This document shows, piece by piece, positions 1-64,000 of a stretch of DNA of 64,000 bases. Under the pieces are notes generated by a model. The model had not been told where the DNA came from, made no database searches, and saw only the letters and a program-made list of their open reading frames with translations. The stretch's first letter is position 1, and the number at the start of each line of letters is the position of its first letter. The translations under genes and the position numbers were made by a program. Where the stretch lies: the IMG/VR virus record IMGVR_UViG_3300046786_000293, positions 64,001 through 128,000 of that record; one strand, written 5' to 3'. Source of the stretch: a virus (Duplodnaviria > Caudoviricetes).

Positions 1-416
1 ATATTAGATGCTTGAGTAAAAGTTAAAGTTACACCTATATTAGCTGTTTCTGTATAGGTATCATTAAATGATACAGTTGATGTGTTTTGTGCAATTAGAA
101 TAGTTCCTTGTCTGTAATCACTTGCTCTTTGAATAGCATAGTTCATTGTAATACAAGGATTTAATGTTGAAAAAACTAAACCAGAAATATTTCCTGTAGT
201 ATTGTCAGTTAATACAGCGGAGTTTGAGTATGGAAGATCATTTTCGGTCAAAACTCTAGTATTACCAACTTCGGGCGCACCTTCATCTAAGGTACCATTA
301 CCGATAAACAATTCTTGAGTATCAACACTCCAGCCAAACTCTGCGCTAGATAATTGAGGTAGGTCTTCTGCTAGTCCCCTACGATTTTTAATTTGACTAA
401 TTTGAACTATGGCCAT
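1..416 (-). CDS. Virion structural/fibre-type protein, N-terminal part (runs off window start)
   Basis: ATG at 416 read manually: MAIVQISQIKNRRGLAEDLPQLSSAELGWSVDTQELFIGNG, resembling the ELGW-x-x-DT-x-x-L-x-IG-x-G N-terminus of phage fibre proteins (Mtd_N-like); no stop before position 1. Confidence 0.65.
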   Translation of the reverse strand, partial: MAIVQISQIKNRRGLAEDLPQLSSAEFGWSVDTQELFIGNGTLDEGAPEVGNTRVLTENDLPYSNSAVLTDNTTGNISGLVFSTLNPCITMNYAIQRASDYRQGTILIAQNTSTVSFNDTYTETANIGVTLTFTQASN

Positions 417-437
417 ATTACAATCCTAATATTGTAT

Positions 438-1121
438 TTAGTTTGTAAGATAATACAACTCCACTCGTTTAAGCCACTCATTGGACCAATGCTCGAATTC
501 GTCTTCTAAAATCTCAAACTCTTGGTATTCATTGTTAGCACTACACATTAAAATAACACCGCTTTTAATGCCGGTTCCGTGTGTATTATTGTGAGCCATG
601 GCATAGGCCGCTAGTTGTATAAAATAGTCGTCAATCCACTCTCTTTTCTTGGGTTTATTAGTCTGTTTGAAGTCTAAAATAGCAGGTTTACCCTTCCAAA
701 TGCCCACACAATCTGTAGTGCCCGCATACAGTCCGCTATAGTAAACAGGAACTTCTACACCCCAAAATTCAGTAACATTTTTTCCTAACCCCTCAAATAT
801 AATAACATTGGCCATAGCGTGACTTTGCTGGCTATAAGGATTAGTGCCTGGCAAGTTTATTTGCCCGTTCTTAACATAGTCCTCTAACCACTTGTGCATA
901 CGTGTGCCTCGACTCGCTGCTTCGGTGGTAATTTGTTGGGCTTGTTGTTCACCTACCCTGCGTTTCCAATTGGCCAGTGCTTGGCGTTTTTCTTCAGGTT
1001 TTGTTTTATCTAATATTGTGGTAACACTAGGTACTTTGCTACCGTCGGGTAAAGCGTAATGGCGTTTGCCTTCTATTGTGGTTCTACTAATGGATGTGTA
1101 ATTAAATTTATTGACTAACAT
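438..1121 (-). CDS. PD-(D/E)XK exonuclease (MGME1/exonuclease V-like)
   Basis: PSVTTIL, RGTRMH, YAGTTD, ILDFKQT, QLAAYA motifs. Confidence 0.85.
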   Translation of the reverse strand: MLVNKFNYTSISRTTIEGKRHYALPDGSKVPSVTTILDKTKPEEKRQALANWKRRVGEQQAQQITTEAASRGTRMHKWLEDYVKNGQINLPGTNPYSQQSHAMANVIIFEGLGKNVTEFWGVEVPVYYSGLYAGTTDCVGIWKGKPAILDFKQTNKPKKREWIDDYFIQLAAYAMAHNNTHGTGIKSGVILMCSANNEYQEFEILEDEFEHWSNEWLKRVELYYLTN

Positions 1122-1442
1122 TTATACTCTAAAACTTTCTCCGCAACCACAACGGTCACGTTCATTGGGATTCCGAAATTCAAATCCCTCATTTAATCCG
1201 TTTCTTACATAGTCTATTTCTAACCCTGCCAGATAAGGGCAACTTTTTGGATCTACAAATACTTTACAACCATTACAATCAATACATTGATCTTCGGGGC
1301 CGGGATTGTCTACGTATTCTAGCACATAAGCTAAACCACTGCAACCAGTTGTTTTTACCCCCACTCGAAGTCCAACACCAGAACCGCGTTTAGCAAGTTG
1401 CTGTTGAATCTTTTTAGACGCTGTGTTTGTTACGGTAATCAT
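1122..1442 (-). CDS. iscA: Fe-S cluster assembly A-type carrier IscA (HesB family)
   Basis: GCSGLAY and C-terminal CGCGESF; start refined to ATG 1442 (MITVTNTA). Confidence 0.95.
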   Translation of the reverse strand: MITVTNTASKKIQQQLAKRGSGVGLRVGVKTTGCSGLAYVLEYVDNPGPEDQCIDCNGCKVFVDPKSCPYLAGLEIDYVRNGLNEGFEFRNPNERDRCGCGESFRV

Positions 1443-1809
1443 TAACTGCGGCCTTGATAGCATCTTCGGCAAGAATAGAGCAATGTATCTTCACAGGCGG
1501 AAGGGCTAGTTCTTCTGCGATTTCTGAGTTTTTAATTGAGCTAGCTTGGTCAAGAGTCTTTCCTTTGACCCATTCAGTAACGAGGCTACTGGACGCGATT
1601 GCCGATCCGCAGCCATACGTTTTAAATTTCGCATCTGTAATAATACCTGTAACATTGTCTACCTTTATTTGTAATTTCATCACATCGCCTATCTAACCAC
1701 ACGCTGGGGCGCCAACCATGCCAGTCCCAACGTGCGTGTCCTCCTTATCAAATGATCCCACATTTCTGGGATTTTCGTAATGATCAATTACTTTATTACT
1801 GTATGCCAT
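1414..1809 (-). CDS. iscU: Fe-S scaffold IscU interrupted by an in-frame TAG within a 9-nt insertion (recoded gene or pseudogene)
   Basis: From ATG 1809: MAYSNKVIDHYENPRNVGSFDKEDTHVGTGMVGAPACG-TAG-IG-DVMKLQIKV...YGCGSAIAS...LPPVKIHCS; TAG at 1695-1693 is codon 39; removing 3 codons gives a canonical 128-aa IscU. Confidence 0.9.
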
Positions 1810-2398
1810 AGTGTTCTCCCGTTATAGCAAAAATGATCGAATCGGGTTGATACGAATGCCATTTTAATCTATTGTCCTCTCCCTTTAAAAATTGTATATT
1901 CTTTTTACTTCCAAGTAAAGATGCAGGTATACCTAATTCAAAACCTTGTTTAATTGGAATTATGTGATCTATTTGAAGACTAAATTTATGTTTTCCGAAT
2001 CTTGGAATAAAATTTCCGGCGGCTTTTAATTCTTTTATAGACCTATATGTAAATTTCCTAACTTCACTTTTGTATAAAATGTATTCGTTATTGATTTCTT
2101 TCTTAGGTCTTAAATTGTTAAGTTTTCCATCTGCATTAGGGTTATTTTTAATCCACCGCTGGCGTTGCAACTCATTAGGTTTTCCTTTATTCCAGCCATG
2201 GCCTTTTTTCAATCCTTCAAGGTTTAATAATGATTTTTGTTCGTCAGTTAGTTTTAAGCCTTTATTCCATGCAACATTGCCCGGACGATTAATTGGATTT
2301 TTACACGAAGTTGAGCAATACATCAAAAATCTAGGCTTTGTTACAAATTGTTTTTTGCAGTGGAGGCAAATATTTTCTAGACCATATTTGTTTTTCAT
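1796..2398 (-). CDS. Free-standing HNH homing endonuclease with Zn-finger and NUMOD3-like (WNKG) motifs
   Basis: CLHC...CSTSC, AWNKG/GWNKG, C-terminal QIDHIIP...KNIQFL...N HNH motif; 3' end overlaps the iscU start. Confidence 0.8.
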   Translation of the reverse strand: MKNKYGLENICLHCKKQFVTKPRFLMYCSTSCKNPINRPGNVAWNKGLKLTDEQKSLLNLEGLKKGHGWNKGKPNELQRQRWIKNNPNADGKLNNLRPKKEINNEYILYKSEVRKFTYRSIKELKAAGNFIPRFGKHKFSLQIDHIIPIKQGFELGIPASLLGSKKNIQFLKGEDNRLKWHSYQPDSIIFAITGEHYGIQ

Positions 2399-2403
2399 AC
2401 AAA

Positions 2404-2410
2404 TATTTAT
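2404..2410 (-). promoter_or_regulatory. T4-type late-promoter-like ATAAATA motif (recurs before many structural genes)
   Basis: ATAAATA just upstream of starts here and at 4938-4944, 5438-5444, 7996-8002, 14525-14531, 43738-43744; exact TATAAATA on + strand at 29801-29808 before ORF 29814. Confidence 0.65.
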
Positions 2411-2432
2411 CTAGGTGCGCTTGCTTGTGGGT

Positions 2433-2807
2433 TTACTTTTGTCTACGCTTCATGGCGCTCTTAGCCATGTTAGAGACTGTTTGTGCTGGATTGTCAACTG
2501 TTCCAAAATCATCATCTGGATTAGTAACAGTAGAATAACTATCAGTTTTGAATACTATCTCGTCGCCGGCCATTTGTTTAACGATATTTTTCATAGCAGG
2601 AATTTCTTCGTTGGCGGCTTTTAGATCCTCTAATCCAAAACTAACTAGCCCAGTATTTTGGATTAGACGTACAATAAATTGTGCGGGCAATTTCGATTGC
2701 AGTTCGCCTTGGTCAATTTTACTCTTGACGAGACTTAACACGGTGACAATCTTTGAATGAATCTCACCGGTTTCCGAATCTTCAAGAATAAAATCACTTG
2801 CTCGCAT
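2433..2807 (-). CDS. Hypothetical phage protein
   Basis: 124-aa ORF in tightly packed operon. Confidence 0.75.
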   Translation of the reverse strand: MRASDFILEDSETGEIHSKIVTVLSLVKSKIDQGELQSKLPAQFIVRLIQNTGLVSFGLEDLKAANEEIPAMKNIVKQMAGDEIVFKTDSYSTVTNPDDDFGTVDNPAQTVSNMAKSAMKRRQK

Positions 2808-3481
2808 TAACGACGCTCTCTGCCTAGGTCTTCTTCTCCGCCAGCGGCTGCGTCGGCTGCACCAAATCCATTGTCTTGATCTAAATCATTTAGCTCAGGA
2901 CTGGGCAACTCTCCGCCCATGTCGTCTATAGGAGCGCCGCCCATGGCCATTGGCTCAGCAACTTGCTCTCCTGCTAATGCTCGGCTTCCTTGATCTAGAC
3001 TGTCGCGGGCACCATTTAGTGCATCCATCAGCCCTTGTAGTGCGGCTGTAGCAGTTTGTTTAAATTGGTCGGCTTGTGCAGCACCTAATTGATCGCGGAT
3101 TGTATCTAGCAATGGAGGAAGTTCTTCGTTCATCATCTTGCTAGCATCAGTAATCATATCCTGAATGCTGTCTACCATGTCTTTAGCGGCTAGTACTGCT
3201 TCTGCAGTTTCTAATTCGCCTTCCATCAATGGATTGTGCTGATCTAACCATGCATTTAGGCCTTCGCGAACCATAAGCATTTCCATATACTTAGGATTCT
3301 TTTCTGCTGTGTGGGCACCGTAACTTTTACGGATAGCATTTAGGTTTTCGCCAAGAGCAATATTTAAACGCTGTGCTTTTGCATAGGTTAAATTATCATA
3401 GTTAATAGCAAAACCAAAGCGGCTTTCCATTACTTTGTTTAGACGCTTTGTGGTCTGTGGTGCTAGTTCTTTTAGGTTCAT
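2807..3481 (-). CDS. Hypothetical coiled-coil protein with acidic tail (possible head scaffold-like)
   Basis: 224 aa, helical, acidic Gly-rich C-terminus; function is inference. Confidence 0.7.
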   Translation of the reverse strand: MNLKELAPQTTKRLNKVMESRFGFAINYDNLTYAKAQRLNIALGENLNAIRKSYGAHTAEKNPKYMEMLMVREGLNAWLDQHNPLMEGELETAEAVLAAKDMVDSIQDMITDASKMMNEELPPLLDTIRDQLGAAQADQFKQTATAALQGLMDALNGARDSLDQGSRALAGEQVAEPMAMGGAPIDDMGGELPSPELNDLDQDNGFGAADAAAGGEEDLGRERR

Positions 3482-4002
3482 AATATTCTATCCCAGATTT
3501 TATTATATTTAGCAGATAACAATCTTTTTTCTAATTCTTGACGCGCCAAATTAAACTTAGACTTAGATTCTAAGTATCTACTACGCCATAATTGTGCTTT
3601 AAATTCATCTGTTTTTTTATTAATTTTAGATATTTTATCTGTAAAAAAATCAAAATCAGTACTGGCAAATACCAAATTTTTGTCTGCTGTTAGCAATATA
3701 TCTGCGCTGTTATACAGTTTCATTCGTTCAAATACTGCATAGTACATTGCAGCTTGTTTACTGTAAAAATTATGCACAAATCTATCTTCATTGAACAGGG
3801 ACCAACAATGGGTCCCTTTATTTTTAATAGTAAAATTTCCAATGATCCAAGATTTATTTGTTATTTGTAGACAAACAGGAAACTGTTGGTCGTACCTTAA
3901 ATTTGTAAATTCTTTTGCTGCCCAAGTATCAATTTTACGAATTGCTAATTCGATTAAAAATTTACCTAGGTCGCTTTTTATAGATGATTCGGCCGTCTTC
4001 AT
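3478..4002 (-). CDS. Hypothetical protein
   Basis: 174-aa ORF, start/stop overlap with neighbours. Confidence 0.75.
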   Translation of the reverse strand: MKTAESSIKSDLGKFLIELAIRKIDTWAAKEFTNLRYDQQFPVCLQITNKSWIIGNFTIKNKGTHCWSLFNEDRFVHNFYSKQAAMYYAVFERMKLYNSADILLTADKNLVFASTDFDFFTDKISKINKKTDEFKAQLWRSRYLESKSKFNLARQELEKRLLSAKYNKIWDRIL

Positions 4003-4174
4003 TTTTTCTTAATAATAGATTTTTGTTTACTAATTGATTTGCCAAATATTGCTGTCGTTCGTTTAATTCACCTTTGGCTATAACAGGTGTATCTTCGTCA
4101 AATTGAAGTAGCACATCTGCTTCTTCATTTGTGATAGCCATTTTCAATTGCTTTGTAACTTCTACGATTTTCAT
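3962..4174 (-). CDS. Hypothetical protein
   Basis: 70-aa ORF, coupled with neighbours. Confidence 0.7.
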   Translation of the reverse strand: MKIVEVTKQLKMAITNEEADVLLQFDEDTPVIAKGELNERQQYLANQLVNKNLLLRKNEDGRIIYKKRPR

Positions 4175-4434
4175 TTTGATGCTAAGTGAATAAGTAGGCT
4201 AATAATAGCAGTAAACATTACACCTACAATAGTGGTCCCAATCGCAATCATTTGTTTGTTTATGCCACCTGTTTTGTTAGTGATTGATTCTTTAATTTCC
4301 ACAATGTGACCTTCAATCACATTCATCCTGCTGTCTAAATTAGATAATTTATGATCCAAGTTTTTATACCTTTCAGCGCAAAGTTCTACGTGCGCCTCTA
4401 GGTTTTTCTTCTCAATATCGGTGGTGGTGCTCAT
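4171..4434 (-). CDS. Coiled-coil protein with C-terminal transmembrane helix (XhlA/holin-like)
   Basis: Heptad region then MIAIGTTIVGVMFTAIISLLI. Confidence 0.65.
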   Translation of the reverse strand: MSTTTDIEKKNLEAHVELCAERYKNLDHKLSNLDSRMNVIEGHIVEIKESITNKTGGINKQMIAIGTTIVGVMFTAIISLLIHLASK

Positions 4435-4509
4435 ATTCGCCTTTTTTAGCGATGCATTAATAGTGTGCCTAAATGTGCCGTAAAGAGAAGCCTTAATGGT
4501 GCCGTAGCA

Positions 4510-4932
4510 TCAACTAATATTTAGCTCGTCTGCAGGAAAGAAATGTATGTTTTTTAAGACACCATAACTGTGAAATATGGGCAACATGAAACGTGCGGTT
4601 TCGTCTAGTCCCGACACTACAGGTACTTGCTCAAAATCTTCATACAAATTATCTAAAGTATAGATGTCATCGGACTCGCTGGTAAACTTAAACCCCCATA
4701 TGCAAGTTGCGTTTTTGTAGAATTCTCCAAAATAGTTTTCTTCTATCCAAAAGTCATCTATTACCAGACGTTCAATTTTTTCGGGTTGTAATAGAATAAT
4801 AGGTTGTGTCTTTAATCCCAATACTTGTAGTACAGTTTCCCAATTTCGTTGTTGGTTTCGTTCTTTACTATCGCCTCTGGTGATTCCAGTTGCGGTAATA
4901 TCTACTAACGTTAAACAAATCCAAGACTTCAT
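4510..4932 (-). CDS. Hypothetical protein
   Basis: Start refined to ATG 4932 (MKSWICLTLVDIT), late motif upstream. Confidence 0.75.
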   Translation of the reverse strand: MKSWICLTLVDITATGITRGDSKERNQQRNWETVLQVLGLKTQPIILLQPEKIERLVIDDFWIEENYFGEFYKNATCIWGFKFTSESDDIYTLDNLYEDFEQVPVVSGLDETARFMLPIFHSYGVLKNIHFFPADELNIS

Positions 4933-4951
4933 GTAGGTATTTATAGCCAAC

Positions 4952-4979
4952 AAAAAAGGCAGAACGAATCTGCCTTTTT
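4952..4979. terminator. Intrinsic terminator hairpin
   Basis: AAAAAAGGCAGA-ACGAA-TCTGCCTTTTT inverted repeat with A/T tracts on both sides. Confidence 0.8.
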
Positions 4980-5006
4980 GTTCTCTTTTTAAACTAACTG
5001 CGAGAA

Positions 5007-5396
5007 TTAAGAAGTAGCTAGCTTTAGTCCAACGTTAGTAACAGTTGTAGACCAGTTGAATCCACCTGCTTGTAGAGCGGCGTCAATGTTGGCCTTAAGA
5101 TCTGTTGTATTCCATGCGCTTTCTTCAACTACAACGCTCATTAGAGTAGCGTCAACTTGATAAGCTAATAGAGTAGCGTTTAGACCAACAGCACGTAGGG
5201 TGATTTCAGCGGCTTCGCCTGTACCTGTGTTTGTGTTGTATGTGCTTGTGTTAGCTGTGATACCAAAACACTGGATTGGCTTGCCAATACCTGTGCTAAC
5301 TGGAACGCCGACTGTTGCGGCTTCTGTGCTTAGAGCAATGTTACCAACGCTAACTACGTTTTGTGCATTACCATTTGTACGTGTAAATACTGCCAT
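5007..5396 (-). CDS. Probable virion structural protein
   Basis: 129 aa, Ala/Thr/Val rich, RBS AAGGA and late motif upstream, terminator downstream. Confidence 0.7.
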   Translation of the reverse strand: MAVFTRTNGNAQNVVSVGNIALSTEAATVGVPVSTGIGKPIQCFGITANTSTYNTNTGTGEAAEITLRAVGLNATLLAYQVDATLMSVVVEESAWNTTDLKANIDAALQAGGFNWSTTVTNVGLKLATS

Positions 5397-5451
5397 TTTA
5401 TTTTTCCTTTAAAATTCTGCGACTTAACGCATGTAAATATTTATGCCTTGC

Positions 5452-6762
5452 TTATTTTTTCCACTGTTTAGGGGCGGTAAAATTAGCTTTACTGAATTCA
5501 ATTCTATCGACTAATTTAACTGCACCACCGTCATGCCCAATAGCTACAAAGCCTTCTGGAGCAGTTACACGGTAACCGTCATCAGTCTTTAAAAACGTAC
5601 CAATATTTTCAATCTGTTGCATCTTTTGTAGCAGCATGACCTTTGCTTCAATGATACGTTTATAGATAGCCAATATGCCCAATAATATGTTACTATTATC
5701 AGCCATAAACTTTTCTTTTTCTTGAATCTTCTGTATGCGAGCCTGTGCAGCAGGGCTTTCTGCTCCACCTTTTAGTTTAGCAATTTCTGCTTCCATTTTA
5801 CCTTTGTAATAGGTTAAAAAGTTTTTCAAGAAAGTTGTAGGGTCTCCTACTTGTGAACCGCCTCTAACCATACTATTAATGAACGGCTTAATGAATGTAG
5901 CGAATTCTGTGTACTCTTCATCCCCACTTTTTGTAGTGCGCCCAGTAAAGATAATACGATTAAAATCTTTTTCTGTTATTTTTTTAAAGGTTTGTGCAGC
6001 AGCTACAAGAGTATTTTTAATTTTAGCATCTTCTTGTGGAGTTAAACTAGCACGGCCTGTAAAATCTTTGTATGTAGCATCGTCAAACCAAACTGCATTG
6101 TTTGGAGTCAACCCCGCCACACTAGCGCCGAAACTAGCTTGCATTTCTGGTAAACTAGGACCTTCGTAGGCTGTATGGAATATAATTCCCATTTTAGCTT
6201 TTTCAATTCTTCTACCAAGGTCGCTATTAACTGGCACAGCATAGGTAATAGTATTTGGTGTGAATATATAACAATCTTCAGTGGTACCTGTTCCGGTAGG
6301 CAATTGTGCTGTTTGAATGTCTCCAGGAGTAAACATTAAGTCGCCTTGTAAGACATTAGCTATGCCAATTTTGCTAAGGTACTTTAGTGCTATCTTTAAC
6401 TTTTCTGCCAAGCCTTCCGCTGCACCGTAAAACTTTGTAATATCTTTTGTGCTTTTACAAAGTTTAGGTTCTGTTTTAGCAAATACCGATTTTGTACCAA
6501 CAAAGAATTTCCCATCAGCAGGATCAACACCACAAATAATAGCAGGGGCGCCGTCCCACTTTACTGTAACCTTAACTGGTTCCCCTTCGCCTTGTGCAAA
6601 CATTTTGCGAAGGCTTTCCATGTAATTAAGAGCCTTTTGTGCTCCTAAATAACCTTCATTGTACACTAAATCTTCTACATGTTCTAGGTGAACGTTCTTG
6701 CCTTCTGCGGCTTCACATAGTAACCAAGATGTAGGTGTTTCTTTTATTTCGAATAATTTCAT
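5452..6762 (-). CDS. Conserved T4-like phage protein (DUF6267-like)
   Basis: KNVHLEHVED, VKWDGAPAII, EGFV and VKLVDR motifs; family name from recall, needs HMM check. Confidence 0.7.
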   Translation of the reverse strand: MKLFEIKETPTSWLLCEAAEGKNVHLEHVEDLVYNEGYLGAQKALNYMESLRKMFAQGEGEPVKVTVKWDGAPAIICGVDPADGKFFVGTKSVFAKTEPKLCKSTKDITKFYGAAEGLAEKLKIALKYLSKIGIANVLQGDLMFTPGDIQTAQLPTGTGTTEDCYIFTPNTITYAVPVNSDLGRRIEKAKMGIIFHTAYEGPSLPEMQASFGASVAGLTPNNAVWFDDATYKDFTGRASLTPQEDAKIKNTLVAAAQTFKKITEKDFNRIIFTGRTTKSGDEEYTEFATFIKPFINSMVRGGSQVGDPTTFLKNFLTYYKGKMEAEIAKLKGGAESPAAQARIQKIQEKEKFMADNSNILLGILAIYKRIIEAKVMLLQKMQQIENIGTFLKTDDGYRVTAPEGFVAIGHDGGAVKLVDRIEFSKANFTAPKQWKK

Positions 6763-7736
6763 GCTCTACTTGCCCTTGTTCTTGCTATAGCTTGATCTAA
6801 TGTTTCCCCGGGACGAACTTGTATCTTGGGTTTTAATTGACGTTGTATTTGTTGTGTTGCAGCCGCTTGTTTTTGTTGTCTAACTTGTTCAGGTGTTGGC
6901 GCCGCTTTTGCCGCTGGAGTTGCCGGGGCTGTCCTATTAGGTTTAACCACTGGAGCAGGAGTACTTGCAGGCGTCTGAACTATCTGTCTTTGCGGTTCGA
7001 CTAACTCTGCCTGCTGGTCGAAGAATCTCTGCCATGCATCGTCGACAGGATTTCTGTTATTCATTTCGTGCCACATGCCGTCATCTGCAATATAATAATC
7101 TTTTTTGCCATAACGAAGTATAACAGGATCTACGCTTACTGCGGTTACACCAGGCGCTAGCTGTGGACCAGCTGCTTGTTTTTCGGCCGCGGCCTTTTCT
7201 TTTTCTGCTTGTGCTTTACGTTCTTGATCTTGTTGAGCTTGTAACTTAGCTGCTTGCTGTTCTCTTGCTTGTGCTAATTTATATGATAACATATTGTTAT
7301 TAACATCAACATAAACCTCGCCAGTTTTATTTAGATAATCTCTAATAGCTCCAGGGTTCAGTGTTGTAGGCACTGGTATTTTGTTTAGTTCTTGTTGTAT
7401 GACTGGGCCTGTTGTATAATCTGATCCATAGTAATGAACTGCAAATGCCTGTAACATATCTTTCATTGATTGATTATATGTTCTGGGATCGTTTAGTTTT
7501 ACGCCCTGCGGTGCAAGAGTTTGTGCAAATTGATCGTATGCTTTTGTAACTGCAACTCGATTCGCCTTTTCTGTGGCAGCTTGTTGACGTGCGGCAATTT
7601 GTGACTTAGTTCCAACATTGCCCGATCCACCACCAATGATATCTAATGCCCTAATAGGAGCAATTGCTGCTGCGCCTAACCCACGCCCAATCTTCCCTAG
7701 TAGCCCAGCTTCAGTGATAACTTCATTTATTTTCAT
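6759..7736 (-). CDS. Hypothetical protein, Ala/Gln/Pro-rich
   Basis: 325-aa ORF; N-terminus MKINEVITE typical of these phages. Confidence 0.75.
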   Translation of the reverse strand: MKINEVITEAGLLGKIGRGLGAAAIAPIRALDIIGGGSGNVGTKSQIAARQQAATEKANRVAVTKAYDQFAQTLAPQGVKLNDPRTYNQSMKDMLQAFAVHYYGSDYTTGPVIQQELNKIPVPTTLNPGAIRDYLNKTGEVYVDVNNNMLSYKLAQAREQQAAKLQAQQDQERKAQAEKEKAAAEKQAAGPQLAPGVTAVSVDPVILRYGKKDYYIADDGMWHEMNNRNPVDDAWQRFFDQQAELVEPQRQIVQTPASTPAPVVKPNRTAPATPAAKAAPTPEQVRQQKQAAATQQIQRQLKPKIQVRPGETLDQAIARTRASRA

Positions 7737-7974
7737 TTGTTATCCTTTTAACACCTCGGCTAAACTTTGAAGTATCTTGACTTCTAATGCTATTAATGAG
7801 TCTACGTTCTAATTCTTCTGCTTGTTCTTTATTGTAGTTTTCACGAATAAAGTTAATAAGATTAATAGCACCTGAAATTACATGATTGGCACGACTTTCA
7901 ACAAGATTCTCTTTATCTTTATGTAATCGTAACGAATCTAGTTCTTCTAATAGACTACGAGTTTTCTTCTGCAA
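7723..7974 (-). CDS. Hypothetical protein
   Basis: 83-aa ORF following late motif. Confidence 0.75.
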   Translation of the reverse strand: MQKKTRSLLEELDSLRLHKDKENLVESRANHVISGAINLINFIRENYNKEQAEELERRLINSIRSQDTSKFSRGVKRITNENK

Positions 7975-8006
7975 AATATAACTCCGAATTAAGTATATTT
8001 ATTAAA

Positions 8007-9446
8007 TTAATCTACTTTTTTCAACCCTGCCAACATTTGTTTAAGTTTAGCACTTTGTGCTTCTCCGCCACCTGCAGGTTGTTCCCACACCGGTGTTCCT
8101 TTAGGACGTTCGTATCCACCAAGGGGAGCATTTTCATCTGCACTAGTAGACCTGGCCTTGATACTATTCATAATACTGCCAACCTGTGGCTTTACGGTAC
8201 CAGGTGTTCCCTGTGCTTCTTCACCCGGATCTGTAATACGTAATGTGTCTAAATCATAGTCTAAATCGACTTTCATACCTACACCACTACTACTACGAGT
8301 TTTCATCAACTGAATTTGATAACGTCCACGCTCTCGCATTGCTCGACTTGTAAAGATACCAAATACATTATCTGCTGTGTTAATTTTACTAATACCGCCC
8401 GAGATATGACTGTGATCAAACTCAATTTCTTCAACAGCACTACGATTTAATTGCGATGCAGTAATCATTAAAATGTTGAATTCTCTTGCCAAATTACGCA
8501 ATTCTTCTGACACATACTTGTCTTTGACAAATAAGTCATTGGGACTAACTTTTGCACTCACTGGCATAACCAAGTCCAGGTAGTCAACCATAATAAAGTC
8601 TGCCTTCTTACCTGTCTGTACTTCTAATTCTTTAAGATATGCTCGAATCTGATTAACGTTACTTTGTGCCGGCATATACTTAATACGTAGACTACCAGAT
8701 TTTTTACCTAGCATACCAATCTTAAGTTCGACTGTGTCAAGTTCTTTAAACACATCTCTGGTGCTAACATTTGCAGCCATACTGTCGATTCGCATAGCGC
8801 ACAGTTCTTCACTAAGTTCCAGAGACAAATAAACACCGTTAAGTCCTGCGATGATCCAGTTTAACGAAATATTCTGCATAAACAACGATTTACCCGAACC
8901 CGACCCTCCTGCAAAAATGTTTAGTTCGCCGCGGTTCATACCACCGAACAGTCGTTTGTCCATAGTAGGCCAACCTGTACTAACTTGCCCGTTATTACTT
9001 TTGATTTTCATTAGTCGAGCACGAGGGTCAGCAAAGTAATCTGTGCCCATGTCTTTAGTTAGACTAATTTGTACGGCATCTTTAATGATCTTTTCAATTG
9101 GATCAAAGTCACCTTTTTCAATCATATCTGCGGCTTTAAGTACTGCACGTTCTAGTTCATACTTTTTGGTAAATCCTTCAAACTCGCCCATAAACCAATC
9201 ATAATGATTTTCGCCTAAATCAGGCACAGGTTTAACTTCGACTGTGCTAACTGCTTTAATCTGTTCTGCTGTGGGTACAGACTTATACTGGTCCACATGT
9301 TCCTTAATAAACTTTGCAGCACCACGTAGACTGCGATCAAAATTTTCTGGATTATAAATGTTTTGGACCCGTACATAACTTTCTGGGTTTTGTACCATCA
9401 TCTCCAAAAACAATTTTTGTAAATCAACACTATATTCTTTACTCAT
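8007..9446 (-). CDS. Replicative DnaB-like helicase (T4 gp41-like)
   Basis: Walker A GGSGSGKS, SLELSEE, VDYLDL, TASQLNR, KTRSS. Confidence 0.93.
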   Translation of the reverse strand: MSKEYSVDLQKLFLEMMVQNPESYVRVQNIYNPENFDRSLRGAAKFIKEHVDQYKSVPTAEQIKAVSTVEVKPVPDLGENHYDWFMGEFEGFTKKYELERAVLKAADMIEKGDFDPIEKIIKDAVQISLTKDMGTDYFADPRARLMKIKSNNGQVSTGWPTMDKRLFGGMNRGELNIFAGGSGSGKSLFMQNISLNWIIAGLNGVYLSLELSEELCAMRIDSMAANVSTRDVFKELDTVELKIGMLGKKSGSLRIKYMPAQSNVNQIRAYLKELEVQTGKKADFIMVDYLDLVMPVSAKVSPNDLFVKDKYVSEELRNLAREFNILMITASQLNRSAVEEIEFDHSHISGGISKINTADNVFGIFTSRAMRERGRYQIQLMKTRSSSGVGMKVDLDYDLDTLRITDPGEEAQGTPGTVKPQVGSIMNSIKARSTSADENAPLGGYERPKGTPVWEQPAGGGEAQSAKLKQMLAGLKKVD

Positions 9447-9449
9447 AAT

Positions 9450-10490
9450 TTATTTTAGCAATTTTATCTTAAGACTATTAGATTCTGCACCTTCTAAGAT
9501 GGCTTTTAAAACAAACAATTTTCCATATTTCATTATGGCTTCATTTATATCTTTACAAGTTTCTCTCCAAACAGGAAAACTAACTGACCAACCATATTCA
9601 ATAGCACGATTAATAGTTACTTCCCCGGGCCAAACTTCTCGACCTTGTTTATTAATATGCTTATCAAAATCTGGCACAACAATTACACGTTTGCCTAATG
9701 CTTCTATTAATTCTGCTTGTTGTTCACTTATATCATTTGTCTGTGTACTTACACCGTCTATACTCATAGCATCAAAAGGACCTTCGCAGACAATAACAAA
9801 TTTACTATCATAGCGTTGATTATTTAAGTTAAAAACAAAGTGGGGAGGATGATTGCTATGATATTTTGGTTTAATACCATCCACCAATGATCTAGCAGTA
9901 TAGCCCACTAGTTCATTTTTATAAATGAAAGGAACAATTACTCTGTGATTTAACTTGTGTTCAACTTCGGGAGTCCAATAAAAATCATACTTTTTACAGT
10001 CAATATGCCTACCGGTAATATATTTGACTGCTTCCATAAATTGAACTGGAGTGTTATTATAGTCTGCTAGTTTGTAAAATTCTGCCAATGCCCAAAAACT
10101 TTTTGCTTGCTCTGGCAGAGTTCGACTTTCGAATACAATTTCTTCTTGAGGTTCTTTCACATCCTCGGGACGAATTAAATCTTTAACACGCAATGCTTCT
10201 ACAACTAAACGTTGAATTTCGTTTGTATCTGCACCCATCCATTTTAATAGTTTTCGAAACTTGAAACTAAGCGGTCGACCTGGTTGATAACTAGCTTTAA
10301 ACTTACAGTTAAAACAACTATAACTGATCCCGCCGTCGGGATTAGTAATTATACCCCCACGCCCACGAGTGTCTGCTGTCTCACCGTTATGATGACAACA
10401 AACTGCATTAAAGCTAGTCCAGCCGCTTTGGCCGCGACGCCGTTTAGGCGGCAATAGACTAAGGGTATAATCCTGTATTGAGTTGAACAT
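9450..10490 (-). CDS. DNA primase (Zn-binding + TOPRIM, T4 gp61-like)
   Basis: CCHH...CFNC Zn motif, CEGPFD, PDFD, KDINE; adjacent to helicase. Confidence 0.9.
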   Translation of the reverse strand: MFNSIQDYTLSLLPPKRRRGQSGWTSFNAVCCHHNGETADTRGRGGIITNPDGGISYSCFNCKFKASYQPGRPLSFKFRKLLKWMGADTNEIQRLVVEALRVKDLIRPEDVKEPQEEIVFESRTLPEQAKSFWALAEFYKLADYNNTPVQFMEAVKYITGRHIDCKKYDFYWTPEVEHKLNHRVIVPFIYKNELVGYTARSLVDGIKPKYHSNHPPHFVFNLNNQRYDSKFVIVCEGPFDAMSIDGVSTQTNDISEQQAELIEALGKRVIVVPDFDKHINKQGREVWPGEVTINRAIEYGWSVSFPVWRETCKDINEAIMKYGKLFVLKAILEGAESNSLKIKLLK

Positions 10491-10497
10491 CAGTGTT

Positions 10498-10526
10498 AGT
10501 ATATACTAATTTTTGAGACTTGTCAA
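10498..10526 (-). promoter_or_regulatory. sigma70-type promoter for primase/helicase
   Basis: TTGACA-17 nt-TATACT. Confidence 0.75.
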
Positions 10527-10529
10527 AAA

Positions 10530-12266
10530 TTAATTTGTCGGGCGTTGCACTCGTGGATAAGCCAATGTTCCTGTTCGTCTAAAACCAAAATTGGCTTTAG
10601 GAAAAGTTATCCCTCGTTTGGTTAGACCATATAATACATCTGCTTTTGGTGATCCTAATCCTGTACAAGCGTCCCATCCAGATGTGGCTTGGAAACCAGT
10701 TGAAGTGGTAGTGTTTGTATTATCGCCCGATGTTATGTCATTGAAACAAGTTGCAGCATTTCCATACCAACTAGTCATAGGATAACCAGAGAAAGACTGT
10801 TTTAACTGGTTGATTCTAACCATCATAGCTGCCATTATTGGAGCTGTTGCACTAGTTCCACCGACACTCGAAACATAATAGGCTGCATTACCTAAATAAA
10901 AAGTATATCCTGAATTACCGTCAGCATTACCGCCAATGTCAGGAACACCCCGCCTTGGCAATGATGTAACTGTACCCGAAGGATATGCTTTATAAGAAAA
11001 ACCCGTTTGATAAGAAGGAGTAGGAACATATGCAGATACACCGCCACCTGTGGACCCGCTATTAGAACTGCCTCCCCAAACAACTTCAGAAAGAATAGAA
11101 TTGTTAGAGTTAAGTTCTAGTAGAGTTCCGCCGCAACTTACACAATTGATATCTGCTGCTGGGTAGCAAACAGTTCCGATAGAAGCACCTGGTGCTCCTC
11201 TGTTCCCCCAATCGCCCGACGCACAAAATACTGTAATCCCTAACAAAGTACATGTTGCTATCGCAACTGCCACTGATGTATAAAAACCTGCAAAGTTAAA
11301 TCCTTGCTCAGTAGACACCCAACTGAAAGAAATAGCAGATGGACAATTTGTTGTATCGGCTGCGGCCGTATTCAAAACGTTCACAAAGTTTGCGAATGAG
11401 TTTCCTGCAAAATATACAGCTAATTTGGCCTTTGGTGCAGCAAGACCTGCACAATAAATATCTAACATTACTTCAACAGAGTTATTAAGATTTGCAGAGT
11501 CTGCAAAGTCAGTATTATTAATACCCCCATTGACGCTAACATCAACTACGGTGTTTGTAACTCCATTTGCGATTAAATCATTTGCAGTATACCCGCCGCC
11601 AAATTCTGGTATGCAGATGCATTGCCCGTTGCCATTACTTGTGCCAGGAAACCTATAGGCCGTTGCAACTTGTTGTGGGGTTAAACCTGTAATAGTGGCA
11701 GGTACTACTCCATTACTTAAGGTTGGTAGTCCGTGAACATTTGCTGGGTCCACTGCATACATTCCGCCTTGGTCACCAAAACTATATACAGAATTTAATT
11801 GTCCCGATGTATCTAAATCCAGTACTGTTAAGATTATACCATCTAATTCTTCGGGTACAGTTAATTCACCTTCATAGCTAATATGAACCCGTTCATTGGT
11901 ATCTACCTCATTTATTACAGTATCAAATGCTTGGTTAAATTGAGCTATAGTTCCCGAACATTGAACGGATGCTGTCATAGTACTAGATGATAGAACCGTA
12001 ATGCCATTACTTTGCAAAAATTGCAATACCAAATCCATATCAGAATCTTCGGCACCAAACATTTGGTCCAATTCCTCGCGAGATAAGAACTTGGTAATTG
12101 TTCCTTCTGCAATTTTTTGTGAATACTCAATAATAGTCATTCCCTCGTAAGTAGAACGACGTAATATTATTAACACTGTGATTATTTCATCTAGTGGAGC
12201 AGGGACTGCACTAACAGCATTAGCTGGTAATTCATTGTAACTATGCTGTATAACTACTCTAGTCAT
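10530..12266 (-). CDS. S53 (sedolisin/kumamolisin-like) serine protease with pro-domain
   Basis: Pro-domain, E-x-x-x-D (VEVMLDI), ASGD, RGVPD, GGTSA nucleophile, GWDACTGLGSP. Confidence 0.92.
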   Translation of the reverse strand: MTRVVIQHSYNELPANAVSAVPAPLDEIITVLIILRRSTYEGMTIIEYSQKIAEGTITKFLSREELDQMFGAEDSDMDLVLQFLQSNGITVLSSSTMTASVQCSGTIAQFNQAFDTVINEVDTNERVHISYEGELTVPEELDGIILTVLDLDTSGQLNSVYSFGDQGGMYAVDPANVHGLPTLSNGVVPATITGLTPQQVATAYRFPGTSNGNGQCICIPEFGGGYTANDLIANGVTNTVVDVSVNGGINNTDFADSANLNNSVEVMLDIYCAGLAAPKAKLAVYFAGNSFANFVNVLNTAAADTTNCPSAISFSWVSTEQGFNFAGFYTSVAVAIATCTLLGITVFCASGDWGNRGAPGASIGTVCYPAADINCVSCGGTLLELNSNNSILSEVVWGGSSNSGSTGGGVSAYVPTPSYQTGFSYKAYPSGTVTSLPRRGVPDIGGNADGNSGYTFYLGNAAYYVSSVGGTSATAPIMAAMMVRINQLKQSFSGYPMTSWYGNAATCFNDITSGDNTNTTTSTGFQATSGWDACTGLGSPKADVLYGLTKRGITFPKANFGFRRTGTLAYPRVQRPTN

Positions 12267-12267
12267 G

Positions 12268-14499
12268 TTATTGCTCCAACTGTGTTAATGTCATTGTTAC
12301 TGAAATATTTCTAGTAGTAGAATCTTGGTTAGTAATGAGCATATACATGTTAGTACTTGGTGTTGCATCATTATTAAAACCAATTACGCTTGGTGTAACT
12401 AAACTGGTTAAGTTACCACTGGTAGTAATAGCTTCAAGTATAACACCAGTTCCAGGTGTTGGGTCAGTATAAATTGCTCTGCTAGCATCAGCGGTTCTGC
12501 TGGCTGTATCGCAATAAATTCTAATCCAAGCAGGATAGTCTGTTACAATCTTATGAATAGCCCAAGTTTTAAATGCTGTTGCAGTAATACTAGCATTTGC
12601 ACCTGCACTAATAGATCCTGAAGTAGTAGTAACGTTTGATCTTGTATAGTTACCTGCTCCGCCCGGTCCTTGCGGACCTTGTGCTCCGCTTGGTCCGCTT
12701 GGTCCTGTTGGCCCTTGTGGCCCTATTGGCCCTTGTGGTCCAGACGGACCAGATGGACCAGATGGTCCTTGCGGACCTTGTGGACCCTGTGGACCTGACC
12801 CCGGTCCTTGCGGACCTTGCGGACCTCCTGGCCCTCCTCCAGATGTTACAGCAGCATAACCTGCAACACTAGATCCAAATGTTAATGTTGCTGAATTGTT
12901 ATTAGTAAATGCTACATTAGGATAATCATATCTTCCGTTATACGAATTTCCAGAATTGTCGATTACTTCAATATTAACATATTGGTAACCTAAATTATGG
13001 TTAATAGTCCAAGTTGATGATGCGCTAGATTGTGTATGAATATACGAACCGGTAGTACCGGCAGGTCCTTGTGGTCCTTGTGGTCCTGCTCCACCCTGTG
13101 GACCTTGTGGTCCTTGTGTACCTACACCTTGCGGTCCTTGTGGTCCTTGTGGACCGGTGCCACCTTGCGGTCCTTGTGGTCCTGTACCGCCGCTTGGGCC
13201 TTGCGGTCCCTGTGGTCCTGTTCCGCCCTGTGGCCCAGTTGGTCCTTGTGATCCTTGTGGACCTCGCGGCCCTTGTGGTCCTGTTCCACCTTGTGGTCCA
13301 GTGGGCCCTTGTACCCCTTGTGGTCCAGTTGGTCCTTGTGGTCCTACTCCTTGCGGTCCTTGTGGTCCTTGCGGGCCTGTTCCACCCTGTGGTCCAGTTG
13401 GTCCTTGTGTGCCCACACCTTGTGGTCCTTGCGGTCCTTGCGGACCGGTGCCACCTTGCGGTCCCTGTGGTCCTTGTGGACCGGTGCCACCTTGCGGTCC
13501 AGTGGGCCCTTGTACCCCTTGTGGGCCTTGTGGGCCTTGTGGACCTGTTCCGCCTGGTCCTTGCGGTCCTTGTGGACCTCGCGGTCCTTGTGATCCCGAG
13601 TCTCCTTGTGGTCCTTGCGGCCCTTGTGGTCCTTGTGGCCCTGTTCCGCCTGCAGGCCCTTGTGGGCCTTGTGGACCGGTGCCACCTTGTGGTCCTTGCG
13701 GTCCTTGTGGACCTGTTCCACCTGGTCCCTGTGGTCCCTGTGGTCCTTGTGTTCCTACGCCTTGTGGTCCTTGTGGTCCAGTTGGCCCTTGTGGTCCGCC
13801 TGCGGGTCCTTGTGGTCCAGTTGGTCCTTGTGGTCCTTGTGGCCCTGACCCTGAACCTTGTGGTCCAGATGGCCCTTGTGGTCCTGTATTCCCTATAGGT
13901 CCTTGTGGTCCTTGTGGTCCTGTATTCCCTATAGGTCCTTGTGGTCCTTGTGGGCCTTGAATACCTTGAGGTCCTGTATTGCCAATTGGCCCAATTGGGC
14001 CTTGTGGTCCTTGTGGACCTGCATTTCCTATAGGTCCTTGTGGTCCCTGCGGACCGATTGGTCCTTGTGGGCCTTGTACGCCGGTATTACCTATAGGTCC
14101 TTGTGGACCTTGTGGTCCTTGTGGACCTGTTCCGCCTTGAGGTCCTTGCGGTCCTTGCGGACCCGATCCAGCACCACCCGGACCCTGTGGACCTTGTGGT
14201 CCTTGTGCGCCAGCTCCACTAGGACCTTGTGGACCCTGTGGTCCTTGTGCTCCGCGTGGCCCTTGTGGTCCTTGTGACCCCGATCCACCGCCTCCTACAA
14301 ATGGAGTTCCGTTAGCATAATAAAATGCATTTGCAAATATACTAACATTACTCAAAGAATTAGCAGCAGATGCGGTATTTGATATTACTTGATTTAGTAC
14401 CGCAAAATTATTATTAAGTTTTATAAAACCTGTTCTAATAGGATCGCCCTGCTTATCGTTGGGTGTAGTTCCTACATTAACATTGGAAAATATAGTCAT
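12268..14499 (-). CDS. Collagen-like (Gly-X-Y) fibre protein
   Basis: Long [12 protein letters not shown] triplet runs; N-terminus [21 protein letters not shown]; [17 protein letters not shown] motif. Confidence 0.9.
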
Positions 14500-14562
14500 A
14501 GTTCAGTTAACCGTGTTTATACGTTATTTATTGGTTTTGAACTATTTAGATAAGACTAGAAA

Positions 14563-16194
14563 TTAAGTTATTTCTTGCCATTCGATACTAGCGTAAACAT
14601 CTTGGTTAGTACCAGTAGTAGCTGCCATAATTAAATATTCATACGCAACTCCAGTAAATGGTTGTCTTTCTAGTTGATATGTAAATGTAAAAGGCACTTG
14701 AGAAGGAGAACTACTACTTTGATTGGTAGAGTTCAAAAATGTTTGTTCTACGATATCGCCGCTTACCAATGATGTGGGTGATAAGTTATATTCAACTGAA
14801 CTATCAGCAGCTGAACTTACCCAACTACCTCCCGATGTTACTGCTTTTTTATATATACGGTATTGGAATATGCTTCCCGAAACTGGAATTAATGAATAAT
14901 TTATAGGCACAACCACCGCGTTTAGGTTAGTGCTTTTTAATCTAATAGAGATGACAGGTTTGAAACTTTGATCGTTTGGCAATTTGACTGGCGAACCTAA
15001 TAAATGCGATGCTGCTCGAGGATTTCCTGAACCTGATAACTGGAATCCACCTTCACTGATAACGCTACTACAAATTTGTGTCATCATGCTATTGCCAGTA
15101 GTAATACCAGTATTCGTTATTTCATAACGTATAGGCAAAGTAGCAGTAGTCATGTAGACCTTAGTGTTACCTGGTTGATTGGCATGATGGAATATATGAC
15201 AAATTGTATAGGCTCCATCGATTACAAAACCTACACGCACCGATCCTACACCTAGCCATTCAACATCAGCAAACAGAATCTGTGTGCGATCTGGGTAAAG
15301 GCCAGGCAGCGTGTTTACATTCCAATTGTCTTGTCTTACTCGCTCTTCAACTCCGGTTGATCCTGAACGTATTACAAAATAATTGTAAGTGCCATCGTTT
15401 TCAAAAAATACACCGTCGTTAGCATCAAACAAACCCACACGTTGACGTAGATTGGTCTTTGGTGTATTCATGCAGAAGGTGTTTAATGTAAGTTGGCTCT
15501 TACCAGGTTGATAGGGGAAAGGCTTCAATGTTTCTCTAATTACGCTGTCGCCCGATGCAGATCCTACATTAAGTTGATAGCTACTTTGATTTTGTACATA
15601 TACAACATTAGCTGTTCCTGTAATATTGTTTGCGAACTGACCATGGTCAAAATATCGAGCCTGTGTATCAAATAATGTGTATGGTTCTGATACTCTTAAA
15701 CGACCAAATGCATCCGATGTGGGGCCTGAAAACCCTGAAATAACAACATTTGCATCACCAGCTAGTACTACATTGCCAGAAATGGCCCAAGGAGTTGTGC
15801 CTTGAGTAACCGTGACATTGCCAACAATACCAACATTACCGCTAATCGGATTAACATTTACATTACTAGTAATAGAACTAACGGTGACACTATTTAAAAT
15901 AGTTGCATTAATATTGGGCAAGCTAGTAATTATAATGTTTCCACCAGTAACTATAACATTGCCATCTATAGGCATATAAGGAACTTGTAAATTGCCCGAA
16001 GTGCCAACTTCACTTACATGAACATGTACTGGGTTTTCTGGACTACTAGCTACATTTACTGTAGTGGGTACAGAAATATTTCCTATAATATTAATATTAG
16101 CACTACCCAAAGTTACGGGTAATGGGTTTACTTCTGTAATAGCACTACCATTACTTTGAAATATAGAACTTGTGTTACTAAACAGATATGTCAT
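14563..16194 (-). CDS. Virion structural protein with predicted beta-sandwich (ConA-like) domain
   Basis: DAFGRLRVSEP, PYQPGKS, EWLGVGSVR motifs common in large-phage structural proteins. Confidence 0.7.
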   Translation of the reverse strand: MTYLFSNTSSIFQSNGSAITEVNPLPVTLGSANINIIGNISVPTTVNVASSPENPVHVHVSEVGTSGNLQVPYMPIDGNVIVTGGNIIITSLPNINATILNSVTVSSITSNVNVNPISGNVGIVGNVTVTQGTTPWAISGNVVLAGDANVVISGFSGPTSDAFGRLRVSEPYTLFDTQARYFDHGQFANNITGTANVVYVQNQSSYQLNVGSASGDSVIRETLKPFPYQPGKSQLTLNTFCMNTPKTNLRQRVGLFDANDGVFFENDGTYNYFVIRSGSTGVEERVRQDNWNVNTLPGLYPDRTQILFADVEWLGVGSVRVGFVIDGAYTICHIFHHANQPGNTKVYMTTATLPIRYEITNTGITTGNSMMTQICSSVISEGGFQLSGSGNPRAASHLLGSPVKLPNDQSFKPVISIRLKSTNLNAVVVPINYSLIPVSGSIFQYRIYKKAVTSGGSWVSSAADSSVEYNLSPTSLVSGDIVEQTFLNSTNQSSSSPSQVPFTFTYQLERQPFTGVAYEYLIMAATTGTNQDVYASIEWQEIT

Positions 16195-16652
16195 ATTATT
16201 CTCCAGCCGCCATTTGTGAATATCATATCTACCGCGGCGTTGTTTAATGCTAATATGACAGAATTTTGATTATCGATAGTATCTGTTCCTTGAGTAGTTA
16301 TAGTTAAGTTATGAATACTACAATTGCTACTTTGATCTTTTACTACGCAAATACGACCTTCCTGGCCAGGGGGTAAAGTTATTGTAATTGCAGTATTAGA
16401 TTCTACTCCTACGTAATAATCTGAATTAACAAAAGTATAGTCTGTAGTTACAGTTCTTACATTGTAATTAAAAGTACCTGTGCCATTGCCGCCAAAGCCA
16501 ACTATTCGACCACCAGGATTACCGTCACCTATTCGAATTGTGTTTGTAATAGGGTCATACCAAAGACGATCCATTTGCCCTATGCGTGTGTTTCCATCAC
16601 CATAGTTTCGTCTATCTGTAAAAAAATCTTGGGTATAAACGTTGCCTGACAC
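16191..16652 (-). CDS. Small fibre/structural protein
   Basis: LWYDPITNTIRIGDG N-terminus and ITITLP...VVKD...W C-terminal domain. Confidence 0.7.
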   Translation of the reverse strand: MSGNVYTQDFFTDRRNYGDGNTRIGQMDRLWYDPITNTIRIGDGNPGGRIVGFGGNGTGTFNYNVRTVTTDYTFVNSDYYVGVESNTAITITLPPGQEGRICVVKDQSSNCSIHNLTITTQGTDTIDNQNSVILALNNAAVDMIFTNGGWRII

Positions 16653-16661
16653 AGCGACTCC

Positions 16662-16991
16662 TTATGAGTCTAACGGCTCGTCGTCGCCTGCATCAAATAC
16701 CGAAGCAGTAGGTACTCCGGCAATTTTAAGAATACGGTCTAGTTCGTCTTCGCCGTCGTTTACATCGTACATATTTTCAACGCCTACTGCTCGTTTTAAC
16801 AATTCCAATTTTTGTTGTAAAGGAGCCACCATTGTTTCGACGCTGGTATGATCTTCGTGCTCGGGTTCTACTTCGTGTACATCGGGACGATTTTGAATTT
16901 CTATACCGCTGCCACCGATAACGGGCTCTTCGGCCTGTTTAGGTTCGCCAAAAATATTAACAAAATCTCCTATTAGGTCCGTAATTTTCAT
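16662..16991 (-). CDS. Hypothetical acidic protein
   Basis: 109-aa ORF, PLQQKLELLK. Confidence 0.7.
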   Translation of the reverse strand: MKITDLIGDFVNIFGEPKQAEEPVIGGSGIEIQNRPDVHEVEPEHEDHTSVETMVAPLQQKLELLKRAVGVENMYDVNDGEDELDRILKIAGVPTASVFDAGDDEPLDS

Positions 16992-16995
16992 AATA

Positions 16996-17301
16996 TTATG
17001 GATTTAAGAAAGTTGTGCTGTTTTGATTCATTGCACTTTGATATACTGTGCCGCACTCGGTGGCTGTGATTGTTGTACTTGCACCTGCCACTGGCAATAC
17101 ACTTAGCTTATTACCAATCCCGCCCATATTAATATATGTTGGGAAGTTTGCTGGAATCATTGGTCCAACGTTAGAAGTTAATGTTGCTGCGGCGTTAATT
17201 GCGTAGACACAAGCTGCATTTGCTACAACTTTGACTTTGGTGGTATTAATAACGCTTGAAACGTTTGCGGCTGTTGATGTTACGACTGTATAAGATGCCA
17301 T
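16996..17301 (-). CDS. Hypothetical structural protein
   Basis: 101 aa Ala/Thr/Val-rich ORF. Confidence 0.7.
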   Translation of the reverse strand: MASYTVVTSTAANVSSVINTTKVKVVANAACVYAINAAATLTSNVGPMIPANFPTYINMGGIGNKLSVLPVAGASTTITATECGTVYQSAMNQNSTTFLNP

Positions 17302-17338
17302 ATCTAAAATCCTGTTTTTATTATTTAGCCGTTTTTGT

Positions 17339-18040
17339 TTATAGCCCGTAAACAGATTTAGTGGAGTTATAGTTTTGTAAAACTTCTAACGCGGTAAGTT
17401 CAGTATTATAACAAAATACATGCCCGACTCGCCCGTTTAACAAATTTGATCCAGAAAAATTAGCTATTCCTACGCTACCATCCCCAGGTCTTGGGTTCAA
17501 ATTATATGTGCTAGTACCATCGAGCACACCGTTTATATACATTTTCATACCTACTGCTGTGTTAAATGTAACAGCAATATAGTACCAAGTATTTAAACTA
17601 AATGTGGATGTAGATGAAAATGCGTTATAGCTAGCCCAATCGCTGTGTCCGCTGAATGCTTTATTTTGTCCTGAGAAAAAAGTAAAGTGGCCGCCGGGGT
17701 CACTACTTACAATATTGTTATTAAAACCGTAATCGGCTAGTTGAAACCACATAGACTTAGTATATGTATTGGCACCTAAAACCCCAGCTGTAGTTCCTGA
17801 ACCATATTGACTGGTGCCGTTGAAGGAAAAATAAGACGGTGTGCCCGAAGTATATGTGGGAGAACTAACTAGATTTATGTCAGCTCCGTAACCAGATAAA
17901 TCATACCAAGTAGTTCCTGACCCTGGATAACTTGCAGAATTATTAGGATCTAATTGCATTCGTAGGCCCGCAGTAACTACCGGTTGAGATGCTGGTGATA
18001 TCACCATTCCTCCCGAAAATTGTGCGCCTGTAATAATCAT
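17339..18040 (-). CDS. LamG/concanavalin A-like domain protein
   Basis: LDPNNSASYPGSGTTWYDLSG, WYYIAVTF, MYING, EVLQNYN. Confidence 0.85.
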   Translation of the reverse strand: MIITGAQFSGGMVISPASQPVVTAGLRMQLDPNNSASYPGSGTTWYDLSGYGADINLVSSPTYTSGTPSYFSFNGTSQYGSGTTAGVLGANTYTKSMWFQLADYGFNNNIVSSDPGGHFTFFSGQNKAFSGHSDWASYNAFSSTSTFSLNTWYYIAVTFNTAVGMKMYINGVLDGTSTYNLNPRPGDGSVGIANFSGSNLLNGRVGHVFCYNTELTALEVLQNYNSTKSVYGL

Positions 18041-18080
18041 TTTATTAATCTCTAAACTATTTAATCACCTGATACAAAAT

Positions 18081-18869
18081 TTATTTAATATAGACTGCGT
18101 AAGAATTTAATGCTGTTGATAAACTATTGGTGACAGCCGATACATCTGCCATGCCATATAAATTATTTGATGAAGGGTTAGTCCAAGATCCTGTGCCTTG
18201 TGCATTGCCCGATCTTCCTTGTGCTTGCAATTCGGTGCTGGGTCCACAAACAGTCCACCAATTACTAGCTTGATATATCCAATCTCCCGGGGCATTTATT
18301 GCCAAACTGGTACTCATGGCAGTATGCCCTTTTACAGGATACCAAGTGCCGGTCATAGGTGTGTTATTAACAAAGGCAGGATAATTAGATACAGAACTTA
18401 GCAATAAGTTACTAGGGTTAGCGTAGACTACACGGTTAGATATAGTCATATTGGCTAATAACGGAGTTTGACTCGCAGTAGTATTGGCCATTTTTAATAC
18501 TTGACTACACTGTGCAGATCCGTTATTGAACCACAAATCCATAGTGCTGGCACGTAATTTGTTTAATGTGCCTTCTCCATTTTCCCATGTGTTAGGGTAT
18601 CCCAAGCCGGCAGATATCCCGCCAACACTGGTACCAGTAAAACCAGGAGTGTAGGCTATTAACATCCACCCGCCACTCTCATCCGTCATGTTACAATAAA
18701 CACGTCGAGCTGACGCCATTGTCGATGTTTTAATGTAATACCAGCCCGACGTCGTTTGTCCAGAATTGTATATAGCCTGGGCCGAAACACCAGGATTGCC
18801 CAATGTGCCTAAGGCAGTGTCAACATCTTTTATGACACTATTACTAATTTGTATTCCGGATATAATCAT
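18081..18869 (-). CDS. Fibrinogen-C-like domain adhesin
   Basis: SGWYYI...VYCNM...GGWML motif. Confidence 0.75.
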   Translation of the reverse strand: MIISGIQISNSVIKDVDTALGTLGNPGVSAQAIYNSGQTTSGWYYIKTSTMASARRVYCNMTDESGGWMLIAYTPGFTGTSVGGISAGLGYPNTWENGEGTLNKLRASTMDLWFNNGSAQCSQVLKMANTTASQTPLLANMTISNRVVYANPSNLLLSSVSNYPAFVNNTPMTGTWYPVKGHTAMSTSLAINAPGDWIYQASNWWTVCGPSTELQAQGRSGNAQGTGSWTNPSSNNLYGMADVSAVTNSLSTALNSYAVYIK

Positions 18870-18870
18870 A

Positions 18871-19410
18871 TTAACCTAGTCGTTCGATGCTGATGAAGTT
18901 TTTCAAATAGGCAGCGCCAATCATCAATGTAACTCTGTAAAAACGCTGGTTAGTGTAGTCATTGACTAGATATGTTGAGCCGTCGCCTGCGTTGGGGAAA
19001 CTCCAACCAAACCACGATCCGCTAGGAGTTGTGTTATAGGTAACCCCCGGATAAGCAGTTGCGCCACCATTGGCTCCTCCGCAGAGTGCGTAGTTGGCAG
19101 AAATACTAAGAGTCGCTGTACCAGATACTGTAGCACAACACAGCCCCCTTGCACCACCTGTTGTTACGCTAAACTTAAGATTGTCTAAAGTAACAAACTG
19201 TCCGGCATCTACGTAACCCGATGCGAATCCTTTAATACCAGTGGCAGCGCCACCTGCGCTAGTAGAACCGATTTTAGTTTCTAGTAGCCCAGTTGGGTCC
19301 GGCAGTAATATACTGTTTGCGACATCATCAAAAAATATTTCTGTGTATTCTTTAGCAATATCTGCCCTATTTTCTGTTACATTATTTGAGTGAATCTTTC
19401 GAATTGTCAT
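18871..19410 (-). CDS. Fibre-associated hypothetical protein
   Basis: 179-aa ORF within fibre module. Confidence 0.7.
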   Translation of the reverse strand: MTIRKIHSNNVTENRADIAKEYTEIFFDDVANSILLPDPTGLLETKIGSTSAGGAATGIKGFASGYVDAGQFVTLDNLKFSVTTGGARGLCCATVSGTATLSISANYALCGGANGGATAYPGVTYNTTPSGSWFGWSFPNAGDGSTYLVNDYTNQRFYRVTLMIGAAYLKNFISIERLG

Positions 19411-19413
19411 TGC

Positions 19414-22400
19414 TTATCCTATATATGTTACACCCCAACTGTCGTTAGTATCAAAATTAACGTTACCGGATAATACTTGCAATCTGATAGTATCTCCTAC
19501 AACACATCGAGCATATCCAGTCATTGAGAAATGCACAGCAGTGCCTGTGTTTGTATCGGTTTCCCAGAATGCAATTACATTGGCACCGGAAGTGCTACTA
19601 TTCTTTTGAATAACCACTTGATTTAGTCCATTATTTGTAGCAACACGTACAGTGGCATAGCAATGATACAAACCTGCCACCGGTGCAGTAAATAAACCAG
19701 TAGAGTTAGTGTAATAACTACCTTGATTATAATCGATAGCCTGATTAGTTATTGTGCCTGATGCAAAGACAGTGCTAGTATTACCATAGACTCTAAATGC
19801 TGGTCGATTCGGTGCGTAGAACGCAGATGTTCCACTAGCAGTTACGTTACCTGTTACAGTAACATTTGGTACAGTTACCATGCCTGCATTGTCAAAAGTC
19901 GAAGTATAATTTCCAGCTACTAATTGAACGTTTGGTGTAGATCCAGTAATATTGCCTGTAACAGAAATGTTACCAGTAACCGCAACTCCGGTGTTACTTA
20001 CTGTTGCAATAATAGAACTAGCATTTGCGCCGCCTGCAAAAATCTTTACAGTTTTACCAGTAGTAGTTGTACCAATTGCTAAATTACCACCGCTTTGACT
20101 TGTTGCACTAGCATTGCCTTGAGCATACAAATAAGTATCAGCTGCATAAACAATATTACCTAAACTATTTGTAGGTGTAGCATTATCATAACCGCTATTA
20201 ATGATACCAAAGTCGCTATAGTTGACAGTATCACTACCATTATCAGCAGTCAATATGTAGTCAGCAGTAGCGTCGGCTCCTGTGTTCTTGTTTTGAAATG
20301 TGACTTGTGTGTAACTGTTAACATTACCTGTGAATCCTGCCACAGTGTTAGACAACAATGTATTTGTGACACCAGAAACCAAAGCACCGACACCTGTTGT
20401 GGCATTTCCGCCTACATAGATGTTGCCGCCAACACCTACACCGCCTGTGACCACCAAAGCACCGCTAGTAGTCGATGTGGCGGTTGTGGCCGCTGTTACT
20501 TTAGTAGTTACTTGGAAAGTAACATCAGCGGAATTGAATATCTGAAATACGCCACCATTTGGGGCCAATAGTCGTCCTGCACCACCGATAACTACACCAG
20601 GAAAAGTTCCCGTAGCTGCTGGGCTTAATACTATACTACCTTCTCTGCTAATGCCTGCTCCATTAGCACTAATATAAGCCCCAGTGTTGAATAGTATAGT
20701 ACTATTGTTGTTACTAAATGTAATATTGCCGCTAGTTGAAACATTACCAGCAGTAATGTTACCTGTTGTTACAATAGTGTTGCTTCCGTAACTTCCTAAG
20801 TAACTTGCTACATTGGTATTTCCATAGTTGCCTGCTCCTGCAGAAATCCCTGTTAATAATGCACCGTTACCAATAAAGTAATTTGCTGATACATTTCCTG
20901 ATGCTGAAAAATCACCAGTTGAAGTTAAGCTGGCTTTAGTAGAACCTGGTTGATAGAATCTTAGAGTTCCACCGTCGTTGTCTATTTCAAATGTTTGTTG
21001 TGTATTACCTGTACCAAAGAGTACTCGAGGAGTACCGCCTGCGTATCCCAGTACTACACCTTGATTAGAACCAATAGATTCGTCAAAAGTCCCAGCAAAT
21101 TTCCCGTAACCGCTTATCAACAGATTTGCTGTGGCAACAATATTCGCACCAGTTATATTGCCAGTTGTTGTTATAGTATTTGAACCAAAAGACGCCAATA
21201 ATGTAACTACATTAGAATTACCGTAATTACTGCTACCCGAACCACCGTATGGACTACCATTGGCATAGTTAATGCTTGCCGAATTTGTAGGTAATGTTAA
21301 GTTACCATCTGTACCAAACGTCCACTGTGCCGTGTTACCTGTATTGTCGTTACTGTTGACTACAACGTCGCCAGTACTAGACAACTTAACATATAGATTG
21401 TCGCTACCCAAGAACAATTCAGTTTGATACAAGTTACCACTTGTCAAATGAATGTGATCACCGTCACCTGCTGTTGGATAAACTAATAGTCTTTGATCGG
21501 TAATAGTACCCGACCCTGCTGGTTGAAGAGTGATGGTATTGCCAGGAGCACCACTTGGTGTGTATGGATTACCATAGATAATACCACCGCCCGGTAATCC
21601 TAAGTTACCTGTGCTGTCAAATGTCCAACTTGATGTGCTACCTGCATTAGCAGCGTTAGCAGTCAATACAAGACTGGTATCACCTAAAATACTACCATCA
21701 TCGGCATATATTTGAACTGCGCTTCCACTGTAACCACTAAATCTTGCATAGTTACTTACAATAGAAAGATTAGCAGGACCCATTAAACTTGCATCCGACG
21801 ACACAATGCTTGGATTTGTACCGCCGTTTATAGATAAGATAGGATCAGTATTAGCAACTGCATCACGTGGGAAGGTTAAACCACCGGTGTAATCAAAGTT
21901 CCAAGTATTGGATCCAGCGTTGATAGTAACATTGCCAGCGTGACCTGCTGGGTCATAACTATCTCCCGCAGTGATATTAACACTGCCGCCCGGACCACCG
22001 CCACCACCATCGTTGCTAGCGCCCAGGCCAGCATTTAAGTTGATATTGCCACCAGCTCCTGTACCGTAAGCACTTGTATCCGCTGGGCCACCAAAAAGGA
22101 ACAAATTATAGCCAGCATTGCCAGTACCAGTGGCTCCCGGCGCTGCACCAATTTCTGCGTCACCAGAATCATTTGTAAAGGATAACCAAGCAGGATCAGA
22201 ACCATGTTCTAAATACAAGCCGCCATTGGTTCCAACTCGTAGACCTTTGTTAATGTTACCCGTTGTGTCGTAAGACTGTAAGATAATCGTATCATCAATT
22301 GATCTAATAACACCCTCACCAGGCACAGTTAGTCGACCAGTGTTGTCAAATGTCCAAGTGCTTGCACCAGAATTGACGTACACATTACCGTACTCAGGAA

Positions 22401-25400
22401 GACCATTGCTAGATGTTCCGCCAGTAATGTTAACATCTCCGCCAGGGCCTGCTGTACCAGTGCCAGCCGTTAGAGTTATATCGCCTCCGCTGATACCTTG
22501 ACCGCCAGTAATTTCAACATATCCACCGCCGCTAGTTTGTCCGACGCCGCCAGTAATTTCAACATAACCTGCTTGTCCGCCGCCACTAGCACCATCACCA
22601 GCTTCCATGCGAATGTAACCACCTGCACCGTCAGTACCGCCGCCTTGACCGCCTCGTATCTTGATGTCACCGCCAGAACCGCCCGACACAGCATTTGCAA
22701 AATCGCCCGAGCCGCCGCGGCCTGCCCATAGATAAATGTCACCACCTTCACCTGCAGTATTATCGGCACCTTTACCTGGATTAATAACTAGTCGTTGACT
22801 GCTTTGACCACCTGCTGGATCACCGTCTGGTGTTGTAATAATAGCTTCGTCTGATCCGTCACCGATTTTTATTGTTGTGCCAGTTAGGTTACCACTTGTA
22901 GTATCACCACGTGGAACACTCAACGTTGGGAATATTGTAGAACCGTCTGCAGTAAATACCCATGTATGAGTAGTACCATTATTAGTACTGATTGATACTC
23001 TACCGTTACCGTTAGGGCCTGCAAATGTTCCAATATCAATATTACCGGCTATACCTACCGGGGATTCGGTTTGGCCACCGTTAATATAAACACTACCGCC
23101 TGAACTAGCACCTGAACCCATGCCACCATTGATGTTTACACTACCGCCGTTATTACCTAAACTGTCTATATTGTCGCTACCACCCGCATCACCACCGTTA
23201 ACATTTACACTACCACCGTTACCTGCCTGAGCATTGATTTCTCGTTGACCTGGGCTACCAGCGGATGCGTTGATGTTAATATTCGGGCCTCCAATGCCGA
23301 TGCTACGTTGATTGACGGCAGTTTGTATGAACATATCATTATAACTCTGTACATACAAGTTCTGCTGGCTTTCTAAGTACCAATCTTCTGAACTACCAAA
23401 ATGATACCTGTTAGTAGCATTGTTATAGTAAGCATAGAATTTATCTAGATCGATGCCTGCAGAATCCAAGGTCATATTGTAGGTGACACCATTAGCAATG
23501 GTTAGGGTGCCGTCTAAATATTCACTATCAAAGTAAGCATATTGTGCAGAATTGTTTGCTGTAATAGCTTGGGTGCTTCTTAAACCAGTCCAACGTATTA
23601 GACCAGCACCGTCACTGCCTAAGTTACCTGAGTAGAATAAGTCACTGATATTACTACCAGTAGCTATCATACAGAAGATGCTTTGATTATACATTACACA
23701 ATAGTCGCCGCCACCAAATGCCGCAGATTCTATTTGTGTGTCTCCGTTACCATATGAAATTTCAGCCGCTAAGTTTGTGTTGATATAGTTACCACTATCA
23801 TATTGGTCGTCGCTACCATCACTGATATAGTTTGATGGCCAAGGATAAACACCGTCACCATTCAAATAACTAATTTGTGTGATAACACCGTCACCATCAA
23901 CTGAATCAATTAGTATTGTTAAATCATTAGCAGGAGTTGCACCACCTAAATCTGTACCAAGAACTGTAAGGGTCTCGCCTCCTATATAACCACTTCCTGG
24001 ATTGGCAGTGCCTAGTACTGTATAAGTGTTGTTAGCATTTACTCTAATACGTACTGTAGCATCTATACCACTACCGTTGGTAGTTGTTGGTGCGGTACCA
24101 AAGTAATCAGCATTACTAGATTGAGTAAATCTAAAGTATTGATAATAGTCCTGAGTAGGAATCTGATCTCTGAAATTACCAGTATTGTTATAGAACTGGG
24201 TTTTCATATCACCTGGATCAGTTCTTAATGTCGCACCATCATATAATACATTATCTACAAACGATGTAAACAAACTCCACAAATAACTTGGATCAATTGG
24301 TCGATATTGACTGCTACCATATACATTCAACATCACATGTGTATTACCAGTCGCTAAGTTAGTAGCGTGGAACACATCATCTTCTAATAAGAAGTCAGTG
24401 TTGTAGAACTTGGGTGCTGTAGCGTTTGTAATAATTAACTGATTGATACTGCAATCATCGCCCCAAATCTGATTTAAGCCTGCACTGAATCCGCGATATA
24501 CTTCTGGTTCAAAATATAATCCACCATTGCTAATATTGAATGTTGCTTGATCAACACCGTTGTTAAGGCTCAGTGTACCACGATATGAGTTAGTGGTCCA
24601 TTGTTGTAATACCGTTCCTAAATTTTGTTCATTGAGTGCTGCTTCATTGATAAACAGTTTTTGAGCAGTTGTAGGATCGCTATTAGCGCCTTCAAAGTTA
24701 GCGAACTGTATTTCTCCGAAACCAGGAGCCACATTAGCTTCAAACGTGCCCACTTCATATTGAACTGTGTATCCGCCGCTACCCGATATAATATTACCGT
24801 TAACAGTTAAATCACCGTTTGAGTCTACACTTAGAGCCGATCCGCCTAAGTAAATTGTGTTATTGCTTACCCACAAGTCCCGCCATTGATTTGTTACGCT
24901 ACCCAAACTGTAGGTTACATTGGCCGCAGGTATAAATCCTTCGGGGGAAATTTCTGCAATAACGTTAGCATCTTCTGGTGCGCCACTGAAGAATTTAATT
25001 TTACCAGTGGTAGAACCTAAAATTAAGTTTCCGCCATCGCTGGCGCCCGGACCAGTAATATTTTCGCCCACTGCCAACAAGTATGCATCGTGTGGTTTGA
25101 TAACTCCATACCCGGGATAGTTATAACTATTGCTGGCAATCCCTAAGTCAACGAAGAATGTACTATCGGTACCATCATTTGAAGTTAGCACAAGATCTGT
25201 ACTAGCCAAAGGACCGTCATAGATGTTTTGATGTACGATTTGACTATAACTATTAATGTTTCCGTAGACCTGTACATATGCATTTGGAAAATCACCGAAA
25301 GAAGTAAAATCGGGGCTTATAACTAAGTTGCCGTACAAGTCAGTGGTTCTGTTACTTAAAAATACAATTTGCGGCACTGCATTATGTTTAATAAAAATTG

Positions 25401-25932
25401 CACTAACATTTGGATCACTACTAGTTTGTTCCAAATGAAACATACCGGTAATTCCGCTTAGATTTATATTAGCGGTGGCTGCAAAATTATATCCATAAAC
25501 TCCGCTATTTCCTAAAGAAATAAAAGAATTTGCATTAACTAAACCGTTACCAAAACTAGCGCTCGATGTACTAGTCAAAATTGAGTCAAGTTGAATTTGA
25601 CCAAGGCCGGAAGCAGATAATATGATATTTTGATCAGGTGTTAATCCTGATATAGTCTGATCCACAATTTCTATATTGCCAAGATTAGCAGATCCTGAAG
25701 TAATTCCAGTTAGATAAAAACCGTTTCCTAAAAAAAAGTTTGCTGTAATATTACCATCGATTGTAAGATCCCCGGGCGCGATGTTGGCTTGTACTAAATG
25801 ACCTCCTTGAGTTGTCCCGTCGTGTACATACATCGACCATGTGTCGGTATTAACAACTATTTCGCCTTCTGGGCCTGTATATGTGCTGGTTGCGGTTGTG
25901 TTACCGCGTTTCCATTGGACTATTTTGCTCAT
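19414..25932 (-). CDS. Large tail fibre/adhesin (Mtd_N-like N-terminus, Gly-rich repeats, C1q-like C-terminus)
   Basis: GPEGEIVVNTDTWSMYVHDG; repeated WTFD/GNLTLP motifs; C-terminal PAFRVY...GLFTAPVAGLY...FS C1q-like domain. Confidence 0.85.
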   Translation of the reverse strand: MSKIVQWKRGNTTATSTYTGPEGEIVVNTDTWSMYVHDGTTQGGHLVQANIAPGDLTIDGNITANFFLGNGFYLTGITSGSANLGNIEIVDQTISGLTPDQNIILSASGLGQIQLDSILTSTSSASFGNGLVNANSFISLGNSGVYGYNFAATANINLSGITGMFHLEQTSSDPNVSAIFIKHNAVPQIVFLSNRTTDLYGNLVISPDFTSFGDFPNAYVQVYGNINSYSQIVHQNIYDGPLASTDLVLTSNDGTDSTFFVDLGIASNSYNYPGYGVIKPHDAYLLAVGENITGPGASDGGNLILGSTTGKIKFFSGAPEDANVIAEISPEGFIPAANVTYSLGSVTNQWRDLWVSNNTIYLGGSALSVDSNGDLTVNGNIISGSGGYTVQYEVGTFEANVAPGFGEIQFANFEGANSDPTTAQKLFINEAALNEQNLGTVLQQWTTNSYRGTLSLNNGVDQATFNISNGGLYFEPEVYRGFSAGLNQIWGDDCSINQLIITNATAPKFYNTDFLLEDDVFHATNLATGNTHVMLNVYGSSQYRPIDPSYLWSLFTSFVDNVLYDGATLRTDPGDMKTQFYNNTGNFRDQIPTQDYYQYFRFTQSSNADYFGTAPTTTNGSGIDATVRIRVNANNTYTVLGTANPGSGYIGGETLTVLGTDLGGATPANDLTILIDSVDGDGVITQISYLNGDGVYPWPSNYISDGSDDQYDSGNYINTNLAAEISYGNGDTQIESAAFGGGDYCVMYNQSIFCMIATGSNISDLFYSGNLGSDGAGLIRWTGLRSTQAITANNSAQYAYFDSEYLDGTLTIANGVTYNMTLDSAGIDLDKFYAYYNNATNRYHFGSSEDWYLESQQNLYVQSYNDMFIQTAVNQRSIGIGGPNININASAGSPGQREINAQAGNGGSVNVNGGDAGGSDNIDSLGNNGGSVNINGGMGSGASSGGSVYINGGQTESPVGIAGNIDIGTFAGPNGNGRVSISTNNGTTHTWVFTADGSTIFPTLSVPRGDTTSGNLTGTTIKIGDGSDEAIITTPDGDPAGGQSSQRLVINPGKGADNTAGEGGDIYLWAGRGGSGDFANAVSGGSGGDIKIRGGQGGGTDGAGGYIRMEAGDGASGGGQAGYVEITGGVGQTSGGGYVEITGGQGISGGDITLTAGTGTAGPGGDVNITGGTSSNGLPEYGNVYVNSGASTWTFDNTGRLTVPGEGVIRSIDDTIILQSYDTTGNINKGLRVGTNGGLYLEHGSDPAWLSFTNDSGDAEIGAAPGATGTGNAGYNLFLFGGPADTSAYGTGAGGNINLNAGLGASNDGGGGGPGGSVNITAGDSYDPAGHAGNVTINAGSNTWNFDYTGGLTFPRDAVANTDPILSINGGTNPSIVSSDASLMGPANLSIVSNYARFSGYSGSAVQIYADDGSILGDTSLVLTANAANAGSTSSWTFDSTGNLGLPGGGIIYGNPYTPSGAPGNTITLQPAGSGTITDQRLLVYPTAGDGDHIHLTSGNLYQTELFLGSDNLYVKLSSTGDVVVNSNDNTGNTAQWTFGTDGNLTLPTNSASINYANGSPYGGSGSSNYGNSNVVTLLASFGSNTITTTGNITGANIVATANLLISGYGKFAGTFDESIGSNQGVVLGYAGGTPRVLFGTGNTQQTFEIDNDGGTLRFYQPGSTKASLTSTGDFSASGNVSANYFIGNGALLTGISAGAGNYGNTNVASYLGSYGSNTIVTTGNITAGNVSTSGNITFSNNNSTILFNTGAYISANGAGISREGSIVLSPAATGTFPGVVIGGAGRLLAPNGGVFQIFNSADVTFQVTTKVTAATTATSTTSGALVVTGGVGVGGNIYVGGNATTGVGALVSGVTNTLLSNTVAGFTGNVNSYTQVTFQNKNTGADATADYILTADNGSDTVNYSDFGIINSGYDNATPTNSLGNIVYAADTYLYAQGNASATSQSGGNLAIGTTTTGKTVKIFAGGANASSIIATVSNTGVAVTGNISVTGNITGSTPNVQLVAGNYTSTFDNAGMVTVPNVTVTGNVTASGTSAFYAPNRPAFRVYGNTSTVFASGTITNQAIDYNQGSYYTNSTGLFTAPVAGLYHCYATVRVATNNGLNQVVIQKNSSTSGANVIAFWETDTNTGTAVHFSMTGYARCVVGDTIRLQVLSGNVNFDTNDSWGVTYIG

Positions 25933-25981
25933 TTATCTGTTCCAAACGTTTATATATACATTACTTATCAAAATCTTAATC

Positions 25982-26728
25982 TTACTTCTTGTTTAGAATT
26001 AAACTTATATTATCAACAAAATCGGGATTATAACTTCCACCCAAAAAGAAATTAATATCTAATACAGATACTATGGACCCATTCGGTGCTGCAGATAGAC
26101 TGCCTGTTTTCCAGCATATAGCAGTCGGCAAAGGCAATCCAGGTACAGACGATACTGCGATAGTTGTCCCGCTCCCGTAACTATTAAACGCACCCGGAGC
26201 GTTAAATGTTACACTATTATTTGTGTTTGCCAGTAAAAATTCTGGTTGAACAATACACGGAATAACGTCATAATATGAGCTATCTGTTGTTTGTGATACT
26301 GTGCCGCTACCCAAGCCCATGACAAAATCATCTATAGTTGTATCTCTAGTTTGAAAGTATATGTTTTCTCCCAACATAAACATAGCACCGCCCTGTTTAA
26401 TATAATTAGACAATTGAGTTGTGGGATTGTTTGGATTAGTAGCATAGGGTGTTGCATATCCAATATCCCACAGGTGTGCGTATTCATTTAAGTTTAATGC
26501 AGCTAATGCAGAAAAACTGGTGCACAATTCGGGTTGGAATCCCAAAGCAATTTCTCTGTTTGCTATTACCGGATATACGTCAAGTGGGTTTACATCCCCC
26601 GAATTATAGTAGTTGGGGTTGCCGAATACGTTAGTTAATGGATCATAAAATACTAATACTTTTTTAGATTTCAATCCTCTGTCTACTGGTCTGAACCAAA
26701 AACCTAATCTACTTCCTCCAAAATTCAT
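25982..26728 (-). CDS. Hypothetical structural protein
   Basis: 248-aa ORF coupled to collagen gene. Confidence 0.7.
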   Translation of the reverse strand: MNFGGSRLGFWFRPVDRGLKSKKVLVFYDPLTNVFGNPNYYNSGDVNPLDVYPVIANREIALGFQPELCTSFSALAALNLNEYAHLWDIGYATPYATNPNNPTTQLSNYIKQGGAMFMLGENIYFQTRDTTIDDFVMGLGSGTVSQTTDSSYYDVIPCIVQPEFLLANTNNSVTFNAPGAFNSYGSGTTIAVSSVPGLPLPTAICWKTGSLSAAPNGSIVSVLDINFFLGGSYNPDFVDNISLILNKK

Positions 26729-29226
26729 TACACATACCCCGCAGTTAATGTACAGAATATTGTAGTACCATCGTAGAACATATTAATCATGTCTATAGAA
26801 CCAACAGTTGTACTTAAAGTTTTATAATTACTTGCAAACTTATATGCAGCATCATATGTTGCCACACAGTTCCCTGCTCCGCCTTGTTCAACAATTAATG
26901 TTAAACTTTGACCCATAGTGAAGTTTGAAGGAACAGTTAATGCAATATTGCCAATTGCTGTGGCACGTTGAATACTTGCAGTATCTCTATTTAACGTAAC
27001 CGAGCCATATATAGATCCAATACTAGCATAAGTGTCGTTATATGCTGGCCCAGTTTGACCTTGCGGTCCTTGTGGTCCGGTTGGTCCTTGTACGCCTGCC
27101 CCGGTCGGACCTTGGGGTCCTTGTACACCCTGTGGGCCTTGTGGTCCTTGTACACCTTGTGGTCCAGATGGTCCAGATGGTCCTTGTACACCTTGCGGGC
27201 CTTCTGGACCAGATGGGCCCGACGGACCTTGTGGTCCTTGTGGTCCAGGTACGTCACTGACCCCACTTGGACCTTGTGGACCTTGTGCTCCACGTGGACC
27301 TGATGGTCCTTGTGGACCCGACACACCTTGCGGTCCTTGTGGTCCTTGTGGTCCTTGTGACCCTTGTGGTCCGCGTGGACCTTGTGGACCTTGTGCTCCA
27401 GTTAGTTTAGATATAGTAACAGTTACATTGGATCCGGTTACATTAGCTATAACGCCATTTCCAACAAAGTTGATACTGCTTACTGCATTAGTTAAGGTTG
27501 TACCTTCATCTAATATTTGTACATTAGATCCGCCACCAGTTCCGCCTGAGCCGCTCCATGCAGTATATTGATATGAACCGTCTGGAAATATTATACCAGC
27601 ACCATAATCAACTCCTACATTACCTATAACTGCGCTACCTGCTTGAATCCTAACATTGCCATTACTATTAAAGGTTGATGTTAAATTTGCATTGTTAATA
27701 GATACACGATTTCTAACATCCCATGTTAATGCAATGTTGCCAGGCACACGCTCGTAGGCTTCTAGTCCTTCTGGAGGGAAGTTTTCTATTAGACGTGTAG
27801 ATGGTTTGCTACCTAAGCTAAATGTAGGAATAGGTTTTTCTACATTTGGCTCAATTAATTTATAAGGATTGGCGCTAAATTGTCCGATCCAACACGACCC
27901 ATCACCGGAGTTTATGCCAGGTAATACTATATATGTCAGGCCATCAGTATTCGGTGTTTCGCCGCCTTCTAAGTCTTGGAAGAATTCAATTGCGCCGCGA
28001 CCAATGTACAGTCCGTGAGTGCCCGGATTTCCGTCTGTGCTATTAACTCCTGTTTTAGTATTATTAACTCCGTTGTCACTTTGTCTCCAAACTCCAAGGG
28101 CTTCACTGCCAAGAAAGGATCCATCGTTATAATTGTACCACGGTGTAACCACTACCCCGGCTCCGCCAAATGTTCCTTGTTTGTAACGAATAGATGCAGA
28201 TCGTTGTGTAGGCACAACGTTTGCGTCTGTAGTAGGATCAACAAAGTATAATACACTTTGGTATGTTTCATTACCGAATCCCAAATCATAACGAGAAGCG
28301 TGTAAATGAATAGATTTGCCTTCATTATCATCATAGTCAGGGGTAACAGTAATTAAAGAATTTGTTGTAAAAGTTCCGTTCCCGCCAATATAGACCATGC
28401 GCCACGCTTGATCTTGTAAGTTGCCACTAATACCTGTGCCAGGTATAGTTACGCTCACGGTGTTAGGGCCTGTTGCTGTAGCAACCACGCCATTGCCTAT
28501 AAAATTAATAGAATTGGCTGTACTAACAACTACAGTACCTTCATCGTAGATTGATATCGTTGGTCCTTGAGGTCCTTGAGGTCCTTGCGGTCCTTGTGGT
28601 CCGCCAGCTGGACCTGTATTACCAATTGGGCCAATTGGCCCAGCTGGGCCTTCGGGACCTCGTGGTCCTTGTGGTCCTTGCGGACCGCCTGCAGGTCCTT
28701 GTGGTCCTTGTGCCCCACGTGGGCCCGATGGTCCGATTGGACCTGGGGGACCGCTTGGGCCGCTTGGACCTTCAGGTCCAATTGGACCTATAAATCCGCT
28801 TGGACCAATTGGCCCGATTGGACCTTGTGGACCTGCTAATCCTCTGGGACCCGATGCACCGCTTGGTCCTTGTGGTCCTTGTGGTCCTTGTGGACCGCTT
28901 GGGCCGCTTGGACCGCTTGGGCCTCCTGCCGGACCGATTGGGCCCGACGGGCCTTGCGGACCTTGTGCTCCGCTTGGGCCTTGTGGACCTTGTGGTCCCG
29001 ATCCTGGTCCTTGTGGCCCCTGTGGACCTTGTACACCTTGTTCTCCTGCTCCGCTGGGACCCTGGGGTCCTTGGGGGCCTTGCACACCTTGTGACCCTTG
29101 CGGTCCTTGAGTACCACGCGGACCTGTTGGTCCTTGTGTACCTGCTGTTCCTTGTGGACCTTGCGGTCCTCGTGGACCTTGTGGTCCCTGTGGCCCTTCA
29201 GGGCAGTCTAGTCCTAGAATTGTCAT
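26728..29226 (-). CDS. Collagen-like fibre protein
   Basis: Two Gly-X-Y tracts separated by globular domain; IYDEG/ILDEG...INFVGNGV spacer motif twice. Confidence 0.88.
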
Positions 29227-29750
29227 TATATTGTCCCAAAGTCAAAAATTGCACTATCGATGCCGTCCCCAGCTGGACCTAAGTCTAGTGCTGCAGGTTG
29301 TATTACCGGATAGGCTGAATTACTTACAAATAGTTGTCCGGCTGCACCATAATTATCGTCCACATACGTCGCTATATTGCCCCAGCAAGTATCGTTAATA
29401 AGAATATTGTATGTATACTGCTCACGGTCGAGTTGTACTAAATCATAGTCAGATACAACTGTGCATCCGTACCCTAAGGCAGCGTTGGTAATTGTCACGT
29501 TAGTAGATAAAACTGTAGTAGCATTGGAAAAAACATAGTCATCAACTATATTAAATGTCAAAGTATAACCAGTTAAATTAACAGGTTTTTGGTCAGAATT
29601 TTTTAGTTCTATCTTAAGAAGGTTATTAACGCCTTTGTATATTTTTACAGGTGCTGCGTACACAATGTTATTCCTTTGGATAATTGATGGGTCGTCATCC
29701 CACTGAACAGAGATTACGTTATCGTAGTAGTAATTCGTGATGGTTTGCAT
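29226..29750 (-). CDS. Baseplate/fibre adaptor-like protein (BppU N-terminal-like)
   Basis: KIYKGVNN...[13 protein letters not shown] motif. Confidence 0.6.
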
Positions 29751-29813
29751 TTACATATTTAGCGTGAATACCATATTCGAAGATTTGGATTCTAATCGAT
29801 TATAAATATTCAC

Positions 29814-30188
29814 GTGGAAATAGAATACCAAAAGTTACTTGATCAATACCCTTTCTTAAGTTTCCTTACCTATGGCGGTAACGAATACATAGGAATCATT
29901 CAGAACATTGACGATATTATAACCAGCATATATGATTTCGGTGTAATCAAAACATCCGAGCATAGACTACGCTACCTAGAATTAGCAGAAACGTGGTGGT
30001 GGGAAAGTAATAGGATGATCCCTATTAATATCTTTTTAAAACAGGATTGGGTACAATTTAGACCCACTCTAAAAACTTTCAACAGTAAAGATGTTGAATT
30101 GAAGTATGGGCCGGCACTTAGTCTTAAAGAAAGTGCTCAAAAGCGCAGTAAGCGCCGTAGTATAACTCTAGTTCGTAGAGTTATTTAA
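29814..30188 (+). CDS. Conserved hypothetical phage protein
   Basis: 124 aa, WWWESNRMIPINIFL; preceded by TATAAATA. Confidence 0.8.
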   Translation: MEIEYQKLLDQYPFLSFLTYGGNEYIGIIQNIDDIITSIYDFGVIKTSEHRLRYLELAETWWWESNRMIPINIFLKQDWVQFRPTLKTFNSKDVELKYGPALSLKESAQKRSKRRSITLVRRVI

Positions 30189-30746
30189 ATTCATATTAAC
30201 AACAACTAATGTTGCGTAGGCCACAGCGTGGCTTTTCTTAAAATAATAACTGTCATCTGAGGGCTTGTCCCAAACAGTTTTTGCAACATCGGCCCACTTC
30301 TGTCCTATTAGATGACGCTTGGCAGGACGAATAACACTTAAAAACATAGCCATTCTAGGTATGCTGTTAACTGCTTCGGGCATCTTAATCAGTGTATCAT
30401 AATGATTGCCAATGTGAATTAACTGCTCACAGAACTCACGCTCGTATAACTTTTCCCACGCAGGTTCGGTGTTCATTAATTCTATTAGATGTGCTTCATT
30501 CTTGACTCGGGAATATAAGTTAACATTAAGAAAGTCTAGCTTTAGATACCCCCTGTCTTCGGCGATTTGATAATCTAAACTTGCACTACCCGAAAACGGG
30601 TCTACTGGAATATTAGTAAAATATACTCCGGTATTGTGTTTGCTCAACTTATCATCTTTGATAATGCTAGCAGATGTATGATTGAGCAAACCAAGAATCT
30701 GATCCCTATTGCTAAAATCGATATCAATATCTGACTTAAATTTCAT
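30168..30746 (-). CDS. Miniature DnaE (DNA polymerase III alpha)-like protein
   Basis: SDIDIDF, KHNTGVY, KLDFL, FKKSHAVAYA; start refined to ATG 30746 (192 aa). Confidence 0.8.
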   Translation of the reverse strand: MKFKSDIDIDFSNRDQILGLLNHTSASIIKDDKLSKHNTGVYFTNIPVDPFSGSASLDYQIAEDRGYLKLDFLNVNLYSRVKNEAHLIELMNTEPAWEKLYEREFCEQLIHIGNHYDTLIKMPEAVNSIPRMAMFLSVIRPAKRHLIGQKWADVAKTVWDKPSDDSYYFKKSHAVAYATLVVVNMNLNNSTN

Positions 30747-30970
30747 AGGTATTGTCCATTTCTTAAACTGAACCAAGTAGCCAATTGTTCGTCATAGAAT
30801 CTAAAAATTGTATATCTAACATAAGCAGATTCTCCTGAAAAATCATTATGATTACTGGCGTGATATTCAAAATCAAACTGATCATGAATTTTGAACCCGT
30901 TATTCTTCAAATCGTCTACCATGGTCAATATGTCCGAAGGAGAAAGAGTTTTAATTACTAACTCAATCAC
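30743..30970 (-). CDS. Hypothetical protein
   Basis: 75 aa, coupled. Confidence 0.65.
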   Translation of the reverse strand: MIELVIKTLSPSDILTMVDDLKNNGFKIHDQFDFEYHASNHNDFSGESAYVRYTIFRFYDEQLATWFSLRNGQYL

Positions 30971-31650
30971 AACCCAGCCTTTATGAGGATGTCTTTAACC
31001 CATTCAGTATCTGCCGCATAATCTTTAAATTTACGCTGCCAATAGTCAGGATCAATCCATGGCATTATAATTGAAATTTGTTCTTGAGATAATGTTTCTA
31101 AGAACTCTACTCCGCTGGCGCAGTTAAAAATAATCCAACTACTAATACGTCCGTTTGCAATGTGATGACATATTCTATTAGCATTGCCACGGCGAAAATA
31201 GTCGTTAAAACCATTTTCGAGGTTAGAGTTGGTGTCTGCATAATCCTGCATTTCCTTTAATGCTCGTTCTAAAGCATCTTGTACTGCTTCTTTTTTTACG
31301 TACTCGGACAACCATTCCAAGTACAATACTTCTTTACACCAATGGTCAAGTTTTTTATTATTTTTAAGTAGCCAGTCAACAAAATTAGCTACGTTTACAC
31401 ATCGTATGCCAGTTACATACCAACCAAATTTAACAAATGCAGTATAGTATTGGCTGCTGGCAAAATCATCGTAGGTTTTTAATTTTGCACTACCCTGAGA
31501 TATTTCATAAAATCGCAAGTATGCTTTAAACCCTATCTGTACAGGCTGTTCATTCTGTTGTTGGAAACGTCGCTTCTGTTCACACAAATGTGCAGTCAGT
31601 GTACTTTCTTTAAGATAAGATTTATTGCAGTAACGGCAAGTATAACTCAA
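30967..31650 (-). CDS. Hypothetical protein with N-terminal C2H2-like zinc finger
   Basis: CRYC...HLC. Confidence 0.75.
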   Translation of the reverse strand: MSYTCRYCNKSYLKESTLTAHLCEQKRRFQQQNEQPVQIGFKAYLRFYEISQGSAKLKTYDDFASSQYYTAFVKFGWYVTGIRCVNVANFVDWLLKNNKKLDHWCKEVLYLEWLSEYVKKEAVQDALERALKEMQDYADTNSNLENGFNDYFRRGNANRICHHIANGRISSWIIFNCASGVEFLETLSQEQISIIMPWIDPDYWQRKFKDYAADTEWVKDILIKAGL

Positions 31651-32117
31651 CCTAAATCCTTTTTAATGTCCTGATCACTGAGACCCATTTCTTTAGCCCA
31701 TGCCCGTATTTCTTTGTCTGTATTAAGACTAGCTAACAATTCTATTTCGTCTTGTTTCATCCAAGGGAAATGTTTAGTGATAAACTTAACTACTTTGGTA
31801 TTGGATGCGCCTTCTTTCTTTTTACTGCCTTGCCAGTAATGTCTTTGTCGACCCATGCCAGGACTTACACTAGTACACAACATCCATTGTAACTTTGGAT
31901 GTCTGCTTAAATCAAAGAAATGTTGATTGACACGTTCGTTGGTAGCACGTAGATACCATTCTTGGAAATCTGCAGATCCTTCTACACTGGCAGCATATCT
32001 GAGCATAAGATATGGGCTAAACTTCTTACGTTCTTCTTCGTTTAACTCGTCATAGAACCCTCGATTTTTTGTATCGAGTTGTGCCATTTCGTTGTTAATG
32101 CCTAGTTTATCGCTCAT
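31647..32117 (-). CDS. Clamp-loader small subunit-like (T4 gp62-like)
   Basis: FYDELNEEERKKFSPYLMLRY, FFDL...HPKLQW pattern. Confidence 0.6.
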   Translation of the reverse strand: MSDKLGINNEMAQLDTKNRGFYDELNEEERKKFSPYLMLRYAASVEGSADFQEWYLRATNERVNQHFFDLSRHPKLQWMLCTSVSPGMGRQRHYWQGSKKKEGASNTKVVKFITKHFPWMKQDEIELLASLNTDKEIRAWAKEMGLSDQDIKKDLG

Positions 32118-32352
32118 GTGTTATCTTTAAATTATACATTACAAATAGTCGATCTAGCAAGTCTTTCATAGCCGGATCTGCTTCGCACATTTGCAATACT
32201 TGATTTATTTCACTGCGATACATTTGTATTTCGGGGCTCATATCAGTAGTATAACCTACCAACTTGCGGTCAGTTTGACCAAACTCGCGGGCAAAGATTG
32301 CACCGCCTACACGCTCATAAATGTATGTTGTGCCAGGTTTAAGGTTTCCCAT
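32107..32352 (-). CDS. Hypothetical protein
   Basis: 81 aa, YIYER...IFAREFG. Confidence 0.7.
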   Translation of the reverse strand: MGNLKPGTTYIYERVGGAIFAREFGQTDRKLVGYTTDMSPEIQMYRSEINQVLQMCEADPAMKDLLDRLFVMYNLKITHER

Positions 32353-32489
32353 ACTTATATCCGTACTGCAAATGTGCCCAACGCAAGAAACGCTCTAAGC
32401 TATCCTTGTCATCAGGAAAACTTTCTAGATAAATTCTCGACAGTCTATTAATAATTTCAAATACTTCAGGTTCACTATACGGCATGATA

Positions 32490-32993
32490 TCACCAACATT
32501 TAGAATAATTTACAACTTCGCTTTGACGGGAGATGTCTTTGACAAAATAAACACACATAGGTTTTTCTGTCCCTGTTTCTAACGGTACAGCCAACATCTG
32601 TCCAGGTTTTAGTTTAGGAAAATACCATTTAACATCTTGATAAATGTCAATTACTTCCACAGGGTAGAACTCAGGCCTAAAACTAGCCATAGGATTAAAA
32701 GCAAATGCACTAAATCCACGGTCATTGATACTAGTGAGCGGGACAACTTCTAAATCTCCTAAGTCAGGTTCACCGATTAATAATTGCCAATCGATAGGCA
32801 TTTTGACGATATTATTGCCAATCTTTAAGACTAGTGCAGGACTGTTAAAACTTTCTAAAAATATAAGAGGAATAAAAAAGTAATCTGGATCTTTGGGATC
32901 TGAATTGTCTAGTACACAGAATCTAATATCATCAACTTCTTCGGGTATTTCGTTTAATTCGTAACTGGTATTGTCTAGTGTTAATAATCTCAT
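32490..32993 (-). CDS. Conserved hypothetical phage protein
   Basis: 167-aa ORF. Confidence 0.75.
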   Translation of the reverse strand: MRLLTLDNTSYELNEIPEEVDDIRFCVLDNSDPKDPDYFFIPLIFLESFNSPALVLKIGNNIVKMPIDWQLLIGEPDLGDLEVVPLTSINDRGFSAFAFNPMASFRPEFYPVEVIDIYQDVKWYFPKLKPGQMLAVPLETGTEKPMCVYFVKDISRQSEVVNYSKCW

Positions 32994-33638
32994 TTAATTT
33001 AGTTTCCAAGTAGTGTAATAGGCAGATATTTTTTGTTCGCCTGGCAATTGAACTAAGTTACTTTGCATAGATACATCATAAAAATCAACTTGCGTATATC
33101 CCAAGTTGGTCATTGCTCTATTAAAAATATTCTGCCCAAGAGATAGTACTATATTGCATCTCTTTTTTAATTTTGTAAAACGCATACCATTTATATTCGG
33201 TTCTTCGTAATCAATATAAATTGTATCTCCCGAATTTGATCCCATTAAATTCTCTAATAGAATGTATTTAGGTTTTACAAAATTTGCAATGTCTTCAAGA
33301 ATCTTCAACGGTACGTGACTATGATATAAGACTCCGTAGACTATTACAGCTTCAAATTCACCGATAGTTCTTAGACATTCATTAAAGTCATCCACAATTA
33401 TATTAACACAAGGATAGTTACTAGCTAAATTATCTGCTACAACTTGATTTAGTTCAATTGCTGTTACATTATTCGTATATTCAAGCAAATATTGTGTAAA
33501 CATACTACCGTTCTGTGGACCCAATTCGAGAGTTTTTAAATCACGTAATATCGGAAATGTATTTCGACTAATAGCTTCAAATCTCAGCTGATTGCCATAA
33601 TTTATTTCTTCTTGCGCGACCATATTACTATTATACAT
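32994..33638 (-). CDS. Class I SAM-dependent methyltransferase
   Basis: TLELGPQNG motif I, AIELN, YGVLYH. Confidence 0.8.
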   Translation of the reverse strand: MYNSNMVAQEEINYGNQLRFEAISRNTFPILRDLKTLELGPQNGSMFTQYLLEYTNNVTAIELNQVVADNLASNYPCVNIIVDDFNECLRTIGEFEAVIVYGVLYHSHVPLKILEDIANFVKPKYILLENLMGSNSGDTIYIDYEEPNINGMRFTKLKKRCNIVLSLGQNIFNRAMTNLGYTQVDFYDVSMQSNLVQLPGEQKISAYYTTWKLN

Positions 33639-33653
33639 TAATTTTGTTCATAG

Positions 33654-35099
33654 TCAACTCTGCCATTCTGTTTTTTCTACACTGAATGGATAGTTTGCGT
33701 CTTTATAAAAACTCTTACGTTTAGTTAAATGCCGCTTTGCAAATTTGCAAGTTGATGTTATGTCCCATATTTGGACGAAATCTTTGTCCTCAGCTTTGCG
33801 GATACCACGACCAATCGATTGGATAACTCTAGTGAAACTTTTACCACTTTCAATAAGCACGAGATTAAAAATTCTAGGAATGTTAATTCCAACCGCCGCA
33901 ATACCATACGTAGCCACCGCAATCTTACCATCAACGACTGCGAAATCATCATACTCATCTTTTCTTGCCTTTGCTTTAGTTGCACCGCTGACAAATACAG
34001 CATTATCAATTTTACTAGCTAACCGCTTACCAGGATCTACTCTATCAACTAGAACTAATGTATTGCCTGTTTCCGCAATCTTATTAATCATGCTGGCAAT
34101 ATAATCTAGTCTATCTTCTGTTTCTAACAAATACTTTAGTTCTTGTTGATAATCTTTGTACTCAACGTAGTCAACCATTTGTACTACATTGACATGACAG
34201 TTACTTAGATGCCCTTGTTCTTGTAGTTCGCTGGCACTAAGTTGACCCACTACTGGTCCGATACAACAGTTCAATGCTTGGAACGCATAATCTTCTTTGG
34301 GTACAGTGCCTGTTAGTCCCCAACGAATGGGCACCCGAGCAAAGATTGTAGTCAGCATAGACTTCAACGCATCTGCTTTGGCGCTGTGTGCTTCGTCAAC
34401 CATAACACAAACAACATCTTCAATGAAGTCGTGTATAGTTACATCTGCTTCGTAGTTCTTTGTATTTTTCATCAGAGCGTTGAGACTTTGCCACGTACAG
34501 ATAGTGTGTTGTTTAGTATATTCTTTTCGGTCACCAAATAGCACACCAACATCTAGTCCCATGTTTTTGTAGTCTGCTTCTGTTTGTGTAACAAGACTCT
34601 TACTTGGAACAATAACAATGCTACGACCTAAATGTTGCACACTTGCAGATAAGGCCGCTGTCATGATAGTTTTGCCTGCCCCTGTGGCTACTTCTTGAAT
34701 ACATTGCGGAGTCTTTAAGAACCTATTGATAATTTCAACTTGATAGTCGCGCAAAATAATCGGGCTACCGTCGGGCCAGTGCCTATGAAAGAAACTTGTT
34801 TCTAGAACTTGCCCTAACTCTAAGGTCGTACTGTACTCGCGTATATCTTCCACATCGATGTCATATCCGCGTTCTTCTAGGAATGGAAGTATCTCGGGTA
34901 GTAAGTTGATATAGGTTGTGCCACCTAAATTAAAGTATGGTACTTTACCATCCCACCGTCCAAGTCGAACTGCCGGCAAGTATCTTGCCCCAGGTATTTC
35001 ATATTTGAATTTTTCCACTAACCTTTTACGATCGGTGAGTTCGAGTCCCTCAATTTTTACATTGACTTCGTCTTTAATTATTAATCGTGCAGTTGTCAT
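33654..35099 (-). CDS. SF2 DNA helicase (UvsW-like)
   Basis: LRDYQ, ATGAGKT, VDEAH, GLTGT, QSIGRGIR. Confidence 0.93.
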   Translation of the reverse strand: MTTARLIIKDEVNVKIEGLELTDRKRLVEKFKYEIPGARYLPAVRLGRWDGKVPYFNLGGTTYINLLPEILPFLEERGYDIDVEDIREYSTTLELGQVLETSFFHRHWPDGSPIILRDYQVEIINRFLKTPQCIQEVATGAGKTIMTAALSASVQHLGRSIVIVPSKSLVTQTEADYKNMGLDVGVLFGDRKEYTKQHTICTWQSLNALMKNTKNYEADVTIHDFIEDVVCVMVDEAHSAKADALKSMLTTIFARVPIRWGLTGTVPKEDYAFQALNCCIGPVVGQLSASELQEQGHLSNCHVNVVQMVDYVEYKDYQQELKYLLETEDRLDYIASMINKIAETGNTLVLVDRVDPGKRLASKIDNAVFVSGATKAKARKDEYDDFAVVDGKIAVATYGIAAVGINIPRIFNLVLIESGKSFTRVIQSIGRGIRKAEDKDFVQIWDITSTCKFAKRHLTKRKSFYKDANYPFSVEKTEWQS

Positions 35100-36142
35100 T
35101 CTATAATAAAAATCTTTTCAGCATTAGCAATCCATGCTTGTTTTTTGGTTCCGACCATTAGGCTAGATTTAGATACTAACAGTCGTGGACTGATGTTAGC
35201 ATCAGCATTACGATTTAGATAAATGATTTCTTCTGTGTCGGGTCGGGGTAACCCAGTTTCATAAACATGAATGGGTAATCTATTTACCTGTCTAGCATAG
35301 TCAAGGACTTGATCCATACTGACGCTGTCTTGCTTAAAGGTATGCTTACGTCGACTAATCATTAGTCCTATCTTAGAATCAACTCGATTAAACAGTTCAG
35401 CGTAAAGCAATTTATCTACAGTATAACCTAACACTTCACTCATGTCGATTAATTGCATTAAGTTATCAGCACCAAACCCGCCATGGTGTTCGTTGATGTA
35501 ATCTATTAGACTGTTTGCGGCGTTAGTGATAGTATAACCCGAATCAGTTTTAACTAATTCAATCTTATAAATTTCTTTTTCTTTTTCCAATATTTTATTG
35601 TAGTACGCCATGACATCATTTGATATTTCAAATTCATGACTGCCACCGATAGTCACTGACCAATTAATCATATCTTCAGTCAGTGCCAAATGCCATTCTC
35701 TGTCGTCTGCGTTAAATGCCGCGGACCCTTTGCCTGCCCGGGCCTGTGTCTTAACTATTTCGATTAGTTTTGTATCGTAGGGGAATTTAACATGAATCGT
35801 GTCATTATGAATGTAGATCTTTTTGCTACGGTCTACATATCTGATTCCCAGTCTGTACTGATCCAATTTCTCAGGGAGTACCACAGGCTCTTTCAATTGA
35901 CTAAACTGTCTGCGATACTTTTCAACTATCCTACTAGCCAATGCGGCTTGTTTGTCTGTATATGCTTTATTATGAAAGGCCGTTTGTTCAGCCATGCTGT
36001 CAACTATACTGACATCATATCGTGCTAGGCTGATAGGACTAGAAAGGGTGTCAAATAAACCCAATTGCTTTCCGGTAATATCTCTATAGCCAGCAATGAA
36101 CTCAATGTAATCTTCAACGTAGGTAAAAGTAGGTGTCGTCAT
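35096..36142 (-). CDS. Hypothetical protein
   Basis: 348-aa ORF with own sigma70 promoter. Confidence 0.8.
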   Translation of the reverse strand: MTTPTFTYVEDYIEFIAGYRDITGKQLGLFDTLSSPISLARYDVSIVDSMAEQTAFHNKAYTDKQAALASRIVEKYRRQFSQLKEPVVLPEKLDQYRLGIRYVDRSKKIYIHNDTIHVKFPYDTKLIEIVKTQARAGKGSAAFNADDREWHLALTEDMINWSVTIGGSHEFEISNDVMAYYNKILEKEKEIYKIELVKTDSGYTITNAANSLIDYINEHHGGFGADNLMQLIDMSEVLGYTVDKLLYAELFNRVDSKIGLMISRRKHTFKQDSVSMDQVLDYARQVNRLPIHVYETGLPRPDTEEIIYLNRNADANISPRLLVSKSSLMVGTKKQAWIANAEKIFIIE

Positions 36143-36148
36143 AGACTT

Positions 36149-36176
36149 ATTATAACATATTTAAATTACAAGTCAA
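36149..36176 (-). promoter_or_regulatory. sigma70-type promoter
   Basis: TTGACT-16 nt-TATAAT. Confidence 0.65.
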
Positions 36177-36203
36177 AAAAAAGCCCCGCCGAAGCAGGGC
36201 TTT
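36175..36203 (-). terminator. Intrinsic terminator
   Basis: AAAGCCCUGC-UUCG-GCGGGGCUUU followed by U tract. Confidence 0.9.
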
Positions 36204-36253
36204 GAACAAATCGCCACAGGAGCTAACTGTATAAATGGCGATTCGAAACTAAC

Positions 36254-36433
36254 TTAACGAAGTCGAATCATTCGACTATGGTAGTTAACAACGGCCAAGA
36301 ACCACAAAAATATACCCCAACTGTAGTTACCTTTAACAAACTCATCTGTACCTTGTGCAAAGAGTACACCTATCAAAAACCATGTAATGGCATCTTGATT
36401 CGTAACATACCAAGTATGAAATTTACCCCACAT
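36254..36433 (-). CDS. Small membrane protein
   Basis: Two hydrophobic segments; start refined to ATG 36433. Confidence 0.6.
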   Translation of the reverse strand: MWGKFHTWYVTNQDAITWFLIGVLFAQGTDEFVKGNYSWGIFLWFLAVVNYHSRMIRLR

Positions 36434-36434
36434 A

Positions 36435-36629
36435 TTACATTCTCCAAAAAAGTTTAATACCAACCCACCTACTAAGAGGTGGTATCCAAAGCGGTAGTGA
36501 CAATACCAATACGTATGCTAGATCAATCCAAGGCCCAATAGTCCAGCGAAAGTATAAATTGAGCAGGCTCACTACCAGGTATACCAGCGCAACAAATACT
36601 AACCATAAAAGTGGACTAATAGGTCTCAT
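36435..36629 (-). CDS. Small membrane protein
   Basis: 64 aa, highly hydrophobic. Confidence 0.6.
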   Translation of the reverse strand: MRPISPLLWLVFVALVYLVVSLLNLYFRWTIGPWIDLAYVLVLSLPLWIPPLSRWVGIKLFWRM

Positions 36630-36799
36630 TCTTTTACTTCACTAATTTTAACACACTCGTAGACTTTTTTACCTACAAAAAATTTACCTAAACGTTCACA
36701 TTCTTTTGATACCATAATATGACCTTGAACATATCCAGCGTGATATCCTACAAATAAACTAACAACAATAATTAGAAATATTAACATAAACTTACTCAT
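36626..36799 (-). CDS. Small protein with N-terminal TM helix (not in ORF track)
   Basis: Manual translation MSKFMLIFLIIVVSLFVGYHAGYVQG...CERLGKFFVGKKVYEC (57 aa), coupled to both neighbours. Confidence 0.7.
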   Translation of the reverse strand: MSKFMLIFLIIVVSLFVGYHAGYVQGHIMVSKECERLGKFFVGKKVYECVKISEVKE

Positions 36800-36800
36800 C

Positions 36801-36983
36801 TTATTCTTGCTTGATACAAACCCAGCGAGTATTCTTTGTAGTAGACTTGGTCAGTGCTTCACTGGCCTTGCCTGCGGCCTGACATGTGGCTTCAGTTTTG
36901 AAACCTGGCACACTTGTCAAAGCCATGCTATCTTTATCACTAAGCATACCAGCGTGAACAAAAAGAACTAAAATCCAACTCAT
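36801..36983 (-). CDS. Small hypothetical protein
   Basis: RBS GGAG; 60 aa. Confidence 0.7.
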   Translation of the reverse strand: MSWILVLFVHAGMLSDKDSMALTSVPGFKTEATCQAAGKASEALTKSTTKNTRWVCIKQE

Positions 36984-36992
36984 ATTGACTCC

Positions 36993-37391
36993 TTATTTGA
37001 CTAGCTTATCAACTTCTGCTTCTGTCTTGTCTGCCAATGCGGCAAACATCTTACGCTTTTCTAAACGCTCTGCGGCCAGTCGTTGACGCTCACGTTCCTT
37101 GTCCTCGTACTTCTTACGCTTTTTTTCGTCGCTCATACGTAGCATAGCATCGTATTGTTGAGCACGAACCCAGCCTGTGAGAAAGGTTTCTACTTGGCTA
37201 AAGGTGCCCACAAAGATTTCTGCATCGCGGGCATAGATGGGCAGTGCTTCTTCATCAGGGAATAGTGCAACCTGATCAGTATCACCAGAGCCTCCCCATT
37301 GCCCATGCTTGAGATTGCCTAAGCGAAATCCCAACGTCTTGGCCTGCGCTTCGATGCGTTGCCAACGAGTGTAAGTTGAGTATCCGCTCAT
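36993..37391 (-). CDS. Hypothetical protein
   Basis: Start refined to ATG 37391. Confidence 0.75.
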   Translation of the reverse strand: MSGYSTYTRWQRIEAQAKTLGFRLGNLKHGQWGGSGDTDQVALFPDEEALPIYARDAEIFVGTFSQVETFLTGWVRAQQYDAMLRMSDEKKRKKYEDKERERQRLAAERLEKRKMFAALADKTEAEVDKLVK

Positions 37392-37549
37392 CGTGATTTC
37401 CCGCAAATATTAGTAATAGCCGTATCGGTGAGCCCGGCACGGATTCCTTCGATATGACATTGACCTTTGCTGTACTCGCCAACTGCTATGACGGAAAACA
37501 TTGAACCAAATATCAATGTAGCGGCAATCATAAACCATTTAACTTCCAT
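37388..37549 (-). CDS. Small membrane protein (not in ORF track)
   Basis: MEVKWFMIAATLIFGSMFSVIAV..., 53 aa, RBS GGAG. Confidence 0.6.
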   Translation of the reverse strand: MEVKWFMIAATLIFGSMFSVIAVGEYSKGQCHIEGIRAGLTDTAITNICGKSR

Positions 37550-37551
37550 GA

Positions 37552-37671
37552 TTATGCTCCATAATACTCCAACGATATTACCTTAAAGCCTGCTTCACGT
37601 GCCTCGTCGGCTTCGTAAGTAGTTTCCACAGAATACAAAAACAAGTCGCCATCCCATACTTGATACATCAT
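37552..37671 (-). CDS. Very small hypothetical protein (not in ORF track)
   Basis: MMYQVWDGDLFLYSVET..., 39 aa, RBS AGGAG. Confidence 0.55.
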   Translation of the reverse strand: MMYQVWDGDLFLYSVETTYEADEAREAGFKVISLEYYGA

Positions 37672-37979
37672 TTAACTCCTAAAACTTTGCGTTCTTCTGC
37701 ACTCAGTTTGGCTAATGCTTCTTTTTTAACAAGAGCCAGACGAGCCGTTTCTTCACGTTCTGCCTTTGCTTTGGCATCGGCTTCTTTGTGCTTGGCCCAC
37801 CAAGTCCGCACTTCGTCATCTTCAAGCAAAAGAAAATCTGCGTGGCCATCTTTTTCCAATTCTGTCATTGCTTTGCAGGCAATGCGAGCAAGACGATCAT
37901 TTTGCTTCTTCAAAGCTCTAATTTCGGAATCGTAAGCATCGTGTACACGATGATCATCTTCATAGTCTCTGCAGGGCAT
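37668..37979 (-). CDS. Hypothetical coiled-coil protein
   Basis: 103 aa, RBS AGGAG. Confidence 0.75.
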   Translation of the reverse strand: MPCRDYEDDHRVHDAYDSEIRALKKQNDRLARIACKAMTELEKDGHADFLLLEDDEVRTWWAKHKEADAKAKAEREETARLALVKKEALAKLSAEERKVLGVK

Positions 37980-38038
37980 GATATTCTCCTAATAGGTGGG
38001 GGACTTATTGACATTGCCCCGCCTTCACACGGCGTTCT

Positions 38039-39067
38039 TTACGCGGGCTTCATGCAAGTAGTAGAAGCCATCAACTTCCAACGAAGCGGAAAGCTCTTAC
38101 GCAGGTCAGCAATCTTAATTGCCATACGCAAGCTCATTTCACGCAACTTGTTCTTGTTCTCATCCATGAATTCAAGAATCTCATCTTGAGCACACTGCTC
38201 GAAGTCGTAGTCTGCAAACAGTTCGCCGTCGGCGGCAATCTGTTTGATACGCAGGACCTTGTCGCGCATAGTATCCAAGGTCAGATCCAAATAATGGCAA
38301 CGACTTTGCAGAGCATCCAAATGGTCGCGCAGTTTCTGCGACTTCATGCCATCGAACTTCAAGTTCGTAATAAAGATAACACTACCTTTGAACTCGAAAC
38401 TGTCAGGGATACCTTCGCGACGCAGAGTGGAACTTTCTGACAGCCAAGAAATCTTACGCTTCTTACCCGAGTCCAATGCACCTTTAAGCAAGTTCAACGA
38501 CACATCGTCAAGCAGAATGCTATCGCAGTCATCGAACACAACCACGCAATTGGGATCGCTGTACTTGTACAGAGTCTGATACAAGCCGATAGGAGTAGCA
38601 GAGCCTTTAACAACTTCTGCACGGAGACGCTTACCTGCAATTTGATCCAGCAGGGTGGCCTTTTCAATTTCTTGCTCAACACCGAAGCTCTTACCAACAC
38701 CCGGGGGGCCGCTAACAATCATTGCGCGGATTTCGCCGTTAGTTGCGGCCTTGGTCATTTCGTGCAGGATTTCAAAACGTTCACGAATACGCTCCATGAC
38801 TTGTTCATCAGTTTCTGCAGACACTTGTTCAGATTCTTTCATTTGGCTAGTAATAATAGATTCACCGCTCACAAACTCGTAATCTGCAACACCTTCCAAT
38901 TTGATACGAATGGTATCAGGAAAGTCAGGGAAAGTGCCGTTATTACGAACAGTAACATGACCGCCAGTCGCAGTCTTTTTATATTGCTCAACAAGTTCAA
39001 AACACATACCGGCAACGCTCTTGTTGCGATAAGAACCGTTACGGATACGAATAGTTGCTTGGGACAT
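38039..39067 (-). CDS. AAA+ ATPase domain protein
   Basis: Walker A GPPGVGKS, Walker B VVFDD, ITN, SRC. Confidence 0.85.
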   Translation of the reverse strand: MSQATIRIRNGSYRNKSVAGMCFELVEQYKKTATGGHVTVRNNGTFPDFPDTIRIKLEGVADYEFVSGESIITSQMKESEQVSAETDEQVMERIRERFEILHEMTKAATNGEIRAMIVSGPPGVGKSFGVEQEIEKATLLDQIAGKRLRAEVVKGSATPIGLYQTLYKYSDPNCVVVFDDCDSILLDDVSLNLLKGALDSGKKRKISWLSESSTLRREGIPDSFEFKGSVIFITNLKFDGMKSQKLRDHLDALQSRCHYLDLTLDTMRDKVLRIKQIAADGELFADYDFEQCAQDEILEFMDENKNKLREMSLRMAIKIADLRKSFPLRWKLMASTTCMKPA

Positions 39068-39099
39068 TTATGAGCTCCTGTTTTTGTTGCAATACATGT

Positions 39100-39128
39100 A
39101 TTATAGCAGAATTACCATTTTTGGGCAA
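39100..39128 (-). promoter_or_regulatory. sigma70-type early promoter (one of a cluster at about 39.1, 39.2, 39.55, 39.8 kb)
   Basis: TTGCCC-17 nt-(TGC)TATAAT; similar TTG...TGC-TAT(A/T)AT sites upstream of the next small genes. Confidence 0.65.
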
Positions 39129-39287
39129 TATCTTATCGTTTTGAACGGGTATCTTTTGCCTTCTTTTTAAGCAATTTTTGGACTTTTCTAGTCCTTTTTG
39201 CTATAATATCAGTATTATAGCACAATTGGGAATTTCGAGCAATACACCGTCAAAAAGGCAGGGTATTGCAAAAGTAATACTTAGGTA

Positions 39288-39536
39288 TTACTCTGTCAGG
39301 AGTTTAAATTCTGCGTAGTTATAACGGGCGCACATTTTATCAATATACATACGCAACAATTCTGGGTCCGTTTCTACTTCATCAGGTACTACCATAGTAT
39401 ACAGAGCCTTATTTGCTTTAAACACGCTTACATCTGAGGCAATAAGGCTAAAGTGCAAAAATTCTCGACTATAGGGACGCTTGTTCTCATACAGTTTAAT
39501 AAACAATGTACTTGCAGGGGTAAAGTTAAAACGCAT
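39288..39536 (-). CDS. Hypothetical protein
   Basis: Start refined to ATG 39536 (RBS AAGGAG). Confidence 0.7.
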   Translation of the reverse strand: MRFNFTPASTLFIKLYENKRPYSREFLHFSLIASDVSVFKANKALYTMVVPDEVETDPELLRMYIDKMCARYNYAEFKLLTE

Positions 39537-39613
39537 AACATACTCCTTTTTTGAACATGAGTGTATTATAGCAAATTTTGGATTTTTAATCAATACCCCA
39601 TCAAAGAGAAAGG

Positions 39614-39775
39614 TTAATCTGCATCTGCGTTGGTAATTTTCTCACCTAAATAACTTTTGACAGTACGAAGCAATTTTCGCTCAGTATCGTAGACAAACTC
39701 TTTTGTGTCGTCCTCCGAGTGGACCACAAGAATAAAACCGTTTGCGGCTTTGCGAATTTCGAGACTTTCAAACAT
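39614..39775 (-). CDS. Small hypothetical protein (not in ORF track)
   Basis: MFESLEIRKAANGFILVVH..., 53 aa, RBS GGAG, promoter upstream. Confidence 0.7.
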   Translation of the reverse strand: MFESLEIRKAANGFILVVHSEDDTKEFVYDTERKLLRTVKSYLGEKITNADAD

Positions 39776-39825
39776 AAACACTCCAAGTTATTGAAGCATT
39801 ATAATAGCATATTTTAGATTTAACG

Positions 39826-40200
39826 TCAACCTATACGGCGAAATACTGTATGTAACACACGGGAAGCATTTTCAAAATTTTGCTCCATATGTTCGATATT
39901 AGCCATACCATACGCAATCGTACCCATTTCAATATAATATGTTTCCGAAGGCCAGCGTCGTCGTTTAAGAGGATAACTGTTTATAAGAAGACATTCATCT
40001 GCTATGGGTTGGTAATTTTTGGTTCCCGATAACATTTGTATTGCTATAGGCTGTTCACCTATATTAGTACGACAAAAGTTTTTAGCAAATAAATGGACAA
40101 CGTAGGCTTCTACTTCGTTGTCCAAGTATACCGCACTTTGACCTTCGCTTTCCAGTATGAGGTCATAAGCGGCTCGAATATAATCTTGCCAATGATTCAT
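39826..40200 (-). CDS. Hypothetical protein
   Basis: 124 aa, EVEAYVVHLF, ADECLLI. Confidence 0.75.
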   Translation of the reverse strand: MNHWQDYIRAAYDLILESEGQSAVYLDNEVEAYVVHLFAKNFCRTNIGEQPIAIQMLSGTKNYQPIADECLLINSYPLKRRRWPSETYYIEMGTIAYGMANIEHMEQNFENASRVLHTVFRRIG

Positions 40201-40211
40201 ACTGTATTTAG

Positions 40212-41531
40212 TTACAGGTACAAGCTCATAAACCCGTCAACTTTTTCGCCAATATAAGCAATCTGCTCAGGTGTAATAACTCCTGATGTACCATGGAAGT
40301 AACTGCGAGTCATAGTCATTGTAGCCACAGGGAAATCATTTTTGGCCTTGTTCATATCCATCAAATGACTATACGCAGGTTGCAACATAATATTGCCAGC
40401 AAAGTAAGGACGAGTTTGAATTAAGTTTTCTTCCAAATAGTCAACTATGTCACTACGATTAAACGGAGCATCAGCACGAATGGTCAAAGGAAATGCAAAC
40501 CAACTTGGATCTGCTTTATCTCGTGCTCGTGGTAAATGGAAAAACTGTTCGTACTTGCTATAAATGTCAAACAACAATTTATAATTGCGGCGACGTAGAC
40601 TGTGAATTTTAGGCAACTTTTCTAATTGCTTCATACCCATGGCACATTGCATTTCAATTGGTTTTAAGTTGTAACCAATTTCGTCGTAGACAAATTTGTG
40701 ATCAAATGTCTCTTCAGGCAATGCCGGAACCCAGTTATTAAATCTTTTACCGCAAGTACCGCATTTAAGTTTATTTGCTTCGGGGCCAACACAATAACAT
40801 CCTCGTCCCCATTCACGGAAACTACGTAGAATGATATCTGTTGCCTCATCGTTAGTAGCAACATAACCGCCTTCACCCATAGTCATATGATGTGCCGGGT
40901 AAAAACTACACGATGCCATCAGACCAAAACTACCCAATGGCTTACCGTCGTACGTACTACCTAGTGCATCGCAACAATCTTCTAGTAGAATAAGATTATA
41001 CTTGTTAACCAATTCCATTACACGATCCATATTAGGAGGGTTGCCTAATACATGAGCAAAAGTAATGACACGAATTTCAGGATCTTCTTTTAAACGTTGT
41101 TCTGCTTGATCCAAATTTAAGTTAAGCGTATCAAGTTCGATATCAACAAACACCGGAGTAAAACCCACTTGTAACATAGGGTTTAATGTTGTAGGAAAAC
41201 CTGCAATAGGAGTCAATACTTTAGTGCCCTTGGGCAAGTTGTAGCCGCGCTTGGATGTTAATGCAGTCATCATAAGCAGGTTGGCGCTTGAGCCACTGTT
41301 AGTAACAATACCTTTTGTTTTGCCAAATTGCTTAGGAAATTCTTTTTCGAATTTCAAGCCTTGATCGCCCATAGCCAGCCAACCGCTGAGCAAACTCTTA
41401 ACCCCGGCTTCAAACTCATCTTCATCATAGACTGCACCGGCATAAGGTATAAAGTCTTTGCCTGCGGTCCATGTTTTCTTCTCGTTCTTTTCTTTGATGT
41501 ATAATCTAACTTGTTTAAGAATATCTTCCAT
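40212..41531 (-). CDS. rfbH: CDP-4-keto-6-deoxyglucose 3-dehydrase-like (RfbH/DdhC; DegT/DnrJ/EryC1/StrS family)
   Basis: NSGSSAN, EDCCDALG, SFYPAHHMTMGEGG (His in place of the usual PLP Lys), CYC...CG Fe-S segment, HKF..DEIGYNLK. Confidence 0.88.
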   Translation of the reverse strand: MEDILKQVRLYIKEKNEKKTWTAGKDFIPYAGAVYDEDEFEAGVKSLLSGWLAMGDQGLKFEKEFPKQFGKTKGIVTNSGSSANLLMMTALTSKRGYNLPKGTKVLTPIAGFPTTLNPMLQVGFTPVFVDIELDTLNLNLDQAEQRLKEDPEIRVITFAHVLGNPPNMDRVMELVNKYNLILLEDCCDALGSTYDGKPLGSFGLMASCSFYPAHHMTMGEGGYVATNDEATDIILRSFREWGRGCYCVGPEANKLKCGTCGKRFNNWVPALPEETFDHKFVYDEIGYNLKPIEMQCAMGMKQLEKLPKIHSLRRRNYKLLFDIYSKYEQFFHLPRARDKADPSWFAFPLTIRADAPFNRSDIVDYLEENLIQTRPYFAGNIMLQPAYSHLMDMNKAKNDFPVATMTMTRSYFHGTSGVITPEQIAYIGEKVDGFMSLYL

Positions 41532-42502
41532 TATCGATCCTTATTTGTTCTTTGTTTGTACATTTCAATGTTTAACCAATTTGAATTACTCCACGCTAGT
41601 TTATCCCACACAGGAAAATAGTTTAGCATTTCATCAACACTTTGTTTAATTGAGATAGGTGCCCACGAGCCAATAGTTTCTTTCATTAATGAGGTATCAA
41701 CATAGTAACTTCTTGGATCATGTATATTTTTATATACTACTTGAAGATCGGGTAGTTTGTCAATAAGTGCATCGCGCACCTCTGTGGCAATTTCTTCTAA
41801 TGTATAGTTTTTCATGGCCACATTTATTACCTGCGGGCATTTTGGTGCGGCAACTAGTCTACTATAAACTTCGCACAAGTCCTCAACGTGAATCAAAGGG
41901 CGACAAAGTTTTGGATCATTGACATAGATAGTGCCTTCGATGATAGCGTTCTTGGTCATAGTGTTCACGACTAAATCAGTACGCATACGCGGAGCCCAAC
42001 CAAATACAGTAGCTTGACGTAGTGTTACTACTTCAAATGTATCATCATTTAAATAACCTAAATTATTTTCTGCTTGAATCTTACTTACGCTGTAAGGCAT
42101 ATCGCTAACGGGATAGTCTTGTTCTGTGAGTAATTTGTTGTCGTTTTTGCCGTAAACGCTACAACTTCCAGCAAAAATAACACGTTTAACACCTGCTTTT
42201 TTAGCCAGGAAACCTACTAGACTAGTACTAGCAACGTTTTGTTTAAAATTTTCACTGGGACTAAAGTTAGCCATTGGGTCATTGCTAAAACCTGCTAAGT
42301 GGATGACTTGATCTGCACCTACATAGTCTTCGACTGTGGTGTCAAACAAATCTACATTACGTACAACAATATTGGGTAAGTCGGGTAAATTTCGTCCAAA
42401 ATAAAAGTCATCAAACACTGTGATGTCATGACCTTGTTGTGCTAGATAAGGTACAAGTTTGGATCCTATGTATCCTGCACCCCCTGTGATAATTAGTTTC
42501 AT
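41531..42502 (-). CDS. NAD-dependent epimerase/dehydratase (extended SDR)
   Basis: TGGAGYIG, YSVSK, RMRTDLVVN. Confidence 0.9.
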   Translation of the reverse strand: MKLIITGGAGYIGSKLVPYLAQQGHDITVFDDFYFGRNLPDLPNIVVRNVDLFDTTVEDYVGADQVIHLAGFSNDPMANFSPSENFKQNVASTSLVGFLAKKAGVKRVIFAGSCSVYGKNDNKLLTEQDYPVSDMPYSVSKIQAENNLGYLNDDTFEVVTLRQATVFGWAPRMRTDLVVNTMTKNAIIEGTIYVNDPKLCRPLIHVEDLCEVYSRLVAAPKCPQVINVAMKNYTLEEIATEVRDALIDKLPDLQVVYKNIHDPRSYYVDTSLMKETIGSWAPISIKQSVDEMLNYFPVWDKLAWSNSNWLNIEMYKQRTNKDR

Positions 42503-43230
42503 TCTGTTAGTAAAGCAATGCCAAGTTCATTGGCCAGTTTTGTCATGGTATCGATTCTGTTCTGAGCGCCTCGGCTGCTGTGCCAATGTACAATATTAGC
42601 ATCTTCAAAGTTAATTCCATTCCATTCATCTGCTAGTTCACGATTATGCGTATGGTTAGCCATCATAAAGCCTTGATAAGCAAGTTTAGGATGTAGTACG
42701 TCCTGCACTTCAAGGCCTTGACTCCAAAGCATAGCATTATAAATGTTCTGTTCATCTTCCCAAATCTTAATCTTTGCTTCTTCTTCAAGACTAAACTCCC
42801 ACCATGCTTCGTCCATACTAGCAGGATAGTATCTAACGTCGCAGTTAAAGTTATTCGGGAACAAATTATTAGCTTTAGGATCAGTATAGTTAAACATCAT
42901 AAAGTTGTCAAACTTATCAAATACTTCAGTGGGTTTAATCATCTGAGTGTCTAATCCGCCAAATAAAATATTACAAGGACCGTGTTTTTGTTTTAGGTCG
43001 TAGATTTGTTTGAAATTGTACTTAAACACTTCTAGTACATTGTCAACTTCTGCTTCAAGCAATACATACTCCCAATCACCTTGCAAAAAGTGTCGGTAGC
43101 TAGATTTGCTCAATAGTTGAAGTTGTTTGTATAGGCCATAGAGATCGCCTTCGTCTTTGCGGTCTTTCCAACCGTAGTCTGTGCTTTTTACTCGTATAAG
43201 AGTTTGTACCAAAAAGTTTTTGATAGTCAT
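42499..43230 (-). CDS. Putative glycosyltransferase-like protein
   Basis: In sugar operon; GLDT, DEQNIYN, HWHSSR pattern; weak. Confidence 0.5.
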   Translation of the reverse strand: MTIKNFLVQTLIRVKSTDYGWKDRKDEGDLYGLYKQLQLLSKSSYRHFLQGDWEYVLLEAEVDNVLEVFKYNFKQIYDLKQKHGPCNILFGGLDTQMIKPTEVFDKFDNFMMFNYTDPKANNLFPNNFNCDVRYYPASMDEAWWEFSLEEEAKIKIWEDEQNIYNAMLWSQGLEVQDVLHPKLAYQGFMMANHTHNRELADEWNGINFEDANIVHWHSSRGAQNRIDTMTKLANELGIALLTE

Positions 43231-43273
43231 ATATTCCTCGATATGCTAGTACTTAGTAGAGTACTAGTAGGGT

Positions 43274-43714
43274 TCATTGGTTTTTATATTCGTAGTTAAC
43301 AGTATCATCGTTAACTCTAAAAACTTCAGCACCATTTTTTAGGTGGAAACGTTTGGCTAATTCAGTTTGAGGACTAAGTGTTACAAAACGCTTTACATTT
43401 GGAAGTTCTTTTTTAACACGTTCTAATCCTTCTCGGATTAGTTTCTGTCCAGCACCAGGTGCATAACTCCATATTGTATAAAAAACTGCTGTGTCAGGGT
43501 TCTCAGTATTGTCTTCTAGCAACTCTTGTTCAGTGCTAGGAATTTTACTGCATAGTTTAGCGCAGACAACTGCTTTAACATTATCATTTTCTGTTAAAGC
43601 AAAAACTTGTCTGTTGAATCCGAAACGTTGTTCGTGTGGTATATGAGGACGAACTGGGTCGTCTTTCAAGTAGGTGGCAAAAGGGTCATTAAGGTCGGGT
43701 ATTAAGTAAATCAT
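43274..43714 (-). CDS. Hypothetical protein (acyltransferase-like fold possible)
   Basis: DDPVRPHI, FYTIWSY..GAGQKLI, VTLSP. Confidence 0.65.
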   Translation of the reverse strand: MIYLIPDLNDPFATYLKDDPVRPHIPHEQRFGFNRQVFALTENDNVKAVVCAKLCSKIPSTEQELLEDNTENPDTAVFYTIWSYAPGAGQKLIREGLERVKKELPNVKRFVTLSPQTELAKRFHLKNGAEVFRVNDDTVNYEYKNQ

Positions 43715-43753
43715 GATAACAGGTCCAGGCTCACCTGTATTTATAATACCTCA

Positions 43754-44719
43754 TTATAAACTATACCACAAACCGGTGTCAATACTTGTTAAGCCAGAAT
43801 ATCTATTAGTTTGCAACGGATGATTTAAGTTATAAGGATTGCTACGCTTAAAAGTACTGCCCTTAATTCTATCTAATATTTTATTAACTTTGTCTAAGTC
43901 GCTGGCAGGCACTGACAAGTACTTCAACATTTCTGCACGATCTGTATACGGACTCTGACACAACGTCATTAATACAATGTCAAACTCTAAGTAACTAAAT
44001 CCAAATTGATCTTCGTCACCGTCACTAATACCTAATCCATCAGTGGGTTTAGCAAAAACTGTGCTTGCCGGTACTCCTACCGTTTCTGCTAGTTTTGGCA
44101 CTTCCCAACTTTTAATAAGACTTTGAATTGGTGCCAAGTCTCCCACATCCCCGTGTAGTGTCCAAAAGCCGGCGGCAAGTTCGCTAAAGTTATCTGTGCT
44201 ACCAACTAGACCTCGTTCCATACCGGCAATGTTATATAAAGTGATCATACGACTACGAACACGTAGGTTGCCTCTGCGGATTGCATTTCCCGGATCATCT
44301 ATCTTGCTATCGTATTCGCGTACACTGGCCAACAATCCTTCGTACTGAGTAGTCAAGTCTACATGAATATGCTGTAACCCTAACTCGCGGCAGGCTTCGA
44401 TGCCTCGATCCGTTTCTTCTTGTTTTTGATGTATAGGCATAGTTACGCCTATTACTCGCCAGCCAGCTTTTCTAAATAAGGCCGCAGTTAGTGCGCTGTC
44501 AACTCCGCCGCTCATTCCTACCACTGCGGTATGCATTTTATATTTGTTTGCATAGGCTATTAGCCCGCTCACAAGTTTATTGCCGGAGTCTTCTAATGTG
44601 TTTTGATCTGTATATATACCTGCGTCAATTAGTTCGTCTAGTTTGCTATCGAACCAATTTGATAAAGGTTGCATTAGATCTTGTCTGCTGTAGTGTAGTA
44701 TTTCTGATTTTAGTGCCAT
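43754..44719 (-). CDS. nadE: NH3-dependent NAD+ synthetase
   Basis: GMSGGVDSA, NLRVRSRM, TDNFSE...GFWTLHGD, PTDGL...DED. Confidence 0.92.
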   Translation of the reverse strand: MALKSEILHYSRQDLMQPLSNWFDSKLDELIDAGIYTDQNTLEDSGNKLVSGLIAYANKYKMHTAVVGMSGGVDSALTAALFRKAGWRVIGVTMPIHQKQEETDRGIEACRELGLQHIHVDLTTQYEGLLASVREYDSKIDDPGNAIRRGNLRVRSRMITLYNIAGMERGLVGSTDNFSELAAGFWTLHGDVGDLAPIQSLIKSWEVPKLAETVGVPASTVFAKPTDGLGISDGDEDQFGFSYLEFDIVLMTLCQSPYTDRAEMLKYLSVPASDLDKVNKILDRIKGSTFKRSNPYNLNHPLQTNRYSGLTSIDTGLWYSL

Positions 44720-44751
44720 AGTAAATTATATATGTTTTAGAAAGTCAAGTC

Positions 44752-44779
44752 AAAAAAATAGGACCCAAAGGGTCCTATT
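44752..44779 (-). terminator. Intrinsic terminator after the Ro60-like gene
   Basis: AAUAGGACCC-UUU-GGGUCCUAUU + U tract. Confidence 0.85.
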
Positions 44780-44893
44780 GGTAGTTTGTTGTGTCGGGAT
44801 ACCACACCCCGGATACACAGCCCATCCCGCATTTCGTGTACCGCGGACGCAGACTGGTCATCTCTTTCGAGTAGTGCGGGTCTGCGAAGTTAT

Positions 44894-46312
44894 TTAAACC
44901 GCGTAGCGGTCTGACATAACTGTCTTCAGCATGATTGCTTCTGGTGTGAAGTCATCCATGCTGCCGCTTAGGATGCTCTTAGCTACAGCTGGGCTGAAAC
45001 CAGAGACCAAAGCAGTACCGCTCTTGTCGAACTTTACTGGTGCGTTGCCGTATGCGGCATTCAAGTTCCAGAATACAACCTTTGGAAGTTCGTATCCTGC
45101 GGCTTCATACTTACGTGCGATCATTTCGATTGCACTGTCGTCGTGCTTGACACAAGTGTCAAACTGCATGTCACTGAAGATAACAAGAGTTTCAGGCATT
45201 TCTGCTTGTGGAACCTTGTTTTCAAGTGCCACCGACAAGATCTTATCAAATGCCGCATGAAGGTTGGTGTTAGCAACTTCTCCAGTGTTCATTTGATCAA
45301 TCTTTTGATTGATTGTACCCTTAAGGTTAATCAATTGTGGACGGTTAGAGAAGGTCAAGAACGTGTCCTTGAACTTACCCTTGTTCTTGTCTGCAAAGTA
45401 CAATCCCAGAGAGATTGCAACTTCCAAACAAGACAAGCCACTCTTGCTGTTATAACCACCTGCGGCGCAGGTCATCGAACCGCTAGAGTCAACTAGTGGC
45501 AACACGTTAGCGTCACCAATGTAGTTAGGCAATGCGTCCCATTGTGCTTGAATTGCATCAAGCTCAGTCTTGCTCATAGTACGAGCACCATAACCGATAC
45601 GGCCCTTTAGGACATCGTATGGGTATACTGCACCCGCATTGATCTTAACTGTAGCGTCGCCCTTGACCAACTTAGCAACGTATTCGGCATAGGTTGTACC
45701 ATGACGACCGAATGCCTTCTTGTAACGTGCATGAGCCAACGATGGAACGTGGCTGTAGTTGATGCTATCCCAATCTTGAGAACACATTTGTGTTTCAACA
45801 ACATTGGTTAGAGCAACTAGGCTCTTACGGTATTGCTTTGGGGTCATACCGTAAAACTCACGAATTTCGCGAGCCAACTCACCCTTACGAGGAGTCCACT
45901 TTGCGGCTAGGCCGTTACGAGCACGAAGTGCATCACCTAGCAACGTGAATGCCTTGTCCTTTAGTGGCTTGGTCTTGAATACGAATAAGTCGTCCCAACG
46001 ACCAACTTCAGGAACCTTTGCAAGCAAAAGTTCCGCATCTTCTGGATGCTTAAGTTCAAGGTGAGTCAAGATTTGCTTGAACAATTCTCGTTCACCGGAA
46101 CCACCACGGACGTCACGAGCCCACAATGCGATACGCAATGCGAGATCACGATTCTCAACATAAGCCGCAGTAAATGCGGGAATTATGTTCTTACCTCGGC
46201 TTGCACCGATGTTGAAGAACAAGTCGACACAGGCGTTTGCTGTGGACTTGCGAGCCTTCATACCGTTAGCGGTACGAGCGGATTGATTCTTAACTGCTTC
46301 TGCGAATTGCAT
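44894..46312 (-). CDS. TROVE/Ro60-related RNA-binding protein with C-terminal vWA domain (DUF2828-type)
   Basis: DLFF..GASR, ARDVRGGSGER, AKWTPR, YRK helical region; vWA MIDAS VDSSGSM, IFSDMQFD, VFWNL; start refined to ATG 46312 with RBS AGAAAGGAG. Family name from recall. Confidence 0.8.
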   Translation of the reverse strand: MQFAEAVKNQSARTANGMKARKSTANACVDLFFNIGASRGKNIIPAFTAAYVENRDLALRIALWARDVRGGSGERELFKQILTHLELKHPEDAELLLAKVPEVGRWDDLFVFKTKPLKDKAFTLLGDALRARNGLAAKWTPRKGELAREIREFYGMTPKQYRKSLVALTNVVETQMCSQDWDSINYSHVPSLAHARYKKAFGRHGTTYAEYVAKLVKGDATVKINAGAVYPYDVLKGRIGYGARTMSKTELDAIQAQWDALPNYIGDANVLPLVDSSGSMTCAAGGYNSKSGLSCLEVAISLGLYFADKNKGKFKDTFLTFSNRPQLINLKGTINQKIDQMNTGEVANTNLHAAFDKILSVALENKVPQAEMPETLVIFSDMQFDTCVKHDDSAIEMIARKYEAAGYELPKVVFWNLNAAYGNAPVKFDKSGTALVSGFSPAVAKSILSGSMDDFTPEAIMLKTVMSDRYAV

Positions 46313-46340
46313 AGTGTTCTCCTTTCTATTGATTTTATGC

Positions 46341-46396
46341 AACAGGATGCGCTTTTTCTCTTTTTTGGATTAAGATAAAATTGCTGAATGCATCCT
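46341..46396 (-). ncRNA. CAGCAA-module RNA A (Y-RNA-like candidate)
   Basis: AGGAUGC-AUU-CAGCAA ... GCAUCCU-GUU. Confidence 0.7.
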
Positions 46397-46403
46397 AAAA
46401 ATT

Positions 46404-46599
46404 AACTGGATGGGCGGAACCGTAATTTATTTTCTGCTTGCCTAGTCCCCAGTATCTCGGTTCAGTCCCGCAAGCCTATCGCTAATCGTTAGCGCCCGAT
46501 CCTAGTATCTCGACTAGACACAAAGCCCAATTACGCCAGGACGGGCCCTTCGGGTTACCCCAAAGCTTCAAGTATTGTTTAAATTGCTGTATCCATCCA
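46404..46599 (-). ncRNA. CAGCAA-module RNA B
   Basis: UGGAUGG-AUA-CAGCAA ... CCAUCCA-GUU; internal hairpins CUAGU/ACUAG, GCUAA/UUAGC. Confidence 0.7.
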
Positions 46600-46608
46600 A
46601 GAATTCAA

Positions 46609-46778
46609 AACAGGTTAGTTGTTGACTGCTTTTATTTGACTCAGGCCATCACTCTGAGCTTGCTGGGCCATTTCAATAGTCACCCTTCAACGCTCGGTGT
46701 TTTTACGCACTCTGCTCCAGTTAACTACCATGGTAACCAGCGGATCATATAATATGAATATGCTGCTGTACCTAACCT
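46609..46778 (-). ncRNA. CAGCAA-module RNA C
   Basis: AGGUUAG-GUA-CAGCAG ... CUAACCU-GUU (covarying stem). Confidence 0.65.
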
Positions 46779-46866
46779 TTAAATCTTACAATACATCTAT
46801 TGTATGTTCTTTCTGATTTGATGTCTACAATTATTTTTGATTCGTTTTACCAAAATTAAATACTTT

Positions 46867-47565
46867 ATGATTCAACACCCGTATACTGAATACGCTAACA
46901 AAAAACTACTTTGGTTGCCCACAGACACTAAAGAACGTTACGATCAAAATCTTAAAGACAATTACAATCTATTAGACCAATTTGGGTGGGTTGATAGCAC
47001 TATTAGTTACCAATTCAACAGTTTAGGTTTTCGTAGCGAAGAATTTACCAAATCGGACAACGCTGTTTTTTTAGGCTGTAGTCATACAGTTGGTGTTGGA
47101 TTACCTTTAGAAAATACTTGGCCTTACTATGTAAGTCAGGCACTAAATTTAAAATGTTACAATTTGGGCATCGGTGGCGGTTCATTAGATTTAGCATTTA
47201 GACTTTCATACTATTTGCTTAAAGAACTACAACCTAAATTTGTATTCTTGTTGTGCCCGGGTAGATTTAGAATGGAATTATTTGAAGGCAACGATTTGAT
47301 TTCATTTTTGCCTGCTAACTCCGATGGGCATAAAAAATTAAATTATTTTTATAAATGTTATTTAGAAAACGACTACAATCATTTTTTAAATCAACAAAAA
47401 AATATTTTAGCAATTAAAACTTTGTGCAACGACTTAAACATTAAATTTATCTACATTAACGATCCCGAGATAGATCAAAATAAGACTGACCTTGCAAGAG
47501 ATCTTATGCACAAAGGTCCCAAGTCTCACTTCAATTTAGCACAAAGATTTCTTAATATGTTGTAA
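46867..47565 (+). CDS. Hypothetical protein (SGNH-like phage family)
   Basis: YQFNSLGFRS, FLGCSHTVGVG, NLGIGGGS, ARD.MH.G. Confidence 0.75.
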   Translation: MIQHPYTEYANKKLLWLPTDTKERYDQNLKDNYNLLDQFGWVDSTISYQFNSLGFRSEEFTKSDNAVFLGCSHTVGVGLPLENTWPYYVSQALNLKCYNLGIGGGSLDLAFRLSYYLLKELQPKFVFLLCPGRFRMELFEGNDLISFLPANSDGHKKLNYFYKCYLENDYNHFLNQQKNILAIKTLCNDLNIKFIYINDPEIDQNKTDLARDLMHKGPKSHFNLAQRFLNML

Positions 47566-47566
47566 T

Positions 47567-47641
47567 TGGTGGATGTTAGTGGGATCGAACCACTGACCTA
47601 CACCGTGTCGAGGTGTTGCACTACCGCTGTGCTAAACATCC
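47567..47641 (-). tRNA. tRNA-Val(GAC), unusual C33
   Basis: Cloverleaf, loop UCGACAC, CCA. Confidence 0.85.
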
Positions 47642-47645
47642 AAAT

Positions 47646-47722
47646 TGGTCCGGCCGGAGGGATTCGAACCCCCATCGGACTCCTTAGAAGGGAGTTGCCT
47701 TAATCCATTAGACCACGGCCAG
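47646..47722 (-). tRNA. tRNA-Arg(UCU)
   Basis: Loop CUUCUAA, CCA. Confidence 0.92.
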
Positions 47723-48097
47723 TTATCTTGTTGCTCTTGCTCTTGCTTCAATCATTTCATCAATAAACCCCTTGTCGACTACATTGGTATAAGTGTCAAC
47801 ATGCCCGCTAGCATGATCTACTACTCGATTATCGGGTTCATGATATGTTCTAACTCTTTCTTGTCCTGCAAGATAACGTTCTTTGTCTTTGTGAAAATGT
47901 GCCTGCACTCTTGATAAACACGTTACATAGGCCATTTGCTTGTTATCTTCACGACTGCGACTAGATGTTCCATTTGCTGTGATACCCGTGGGCTCATGGA
48001 TACATCTGCAACAGTTTTGATGTTTATTACGGTGCTGACCTCCTTTACCGGTGCCAGAATACCATTCATATCTAAATTGTTCTTCCGTAATTTTCAT
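47723..48097 (-). CDS. Mini class-I release-factor/peptidyl-tRNA hydrolase domain protein (GGQ)
   Basis: GTGKGGQHRNK, HEPTG, RSREDNK, RTYHEPDNRVVDH; start refined to ATG 48097. Confidence 0.88.
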   Translation of the reverse strand: MKITEEQFRYEWYSGTGKGGQHRNKHQNCCRCIHEPTGITANGTSSRSREDNKQMAYVTCLSRVQAHFHKDKERYLAGQERVRTYHEPDNRVVDHASGHVDTYTNVVDKGFIDEMIEARARATR

Positions 48098-48108
48098 TTT
48101 AACATCCT

Positions 48109-48192
48109 TGGTGCGAGTGGAGGGATTTGAACCCTCAATCAATTAAGCGGCAGATTTTAAGTCTGCTGTGTATACCGTTCCACCACACTCGC
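48109..48192 (-). tRNA. tRNA-Leu(UAA)
   Basis: Loop CUUAAAA, long variable arm, CCA. Confidence 0.92.
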
Positions 48193-48197
48193 AAATT

Positions 48198-48272
48198 TGG
48201 TCCCGCCAGTAAGAATCGAACTTACATTTATCGCTTAGGAGGCAATCGTTCTATCCATTGAACTATAGCGAG
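48198..48272 (-). tRNA. tRNA-Arg(CCU)
   Basis: Loop CUCCUAA, CCA. Confidence 0.9.
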
Positions 48273-48565
48273 TTATCTTTCAAGACCCGTTGAACTCGTT
48301 TGACTGTATTTAAACATACTTGGTCAAACCCGTCACCGTCTTCTGTGTCAATTATAACACCTTCTAGTTCATAGAATTGATCTCTGTTTGCCGTTTTTAA
48401 CCGTTCAATTTCGTTAGCGGCTTCCTCGAGCAAGTCGGCAATCCGATCCGGAGCACCTTCCTGCACACTTTTACGAGTTGATATTTGGCGTCTAATCTCC
48501 GCCCGCTTACGCAAACGGAAGATTAGGCTTTGTTGTTTAACAGGCAAATCGCTTTCGTCTTTCAT
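48263..48565 (-). CDS. Hypothetical phage protein
   Basis: RLRKRAEIRRQI...DRIADLLEEAA; start refined to ATG 48565. Confidence 0.7.
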   Translation of the reverse strand: MKDESDLPVKQQSLIFRLRKRAEIRRQISTRKSVQEGAPDRIADLLEEAANEIERLKTANRDQFYELEGVIIDTEDGDGFDQVCLNTVKRVQRVLKDNSL

Positions 48566-49446
48566 GCTAATTGTTCCCTTACCCAAGCCAACCGAGCTTG
48601 CTCGTCCATTGCTGTGTATTCTACTATATTAGCACGAATAGCGTCAACCAAGGGATAGAATTCTTCGTCCAGATTTTGCTTGATGTCCTTGTTCAAGTCT
48701 ACTAACTTGTCTGTGCGCGGATTGCGAGCAACCCACTTTGAAGTCAAGTAGTAAGGCGACTTGATCTTAGCACTTACGCCATCCTTAGTATAGAATACAA
48801 ACCCTTCATGTCGAACCGACTTGACTACGTCTAGCATACGTCCCACAGACATTATGGAATGTTCCACAGGGCGAGTACCAAACTCGATTTCAAGCATACG
48901 CAGAATCTTTGAGTCGATCATTACCCGACTGTTCCAATCTTTCGAGCGATAACCTAAAAGATACATACCTTCCAATTCAGGAACAATATGTGGATCACGA
49001 ATATGAACGCACTCAAACATAAACGTAGTGTTATGCCATTGACGGCAAACATTACTGAAACGGGCAACGTCTATCAACTCACGTGCCATGTCAACATAGT
49101 CACCAGTGGTAGAGCCAGTTGTTGAAACAAGCAATTCGCCGTTATGCCAAGTCACAGCTACCATAAAGCCGTTTACCTTACGATAAACGTCAACTAGAGT
49201 ATCCAACGGCAACACAGGTGCTTCCTTTTCGATGCCGTAGTTATAAATTTTAGTAAAAGGACGGCTTACTACGTTGAAGTCTGCGTCAACAATAGTGCCA
49301 CGACATTCTGCAATATAGTCATTCCACAAGTTATCGTAGAACACTTTCTTTTTGTACTTTAGGACGTAAAGGCCTTCACCGGCCGGCTTCATAGAAACCA
49401 ACTTTGGGTTAGCCTTTACGTATCCTGCTAGTTCTTCCTTAAACAT
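48562..49446 (-). CDS. RNA ligase (T4 Rnl1-like)
   Basis: ECRG, RPFTKIYN, KVNG (motif I KxNG), FE, EGFV, KIKS; start refined to ATG 49446. Confidence 0.85.
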   Translation of the reverse strand: MFKEELAGYVKANPKLVSMKPAGEGLYVLKYKKKVFYDNLWNDYIAECRGTIVDADFNVVSRPFTKIYNYGIEKEAPVLPLDTLVDVYRKVNGFMVAVTWHNGELLVSTTGSTTGDYVDMARELIDVARFSNVCRQWHNTTFMFECVHIRDPHIVPELEGMYLLGYRSKDWNSRVMIDSKILRMLEIEFGTRPVEHSIMSVGRMLDVVKSVRHEGFVFYTKDGVSAKIKSPYYLTSKWVARNPRTDKLVDLNKDIKQNLDEEFYPLVDAIRANIVEYTAMDEQARLAWVREQLA

Positions 49447-49447
49447 T

Positions 49448-49645
49448 CTATACTCCGAAATTAAATTCACGGACCCACTCGAAACGAGTCGAAGCAGGCA
49501 CCCACTTGAAATGTTGCTTCTTACGCTCGGGCTGTTCCCAGTCCGAGCAAAGCATCACCCATCCGCGGTCAGGAGAAAACACCACAGCGTCGGCAACTCG
49601 AACAACTTCGAAAAGCCGCCCATCCATTTTTGCCACTATTACCAT
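49448..49645 (-). CDS. Small hypothetical protein
   Basis: 65 aa, RBS AGGAG. Confidence 0.6.
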   Translation of the reverse strand: MVIVAKMDGRLFEVVRVADAVVFSPDRGWVMLCSDWEQPERKKQHFKWVPASTRFEWVREFNFGV

Positions 49646-49716
49646 GCTTTGCTCCTTTCTCGTAATACAGTTATTATACTATATTTGGGAATTTCGAGCA
49701 ACCAAAAAATGTAGTA

Positions 49717-55894: not shown

Positions 55895-55986
55895 TGGTGG
55901 AAGCGGTGAGATTCGAACTCACGGTGCCATTTCTGACACGCTAGTTTTCAAGACTAGAGCAATAAGCCGGGCTCTGCCACACTTCC
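55895..55986 (-). tRNA. tRNA-Ser(UGA)
   Basis: Loop CUUGAAA, long variable arm, A73, CCA. Confidence 0.88.
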
Positions 55987-56005
55987 ATGAAAAACTAAAA
56001 AGGAT

Positions 56006-56081
<76 letters not shown>

Positions 56082-56086
56082 AAATT

Positions 56087-56161
56087 TGGTGCCGACTATC
56101 GGATTCGAACTGATGACCTATCGCTTACAAGGCGATTGCACTACCACTGTGCTAAGTCGGC
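56087..56161 (-). tRNA. tRNA-Thr(UGU)
   Basis: Loop CUUGUAA, CCA. Confidence 0.9.
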
Positions 56162-56184
56162 AAATTTGTTTAAATACTTATACC

Positions 56185-56358
56185 ATGGCTGACTCTAAAA
56201 ATAATTTTGTACTTTTATACGAGTTATACGCCAATCAAGCATATACAAGTCCAGCCAGTTATACTAACACTAAAGAGTTTATTGTAAACGAAACTTTTTC
56301 TAACGTCAAGCAAGAATTTGTTCCTTGTACAATACCTCAAATTTGGCGGAACGACTGA
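56185..56358 (+). CDS. Possible small antisense ORF
   Basis: ATG 56185 after TAAATA; 57 aa; 3' end overlaps tRNA-Ser(GCU). Confidence 0.35.
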   Translation: MADSKNNFVLLYELYANQAYTSPASYTNTKEFIVNETFSNVKQEFVPCTIPQIWRND

Positions 56359-56433
56359 GACTCGAACTCAGAAACCGGCTTTCACCGATCGACGGATTAG
56401 CAATCCGCTCCAATACCATTATGGGACCGTTCC
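56344..56433 (-). tRNA. tRNA-Ser(GCU)
   Basis: Loop UUGCUAA, long variable arm, CCA. Confidence 0.9.
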
Positions 56434-56456
56434 TTTAACTTATTTAACAATAAAAT

Positions 56457-56531
56457 TGGCGACCCGTAGGAGAATCGAACTCCTATATCCGATTAGACAG
56501 ACCGGTATAATAACCACTATATGAACGGGCC
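56457..56531 (-). tRNA. tRNA-Asp(GUC), canonical
   Basis: Loop CUGUCUA, G73, CCA. Confidence 0.9.
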
Positions 56532-56538
56532 AATAACT

Positions 56539-56623
56539 TGGTGGAGACGGTGTGAGTCGAACACACAGTGCCAGAGGCGGCGGATTTACAGTCCACTGGG
56601 GTTACCAATTTTCCTACATCTCC
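56539..56623 (-). tRNA. tRNA-Tyr(GUA)
   Basis: Loop CUGUAAA, variable arm, CCA. Confidence 0.9.
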
Positions 56624-56629
56624 AAAACT

Positions 56630-56704
56630 TGGAAGAGCTACGGGGAGTCGAACCCCGCTTCTCAGGATGAAAACCTGATGTCCTAACCGATAGACGATAG
56701 CTCC
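56630..56704 (-). tRNA. tRNA-Glu(UUC), second copy with U73
   Basis: Loop UUUUCAU, CCA. Confidence 0.85.
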
Positions 56705-56710
56705 AAAATC

Positions 56711-56845
56711 ATTATATGTAAACACATCAGCGGTCTACTGTACGCTGTGATTGAACACTAGGACTTAGTATAAGTCGTCCGCGACTCCGCATCTTTTTAA
56801 CACAAGTCCTGCGGTTGCTTGTGAGCCAATATGCTTACATATAAT
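56711..56845 (-). ncRNA. AU-stem-closed small RNA, family 2 copy 4
   Basis: AUUAUAUGUAAGCAUAU ... AUGUGUUUACAUAUAAU. Confidence 0.55.
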
Positions 56846-56849
56846 GACA

Positions 56850-56938
56850 CTATATGAAAACACACTAAAAGGGATCTATACCGCCATCTGACTTATTGCC
56901 TGTTCAGTATAAAAGGGATCTAGTGCGTTTACATATAG
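56850..56938 (-). ncRNA. AU-stem-closed small RNA, family 2 copy 5
   Basis: CUAUAUGUAAACGCACUAG ... UUAGUGUGUUUUCAUAUAG. Confidence 0.55.
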
Positions 56939-57019
56939 AGCCTGCTTCACAGCAGGATATATGTGAATTAAATTTTTAAAGAACTTGTTCGTCAGTTATT
57001 GCTAACTGTCTAAGTATCT

Positions 57020-57048
57020 ATTATAGCAAAAAACCGAATTATTGTCAA
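57020..57048 (-). promoter_or_regulatory. sigma70 consensus promoter inside tRNA array
   Basis: TTGACA-17 nt-TATAAT. Confidence 0.85.
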
Positions 57049-57093
57049 AGACCCTTTTTACCACAGGGTTTTGTAATACTTCAGTTTTAAGAT

Positions 57094-57171
57094 TGGAGCA
57101 TCGGGTAGGATTTGAACCTACGGGGTTACGGGTTTGCAATCCGTTGCATTGGACCTCTCTGCCACCGATGC
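57094..57171 (-). tRNA. tRNA-Cys(GCA)
   Basis: Loop UUGCAAA, U73, CCA. Confidence 0.9.
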
Positions 57172-57178
57172 ATTATAA

Positions 57179-57235
57179 AACAGGATACATTTTTTCTTTT
57201 ATACCAAAAAAGTTAAAAGTTGCTGTTAGTATCCT
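57179..57235 (-). ncRNA. CAGCAA-module RNA F
   Basis: AGGAUAC-UAA-CAGCAA ... GUAUCCU-GUU. Confidence 0.7.
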
Positions 57236-57241
57236 AAAACT

Positions 57242-57317
57242 TGGTGGACCAGACAGGACTCGAACCCGCCACCCCCACGGTGCAAACGTGGTGCTCTCCC
57301 AGATGAGCTACTGGCCC
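57242..57317 (-). tRNA. tRNA-Ala(UGC), second copy
   Basis: Loop UUUGCAC, G3-U70, CCA. Confidence 0.92.
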
Positions 57318-57319
57318 TT

Positions 57320-57472
57320 TTAACTTGGAACTGTATGCGGAATGTATGGAACATTGCGAGGACCACCGTAAAGTTGTTCAAATAGCTTTTTAGCTTCTTT
57401 GACGTCAGATGCGTATATACGCACCTTTCTATCACCTTCAGGAGTCCTAACAGTAGTTTCGTACATTGGCAT
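57320..57472 (-). CDS. Small hypothetical protein
   Basis: MPMYETTVRTPEG..., 50 aa, RBS AAGGA; start refined to ATG 57472. Confidence 0.7.
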   Translation of the reverse strand: MPMYETTVRTPEGDRKVRIYASDVKEAKKLFEQLYGGPRNVPYIPHTVPS

Positions 57473-57487
57473 GCCAATTTCCTTAAA

Positions 57488-57564
57488 TGGTCGGAGTGGC
57501 AAGATTCGAACTCGCGACATCTTGGTCCCAAACCAAGCGGTCTACCAGGCTGACCTACACTCCG
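57488..57564 (-). tRNA. tRNA-Pro(UGG), second copy
   Basis: Loop UUUGGGA, C1-G72, CCA. Confidence 0.9.
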
Positions 57565-57569
57565 TATCC

Positions 57570-57644
57570 TGGTGCATCGTGAGAGGGTTGAACTCCCGAC
57601 CTTGGCCTTGTAAGGGCCCTGCTCTACCACTGAGCTAACGATGC
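57570..57644 (-). tRNA. tRNA-Val(UAC)
   Basis: Loop CUUACAA, CCA. Confidence 0.9.
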
Positions 57645-57649
57645 AAAAT

Positions 57650-57725
57650 TGGTTGCAGAGGAGGGAATCGAACCCCCGACCTCAAGGTTATGAGCCTTGC
57701 CAGATACCGCTTCTAACACTCTGCT
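57650..57725 (-). tRNA. tRNA-CAU, probable initiator fMet
   Basis: Loop CUCAUAA, A1-A72 mismatch, CCA. Confidence 0.8.
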
Positions 57726-58001
57726 TCAATTTTAAAAGTATACAACCTTTCACAAACAGAGCCTGTCTTATCAGCAGGGTGCGTTATACACTTATAAAAT
57801 TGTTCAGCTACCTACACCACATAGGCCCTAAACTGAGCGGTTGCTCTGTCCACGTTACCGTCGTTTGGTCCGGCTTACGTCAACCTAGGATATTCTCAAG
57901 TCGCCGATATAAAGCCGGCCTTGAAGTAGATCCTACGCACTCTGCTCTTATGGTTTGGCAATTACCCACTTCTTTAACGTAGAAGTGTAGACGGGGTCTG
58001 T

Positions 58002-58076
58002 ATGGAGCGGCGTGCGAGAATCGAACTCGCGACTTTAGCTTGGAAGGCTAAGGTAATACCATTTTACGAACGCCGC
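58002..58076 (-). tRNA. tRNA-Gly(UCC)
   Basis: Loop CUUCCAA, U73, CCA. Confidence 0.92.
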
Positions 58077-58093
58077 ACAATTTTACTTATGCT

Positions 58094-58177
58094 TGGTGCC
58101 CCAGGGGAGACTCGAACTCCCACGCCTCTCGACACTGGCTTCTAAGACCAGCGTGTCTACCATTCCACCACCAGGGC
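58094..58177 (-). tRNA. tRNA-Leu(UAG)
   Basis: Loop CUUAGAA, variable arm, CCA. Confidence 0.92.
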
Positions 58178-58183
58178 AAAATT

Positions 58184-58260
58184 TGGCTCCCCGAGCTGGG
58201 CTCGAACCAGCGACACCTTGATTAACAGTCAAGTGCTTCTACCAACTGAGCTATCAGGGA
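58184..58260 (-). tRNA. tRNA-Asn(GUU), second copy
   Basis: Loop CUGUUAA, G73, CCA. Confidence 0.92.
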
Positions 58261-58281
58261 ATAAATTTTTAACTTGTATCT

Positions 58282-58310
58282 ATTATATAGTCTAATCTAA
58301 TTTGTGTCAA
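58282..58310 (-). promoter_or_regulatory. sigma70 consensus promoter at head of main tRNA run
   Basis: TTGACA-17 nt-TATAAT. Confidence 0.85.
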
Positions 58311-58314
58311 CAAC

Positions 58315-58530
58315 TTATTTGATTTTTTTCAAATAGTCTCTACCAATTAGACCAGCTTCAATTTCTTCTAAGGCTGCAACGATCGGTGTGCTAGTTGTAG
58401 TAACCTTAGGTACTGCACCTTTACGCAGTTCACGAACACGTTGAGCTCCCACCAGGATCAAATCAAATCTGTTACCAATATTAGCAACACATTTGTCTGT
58501 GTCATTCATTACACGATTTTCTTTTTTCAT
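58315..58530 (-). CDS. rpoZ: RNA polymerase omega subunit homolog
   Basis: IGNRFDLILVGAQRVREL..G..P, ALEEIEAG. Confidence 0.85.
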   Translation of the reverse strand: MKKENRVMNDTDKCVANIGNRFDLILVGAQRVRELRKGAVPKVTTTSTPIVAALEEIEAGLIGRDYLKKIK

Positions 58531-58547
58531 AACTGCCTTAAAATTGT

Positions 58548-58577
58548 ATTATACTACCTATTGGTGGTTAGTGTCAA
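58548..58577 (-). promoter_or_regulatory. sigma70-type promoter for rpoZ
   Basis: TTGACA-18 nt-TATAAT. Confidence 0.75.
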
Positions 58578-58623
58578 GTCTAACGCGGAGCCCGTCAGAA
58601 GGACCCGGCAATTTTCATCCAAA

Positions 58624-58699
58624 GGTATTCTAAAACACACTTGATCCGTACCCTCTATCTGTTAGGACTGCTCTCGGGATTAGTATGTTTTAGAATACC
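58624..58699 (-). ncRNA. AU-stem-closed small RNA, family 2 divergent copy 6
   Basis: GGUAUUCUAAAACAUAC ... GUGUGUUUUAGAAUACC. Confidence 0.45.
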
Positions 58700-58842
58700 C
58701 TGCGTTGCCGCAGGATATGATAGGGTTGTACCCTACCCAGTAATTTATACTAGTGCGTTCTCGCCACACGTTCATCCTACTGTCCGCCCATTTGATACAT
58801 TTAACGCTGTATTCCGGCTCGCGTTGCCTATTCACGTTTGAG

Positions 58843-59004
58843 TTATGCTAGAGTCTTTGTTGCTAACTTTCTAAGTTGATTAGACTGAACTTTAGCACGT
58901 TCGAACTTTTCTGCTAATTTCTTTCGAAAGTCCGCATCTGTCAAAGTATACTCTGTAGTCCACCTAACTTCTCTCATTTGTTTTGCAATGTTTACTTTCT
59001 TCAT
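58843..59004 (-). CDS. Small basic protein downstream of attenuator
   Basis: MKKVNIAKQMREVRWTTEY..., 53 aa, RBS AAGGA; start refined to ATG 59004. Confidence 0.7.
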   Translation of the reverse strand: MKKVNIAKQMREVRWTTEYTLTDADFRKKLAEKFERAKVQSNQLRKLATKTLA

Positions 59005-59017
59005 AATTCCTTTATAT

Positions 59018-59053
59018 AAAAACAAAACCCCAGGGTGTTTAGTCCTGGGGTCC
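59018..59053 (-). terminator. Conditional intrinsic terminator of attenuator
   Basis: ACCCCAGG-(9 nt)-CCUGGGGU followed by UUUGUUUUU. Confidence 0.88.
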
Positions 59054-59071
59054 TTTTGAAGTATTTTGAGA

Positions 59072-59230
59072 TTATACTCTGGGTATTTTCTCTGCTCCAA
59101 TGGACCCCGGGGCAATCCCCTCTGGTGTGCGATCATTACTTTGTAGACTAATCACAGACCAATAGGTGGGCATAAAGCCTCCCTGTTTGGCTATGCAATG
59201 TTGTGACGATAATGATCTAATGTTGTTCAT
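59072..59230 (-). CDS. Leader peptide (52 aa) containing all 20 amino acids (not in ORF track)
   Basis: MNNIRSLSSQHCIAKQGGFMPTYWSVISLQSNDRTPEGIAPGSIGAEKIPRV; stop lies inside the antiterminator hairpin. Confidence 0.75.
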   Translation of the reverse strand: MNNIRSLSSQHCIAKQGGFMPTYWSVISLQSNDRTPEGIAPGSIGAEKIPRV

Positions 59231-59240
59231 AACAGTTTCT

Positions 59241-59269
59241 ATTGTAATTTATTTATGCCTTGTTGTCAA
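59241..59269 (-). promoter_or_regulatory. sigma70 promoter of leader (ATAAATA embedded in spacer)
   Basis: TTGACA-17 nt-TACAAT, 10 nt before leader ATG. Confidence 0.85.
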
Positions 59270-59318
59270 CTACTTTTGGTAATCTTTAAAATATTTATAC
59301 TTTTGTTTTAAACTAAGT

Positions 59319-60854
59319 TCAGCTACGGATGTTATCTTTTAACATTTTTAGTAATGCAGTTTTATACTCGTAGATGAACCATGGTTTTATTATATGTTCT
59401 ATTTCATGAAAGTCAAATGTTGGTTGAGTTGATTTCATCAACTCGGATAAATCAATTCCATAAGTCGACATGGCAAATGCAGTATGTGCTGGTAATTTAA
59501 AATTAGTAGCAGATGTCCGACTAATTCTATTAAATTCGTCTGCAATTTCTATTGCCTTTGCACTGTCCATGAATTCATTTTTCCAATTAAGGTCTGCTTG
59601 ATTATCCGGGGTCCCAGTGTCTATGTACCCGTACTGTTTATAATTTTTGTCAAATTCGCTAGAAAAATTACTATCGTATATTTTTGTAATTCGTAGACCA
59701 TTGAAAGCCCAAGAATCTAAAGGAATTTGGCTAGATAATAATTGCTCAAAGGTTTCTTGAATGTGTGTAAGTGATTCTTTTGGTAGCCCGACAATAAAAC
59801 TACCATGCAATGAAACTGAATCTCCGTAACGATGTTTAATAGTTTGTATAGTTTCTATTTGTTTTTTTCTATCGTACCCCTTACCAACAATACGACCCGT
59901 TTCTAAATTTAATGTTTCTATACCAAAATAAAAACCCCTAACACCAATAGCATATAGTAGATCAATGGTTTCTGGACGAGTACACAGAAGATCCAATCTG
60001 ATGTATGCCCAAAATTTTGGTTGGAACGGTAAGCGGTTTATCGCGCTTAAAATTAAATTTAATTTATCCGGGTGATCATTGAAAGTATCATCAACTATCA
60101 AATAATTTGTTACTCCAAATTTATTATAATTATCTAAAAGTTCTGTGTAAATGTTTTCAGCTGATTTTATGTAATCTAAATTAGACTTACCATTCATTGG
60201 ATAACTACAAAATTTGCATCTAAAAATACACCCTCGACCAATTTCAAGAGGTAAAGTTTTATGATTAACTACGTCGGTTTTTTCCCACACCATATCTTCT
60301 TTACTAAACTCGTAACCGGGAACCAATGATCCATCTATTACAATTTTACCATGAATATTTTTTATACTGTTTGACAATGCAGTTCCGTTGATCAAATGAT
60401 CAACAATGTTTACTATTGCGGCTTCACTGAAGCCTAAGCAAACGTAGTTTACGTTTTTATTAGAAATATTCTTGTTGGAAAGTTTATTGCCGCCGGCAAC
60501 CACTTTAATATTTTTTCCAATTTCATTAATGTATTCAAATATTTCACGCTCAAATTTCTCGCCTTGAGGGAACATGCCCGAGTGGGAGATAGGCATGCAT
60601 TCTGTTATATCTTCTTTAGAAGTTGTTTCGTTACTTTTAAAGAATGTTCTACTAAATCCTATTAGAACAGTTTTATCTGAAATTGCTACAGATAATAATT
60701 CTTTTAATTCACTTATGGTATATTCCGACAAATGCCCTACAACTAAACAACTATATCCGTTTTTTCTTAGTGCATGAGCACATTTAAATGCACCGATGCT
60801 TAAACTACTTACAATCTTATCTGTTACATCAGTGAATAATATTACGTTGTACAT
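59319..60854 (-). CDS. B12-binding-domain radical SAM protein
   Basis: RGCIFRCKFC (CxxxCxxC), VDDTFND, FGIET, SFIVGLP. Confidence 0.9.
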   Translation of the reverse strand: MYNVILFTDVTDKIVSSLSIGAFKCAHALRKNGYSCLVVGHLSEYTISELKELLSVAISDKTVLIGFSRTFFKSNETTSKEDITECMPISHSGMFPQGEKFEREIFEYINEIGKNIKVVAGGNKLSNKNISNKNVNYVCLGFSEAAIVNIVDHLINGTALSNSIKNIHGKIVIDGSLVPGYEFSKEDMVWEKTDVVNHKTLPLEIGRGCIFRCKFCSYPMNGKSNLDYIKSAENIYTELLDNYNKFGVTNYLIVDDTFNDHPDKLNLILSAINRLPFQPKFWAYIRLDLLCTRPETIDLLYAIGVRGFYFGIETLNLETGRIVGKGYDRKKQIETIQTIKHRYGDSVSLHGSFIVGLPKESLTHIQETFEQLLSSQIPLDSWAFNGLRITKIYDSNFSSEFDKNYKQYGYIDTGTPDNQADLNWKNEFMDSAKAIEIADEFNRISRTSATNFKLPAHTAFAMSTYGIDLSELMKSTQPTFDFHEIEHIIKPWFIYEYKTALLKMLKDNIRS

Positions 60855-60870
60855 CTAAACATATTTAATT

Positions 60871-60955
60871 TGGTGCTCCGACCCGGAATCGAACCGGGAA
60901 GCCGTTAGGCGGCAGATTTTAAGTCTGCTATGTTTACCTATTTCATCATCGGAGC
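60871..60955 (-). tRNA. tRNA-Leu(UAA), second copy
   Basis: Loop CUUAAAA, variable arm, CCA. Confidence 0.92.
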
Positions 60956-60985
60956 ATTCGTTAAAGTTGTATTTTACTATATATC

Positions 60986-62038
60986 CTATTTGTTGTCAAC
61001 GGGTTCAAACAAGTGATTTATTTTATATTGTTGCTCATTAACAAAACTATAAAACCTGTCTCTATTGTACAACAAATCGGGTAGCATGTCACGATACATT
61101 TCTTCCAATTGTGTTCTTGGCAATTTATTAAGATAGTCGATTACCGAAACTATTTGATCACATATTTGATGATCTGATATATTTTCACAGTCTATGTGGG
61201 GCCAATAATTTTCAAAAGTCTTAAAACCCTGTTGTCTTAACCAAGAATAAATTTTCGTTTGACCGTTAATTAAAAACGGTCTTAGACCTAATATCGATTT
61301 CCATGTTTTTTCTGTTATAAATACACTTTTAAAACTTGGGAATTCTGTTTCACTGATCACCGTCAGGAAGTGCTTTTGCCAAATTTCTAAATTCCCCAAA
61401 CTGTGAATATCATTGGGGATTCCAAATTGCATACTCTTGTCACCTAACGAATCGTTAGGACTTTCTCCTAGATTGAACTGTAAAGGATTGTCATCTAATA
61501 AACTATAAACTTTATCGTTTTTACCTAGCGTAAGTATTCCACACTCACGTAAGCCTGCACTTACTAATTTTTGAGCTAACTCAACTCTGTGAACTCTTGG
61601 TTTTCTATTGTAATTTAAATACACATGGTCGGCTTTTTCTAATAGAATTTCTGAGTCTTCATATTTTTTAAAATACTTTGGCAAAAGTGTACTTATAAAA
61701 TTGAAAGAATACTGTCCTTCAAAATTTCCAAGATAATAATGATTTTTTGCGCCAGCTTTCAGAGATAGTTCATTTAATACCTGATTATCTAGATATGCAG
61801 GATCAACAGATGCTAACCAGAATATGTTATCAAACTTTTTAGAGTCAACAATTTTTAAAAATTTTTGATATTGCCCATTAGTAAATTGCGGGCCGAACCA
61901 TGTTGTGTTTATTAGTAAATTTTTTTCATCTGAAAAAGTTTTATTGATTTGTAATATTATATTTTCGATTAATTTATTTTCGTCCCGCCACCATATATGA
62001 TTACTCTGAAATGTAGTCCCCACAAATTCTATTGTCAT
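60986..62038 (-). CDS. Hypothetical protein (glycan-related phage family), paralog of 52178-53200
   Basis: YLNYNRKPR.HR, TVISET, FITEKTWK..LG.RPF, GFKTF, LLYN. Confidence 0.75.
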   Translation of the reverse strand: MTIEFVGTTFQSNHIWWRDENKLIENIILQINKTFSDEKNLLINTTWFGPQFTNGQYQKFLKIVDSKKFDNIFWLASVDPAYLDNQVLNELSLKAGAKNHYYLGNFEGQYSFNFISTLLPKYFKKYEDSEILLEKADHVYLNYNRKPRVHRVELAQKLVSAGLRECGILTLGKNDKVYSLLDDNPLQFNLGESPNDSLGDKSMQFGIPNDIHSLGNLEIWQKHFLTVISETEFPSFKSVFITEKTWKSILGLRPFLINGQTKIYSWLRQQGFKTFENYWPHIDCENISDHQICDQIVSVIDYLNKLPRTQLEEMYRDMLPDLLYNRDRFYSFVNEQQYKINHLFEPVDNK

Positions 62039-62039
62039 A

Positions 62040-62282
62040 TTAATAATTTCTTGTCAATGCCATATAGCTCATCCACTGCAAAAAAGCATTGTACACTGTT
62101 ACTGCTTCTTTGTCATCCTGCGGAACCTTTACGCCGCGAACCCAAAATCCATCGTTTGTGATCTTAAGCATTTCGGTTTCGCCTGTGGTCATTATAACAT
62201 GAGCGGTGGGCTCTGTGTCTGCTATAGTAAAAACCGGACGAGGAGTCGGCTTACCGGTCAATTCGTTCCAATCAATTTCCAT
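62040..62282 (-). CDS. Hypothetical protein
   Basis: 80 aa. Confidence 0.7.
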   Translation of the reverse strand: MEIDWNELTGKPTPRPVFTIADTEPTAHVIMTTGETEMLKITNDGFWVRGVKVPQDDKEAVTVYNAFLQWMSYMALTRNY

Positions 62283-62479
62283 AGAATGTCCACAGCTTCT
62301 TCGTTTAGAAAGAATTGTGCTTTAACCATTTCTTCATCAGGGTTTTTGCCGTCTTTCCAAACTGTAGTAAACTTCAACTCGTAGGTGTTACCTTGTGCAT
62401 TTTTGTTTGCTAAAGAGGCAATAGGTTGCATCTCTGCGTACAGTTGAAATCCTGCGTTGTCTTGAAGTAATCTTTTCAT
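62258..62479 (-). CDS. Hypothetical protein
   Basis: Start refined to ATG 62479 (MKRLLQDNAG) downstream of tRNA. Confidence 0.65.
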   Translation of the reverse strand: MKRLLQDNAGFQLYAEMQPIASLANKNAQGNTYELKFTTVWKDGKNPDEEMVKAQFFLNEEAVDILWKLIGTN

Positions 62480-62487
62480 AGTTAAAA

Positions 62488-62564
62488 TGGTGCGCCCGGA
62501 GGGACTTGAACCCGCGACCAATGGATTATGAGTCCACTGCTCTAACCAACTGAGCTACAGGCGC
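62488..62564 (-). tRNA. tRNA-CAU, probable Ile2 (lysidine type)
   Basis: Loop CUCAUAA; AGCUCAGUUGGUUAGAGCA...UGGUCGCGGGUUCAAGU resembles bacterial Ile2. Confidence 0.82.
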
Positions 62565-62573
62565 AATAGATGT

Positions 62574-62602
62574 ATTATATATGATTTTGCAATTTACGTC
62601 AA
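62574..62602 (-). promoter_or_regulatory. sigma70-type promoter
   Basis: TTGACG-17 nt-TATAAT. Confidence 0.75.

Positions 62603-64000: not shown

Follow-up and report, generated by a model that had tools for sequence, protein, structure and literature searches.

The iscU gene of the window, as we call the whole 64,000-nucleotide stretch of phage DNA analysed here, raises the question of how an Fe-S scaffold protein can be made from a reading frame that is broken by a stop codon. On the minus strand, from position 1809 to 1414, the invariant Cys-Gly-Asp site of iscU is interrupted by 9 additional bases to give GAPACG-TAG-I-G-DVM (TGT GGT TAG ATA GGC GAT GTG ATG), exactly the Gly-stop-Ile-Gly insert between Gly38 and Asp39 that an earlier note had read there. 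When the 9 nucleotides are skipped, segments of 38 and 90 residues join into a protein of 128 amino acids, and the NifU_N domain of Pfam spans both halves (E 1.3e-52). The joined translation keeps the IscU hallmarks C37, D39, C63 (in YGCGS), LPPVK and HC; with its NifU_N domain, three cysteine ligands, Asp39 and LPPVK, the joined product would be an IscU/NifU_N Fe-S scaffold. The gene is single-copy in the phage genome. Given that GAPACGDVM stands without an insert in 77 of the 80 closest IMG/VR iscU loci, the gap in the window represents a true insertion. An assembly error is excluded, since an independent DNA assembly (X3, a 296-nt contig covering 1651-1946) carries the same insert with 0 differences, as does contig X4 (22.6 kb), which a separate study recovered from a strain 97% identical. 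Positions of all features are collected in Table 1.

Table 1. Features of the iscU locus and related tRNA genes, in window coordinates.
Feature	Position	Strand	Basis or remark
iscU segment 1, Met1 to Gly38, last codon is the take-off GGT (1698-1696)	1696..1809	-	sequence, Pfam
Stop codon TAG directly 3' of the take-off codon	1693..1695	-	sequence; stop here in 23/25 insert classes
Spacer ATA, proposed to be untranslated	1690..1692	-	9-nt alleles vary: TTA, ATA, AAA, CTG, CCT, CTA, CTT
Landing codon GGC	1687..1689	-	Gly codon here in 24/25 insert classes, variation synonymous only
iscU segment 2, Asp39 to Val128 and TAA stop	1414..1686	-	open frame, dN/dS
iscA (A-type Fe-S carrier), overlaps the iscU end; context, outside the cassette	1122..1472	-	Pfam Fe-S_biosyn E 2.3e-20
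RNA hairpin, iscU codons 25-38; 5' arm 1736-1726, 3' arm 1708-1698	1698..1736	-	folding, covariation
Shine-Dalgarno-like AAGGAGG, 3 nt 5' of the hairpin base	1740..1746	-	alignment of insert alleles
HNH-like (His-Me finger) free-standing homing endonuclease ORF (probable), 200 aa	1796..2398	-	ORF, conserved motifs, weak family matches
Nuclease cassette: DNA absent from syntenic insert-less L029, L043 and L074	1820..2432	.	blastn break points
Phage tRNA-Gly(GCC), possible hopping tRNA	56006..56081	-	tRNA found; link not general among relatives
tRNA-Gly(UCC)	58003-58076		

Stop-containing iscU inserts are carried by a giant freshwater phage and about 70 relatives. In IMG/VR, 69 distinct iscU alleles have an insert at exactly the same site, with lengths of 6, 7, 8, 9 or 10 nt, and fall into 25 sequence classes. 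In nearly all of them a Gly codon is followed by a stop (TAG, TGA or TAA), then by 0-4 nt, a second Gly codon and Asp: the stop follows directly after the first Gly codon in 23 of the 25 classes, and the second Gly codon stands directly before Asp39 in 24, so that take-off and landing codons for the same peptidyl-tRNA appear available in 24 of the 25. The class without a stop after the take-off codon (GGT TGT T GGA, 7 loci, plus a derivative) still has the hairpin described below, and its downstream frame is open. Some classes have the same Gly codon at take-off and landing (GGA/GGA, GGC/GGC, GGT/GGT); in many others the two differ in the third base (GGT/GGC, GGT/GGA, GGA/GGT, GGG/GGT), which would often leave just two of three bases to re-pair. 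A scan that required neither Gly codon added a single decayed allele; the rest of the matches to this relaxed DNA pattern were chance occurrences in unrelated genes. Scanning the insert pattern over 185,579 bacterial and archaeal species genomes returned no cellular example, the matches being due to chance or to a normal iscU preceded by an upstream look-alike, and cultured-phage records gave just four distant iscU matches, none of them informative. When the genome of the window was searched for Gly-stop-(0-4 nt)-Gly sites flanked on either side by open frames, iscU alone had a strong hairpin.

We consider it likely that the gap is crossed by a programmed Gly-to-Gly hop driven by hairpin refolding. 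On this view the insert would be non-coding, and programmed translational bypassing (a 'stop-hop') would carry ribosomes across the short gap that it makes. Having decoded Gly38 (GGT), the ribosome would meet the slowly decoded TAG in its A-site; peptidyl-tRNA-Gly would release the take-off codon, the mRNA would slide by 9 nt, and the tRNA would re-pair with the next Gly codon, GGC, with decoding restarting at Asp39 to yield the normal 128-aa IscU. Refolding of the hairpin, whose 3' arm would be inside the ribosome at take-off and be freed base by base as the mRNA advances, probably drives the slide or makes it one-directional, and the AAGGAG just 5' of the hairpin may act as a further conserved signal. 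The removal of the insert by a short hop at translation had been suggested in the earlier note, and the comparative data largely favour it, as inserts of 6-10 nt keep the Gly-stop-(0-4 nt)-Gly arrangement. Hopping would be the sole single mechanism to fit inserts of 6, 7, 8, 9 and 10 nt alike, and a Gly-to-Gly hop would restore the exact wild-type protein in all classes.

The strongest recoding signal is the 5' hairpin, which was absent from the earlier note. A hairpin of 11-16 bp reaching up to the take-off codon is present in every insert allele and in no insert-less one; in the window it has an MFE of -22.4 kcal/mol and its 3' arm stops at the first G of the take-off codon. For the 48 nt up to the take-off codon, the median MFE was -24.6 kcal/mol in insert alleles versus -10.8 kcal/mol in insert-less ones (p = 2.5e-22), and the z-scores against synonymous shuffles were -3.96 and +0.15, respectively. 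Folding of the whole 121-nt region gave a z of only -1.6, the hairpin being clear on the comparison of insert with insert-less alleles. Cells of the hairpin pairs were paired in 95.5% of cases, compared with about 37% when the pairing was slid as a control; at pairs 15-45 and 18-42, 4-5 pair types occur with none unpaired. Pairs at third codon positions were formed in 35/35 insert alleles (CG16/AU15/UA3/GC1 and UA20/CG8/GC3/UG3/GU1) versus 13/72 and 26/72 insert-less ones. The insert alleles could all derive from one ancestral cassette, and some shared features may reflect that ancestry, but the compensatory changes argue against the hairpin being merely inherited in this way. The Shine-Dalgarno-like motif is kept in two reading registers across alleles (AAG GAG GA and AAA GGA GA), and GGAG is found in 64/68 insert alleles versus 1/75 insert-less ones. 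Hairpin and AAGGAG were both present in 14/14 insert alleles without the HNH gene and in 0/8 HNH-bearing alleles without an insert; they track the insert and not the nuclease. This covarying 5' hairpin, specific to insert alleles, is thus a candidate stimulatory mRNA structure.

Both halves of iscU are under purifying selection around the coding gap. The downstream half has a dN/dS of 0.097 in insert alleles versus 0.101 in insert-less ones, so the relaxed selection that the earlier note had named as grounds for giving up its reading is absent, and the N part of iscU has a dN/dS of 0.135. The ORF in the landing frame is intact over 84-97 codons and open in about 74/75 complete alleles, with a shortened downstream frame in allele L120. 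Codons after the gap differ synonymously only, at Gly (GGA/GGC/GGT), Asp (GAT/GAC) and Val (GTA/GTC/GTG/GTT). By contrast, the spacer codon of the 9-nt class encodes Leu, Ile, Pro or Lys; Leu codons make up 4/7 of its variants, a weak hint that the spacer might be translated in this class.

The tRNA complement of the phage bears on how the stop codon is handled. The earlier note had linked the phage-encoded tRNA-Gly(GCC) to the hop: the tRNA is present, but the link is not general, given that a complete relative with GGT TAG TTA GGT has UCC as its sole tRNA-Gly and another with GGA TGA CA GGT has GCC as its sole one. A tRNA(CUA) gene lies outside the window in the same genome (G000, 183606-183679; detected by ARAGORN, and by Rfam tRNA with 36.1 bits at a cut-off of 29), making suppressor read-through a real side route in this phage; with its 9-nt insert in frame, this route may rival the hop or even prevail. 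As a mechanism common to the family, however, suppressor read-through is excluded because the insert lengths include non-multiples of three, the 7-, 8- and 10-nt inserts breaking the frame. The tRNA(CUA) had no DNA match in five complete relatives, and a CUA anticodon was absent among all Rfam-detected tRNAs of the relatives G001 and G004, of which G001 itself carries a TAG insert; a suppressor tRNA as general partner was accordingly rejected. Recoding of TAG was further sought genome-wide by merging ORFs with TAG, TGA or TAA read as sense and by comparing coding potential on both sides of every TAG. No convincing in-frame TAG besides that in iscU was found in the coding regions of this genome, the other top candidates being antisense, low-complexity frames without starts, and recoding of TAG across the genome was rejected.

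These data also bear on an unlikely but more conventional explanation, in which a mixture of read-through (6 and 9 nt), +1 frameshifting (7 and 10 nt) and +2/-1 frameshifting (8 nt) adds 1-3 residues to IscU between Gly38 and Asp39. The phage's own tRNA(CUA) could read the in-frame insert, TAG is a rare terminator in this genome (12/292 long ORFs, with several TAG stops backed by a second stop), and 5/7 variants of the spacer codon in 9-nt inserts encode Leu or Ile. A stop codon in the A-site followed by C (TGA C, TAA C) is known to stimulate +1 frameshifting, as in prfB. However, three different mechanisms would be required at one site in close relatives, and a +1 or +2 shift (GGN to GNU) would find no slippery sequence for re-pairing at the Gly codons. 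The extra peptides predicted (D/E/N/R/V-G; T-G; X-L/I/P/K-G; R-T-G; E-L-G; X-G) would moreover vary in length and chemistry inside the invariant cluster-ligand loop of a protein that elsewhere has a dN/dS of 0.1. The relative with GGT TAG TTA GGT, a complete genome of 348.7 kb, encodes 25 tRNAs but no tRNA(CUA), and the lack of any other convincing in-frame TAG in the phage of the window also counts against this explanation. An improbable alternative is that IscU is split, translation stopping after Gly38 and re-initiating at GTG/ATG (Val40/Met41) to give fragments of 38 and 88-89 amino acids that act together. Since re-initiation is independent of frame, it would cover all insert lengths; in the window GTG ATG lies 9-12 nt past the stop and opens an 89-aa ORF, the ATG at residue 41 is kept in most alleles, and GGNGAT ahead of it is weakly Shine-Dalgarno-like. 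What argues against a split protein is that some alleles offer no in-frame start after the gap: L226 and L230-232 have Leu at residue 41 and no in-frame ATG, GTG or TTG within 20 post-gap codons, although their downstream frame is intact and conserved. The Gly, Asp and Val codons between the stop and Met41 appear translated, because they vary only synonymously across classes. Both fragments would also lose Asp39, and the second Gly codon and the 5' hairpin would be left without a role.

It is very improbable, in our view, that the inserts are endonuclease repair scars kept for blocking cutting in a gene no longer expressed as a functional protein. The insert does bring a stop and often a frameshift, the 7-nt inserts (GGA T GAC GGA GAC) look like 6 duplicated nucleotides with one base added, a product that error-prone repair might leave, L120 has its shortened frame, and the class without a stop and allele L188 may be decaying. 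Against a dead gene stand a downstream dN/dS the same as that of intact alleles and a frame that is open in nearly all complete alleles; the stop, both Gly codons and the hairpin are kept across diverged lineages with hairpin pairs compensated, and insert alleles that lost the nuclease retain all signals. We give hardly any credence to a last explanation, that ordinary translation suffices because the insert is removed from the RNA by splicing or editing or is missing in part of the DNA population. A hairpin could in principle guide an RNA-processing step, but no direct sign of one was found, and the iscU hairpin stands entirely upstream of the insert without enclosing it. Neither joints nor deletions at the site appeared in any of the sequences examined, and a metatranscriptome record (X18, 151 nt, 1566-1716) is identical to the window including the insert, with a short flank of just 21 nt on one side. 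We know of no bacterial or phage system that removes 6-10 nt. A programmed Gly-to-Gly hop thus remains the reading we prefer.

Why a gap should sit in the most conserved stretch of iscU may be explained by the gene next to it, a 200-aa ORF that overlaps the iscU start by 14 nt. A CxxC...CSxxC zinc finger at the N-terminus, WNKG (NUMOD-like) repeats and, at the C-terminus, a DH...N...N motif conserved in the alignment of its family characterise this ORF, which weakly matches phrog_1271 'HNH endonuclease' (5e-4). We grade its identity as an HNH nuclease as probable because the window ORF has no significant Pfam HNH match, although 2/19 family members reach E 0.0014. A Foldseek search of the PDB returned nothing at E<=0.001, the top rows being HNH nucleases all with E > 0.5, and a PDB sequence search with the nuclease profile gave nothing significant, a zinc-ribbon likeness to L24e being the only resemblance. 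The 613 bp that contain most of this ORF are assigned as the nuclease cassette because they stand in place of a 23-bp spacer between the upstream gene and iscU in L029, L043 and L074. Each of the 74 HNH homologs detected is located immediately 5' of iscU. Among close relatives an HNH homolog occurs at 53/75 insert-bearing loci versus 0/76 insert-less ones, so the co-occurrence of insert and HNH gene raised in the earlier note holds at this range; it is not strict in more distant relatives, where the HNH gene can occur without the insert. Nevertheless, the GAPACGDVMK site is altered in every HNH-bearing allele, either by the insert or by amino-acid substitutions (8 haplotypes, with substituted forms such as GAPSCGDVL and GSPACGDVM), which fits the earlier idea that the insert would immunise iscU against its own nuclease. 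The nuclease proteins differ by about 50% across lineages, and insert presence requires at least 10 changes on the iscU tree. The window iscU is a mosaic, with its 5' part nearest other insert alleles and its 3' part nearest insert-less ones, and this is consistent with homing. An ORF set between conserved genes and patchy in close relatives is the pattern of a free-standing homing endonuclease. We infer that the gap most likely shields the allele from the adjoining HNH-like nuclease, and that the nuclease gene and the 5' 114 nt of iscU with hairpin and gap would be transferred jointly, as one cassette, to related phages whose iscU has no insert.

In searchable full-text literature we found no description of iscU bypassing or of natural stop-hops, and the iscU inserts are probably the first family of short 'stop-hops' known from nature, one that would have spread together with the gene of a homing nuclease. 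We lean towards the view that a portable RNA cassette of ~60 nt (AAGGAG, a hairpin abutting the take-off codon and Gly-stop-(0-4 nt)-Gly) can support efficient 6-10 nt hops by bacterial ribosomes. If so, programmed bypassing would here take its minimal form, having evolved as the half of a homing-endonuclease cassette that confers immunity and with the hairpin as mechanical driver, its stem length matched to hop length. About 70 natural variants of a far simpler bypass element would then be available, covering five gap lengths, all three stops, matched and mismatched Gly pairs and compensatory mutations in the driver hairpin, a natural mutational series for studying how the ribosome is moved forward by mRNA that refolds behind it. 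Automated gene calling will break such genes up or drop them, and the signature of a hairpin followed by Gly-stop-Gly provides a search pattern for further cases.

Several known systems share parts of this arrangement. The free-standing homing endonucleases of T-even phages (Mob/Seg) target a neighbouring conserved gene, and immunity to homing endonucleases usually comes from silent substitutions, an intron or an intein. The iscU locus is similar in having a small nuclease ORF between conserved genes, patchy in close relatives, beside an altered neighbour gene with a co-conversion mosaic. Immunity, by contrast, would come from a translationally skipped micro-insert, or from amino-acid substitutions in distant relatives. 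The T4 gene 60 bypass and the MobA homing endonuclease were reportedly described by Huang and co-workers in 1988 and by Bonocora and co-workers in 2011. Like code 15 suppressor-tRNA phages, the phage of the window has a tRNA(CUA) and avoids TAG as terminator; unlike them, it shows no genome-wide in-frame TAG, and its relatives use TGA/TAA and frame-breaking lengths at the site.

Closer to the proposed reaction are synthetic stop-hops, in which 9 nt specifying one amino acid are established (PMC5009743). As far as the accounts in PMC5009743 and 10.1101/2022.08.31.505936 convey Weiss et al. 1987 and O'Connor et al. 1989, synthetic stop-hops in E. coli are frame-independent, with +5 and +6 hops. 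The candidate iscU hop would likewise be frame-independent, but those hops are artificial, unstimulated and of low efficiency, whereas the iscU arrangement is natural, conserved and under selection, with a dedicated hairpin; a 2016 review knew of no natural in-frame stop-hop (PMC5009743). Natural bypassing has so far meant essentially T4 gene 60 and its homologs in bacteria and phages, plus the byps of yeast mitochondria. In Magnusiomyces capitatus, whose mitochondrial genome has relaxed decoding, byps of 27-55 nt at 81 sites are bypassed independently of context, going by what PMC5009743 relays of Lang et al. 2014. They too are short non-coding inserts with take-off and landing codons not always perfectly matched; unlike the iscU inserts, they have no homing-endonuclease link.

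The nearest parallel is T4 gene 60, for which the published model invokes Gly codons for take-off and landing, a neighbouring UAG, a stem loop on the 5' side and a forward drive from mRNA that pairs as it leaves the ribosome (10.1101/2024.12.09.627546). The iscU insert likewise has Gly codons for take-off and landing and a Shine-Dalgarno-like element, and it is likewise a gap in a conserved gene beside a free-standing homing endonuclease gene, thought to be protective within a mobile cassette. The differences are considerable. The gap measures 6-10 nt versus 50 nt in gene 60, too short to hold an A-site or extended stem loop; the hairpin directly adjoins the take-off codon (distance 0 nt) and is not placed 9 nt upstream; and the Shine-Dalgarno-like motif lies 5' of the hairpin and not 6 nt before the landing codon. 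Unlike in gene 60, take-off and landing Gly codons in iscU frequently have different third bases, the gap length is polymorphic (5 lengths in relatives), and no nascent-peptide signal was identified, the upstream peptide being conserved IscU sequence. The host genes, iscU and a topoisomerase subunit, have no sequence homology. The iscU cassette thus appears to work like gene 60 while standing outside that homologous family, with no element shared. If true, this would be a second, independent case of a homing endonuclease travelling with a translational bypass, and it suggests that such a pairing is a general evolutionary route and not an oddity of T4.

The minus strand of the window reads GCG TGT GGT TAG ATA GGC GAT GTG ATG at the insert site of iscU. 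Its conceptual translation is MAYSNKVIDHYENPRNVGSFDKEDTHVGTGMVGAPACG*IGDVMKLQ..., and with the stop masked, Pfam NifU_N spans residues 2-129 (E 1.3e-52). It is the only iscU copy in the 338.5-kb IMG/VR phage record from which the window derives (39% G+C, estimated 97% complete). The earlier note wished to see assembly error excluded. The identical 9 nt recur in separately assembled data, in a 296-nt contig without any difference to the window (run X3) and in a 22.6-kb contig from a strain 97% identical (run X4), and the insert is also unchanged in a 151-nt metatranscriptome record (X18), one flank of which is only 21 nt. The 9-nt insert is thus real. GAPACGDVM is uninterrupted in 77 of the 80 closest IMG/VR iscU loci, while the remaining three possess GGT TAG TTA GGT at the same position. 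In run X7, from another, independent freshwater sample, one contig matches window 1657-1689 up to the landing codon and is then insert-less (GCT TGT joined directly to GGC GAT). It represents a relative's insert-less allele, indicating that both forms of iscU co-occur in the same kind of water.

Insert alleles were gathered by DNA pattern scans of IMG/VR and supplemented by a search from the nuclease protein, in which the iscU motif was unconstrained, giving a non-redundant set of 69 insert-bearing and 75 insert-less iscU haplotypes. Among the inserts, 25 sequence classes of five lengths can be distinguished (see table), with a stop codon immediately 3' of the first Gly codon in 23 classes and a second Gly codon immediately 5' of Asp39 in 24. 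The third base often differs between take-off and landing Gly codons, and a Gly-to-Gly hop would regenerate the exact wild-type IscU sequence in every class. Scanning without the Gly-codon requirement added a single allele, L188 (GGT TGT TGA C), an apparently decayed relative of the sole class without a stop, GGT TGT T GGA (7 nt; loci L107, L117, L127, L135, L161, L248 and L249). This class retains the hairpin and the open downstream frame, with flanks almost identical to those of the GGT TAG TTA GGT class, and may either still hop or have been freshly inactivated. Among species genomes of bacteria and archaea, 185,579 in all, no genuine case of the insert pattern was found.

Features of the iscU locus in the window and insert lengths across the family
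Feature	Position in window	Sequence or basis
iscU (minus strand)	1809-1414	
ORF, 200 aa	2398-1796	overlaps iscU start
Hairpin	1736-1698	fold and covariation
iscA and PD-(D/E)XK exonuclease gene		downstream of iscU
6 nt insert		example GGT TAG GGC
7 nt insert		GGT TAA C GGA; GGA TGA C GGA; GGC TGA C/G GGC; GGT TGA A/G GGC; GGT TAG A GGA/GGC
8 nt insert		GGA TGA CA GGT/GGC; GGC TGA CG GGC; GGT TAA CT GGA
9 nt insert		GGT/GGG TAG NNN GGN; NNN = TTA, ATA, AAA, CTG, CCT, CTA, CTT
10 nt insert		GGT TAG AACC GGC; GGC TGA ATTA GGT

Nearly all complete insert alleles have an open frame of 84-97 codons from the landing codon onward, as do insert-less ones, and the downstream half shows a pairwise dN/dS of 0.097 in insert alleles versus 0.101 in insert-less alleles. 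The relaxed downstream selection that the earlier note had named as evidence against its proposal was therefore not seen, and a pseudogene reading of insert-bearing iscU is rejected. For the upstream part, the corresponding values are 0.135 and 0.079. Across 37 distinct junctions of an unbiased set, only synonymous variants occur at the landing Gly (GGA, GGC, GGT), at Asp39 (GAT, GAC) and at Val40 (GTA, GTC, GTG, GTT). In the 9-nt class, by contrast, the spacer codon varies non-synonymously between Leu, Ile, Pro and Lys, with Leu codons making up four of the seven. Judged by these sequence comparisons, both iscU halves appear to be translated and needed in insert alleles.

When the 48 nt ending at the take-off codon were folded, insert alleles had a median MFE of -24.6 kcal/mol and insert-less alleles one of -10.8 kcal/mol (Mann-Whitney p = 2.5e-22), with z-scores against synonymous-codon shuffles of -3.96 and +0.15, respectively. 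Alignment A2, in which 41 insert alleles are aligned without gaps, shows pairing in 95.5% of the cells of stem columns 11-26 x 32-49, compared with 32-40% in slid controls. The informative pairs link third codon positions. Among 35 distinct insert sequences, the pair between the His/Gln and Ala36 codons is CG in 16, AU in 15, UA in 3 and GC in 1, and that between the Val and Pro35 codons is UA in 20, CG in 8, GC in 3, UG in 3 and GU in 1; neither is unpaired in any of the 35, while insert-less sequences are paired in only 13/72 and 26/72. The first G of the take-off codon is the last base of the 3' arm, and AAGGAG(G) is located 3-7 nt 5' of the stem in two retained codon registers (AAG GAG GA and AAA GGA GA), with GGAG in 64 of 68 insert alleles versus 1 of 75 insert-less ones. 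Each of the 14 insert alleles that have no HNH gene possesses both hairpin and AAGGAG, and none of 8 HNH-bearing haplotypes without an insert does; they track the insert rather than the nuclease. When the whole genome was scanned for Gly-stop-(0-4 nt)-Gly flanked by open frames on either side, the iscU site was the only one with a strong hairpin.

The ORFs upstream of iscU represent one family (47 of 48 in a single BLAST cluster) that shares a CxxC...CSxxC zinc finger, WNKG repeats and DH...N...N (alignment A1). Database matches to HNH are weak; an AlphaFold model (pLDDT 77) gave no Foldseek match at E<=0.001, the top rows, all above that value, being McrA, Gme HNH, Cas9 HNH and colicin DNases. 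In locus L160 (1953-2702, plus strand), the zinc finger and WNKG N-terminal part is kept while a DUF559/Vsr-like nuclease domain replaces the HNH part, and this gene adjoins the 10-nt insert GGC TGA ATTA GGT. All 74 nuclease homologs found lie directly 5' of iscU, and the window has 613 bp (1820-2432) where syntenic insert-less relatives have a 23-bp spacer. The co-occurrence of insert and HNH gene expected by the earlier note held among close relatives, in which the gene is present at 53 of 75 loci with the insert and at 0 of 76 without it, but was not strict among more distant ones, where 8 HNH-bearing haplotypes lack the insert, all with amino-acid substitutions within GAPACGDVMK. The window iscU is a mosaic, its first 114 nt being closest to other insert alleles (81-92% identity, versus 70-77% in the 3' part) and its 3' part closest to insert-less alleles (83-85%). 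At least 10 changes in insert presence are needed on the iscU tree, where the window allele sits beside an insert-less allele with 95% support. This mosaicism and patchy distribution fit homing with co-conversion up to the gap, followed by loss of the nuclease from some carriers. Separately, HNH-bearing iscU genes of loci L200-L204 (~2090-3490 of each) have no hop insert but are split after TYGC (Cys63 ligand) by an in-frame insert of ~1 kb, intein-like given its Hint-module match, representing a second mobile element at another iscU ligand codon.

Read-through was a serious rival to consider for the in-frame 9-nt insert because the phage genome (G000) encodes an amber-reading tRNA(CUA) outside the window (183606-183679 of C1, plus strand; L002:5606-5679; ARAGORN; Rfam tRNA 36.1 bits, cut-off 29), and TAG terminates only 12 of its 292 long ORFs, several of these stops being backed immediately by a second stop, TAA or TGA. 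This tRNA gene is intergenic and apart from the tRNA cluster. However, inserts of 7, 8 and 10 nt break the frame, their lengths not being divisible by three, so that read-through cannot be the common mechanism. In addition, no CUA anticodon occurs among the 25 tRNAs of a complete 348.7-kb relative whose 9-nt insert is of the TAG type. In two tests across the whole genome, no further convincing in-frame TAG turned up within coding regions. In this phage, tRNA(CUA) may yield a read-through by-product of iscU. ARAGORN also reported a tRNA-Ile(TAT) at window 55287-55378 (minus strand; 92 nt, anticodon at position 31), a length uncommon in class I tRNAs, and a tmRNA-like phage gene with a long basic tag at 5387-6021 of C1 in G000 (minus strand).

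Read-through combined with +1 and +2 shifts, depending on insert length, could accommodate all lengths, but the extra peptides, chemically diverse and unequal in length, would fall within the invariant Cys-Gly-Asp loop in an otherwise strongly constrained protein, and the scheme would require slips on non-slippery Gly codons. Alternatively, termination followed by re-initiation would yield a split IscU. In alleles L226 and L230-232, however, residue 41 is Leu and the first 20 codons beyond the gap contain no in-frame ATG, GTG or TTG, and thus their C-terminal part cannot arise by re-initiation.

We therefore favor bypassing, and consider it probable from the comparative evidence that iscU represents a natural hairpin-assisted Gly-to-Gly stop-hop travelling with a homing endonuclease. 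The short hop proposed in the earlier note is thereby supported and extended, while its suggested partner, the phage tRNA-Gly(GCC), is not general, as one complete relative (G001, GGT...GGT) has only tRNA-Gly(UCC); another (G004, GGA...GGT) encodes tRNA-Gly(GCC) as its only tRNA-Gly. At take-off, the 3' arm (the 11 nt directly 5' of the P-site codon) would lie inside the ribosome and the 5' arm outside, and the stop codon sitting in the A-site, often in the weak context stop+C, would allow peptidyl-tRNA-Gly to unpair. Each nucleotide of forward slide could then let one more stem base pair form behind the ribosome, and sliding would end once the anticodon meets the next GGN.

Hops with 9 nt specifying one amino acid have been demonstrated in synthetic constructs, and a natural in-frame stop-hop was not known at the time of a 2016 review (PMC5009743). 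For T4 gene 60, the proposed drivers of one-way bypassing are two structures that form while mRNA leaves the ribosome, a 5' stem loop and an extended one, with assistance from a mini-SD and from a UAG beside the GGA take-off codon (10.1101/2024.12.09.627546; PMC5009743). The iscU cassette would follow the same logic, with mRNA refolding behind the ribosome and a stop beside the Gly take-off codon; the two would be functionally alike but are not homologous.

Follow-up and report, generated by a model that had tools for sequence, protein, structure and literature searches.

The window analysed here is a stretch of 64,000 nucleotides from a freshwater phage genome of 338.5 kb, and the element we describe occupies positions 59269-59018 on its minus strand. 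The element comprises a promoter, a short leader ORF and two overlapping hairpins, and lies ahead of a gene for a 53-aa helical protein, a structured RNA, an RpoZ-like gene and the phage tRNA genes.

59241..59269, minus strand: sigma70-type promoter, TTGACA (59269-59264), 17-nt spacer, TACAAT (59246-59241), 11 of 12 matches
59072..59230, minus strand: leader ORF, 52 codons plus UAA
59102..59108, minus strand: A arm, GGGGUCC, which forms the 5' side of the helix closing the antiterminator
59054..59101, minus strand: inner hairpin of the antiterminator, variable; the stop UAA (59074-59072) adjoins the apical loop
59047..59053, minus strand: A', GGACCCC, the antiterminator 3' strand, overlapping the terminator 5' strand
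59018..59051, minus strand: intrinsic terminator, ACCCCAGG (59051-59044), 9-nt loop, CCUGGGGU (59034-59027)
59026-59018, minus strand: terminator U tract, UUUGUUUUU, 3' of the stem
58843..59004, minus strand: first gene past the switch, encoding the 53-aa protein, with the RBS AAAGGA at 59013-59008
58600..58842, minus strand: structured RNA, conserved, about 240 nt, lying past the 53-aa gene and before the next promoter
58577-58548, 58310-58282, 57048-57020 and 55281-55253: perfect sigma70 promoters past the switch within the window

The anatomy of the element can be read directly from the locus. The initial annotation had described a sigma70 promoter followed by a near-leaderless 52-codon ORF, and both are present at the minus-strand positions it gave, with the leader ATG at 59230, 10 nt past the -10 hexamer and 3-4 nt downstream of the predicted start site. 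Its further claim that the first 37 codons include every amino acid is also correct: codons 1-37 (59230-59120) hold all 20, with one each of C, H, F, Y, W and D, and the set is completed by codon 37 itself (GAG, 59122-59120). The tail of the leader (codons 38-52) crosses the A arm and reaches the apex of the antiterminator, a hairpin of 62 nt that contains the stop codon near its apex. The terminator stem is 8 bp long and G+C-rich. The pentanucleotide ACCCC is common to A' and the terminator 5' strand, which confirms the proposed mutual exclusion of the two structures, and the antiterminator arms are those originally assigned. The two folds are nearly iso-energetic (-24.7 versus -23.5 kcal/mol), and the fold of the element at this locus has a z of -3.75.

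Such an architecture is unlikely to be a chance occurrence. Windows of 37 residues containing all 20 amino acids make up 0.22% of those in long ORFs of the phage genome and 0.28% of random 37-mers. Among 882 ATG-initiated ORFs of 30-70 codons in the 338.5-kb genome, 17 contain all 20 residues, and the leader ORF is the only one of these with a perfect-stem terminator downstream. The terminator motif occurs once in the window, compared with 0.01 occurrences expected.

Coding and composition of the leader across homologues

A set of 126 distinct homologous elements was assembled from IMG/VR and from metagenome contigs, one such contig falling in a Polynucleobacter bin. For the majority, retrieval relied on the terminator sequence and was independent of the peptide, which removed the bias of a core-pattern search whose pattern had made a GFMPTYWS core look invariant; about 30 matches to that pattern were set aside as the C-terminus of an unrelated protein sharing GFMPTYWS. 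A promoter with at least 10 of 12 matches and its -10 hexamer 6-11 nt before the ATG was found in 44 of the 126 homologues. The isolated phages of INPHARED yielded only tRNA-Asn matches, and Rfam gave no match in 59018-59240 at E <= 1, T-box included.

The leader frame stays open across the homologues and its indels are in-frame, synonymous variants are present in the leader core, and single-nucleotide codon differences by position number 687/697/1847, a clear third-position excess. Because of the in-frame indels, the synonymous core variants and this excess, the leader ORF is judged to be coding, a property that is shown here by sequence comparison. The synonymous variants also show the invariant core (the GFMPTYWS codons) to be coding, against a reading of it as RNA only. 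A profile search of 5.8 billion proteins returned 10 leader matches, 9 of which contain all 20 residues; such matches are few because gene callers seldom call the leader ORF.

All 20 amino acids are present, within about 47 codons, in 106 of the 126 distinct elements (84%), as against 1.6%, 3.3% and 1.5% under three composition nulls and 17% under a null that keeps positional conservation. The initial annotation had proposed asking whether a complete set is kept despite divergence, and the family passes this test. Column shuffling gave a mean of 20.9 complete sequences out of 120 and a maximum of 33, compared with 101 observed, and among representatives below 50% identity 18 of 30 are complete versus a null mean of 3.7. 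Absence of a given residue is far rarer than a Poisson expectation would allow (4% versus 34% for Cys, 0.8% versus 30% for His). The residues that are retained do not stay in place: the sole Cys is hosted by 21 different alignment columns and the sole His by 12, and on a tree built from the downstream DNA the position state of Cys changes at least 62 times while its presence or absence changes only 4 times. The corresponding counts are 44 and 1 for His and 41 and 1 for Tyr. Completeness extends to codons, since the leaders cover 28.9 of 32 decoding classes, as compared with 26.8 (maximum 27.1) when synonymous codons are redrawn and 22.0 for windows of phage genes. The commonest leader residue is Ser (12%) and each rare amino acid has about one copy; the enrichment for one or a few amino acids that defines trp/his-type leaders is not met in these leaders. 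These data show that selection holds the composition of the leader complete, with rare residues relocating without being lost.

The set is not perfect in every member. Of the 126 elements, 20 are short of one or two amino acids, Cys, Phe and Asp being the most frequent omissions, and in only 79 of the 126 is the set complete within the codons that leave the A arm free; 17 of the other 47 lack Val alone, and the Val codon GUC sits in the A arm. CGR codons are often missing from the leaders, though the islands usually have tRNA-Arg(UCG), and the match between absent codon classes and absent island tRNAs is only partly consistent. Some positions are also over-conserved, including a W in 115 of 116 sequences as well as G, D-R, P, E and AKQ. 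The conservation of W24, G, D-R, P and E is unexplained by a pure composition sensor.

Conservation of the hairpins and of the region downstream

The alternative helix foreseen in the initial annotation is conserved in the homologues: A and A' are 98.9% paired in 118 sequences and covary, with the first pair being G-C in 68 and A-U in 42. Among the homologues the A arm is read in two different frames (64 versus 55) and is therefore conserved as RNA. The terminator is 100% paired in the 118 sequences, an invariance that partly reflects how the loci were retrieved. The nucleotide common to both helices covaries with both of its partners; at this shared C/U (59047) the terminator pair is C-G in 71, U-A in 25 and U-G in 22, and it is never unpaired. 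When distinct A..A' segments were folded, 107 of 112 formed one hairpin closed by A:A', with a mean of -23.6 kcal/mol. The stop codon lies at the apical loop or just 5' of it, and A' starts 21-34 nt past the stop codon. Of the sole-copy codons, 96.4% begin 7 nt or more before the A arm, as against 79.4% of all codons, and the set is usually completed by a codon lying 6-17 nt ahead of that arm.

No conserved anti-antiterminator or pause (1:2) hairpin could be established across the homologues. Pairing of the A arm with upstream RNA is inconsistent (mean probability 0.44), and a hairpin within the ORF core is 83% paired with weak covariation. A long-range outer helix between codons 5-8 and the S-N-D-R codons was rejected as not conserved (48% paired), and RNAalifold on full-length elements recovered the terminator alone.

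The element consistently stands ahead of tRNA islands. All 78 elements with at least 2 kb of downstream sequence have at least four same-strand tRNA genes within 4 kb, and 62 of them have at least ten; what had been noted for a single locus, that the element heads its tRNA island, thus applies to every element with enough flank. No tRNA genes are found upstream in 65 of 91 elements, and the island of the complete genome serves all 20 amino acids. In 104 of 125 elements the next 120 nt contain the start of an ORF that is 30 aa or longer. The family of the 53-aa protein carries the motif LT.EQ..KLI.DKFERA, to which 85 distinct sequences fit, and the predicted structure is a helix-turn-long-helix (pLDDT 93.6) with no match in Pfam, PHROG, Atlas or PDB folds. 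The structured RNA is found at the same place in 26 elements by nhmmer, has a fold z of -2.9 and no Rfam match, and probably belongs to the attenuator-controlled transcript.

The caveat in the initial annotation that further promoters would limit the reach of the switch holds, and those it listed are all present. Given these internal sigma70 promoters, the switch cannot be the sole control of the tRNA genes; its direct targets are the 53-aa gene and the structured RNA behind it alone, and for the array it can do no more than add to transcription. Freshwater metatranscriptome contigs cover 59024-59255 and 58711-59053, with none over the upstream gene and one extending upstream of the predicted start site; contigs of this kind cannot reveal RNA ends or ratios.

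Two attempts were made to find the element through synteny. The upstream radical-SAM gene led to 25 homologue loci (31-46% identity) without the element or downstream tRNAs, and the RpoZ-like gene led to 11 loci in tRNA islands, where the element was not found within reach. A second frame with all 20 amino acids in the islands (..DRVTAQFR..) was rejected as a leader for want of a conserved start codon; it overlies conserved RNA just upstream of the tRNAs.

Proposed mechanism, alternatives and known systems

Three structural features of attenuators in general are present, namely a coding leader, an intrinsic terminator before the downstream genes and a mutually exclusive antiterminator; a rise in read-through on ribosome stalling is inferred. 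We consider it probable that the element is a transcription attenuator of the ribosome-mediated leader-peptide type, heading the tRNA island, and that selection keeps its leader close to the smallest sample that covers all 20 amino acids and about 29 of the 32 decoding classes. In the mechanism we propose, RNA polymerase would start at the promoter while a ribosome loads on the almost leaderless AUG and trails it. If decoding is unhindered, the ribosome would unwind the 5' half of the long hairpin and be at the stop codon while the polymerase makes the terminator; with the A arm unable to pair with A', A' would pair with the downstream strand, form the terminator and end the transcript at 59026-59018. 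A ribosome waiting for a charged tRNA within the first ~37 codons would instead leave the A arm free, so that A:A' closes the hairpin, no terminator forms and transcription reads through to the 53-aa gene and the structured RNA, and on to the tRNA genes where no further signals intervene. Read-through is likewise predicted if there is no translation at all.

The dependence of the antiterminator on ribosome position is inferred, as are the direction of the switch, its kinetics and its physiological trigger (starvation or tRNA cleavage), and there is no functional evidence of stalling-dependent read-through. Whichever charged tRNA ran short, downstream transcription could probably be switched on, although no experiment bears on this. 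With one codon per amino acid, sensitivity to mild starvation is low. It is tempting to speculate, as a possibility that we rate somewhat below even, that the leader is a test pattern for the whole decoding apparatus that detects the loss of any tRNA species and has the tRNA and RNA-repair island transcribed on demand. Under such a reading the triggers may be host anticodon nucleases, other tRNA-targeting defences or late-infection exhaustion of host tRNAs.

The over-conserved positions raise the possibility that the switch senses a programmed nascent-peptide arrest, or translation impaired more generally by a compound that targets ribosomes or by a host defence, with W...D-R-T-P-E acting in the tunnel and the complete amino-acid set being secondary. 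The W is nearly invariant in position, the residues G, D, R, P and E that immediately precede the A arm are strongly conserved, the nucleotides AAUGAUCGYACACCAGAG are almost fixed, and uORFs such as toiL are known to sense several classes of ribosome inhibitor (PMC12121999). We nevertheless regard this as unlikely: the fixed spacing expected of an arrest motif is not met, with 11-15 residues between W and P even in close homologues, and in the wider family the motif is degenerate or missing while all 20 residues are kept. A stall at D-R-T-P-E would moreover cover the A arm and favour termination, and arrest leaves unexplained both the coverage of codon classes and the relocation with retention of Cys, His and Tyr.

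The conservation pattern might instead point to a trans-acting RNA binder (a protein, a small RNA or, as in T-boxes, an uncharged tRNA) that sets the fold, translation being incidental or only resetting the structure. The A arm, A', the terminator and its loop are indeed far more conserved than the peptide, and the conserved small helical protein of the next gene, whose role is unknown, could feed back. Against this, the inner hairpin is variable in sequence, the lack of an Rfam match at E <= 1 includes the T-box, and the invariance of the terminator is in part an artefact of locus retrieval; the fixed location of the stop codon in the apex, together with the siting of sole-copy codons before the A arm, suggests that the input is where the ribosome stands, and we find a trans-acting factor very improbable. 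We attach scarcely any credence to the remaining alternative, in which the ORF is a small protein with its own function, and the hairpin and terminator merely end the transcript without any switch. No arrangement is commoner in genomes than a small gene with a terminator behind it, and the leader is under protein-level purifying selection with several conserved positions. A functional small protein gives no reason, however, for a complete set of residues retained independently of position or for the extra diversity of synonymous codons. Two reading frames are used across the C-terminal quarter, which is under conservation as RNA alone; the nucleotide common to both helices covaries with each of two exclusive partners, the two folds are iso-energetic, and the leader matches no Pfam or PHROG family.

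To our knowledge, hardly anything is known of how phage tRNA genes are regulated. Their presence has been debated for decades, the main proposals being that they provide codon compensation, replace host tRNAs that have been degraded or help the phage to evade defences that cleave tRNAs (PMC10264068, PMC11555353, PMC12409363). If our attenuator model is true, the phage gauges decoding capacity and makes tRNAs available as they are needed, and the leader, whose one global property to be conserved is that every amino acid and nearly every decoding class occurs in it, would be the clearest natural example of a peptide selected for having a complete composition, not for its sequence. As the element is about 250 nt long, with a sigma70-type promoter and a canonical terminator, it is directly testable in E. 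coli or in purified transcription-translation, and if working as proposed it would provide a ready-made general reporter of translational stress.

Like the trpL, hisL, pheL, leuL and thrL leaders and the multivalent ilv leaders, the attenuator has a short leader that is translated and an intrinsic terminator overlapped by an antiterminator, with ribosome position as input. Those leaders contain runs of one to three regulatory amino acids and control biosynthetic enzymes, and their 1:2 pause/anti-antiterminator hairpin causes untranslated RNA to terminate. In contrast, the phage leader has about one codon per rare amino acid, and read-through is predicted without translation. T-box leaders resemble the phage element in sensing the charging status of tRNA and in the choice between terminator and antiterminator. 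Each of them directly recognises one particular uncharged tRNA by means of a specifier loop and a T-box bulge, without translation, whereas the phage element has no Rfam T-box match and its input appears to be the translating ribosome. We know of no report of compositional completeness in toiL. This uORF of E. coli topAI-yjhQ (PMC12121999) is similar in reporting many kinds of ribosome stalling but differs in that it senses antibiotics and, according to a review of Rho termination that cites it, acts on Rho-dependent termination and translation, not on an intrinsic terminator.

Among published systems, the whiB7 uORF attenuator of mycobacteria comes closest (PMC10274678). Both systems have a long and diverse uORF, a Rho-independent terminator and a competing antiterminator, and in whiB7 efficient translation leads to termination and stalling to read-through (PMC10274678). 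whiB7 is induced by starvation pathways for 18 of the 20 amino acids; removal of a single Trp codon from its uORF significantly reduced the response to Trp starvation, and removal of three His codons abolished the response to His starvation (PMC10274678). The M. smegmatis uORF contains all amino acids but Cys, yet the whiB7 uORF is Ala-enriched and several amino acids are missing in M. tuberculosis, so that the full set is not conserved (PMC10274678). Control of an actinobacterial WhiB7 regulator is not met in the phage element, which has tRNA-island genes downstream instead. The two work alike architecturally, and we claim no descent, as they share no sequence, host or regulated gene. The whiB7 uORF controls the transcription factor of a cellular stress regulon, whereas the system described here is viral and stands ahead of tRNA genes, and in over 100 of its members selection maintains completeness itself, down to the level of codon classes.

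Anatomy and relatives of the leader element

The source record, an IMG/VR virus of 338,510 bases with an estimated completeness of 97%, carries 40 tRNA genes that cover all 20 amino acids. In the window there are 39 tRNA genes, every one on the minus strand, within 47567-62564; in the genome outside the window ARAGORN calls one tRNA-Pyl, far from the main island and possibly a suppressor-type tRNA, and tRNA genes reach genome base 183679. A 115-nt match to the Rfam tRNA model (51503-51617, minus strand) represents a tRNA carrying a long insertion; on the same strand, 55400-55467 matches YrlA (Y RNA-like) below threshold (33.4 bits versus a gathering score of 69). The initial annotation had proposed a pan-amino-acid leader-peptide attenuator at the head of the island, and every feature it described (promoter, ORF, hairpin, terminator and the codons for all 20 amino acids) was found as stated. 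With A and A' denoting the 5' and 3' strands of the helix closing the antiterminator, the element comprises:

59269-59241, minus strand: sigma70-type promoter, TTGACA-17-TACAAT
59230-59072, minus strand: leader ORF, 52 codons
59108-59102, minus strand: A arm, GGGGUCC
Between A arm and A', minus strand: variable hairpin holding the UAA stop (59074-59072)
59053-59047, minus strand: A', GGACCCC
59051-59018, minus strand: terminator, ACCCCAGG (59051-59044) and CCUGGGGU (59034-59027) plus U tract (59026-59018)

The ATG starts ten bases past the -10 hexamer, all 20 amino acids fall within codons 1-37, and ACCCC is common to A' and the terminator. The predicted transcript fold beats 200 of 200 shuffles (z = -3.75), with the terminator in the minimum-energy structure and the long hairpin in the centroid; an Rfam search of the element matched no family. 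Only 0.22% of 37-residue windows from long ORFs of the same genome contain all 20 amino acids, and among its 882 short ATG-ORFs the leader is the sole one that does so and is then followed by a perfect-stem terminator. Inside the ORF, over the conserved peptide core, lies a possible hairpin (CCAA..AGG..GGC / GCC..CCU.UUGG; 59166-59197, minus strand), whose pairing reaches 83% across 49 sequences; its covariation is weak, and it could be a pause hairpin or mere coding constraint.

A peptide search of IMG/VR gave six loci, whose alignment showed a frame kept open despite in-frame indels and a near invariant terminator. A degenerate pattern of the peptide core then retrieved 34 viral and 75 metagenome loci, with synonymous variants within the core. 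As this retrieval fixes part of the peptide, IMG/VR was searched by the terminator sequence alone, which yielded at least 120 stretches; pooled with the earlier core-pattern loci bearing the same terminator, these made at least 160 loci with at least 122 distinct upstream ORFs. At least 126 distinct elements were analysed, and the family fractions refer to the matches listed. Synteny via the upstream radical-SAM gene or the RpoZ-like gene was fruitless for locating relatives, and none of the isolated phages in INPHARED carries the element. Contigs reach 341-354 kb and therefore represent jumbo phages, and the sequencing runs containing the stretch are freshwater, lake and river samples. The sole match in 185,579 species genomes (L257; contig JBBAKF010000113.1) is 6.2 kb long and phage-like in content (ClpP-like gene, GC 41.6%); it carries an all-20 leader and was binned with a Polynucleobacter sp. 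MAG, a weak hint at a Polynucleobacter host, or else a binning artefact. The leader-core octapeptide GFMPTYWS also occurs in the C-terminal stretch of an unrelated protein (loci L044, L049, L052, L058, L061, L063, L069, L072 and L077, and about 20 metagenome loci), in a different context without terminator or tRNAs; this likeness is probably coincidence. Upstream of the ATG, 82 of the 126 related elements (e.g., L047, L076 and L057) lack a sigma70-type promoter; in its place they carry a short hairpin and, after it, an A-rich AAAAGGAAA-like motif lying 12-15 nt ahead of the start codon. This arrangement could represent a promoter specific to the phage or a ribosome-binding site set at a distance.

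Composition and coding of the leader peptide

The prediction that an all-20 composition would be conserved despite divergence was borne out. Among the matches listed, the full set of 20 amino acids is present in 106 of 126 distinct elements, 19 are present in 18 elements and 18 in two, with ORFs averaging 47 codons. Random peptides of matched lengths are complete in 1.6% of cases when drawn from the composition of the window proteome and in 3.3% when drawn from that of the family itself, and 47-residue windows of real ORFs in 1.5%. Nine of ten relatives from a collection of 5.8 billion proteins are likewise complete. Rare residues are absent far less often than a Poisson expectation allows (Cys 4% versus 34%, His 0.8% versus 30%, Trp 1.6% versus 35%, Tyr 0.8% versus 28%). 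Ordinary positional conservation as the cause was ruled out by shuffling residues within alignment columns, which left a mean of 20.9 of 120 sequences complete (maximum 33) against 101 observed; among 30 representatives below 50% identity, 18 are complete versus a shuffle mean of 3.7 and a maximum of 9. Completeness exceeds this null because rare residues relocate yet are retained: the sole Cys occupies 21 alignment columns and the sole His 12, while the sole Tyr sits mostly in the core (x-Y-W) or just before D-R, in a complementary pattern. A tree inferred from the DNA that lies downstream of the sensed part requires at least 62 changes of position for Cys versus four of presence or absence, 44 versus one for His and 41 versus one for Tyr; tree error and recombination inflate the positional counts, but the contrast remains large. 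From these comparisons we infer that the composition of the leader is under selection. Another conserved frame, ..DRVTAQFR..KCITHPADKTGSVCE.., also contains all 20 amino acids. It immediately precedes tRNA genes, some 1.5-2 kb past the switch, in the islands of L040, L041, L046, L048, L051, L060 and others; since its start codon is not conserved, it is more likely a conserved RNA.

Between moderately diverged pairs, single-nucleotide codon differences fall 687/697/1847 on positions 1/2/3, and 1556 of 3231 are synonymous. The stop codon is UAA in 118 of 122 leaders. Judged by the substitution pattern, the ORF is a translated sequence. Beyond about codon 38 the A arm is read in two frames (64 versus 55 members), with its nucleotides nonetheless conserved, and thus the first ~37 codons evolve as peptide and the tail as incidentally translated RNA.

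When codon boxes are split by pyrimidine or purine third base, with AUA, AUG and UGG added, 32 decoding classes result, of which the leaders cover an average of 28.9. The same peptides with synonymous codons redrawn from phage usage reach 26.8 (maximum 27.1 in 400 draws), and 47-codon windows of long phage ORFs reach 22.0 (maximum 29 among 6078). AUA, AGR, CUR and GGR occur far oftener than expected, and the classes that many leaders lack are limited to CUY, CGR and GUY. The islands never contain tRNA-Leu(GAG) and rarely tRNA-Val(GAC), consistent with the absent classes, but usually contain tRNA-Arg(UCG), at odds with the missing CGR. On codon content, therefore, the leader samples nearer "all tRNA species" than "all amino acids", but it matches the island's own tRNAs only in part.

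The alternative helices and the proposed mechanism

The mutually exclusive helix that had been proposed is kept in homologues. A and A' are paired in 98.9% of cells across 118 distinct sequences, with the outermost pair being G-C in 68, A-U in 42, G-U in four and unpaired in four; in the terminator the same C/U nucleotide forms C-G in 71, U-A in 25 and U-G in 22. A single base thus covaries with two mutually exclusive partners in a three-way table, a finding difficult to account for if either helix were not in use. Because the search pattern specified the remainder of the terminator, the invariance of that remainder is not evidence; the A arm lay outside the pattern. The segments from A to A' form one hairpin closed by A:A' in 107 of 112 distinct cases (mean -23.6 kcal/mol), with the stop codon at, or just 5' of, the apical loop and A' starting 21-34 nt past it. 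Forced terminator and antiterminator folds differ by just 1.2 +/- 1.6 kcal/mol.

A ribosome with a hungry codon in its A site frees the RNA from about 7 nt past the first base of that codon, a figure derived from established work that locates the helicase of the ribosome near +11 relative to the P site. Sole-copy codons begin 7 nt or more ahead of the A arm in 96.4% of cases versus 79.4% of all codons, and on or after it in 3.4% versus 16.3%. The set-completing codon is usually 6-17 nt before the arm (14 nt in the window). Under this strict criterion the full set of 20 precedes the arm in 79 of 126 leaders; in 17 more, only Val is missing there, its codon GUC being part of the arm.

Ribosome-mediated attenuation is the most economical reading and, in our judgement, the probable mechanism. 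Unhindered translation would bring the ribosome as far as the stop codon in the apex of the hairpin, where it would separate A from A' and let the terminator form, whereas a stall at any earlier codon would free the A arm, so that the antiterminator forms and transcription goes on. We found no conserved structure that would terminate untranslated RNA, as in trp-type leaders, so loss of all translation should also give read-through. Attenuation leaves unexplained why W, G, D-R, P and E are so strongly conserved. Their conservation keeps alive a specific nascent-peptide arrest, which in turn does not explain why all 20 amino acids are retained independently of position, nor the coverage of codon classes. 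The same two observations are unaccounted for if the ORF encodes a functional micro-protein followed by a plain terminator, or if a trans-acting factor operates the switch.

Genes behind the switch and comparison with known systems

At least four same-strand tRNA genes lie within 4 kb in all 78 elements with at least 2 kb downstream (at least ten in 62), at a median of 441 nt from switch to first tRNA, and 65 of 91 elements have none within 4 kb upstream. Behind the switch the window contains:

58843-59004, minus strand: small-protein gene, motif LT.EQ..KLI.DKFERA with invariant K and R
58600-58842, minus strand: structured RNA of ~240 nt, fold z = -2.9
58315-58530, minus strand: RpoZ/Rpb6-like gene (RNA polymerase omega, PF01192), inside the tRNA island and served by a perfect sigma70 promoter of its own

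In 104 of 125 elements an ORF of 30 aa or longer begins no more than 120 nt past the terminator. Most such ORFs encode a conserved small protein of ~50-60 residues, whose gene is usually the first one after the switch; its motif is matched by 85 distinct sequences. Its AlphaFold model is a helix-turn-long-helix hairpin (pLDDT 93.6), without a match in Pfam, PHROG, Atlas or PDB. The structured RNA often follows this gene, recurs in the same position in 26 or more related elements, has a long stem GGGUAUUCUAAAACA.../...UGUUUUAGAAUACC as its 3' half and matched nothing in Rfam. RpoZ-like homologues of 46-61% identity (L027-L037) lie within tRNA islands of other phage contigs, three of them (L032-L034) adjoining a tmRNA gene. 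The initial annotation's caveat about further promoters holds: four perfect sigma70-type ones stand behind the switch, so direct control is limited to the small protein and the RNA, at most adding to transcription of the array.

Two contigs of a freshwater metatranscriptome cover the element. One, from a variant strain, spans 59024-59255, has one of its ends inside the U tract and extends upstream of the predicted transcription start; the other, an exact match, spans 58711-59053, crossing the terminator and covering the structured RNA to 58711. No contig of this metatranscriptome lies over the upstream gene (59303-59700) or over 58449-58692. The contigs fit a transcription unit from near the promoter with terminated and read-through products, although they cannot give ends, strand or amounts.

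Recent work describes phage tRNAs as escapes from tRNA-cleaving defences (PMC10264068, PMC11555353, PMC12409363); such defences are a natural but untested trigger of the switch. Literature searches turned up neither an all-20 leader nor attenuation acting ahead of tRNA genes in phages. Among published systems the mycobacterial whiB7 uORF comes closest: it is long and diverse, has a terminator and antiterminator, is induced through starvation pathways covering 18 of the 20 amino acids and in M. smegmatis contains all amino acids except Cys (PMC10274678). Removing its single Trp codon significantly reduced the response to Trp starvation, so one codon can suffice, and removing its three His codons abolished the response to His starvation (PMC10274678). 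Unlike the phage leader, the whiB7 uORF is Ala-rich, does not conserve completeness and controls a cellular regulator. By inference as to function, the phage element works like a whiB7-type or trp-type attenuator while being a member of neither family.
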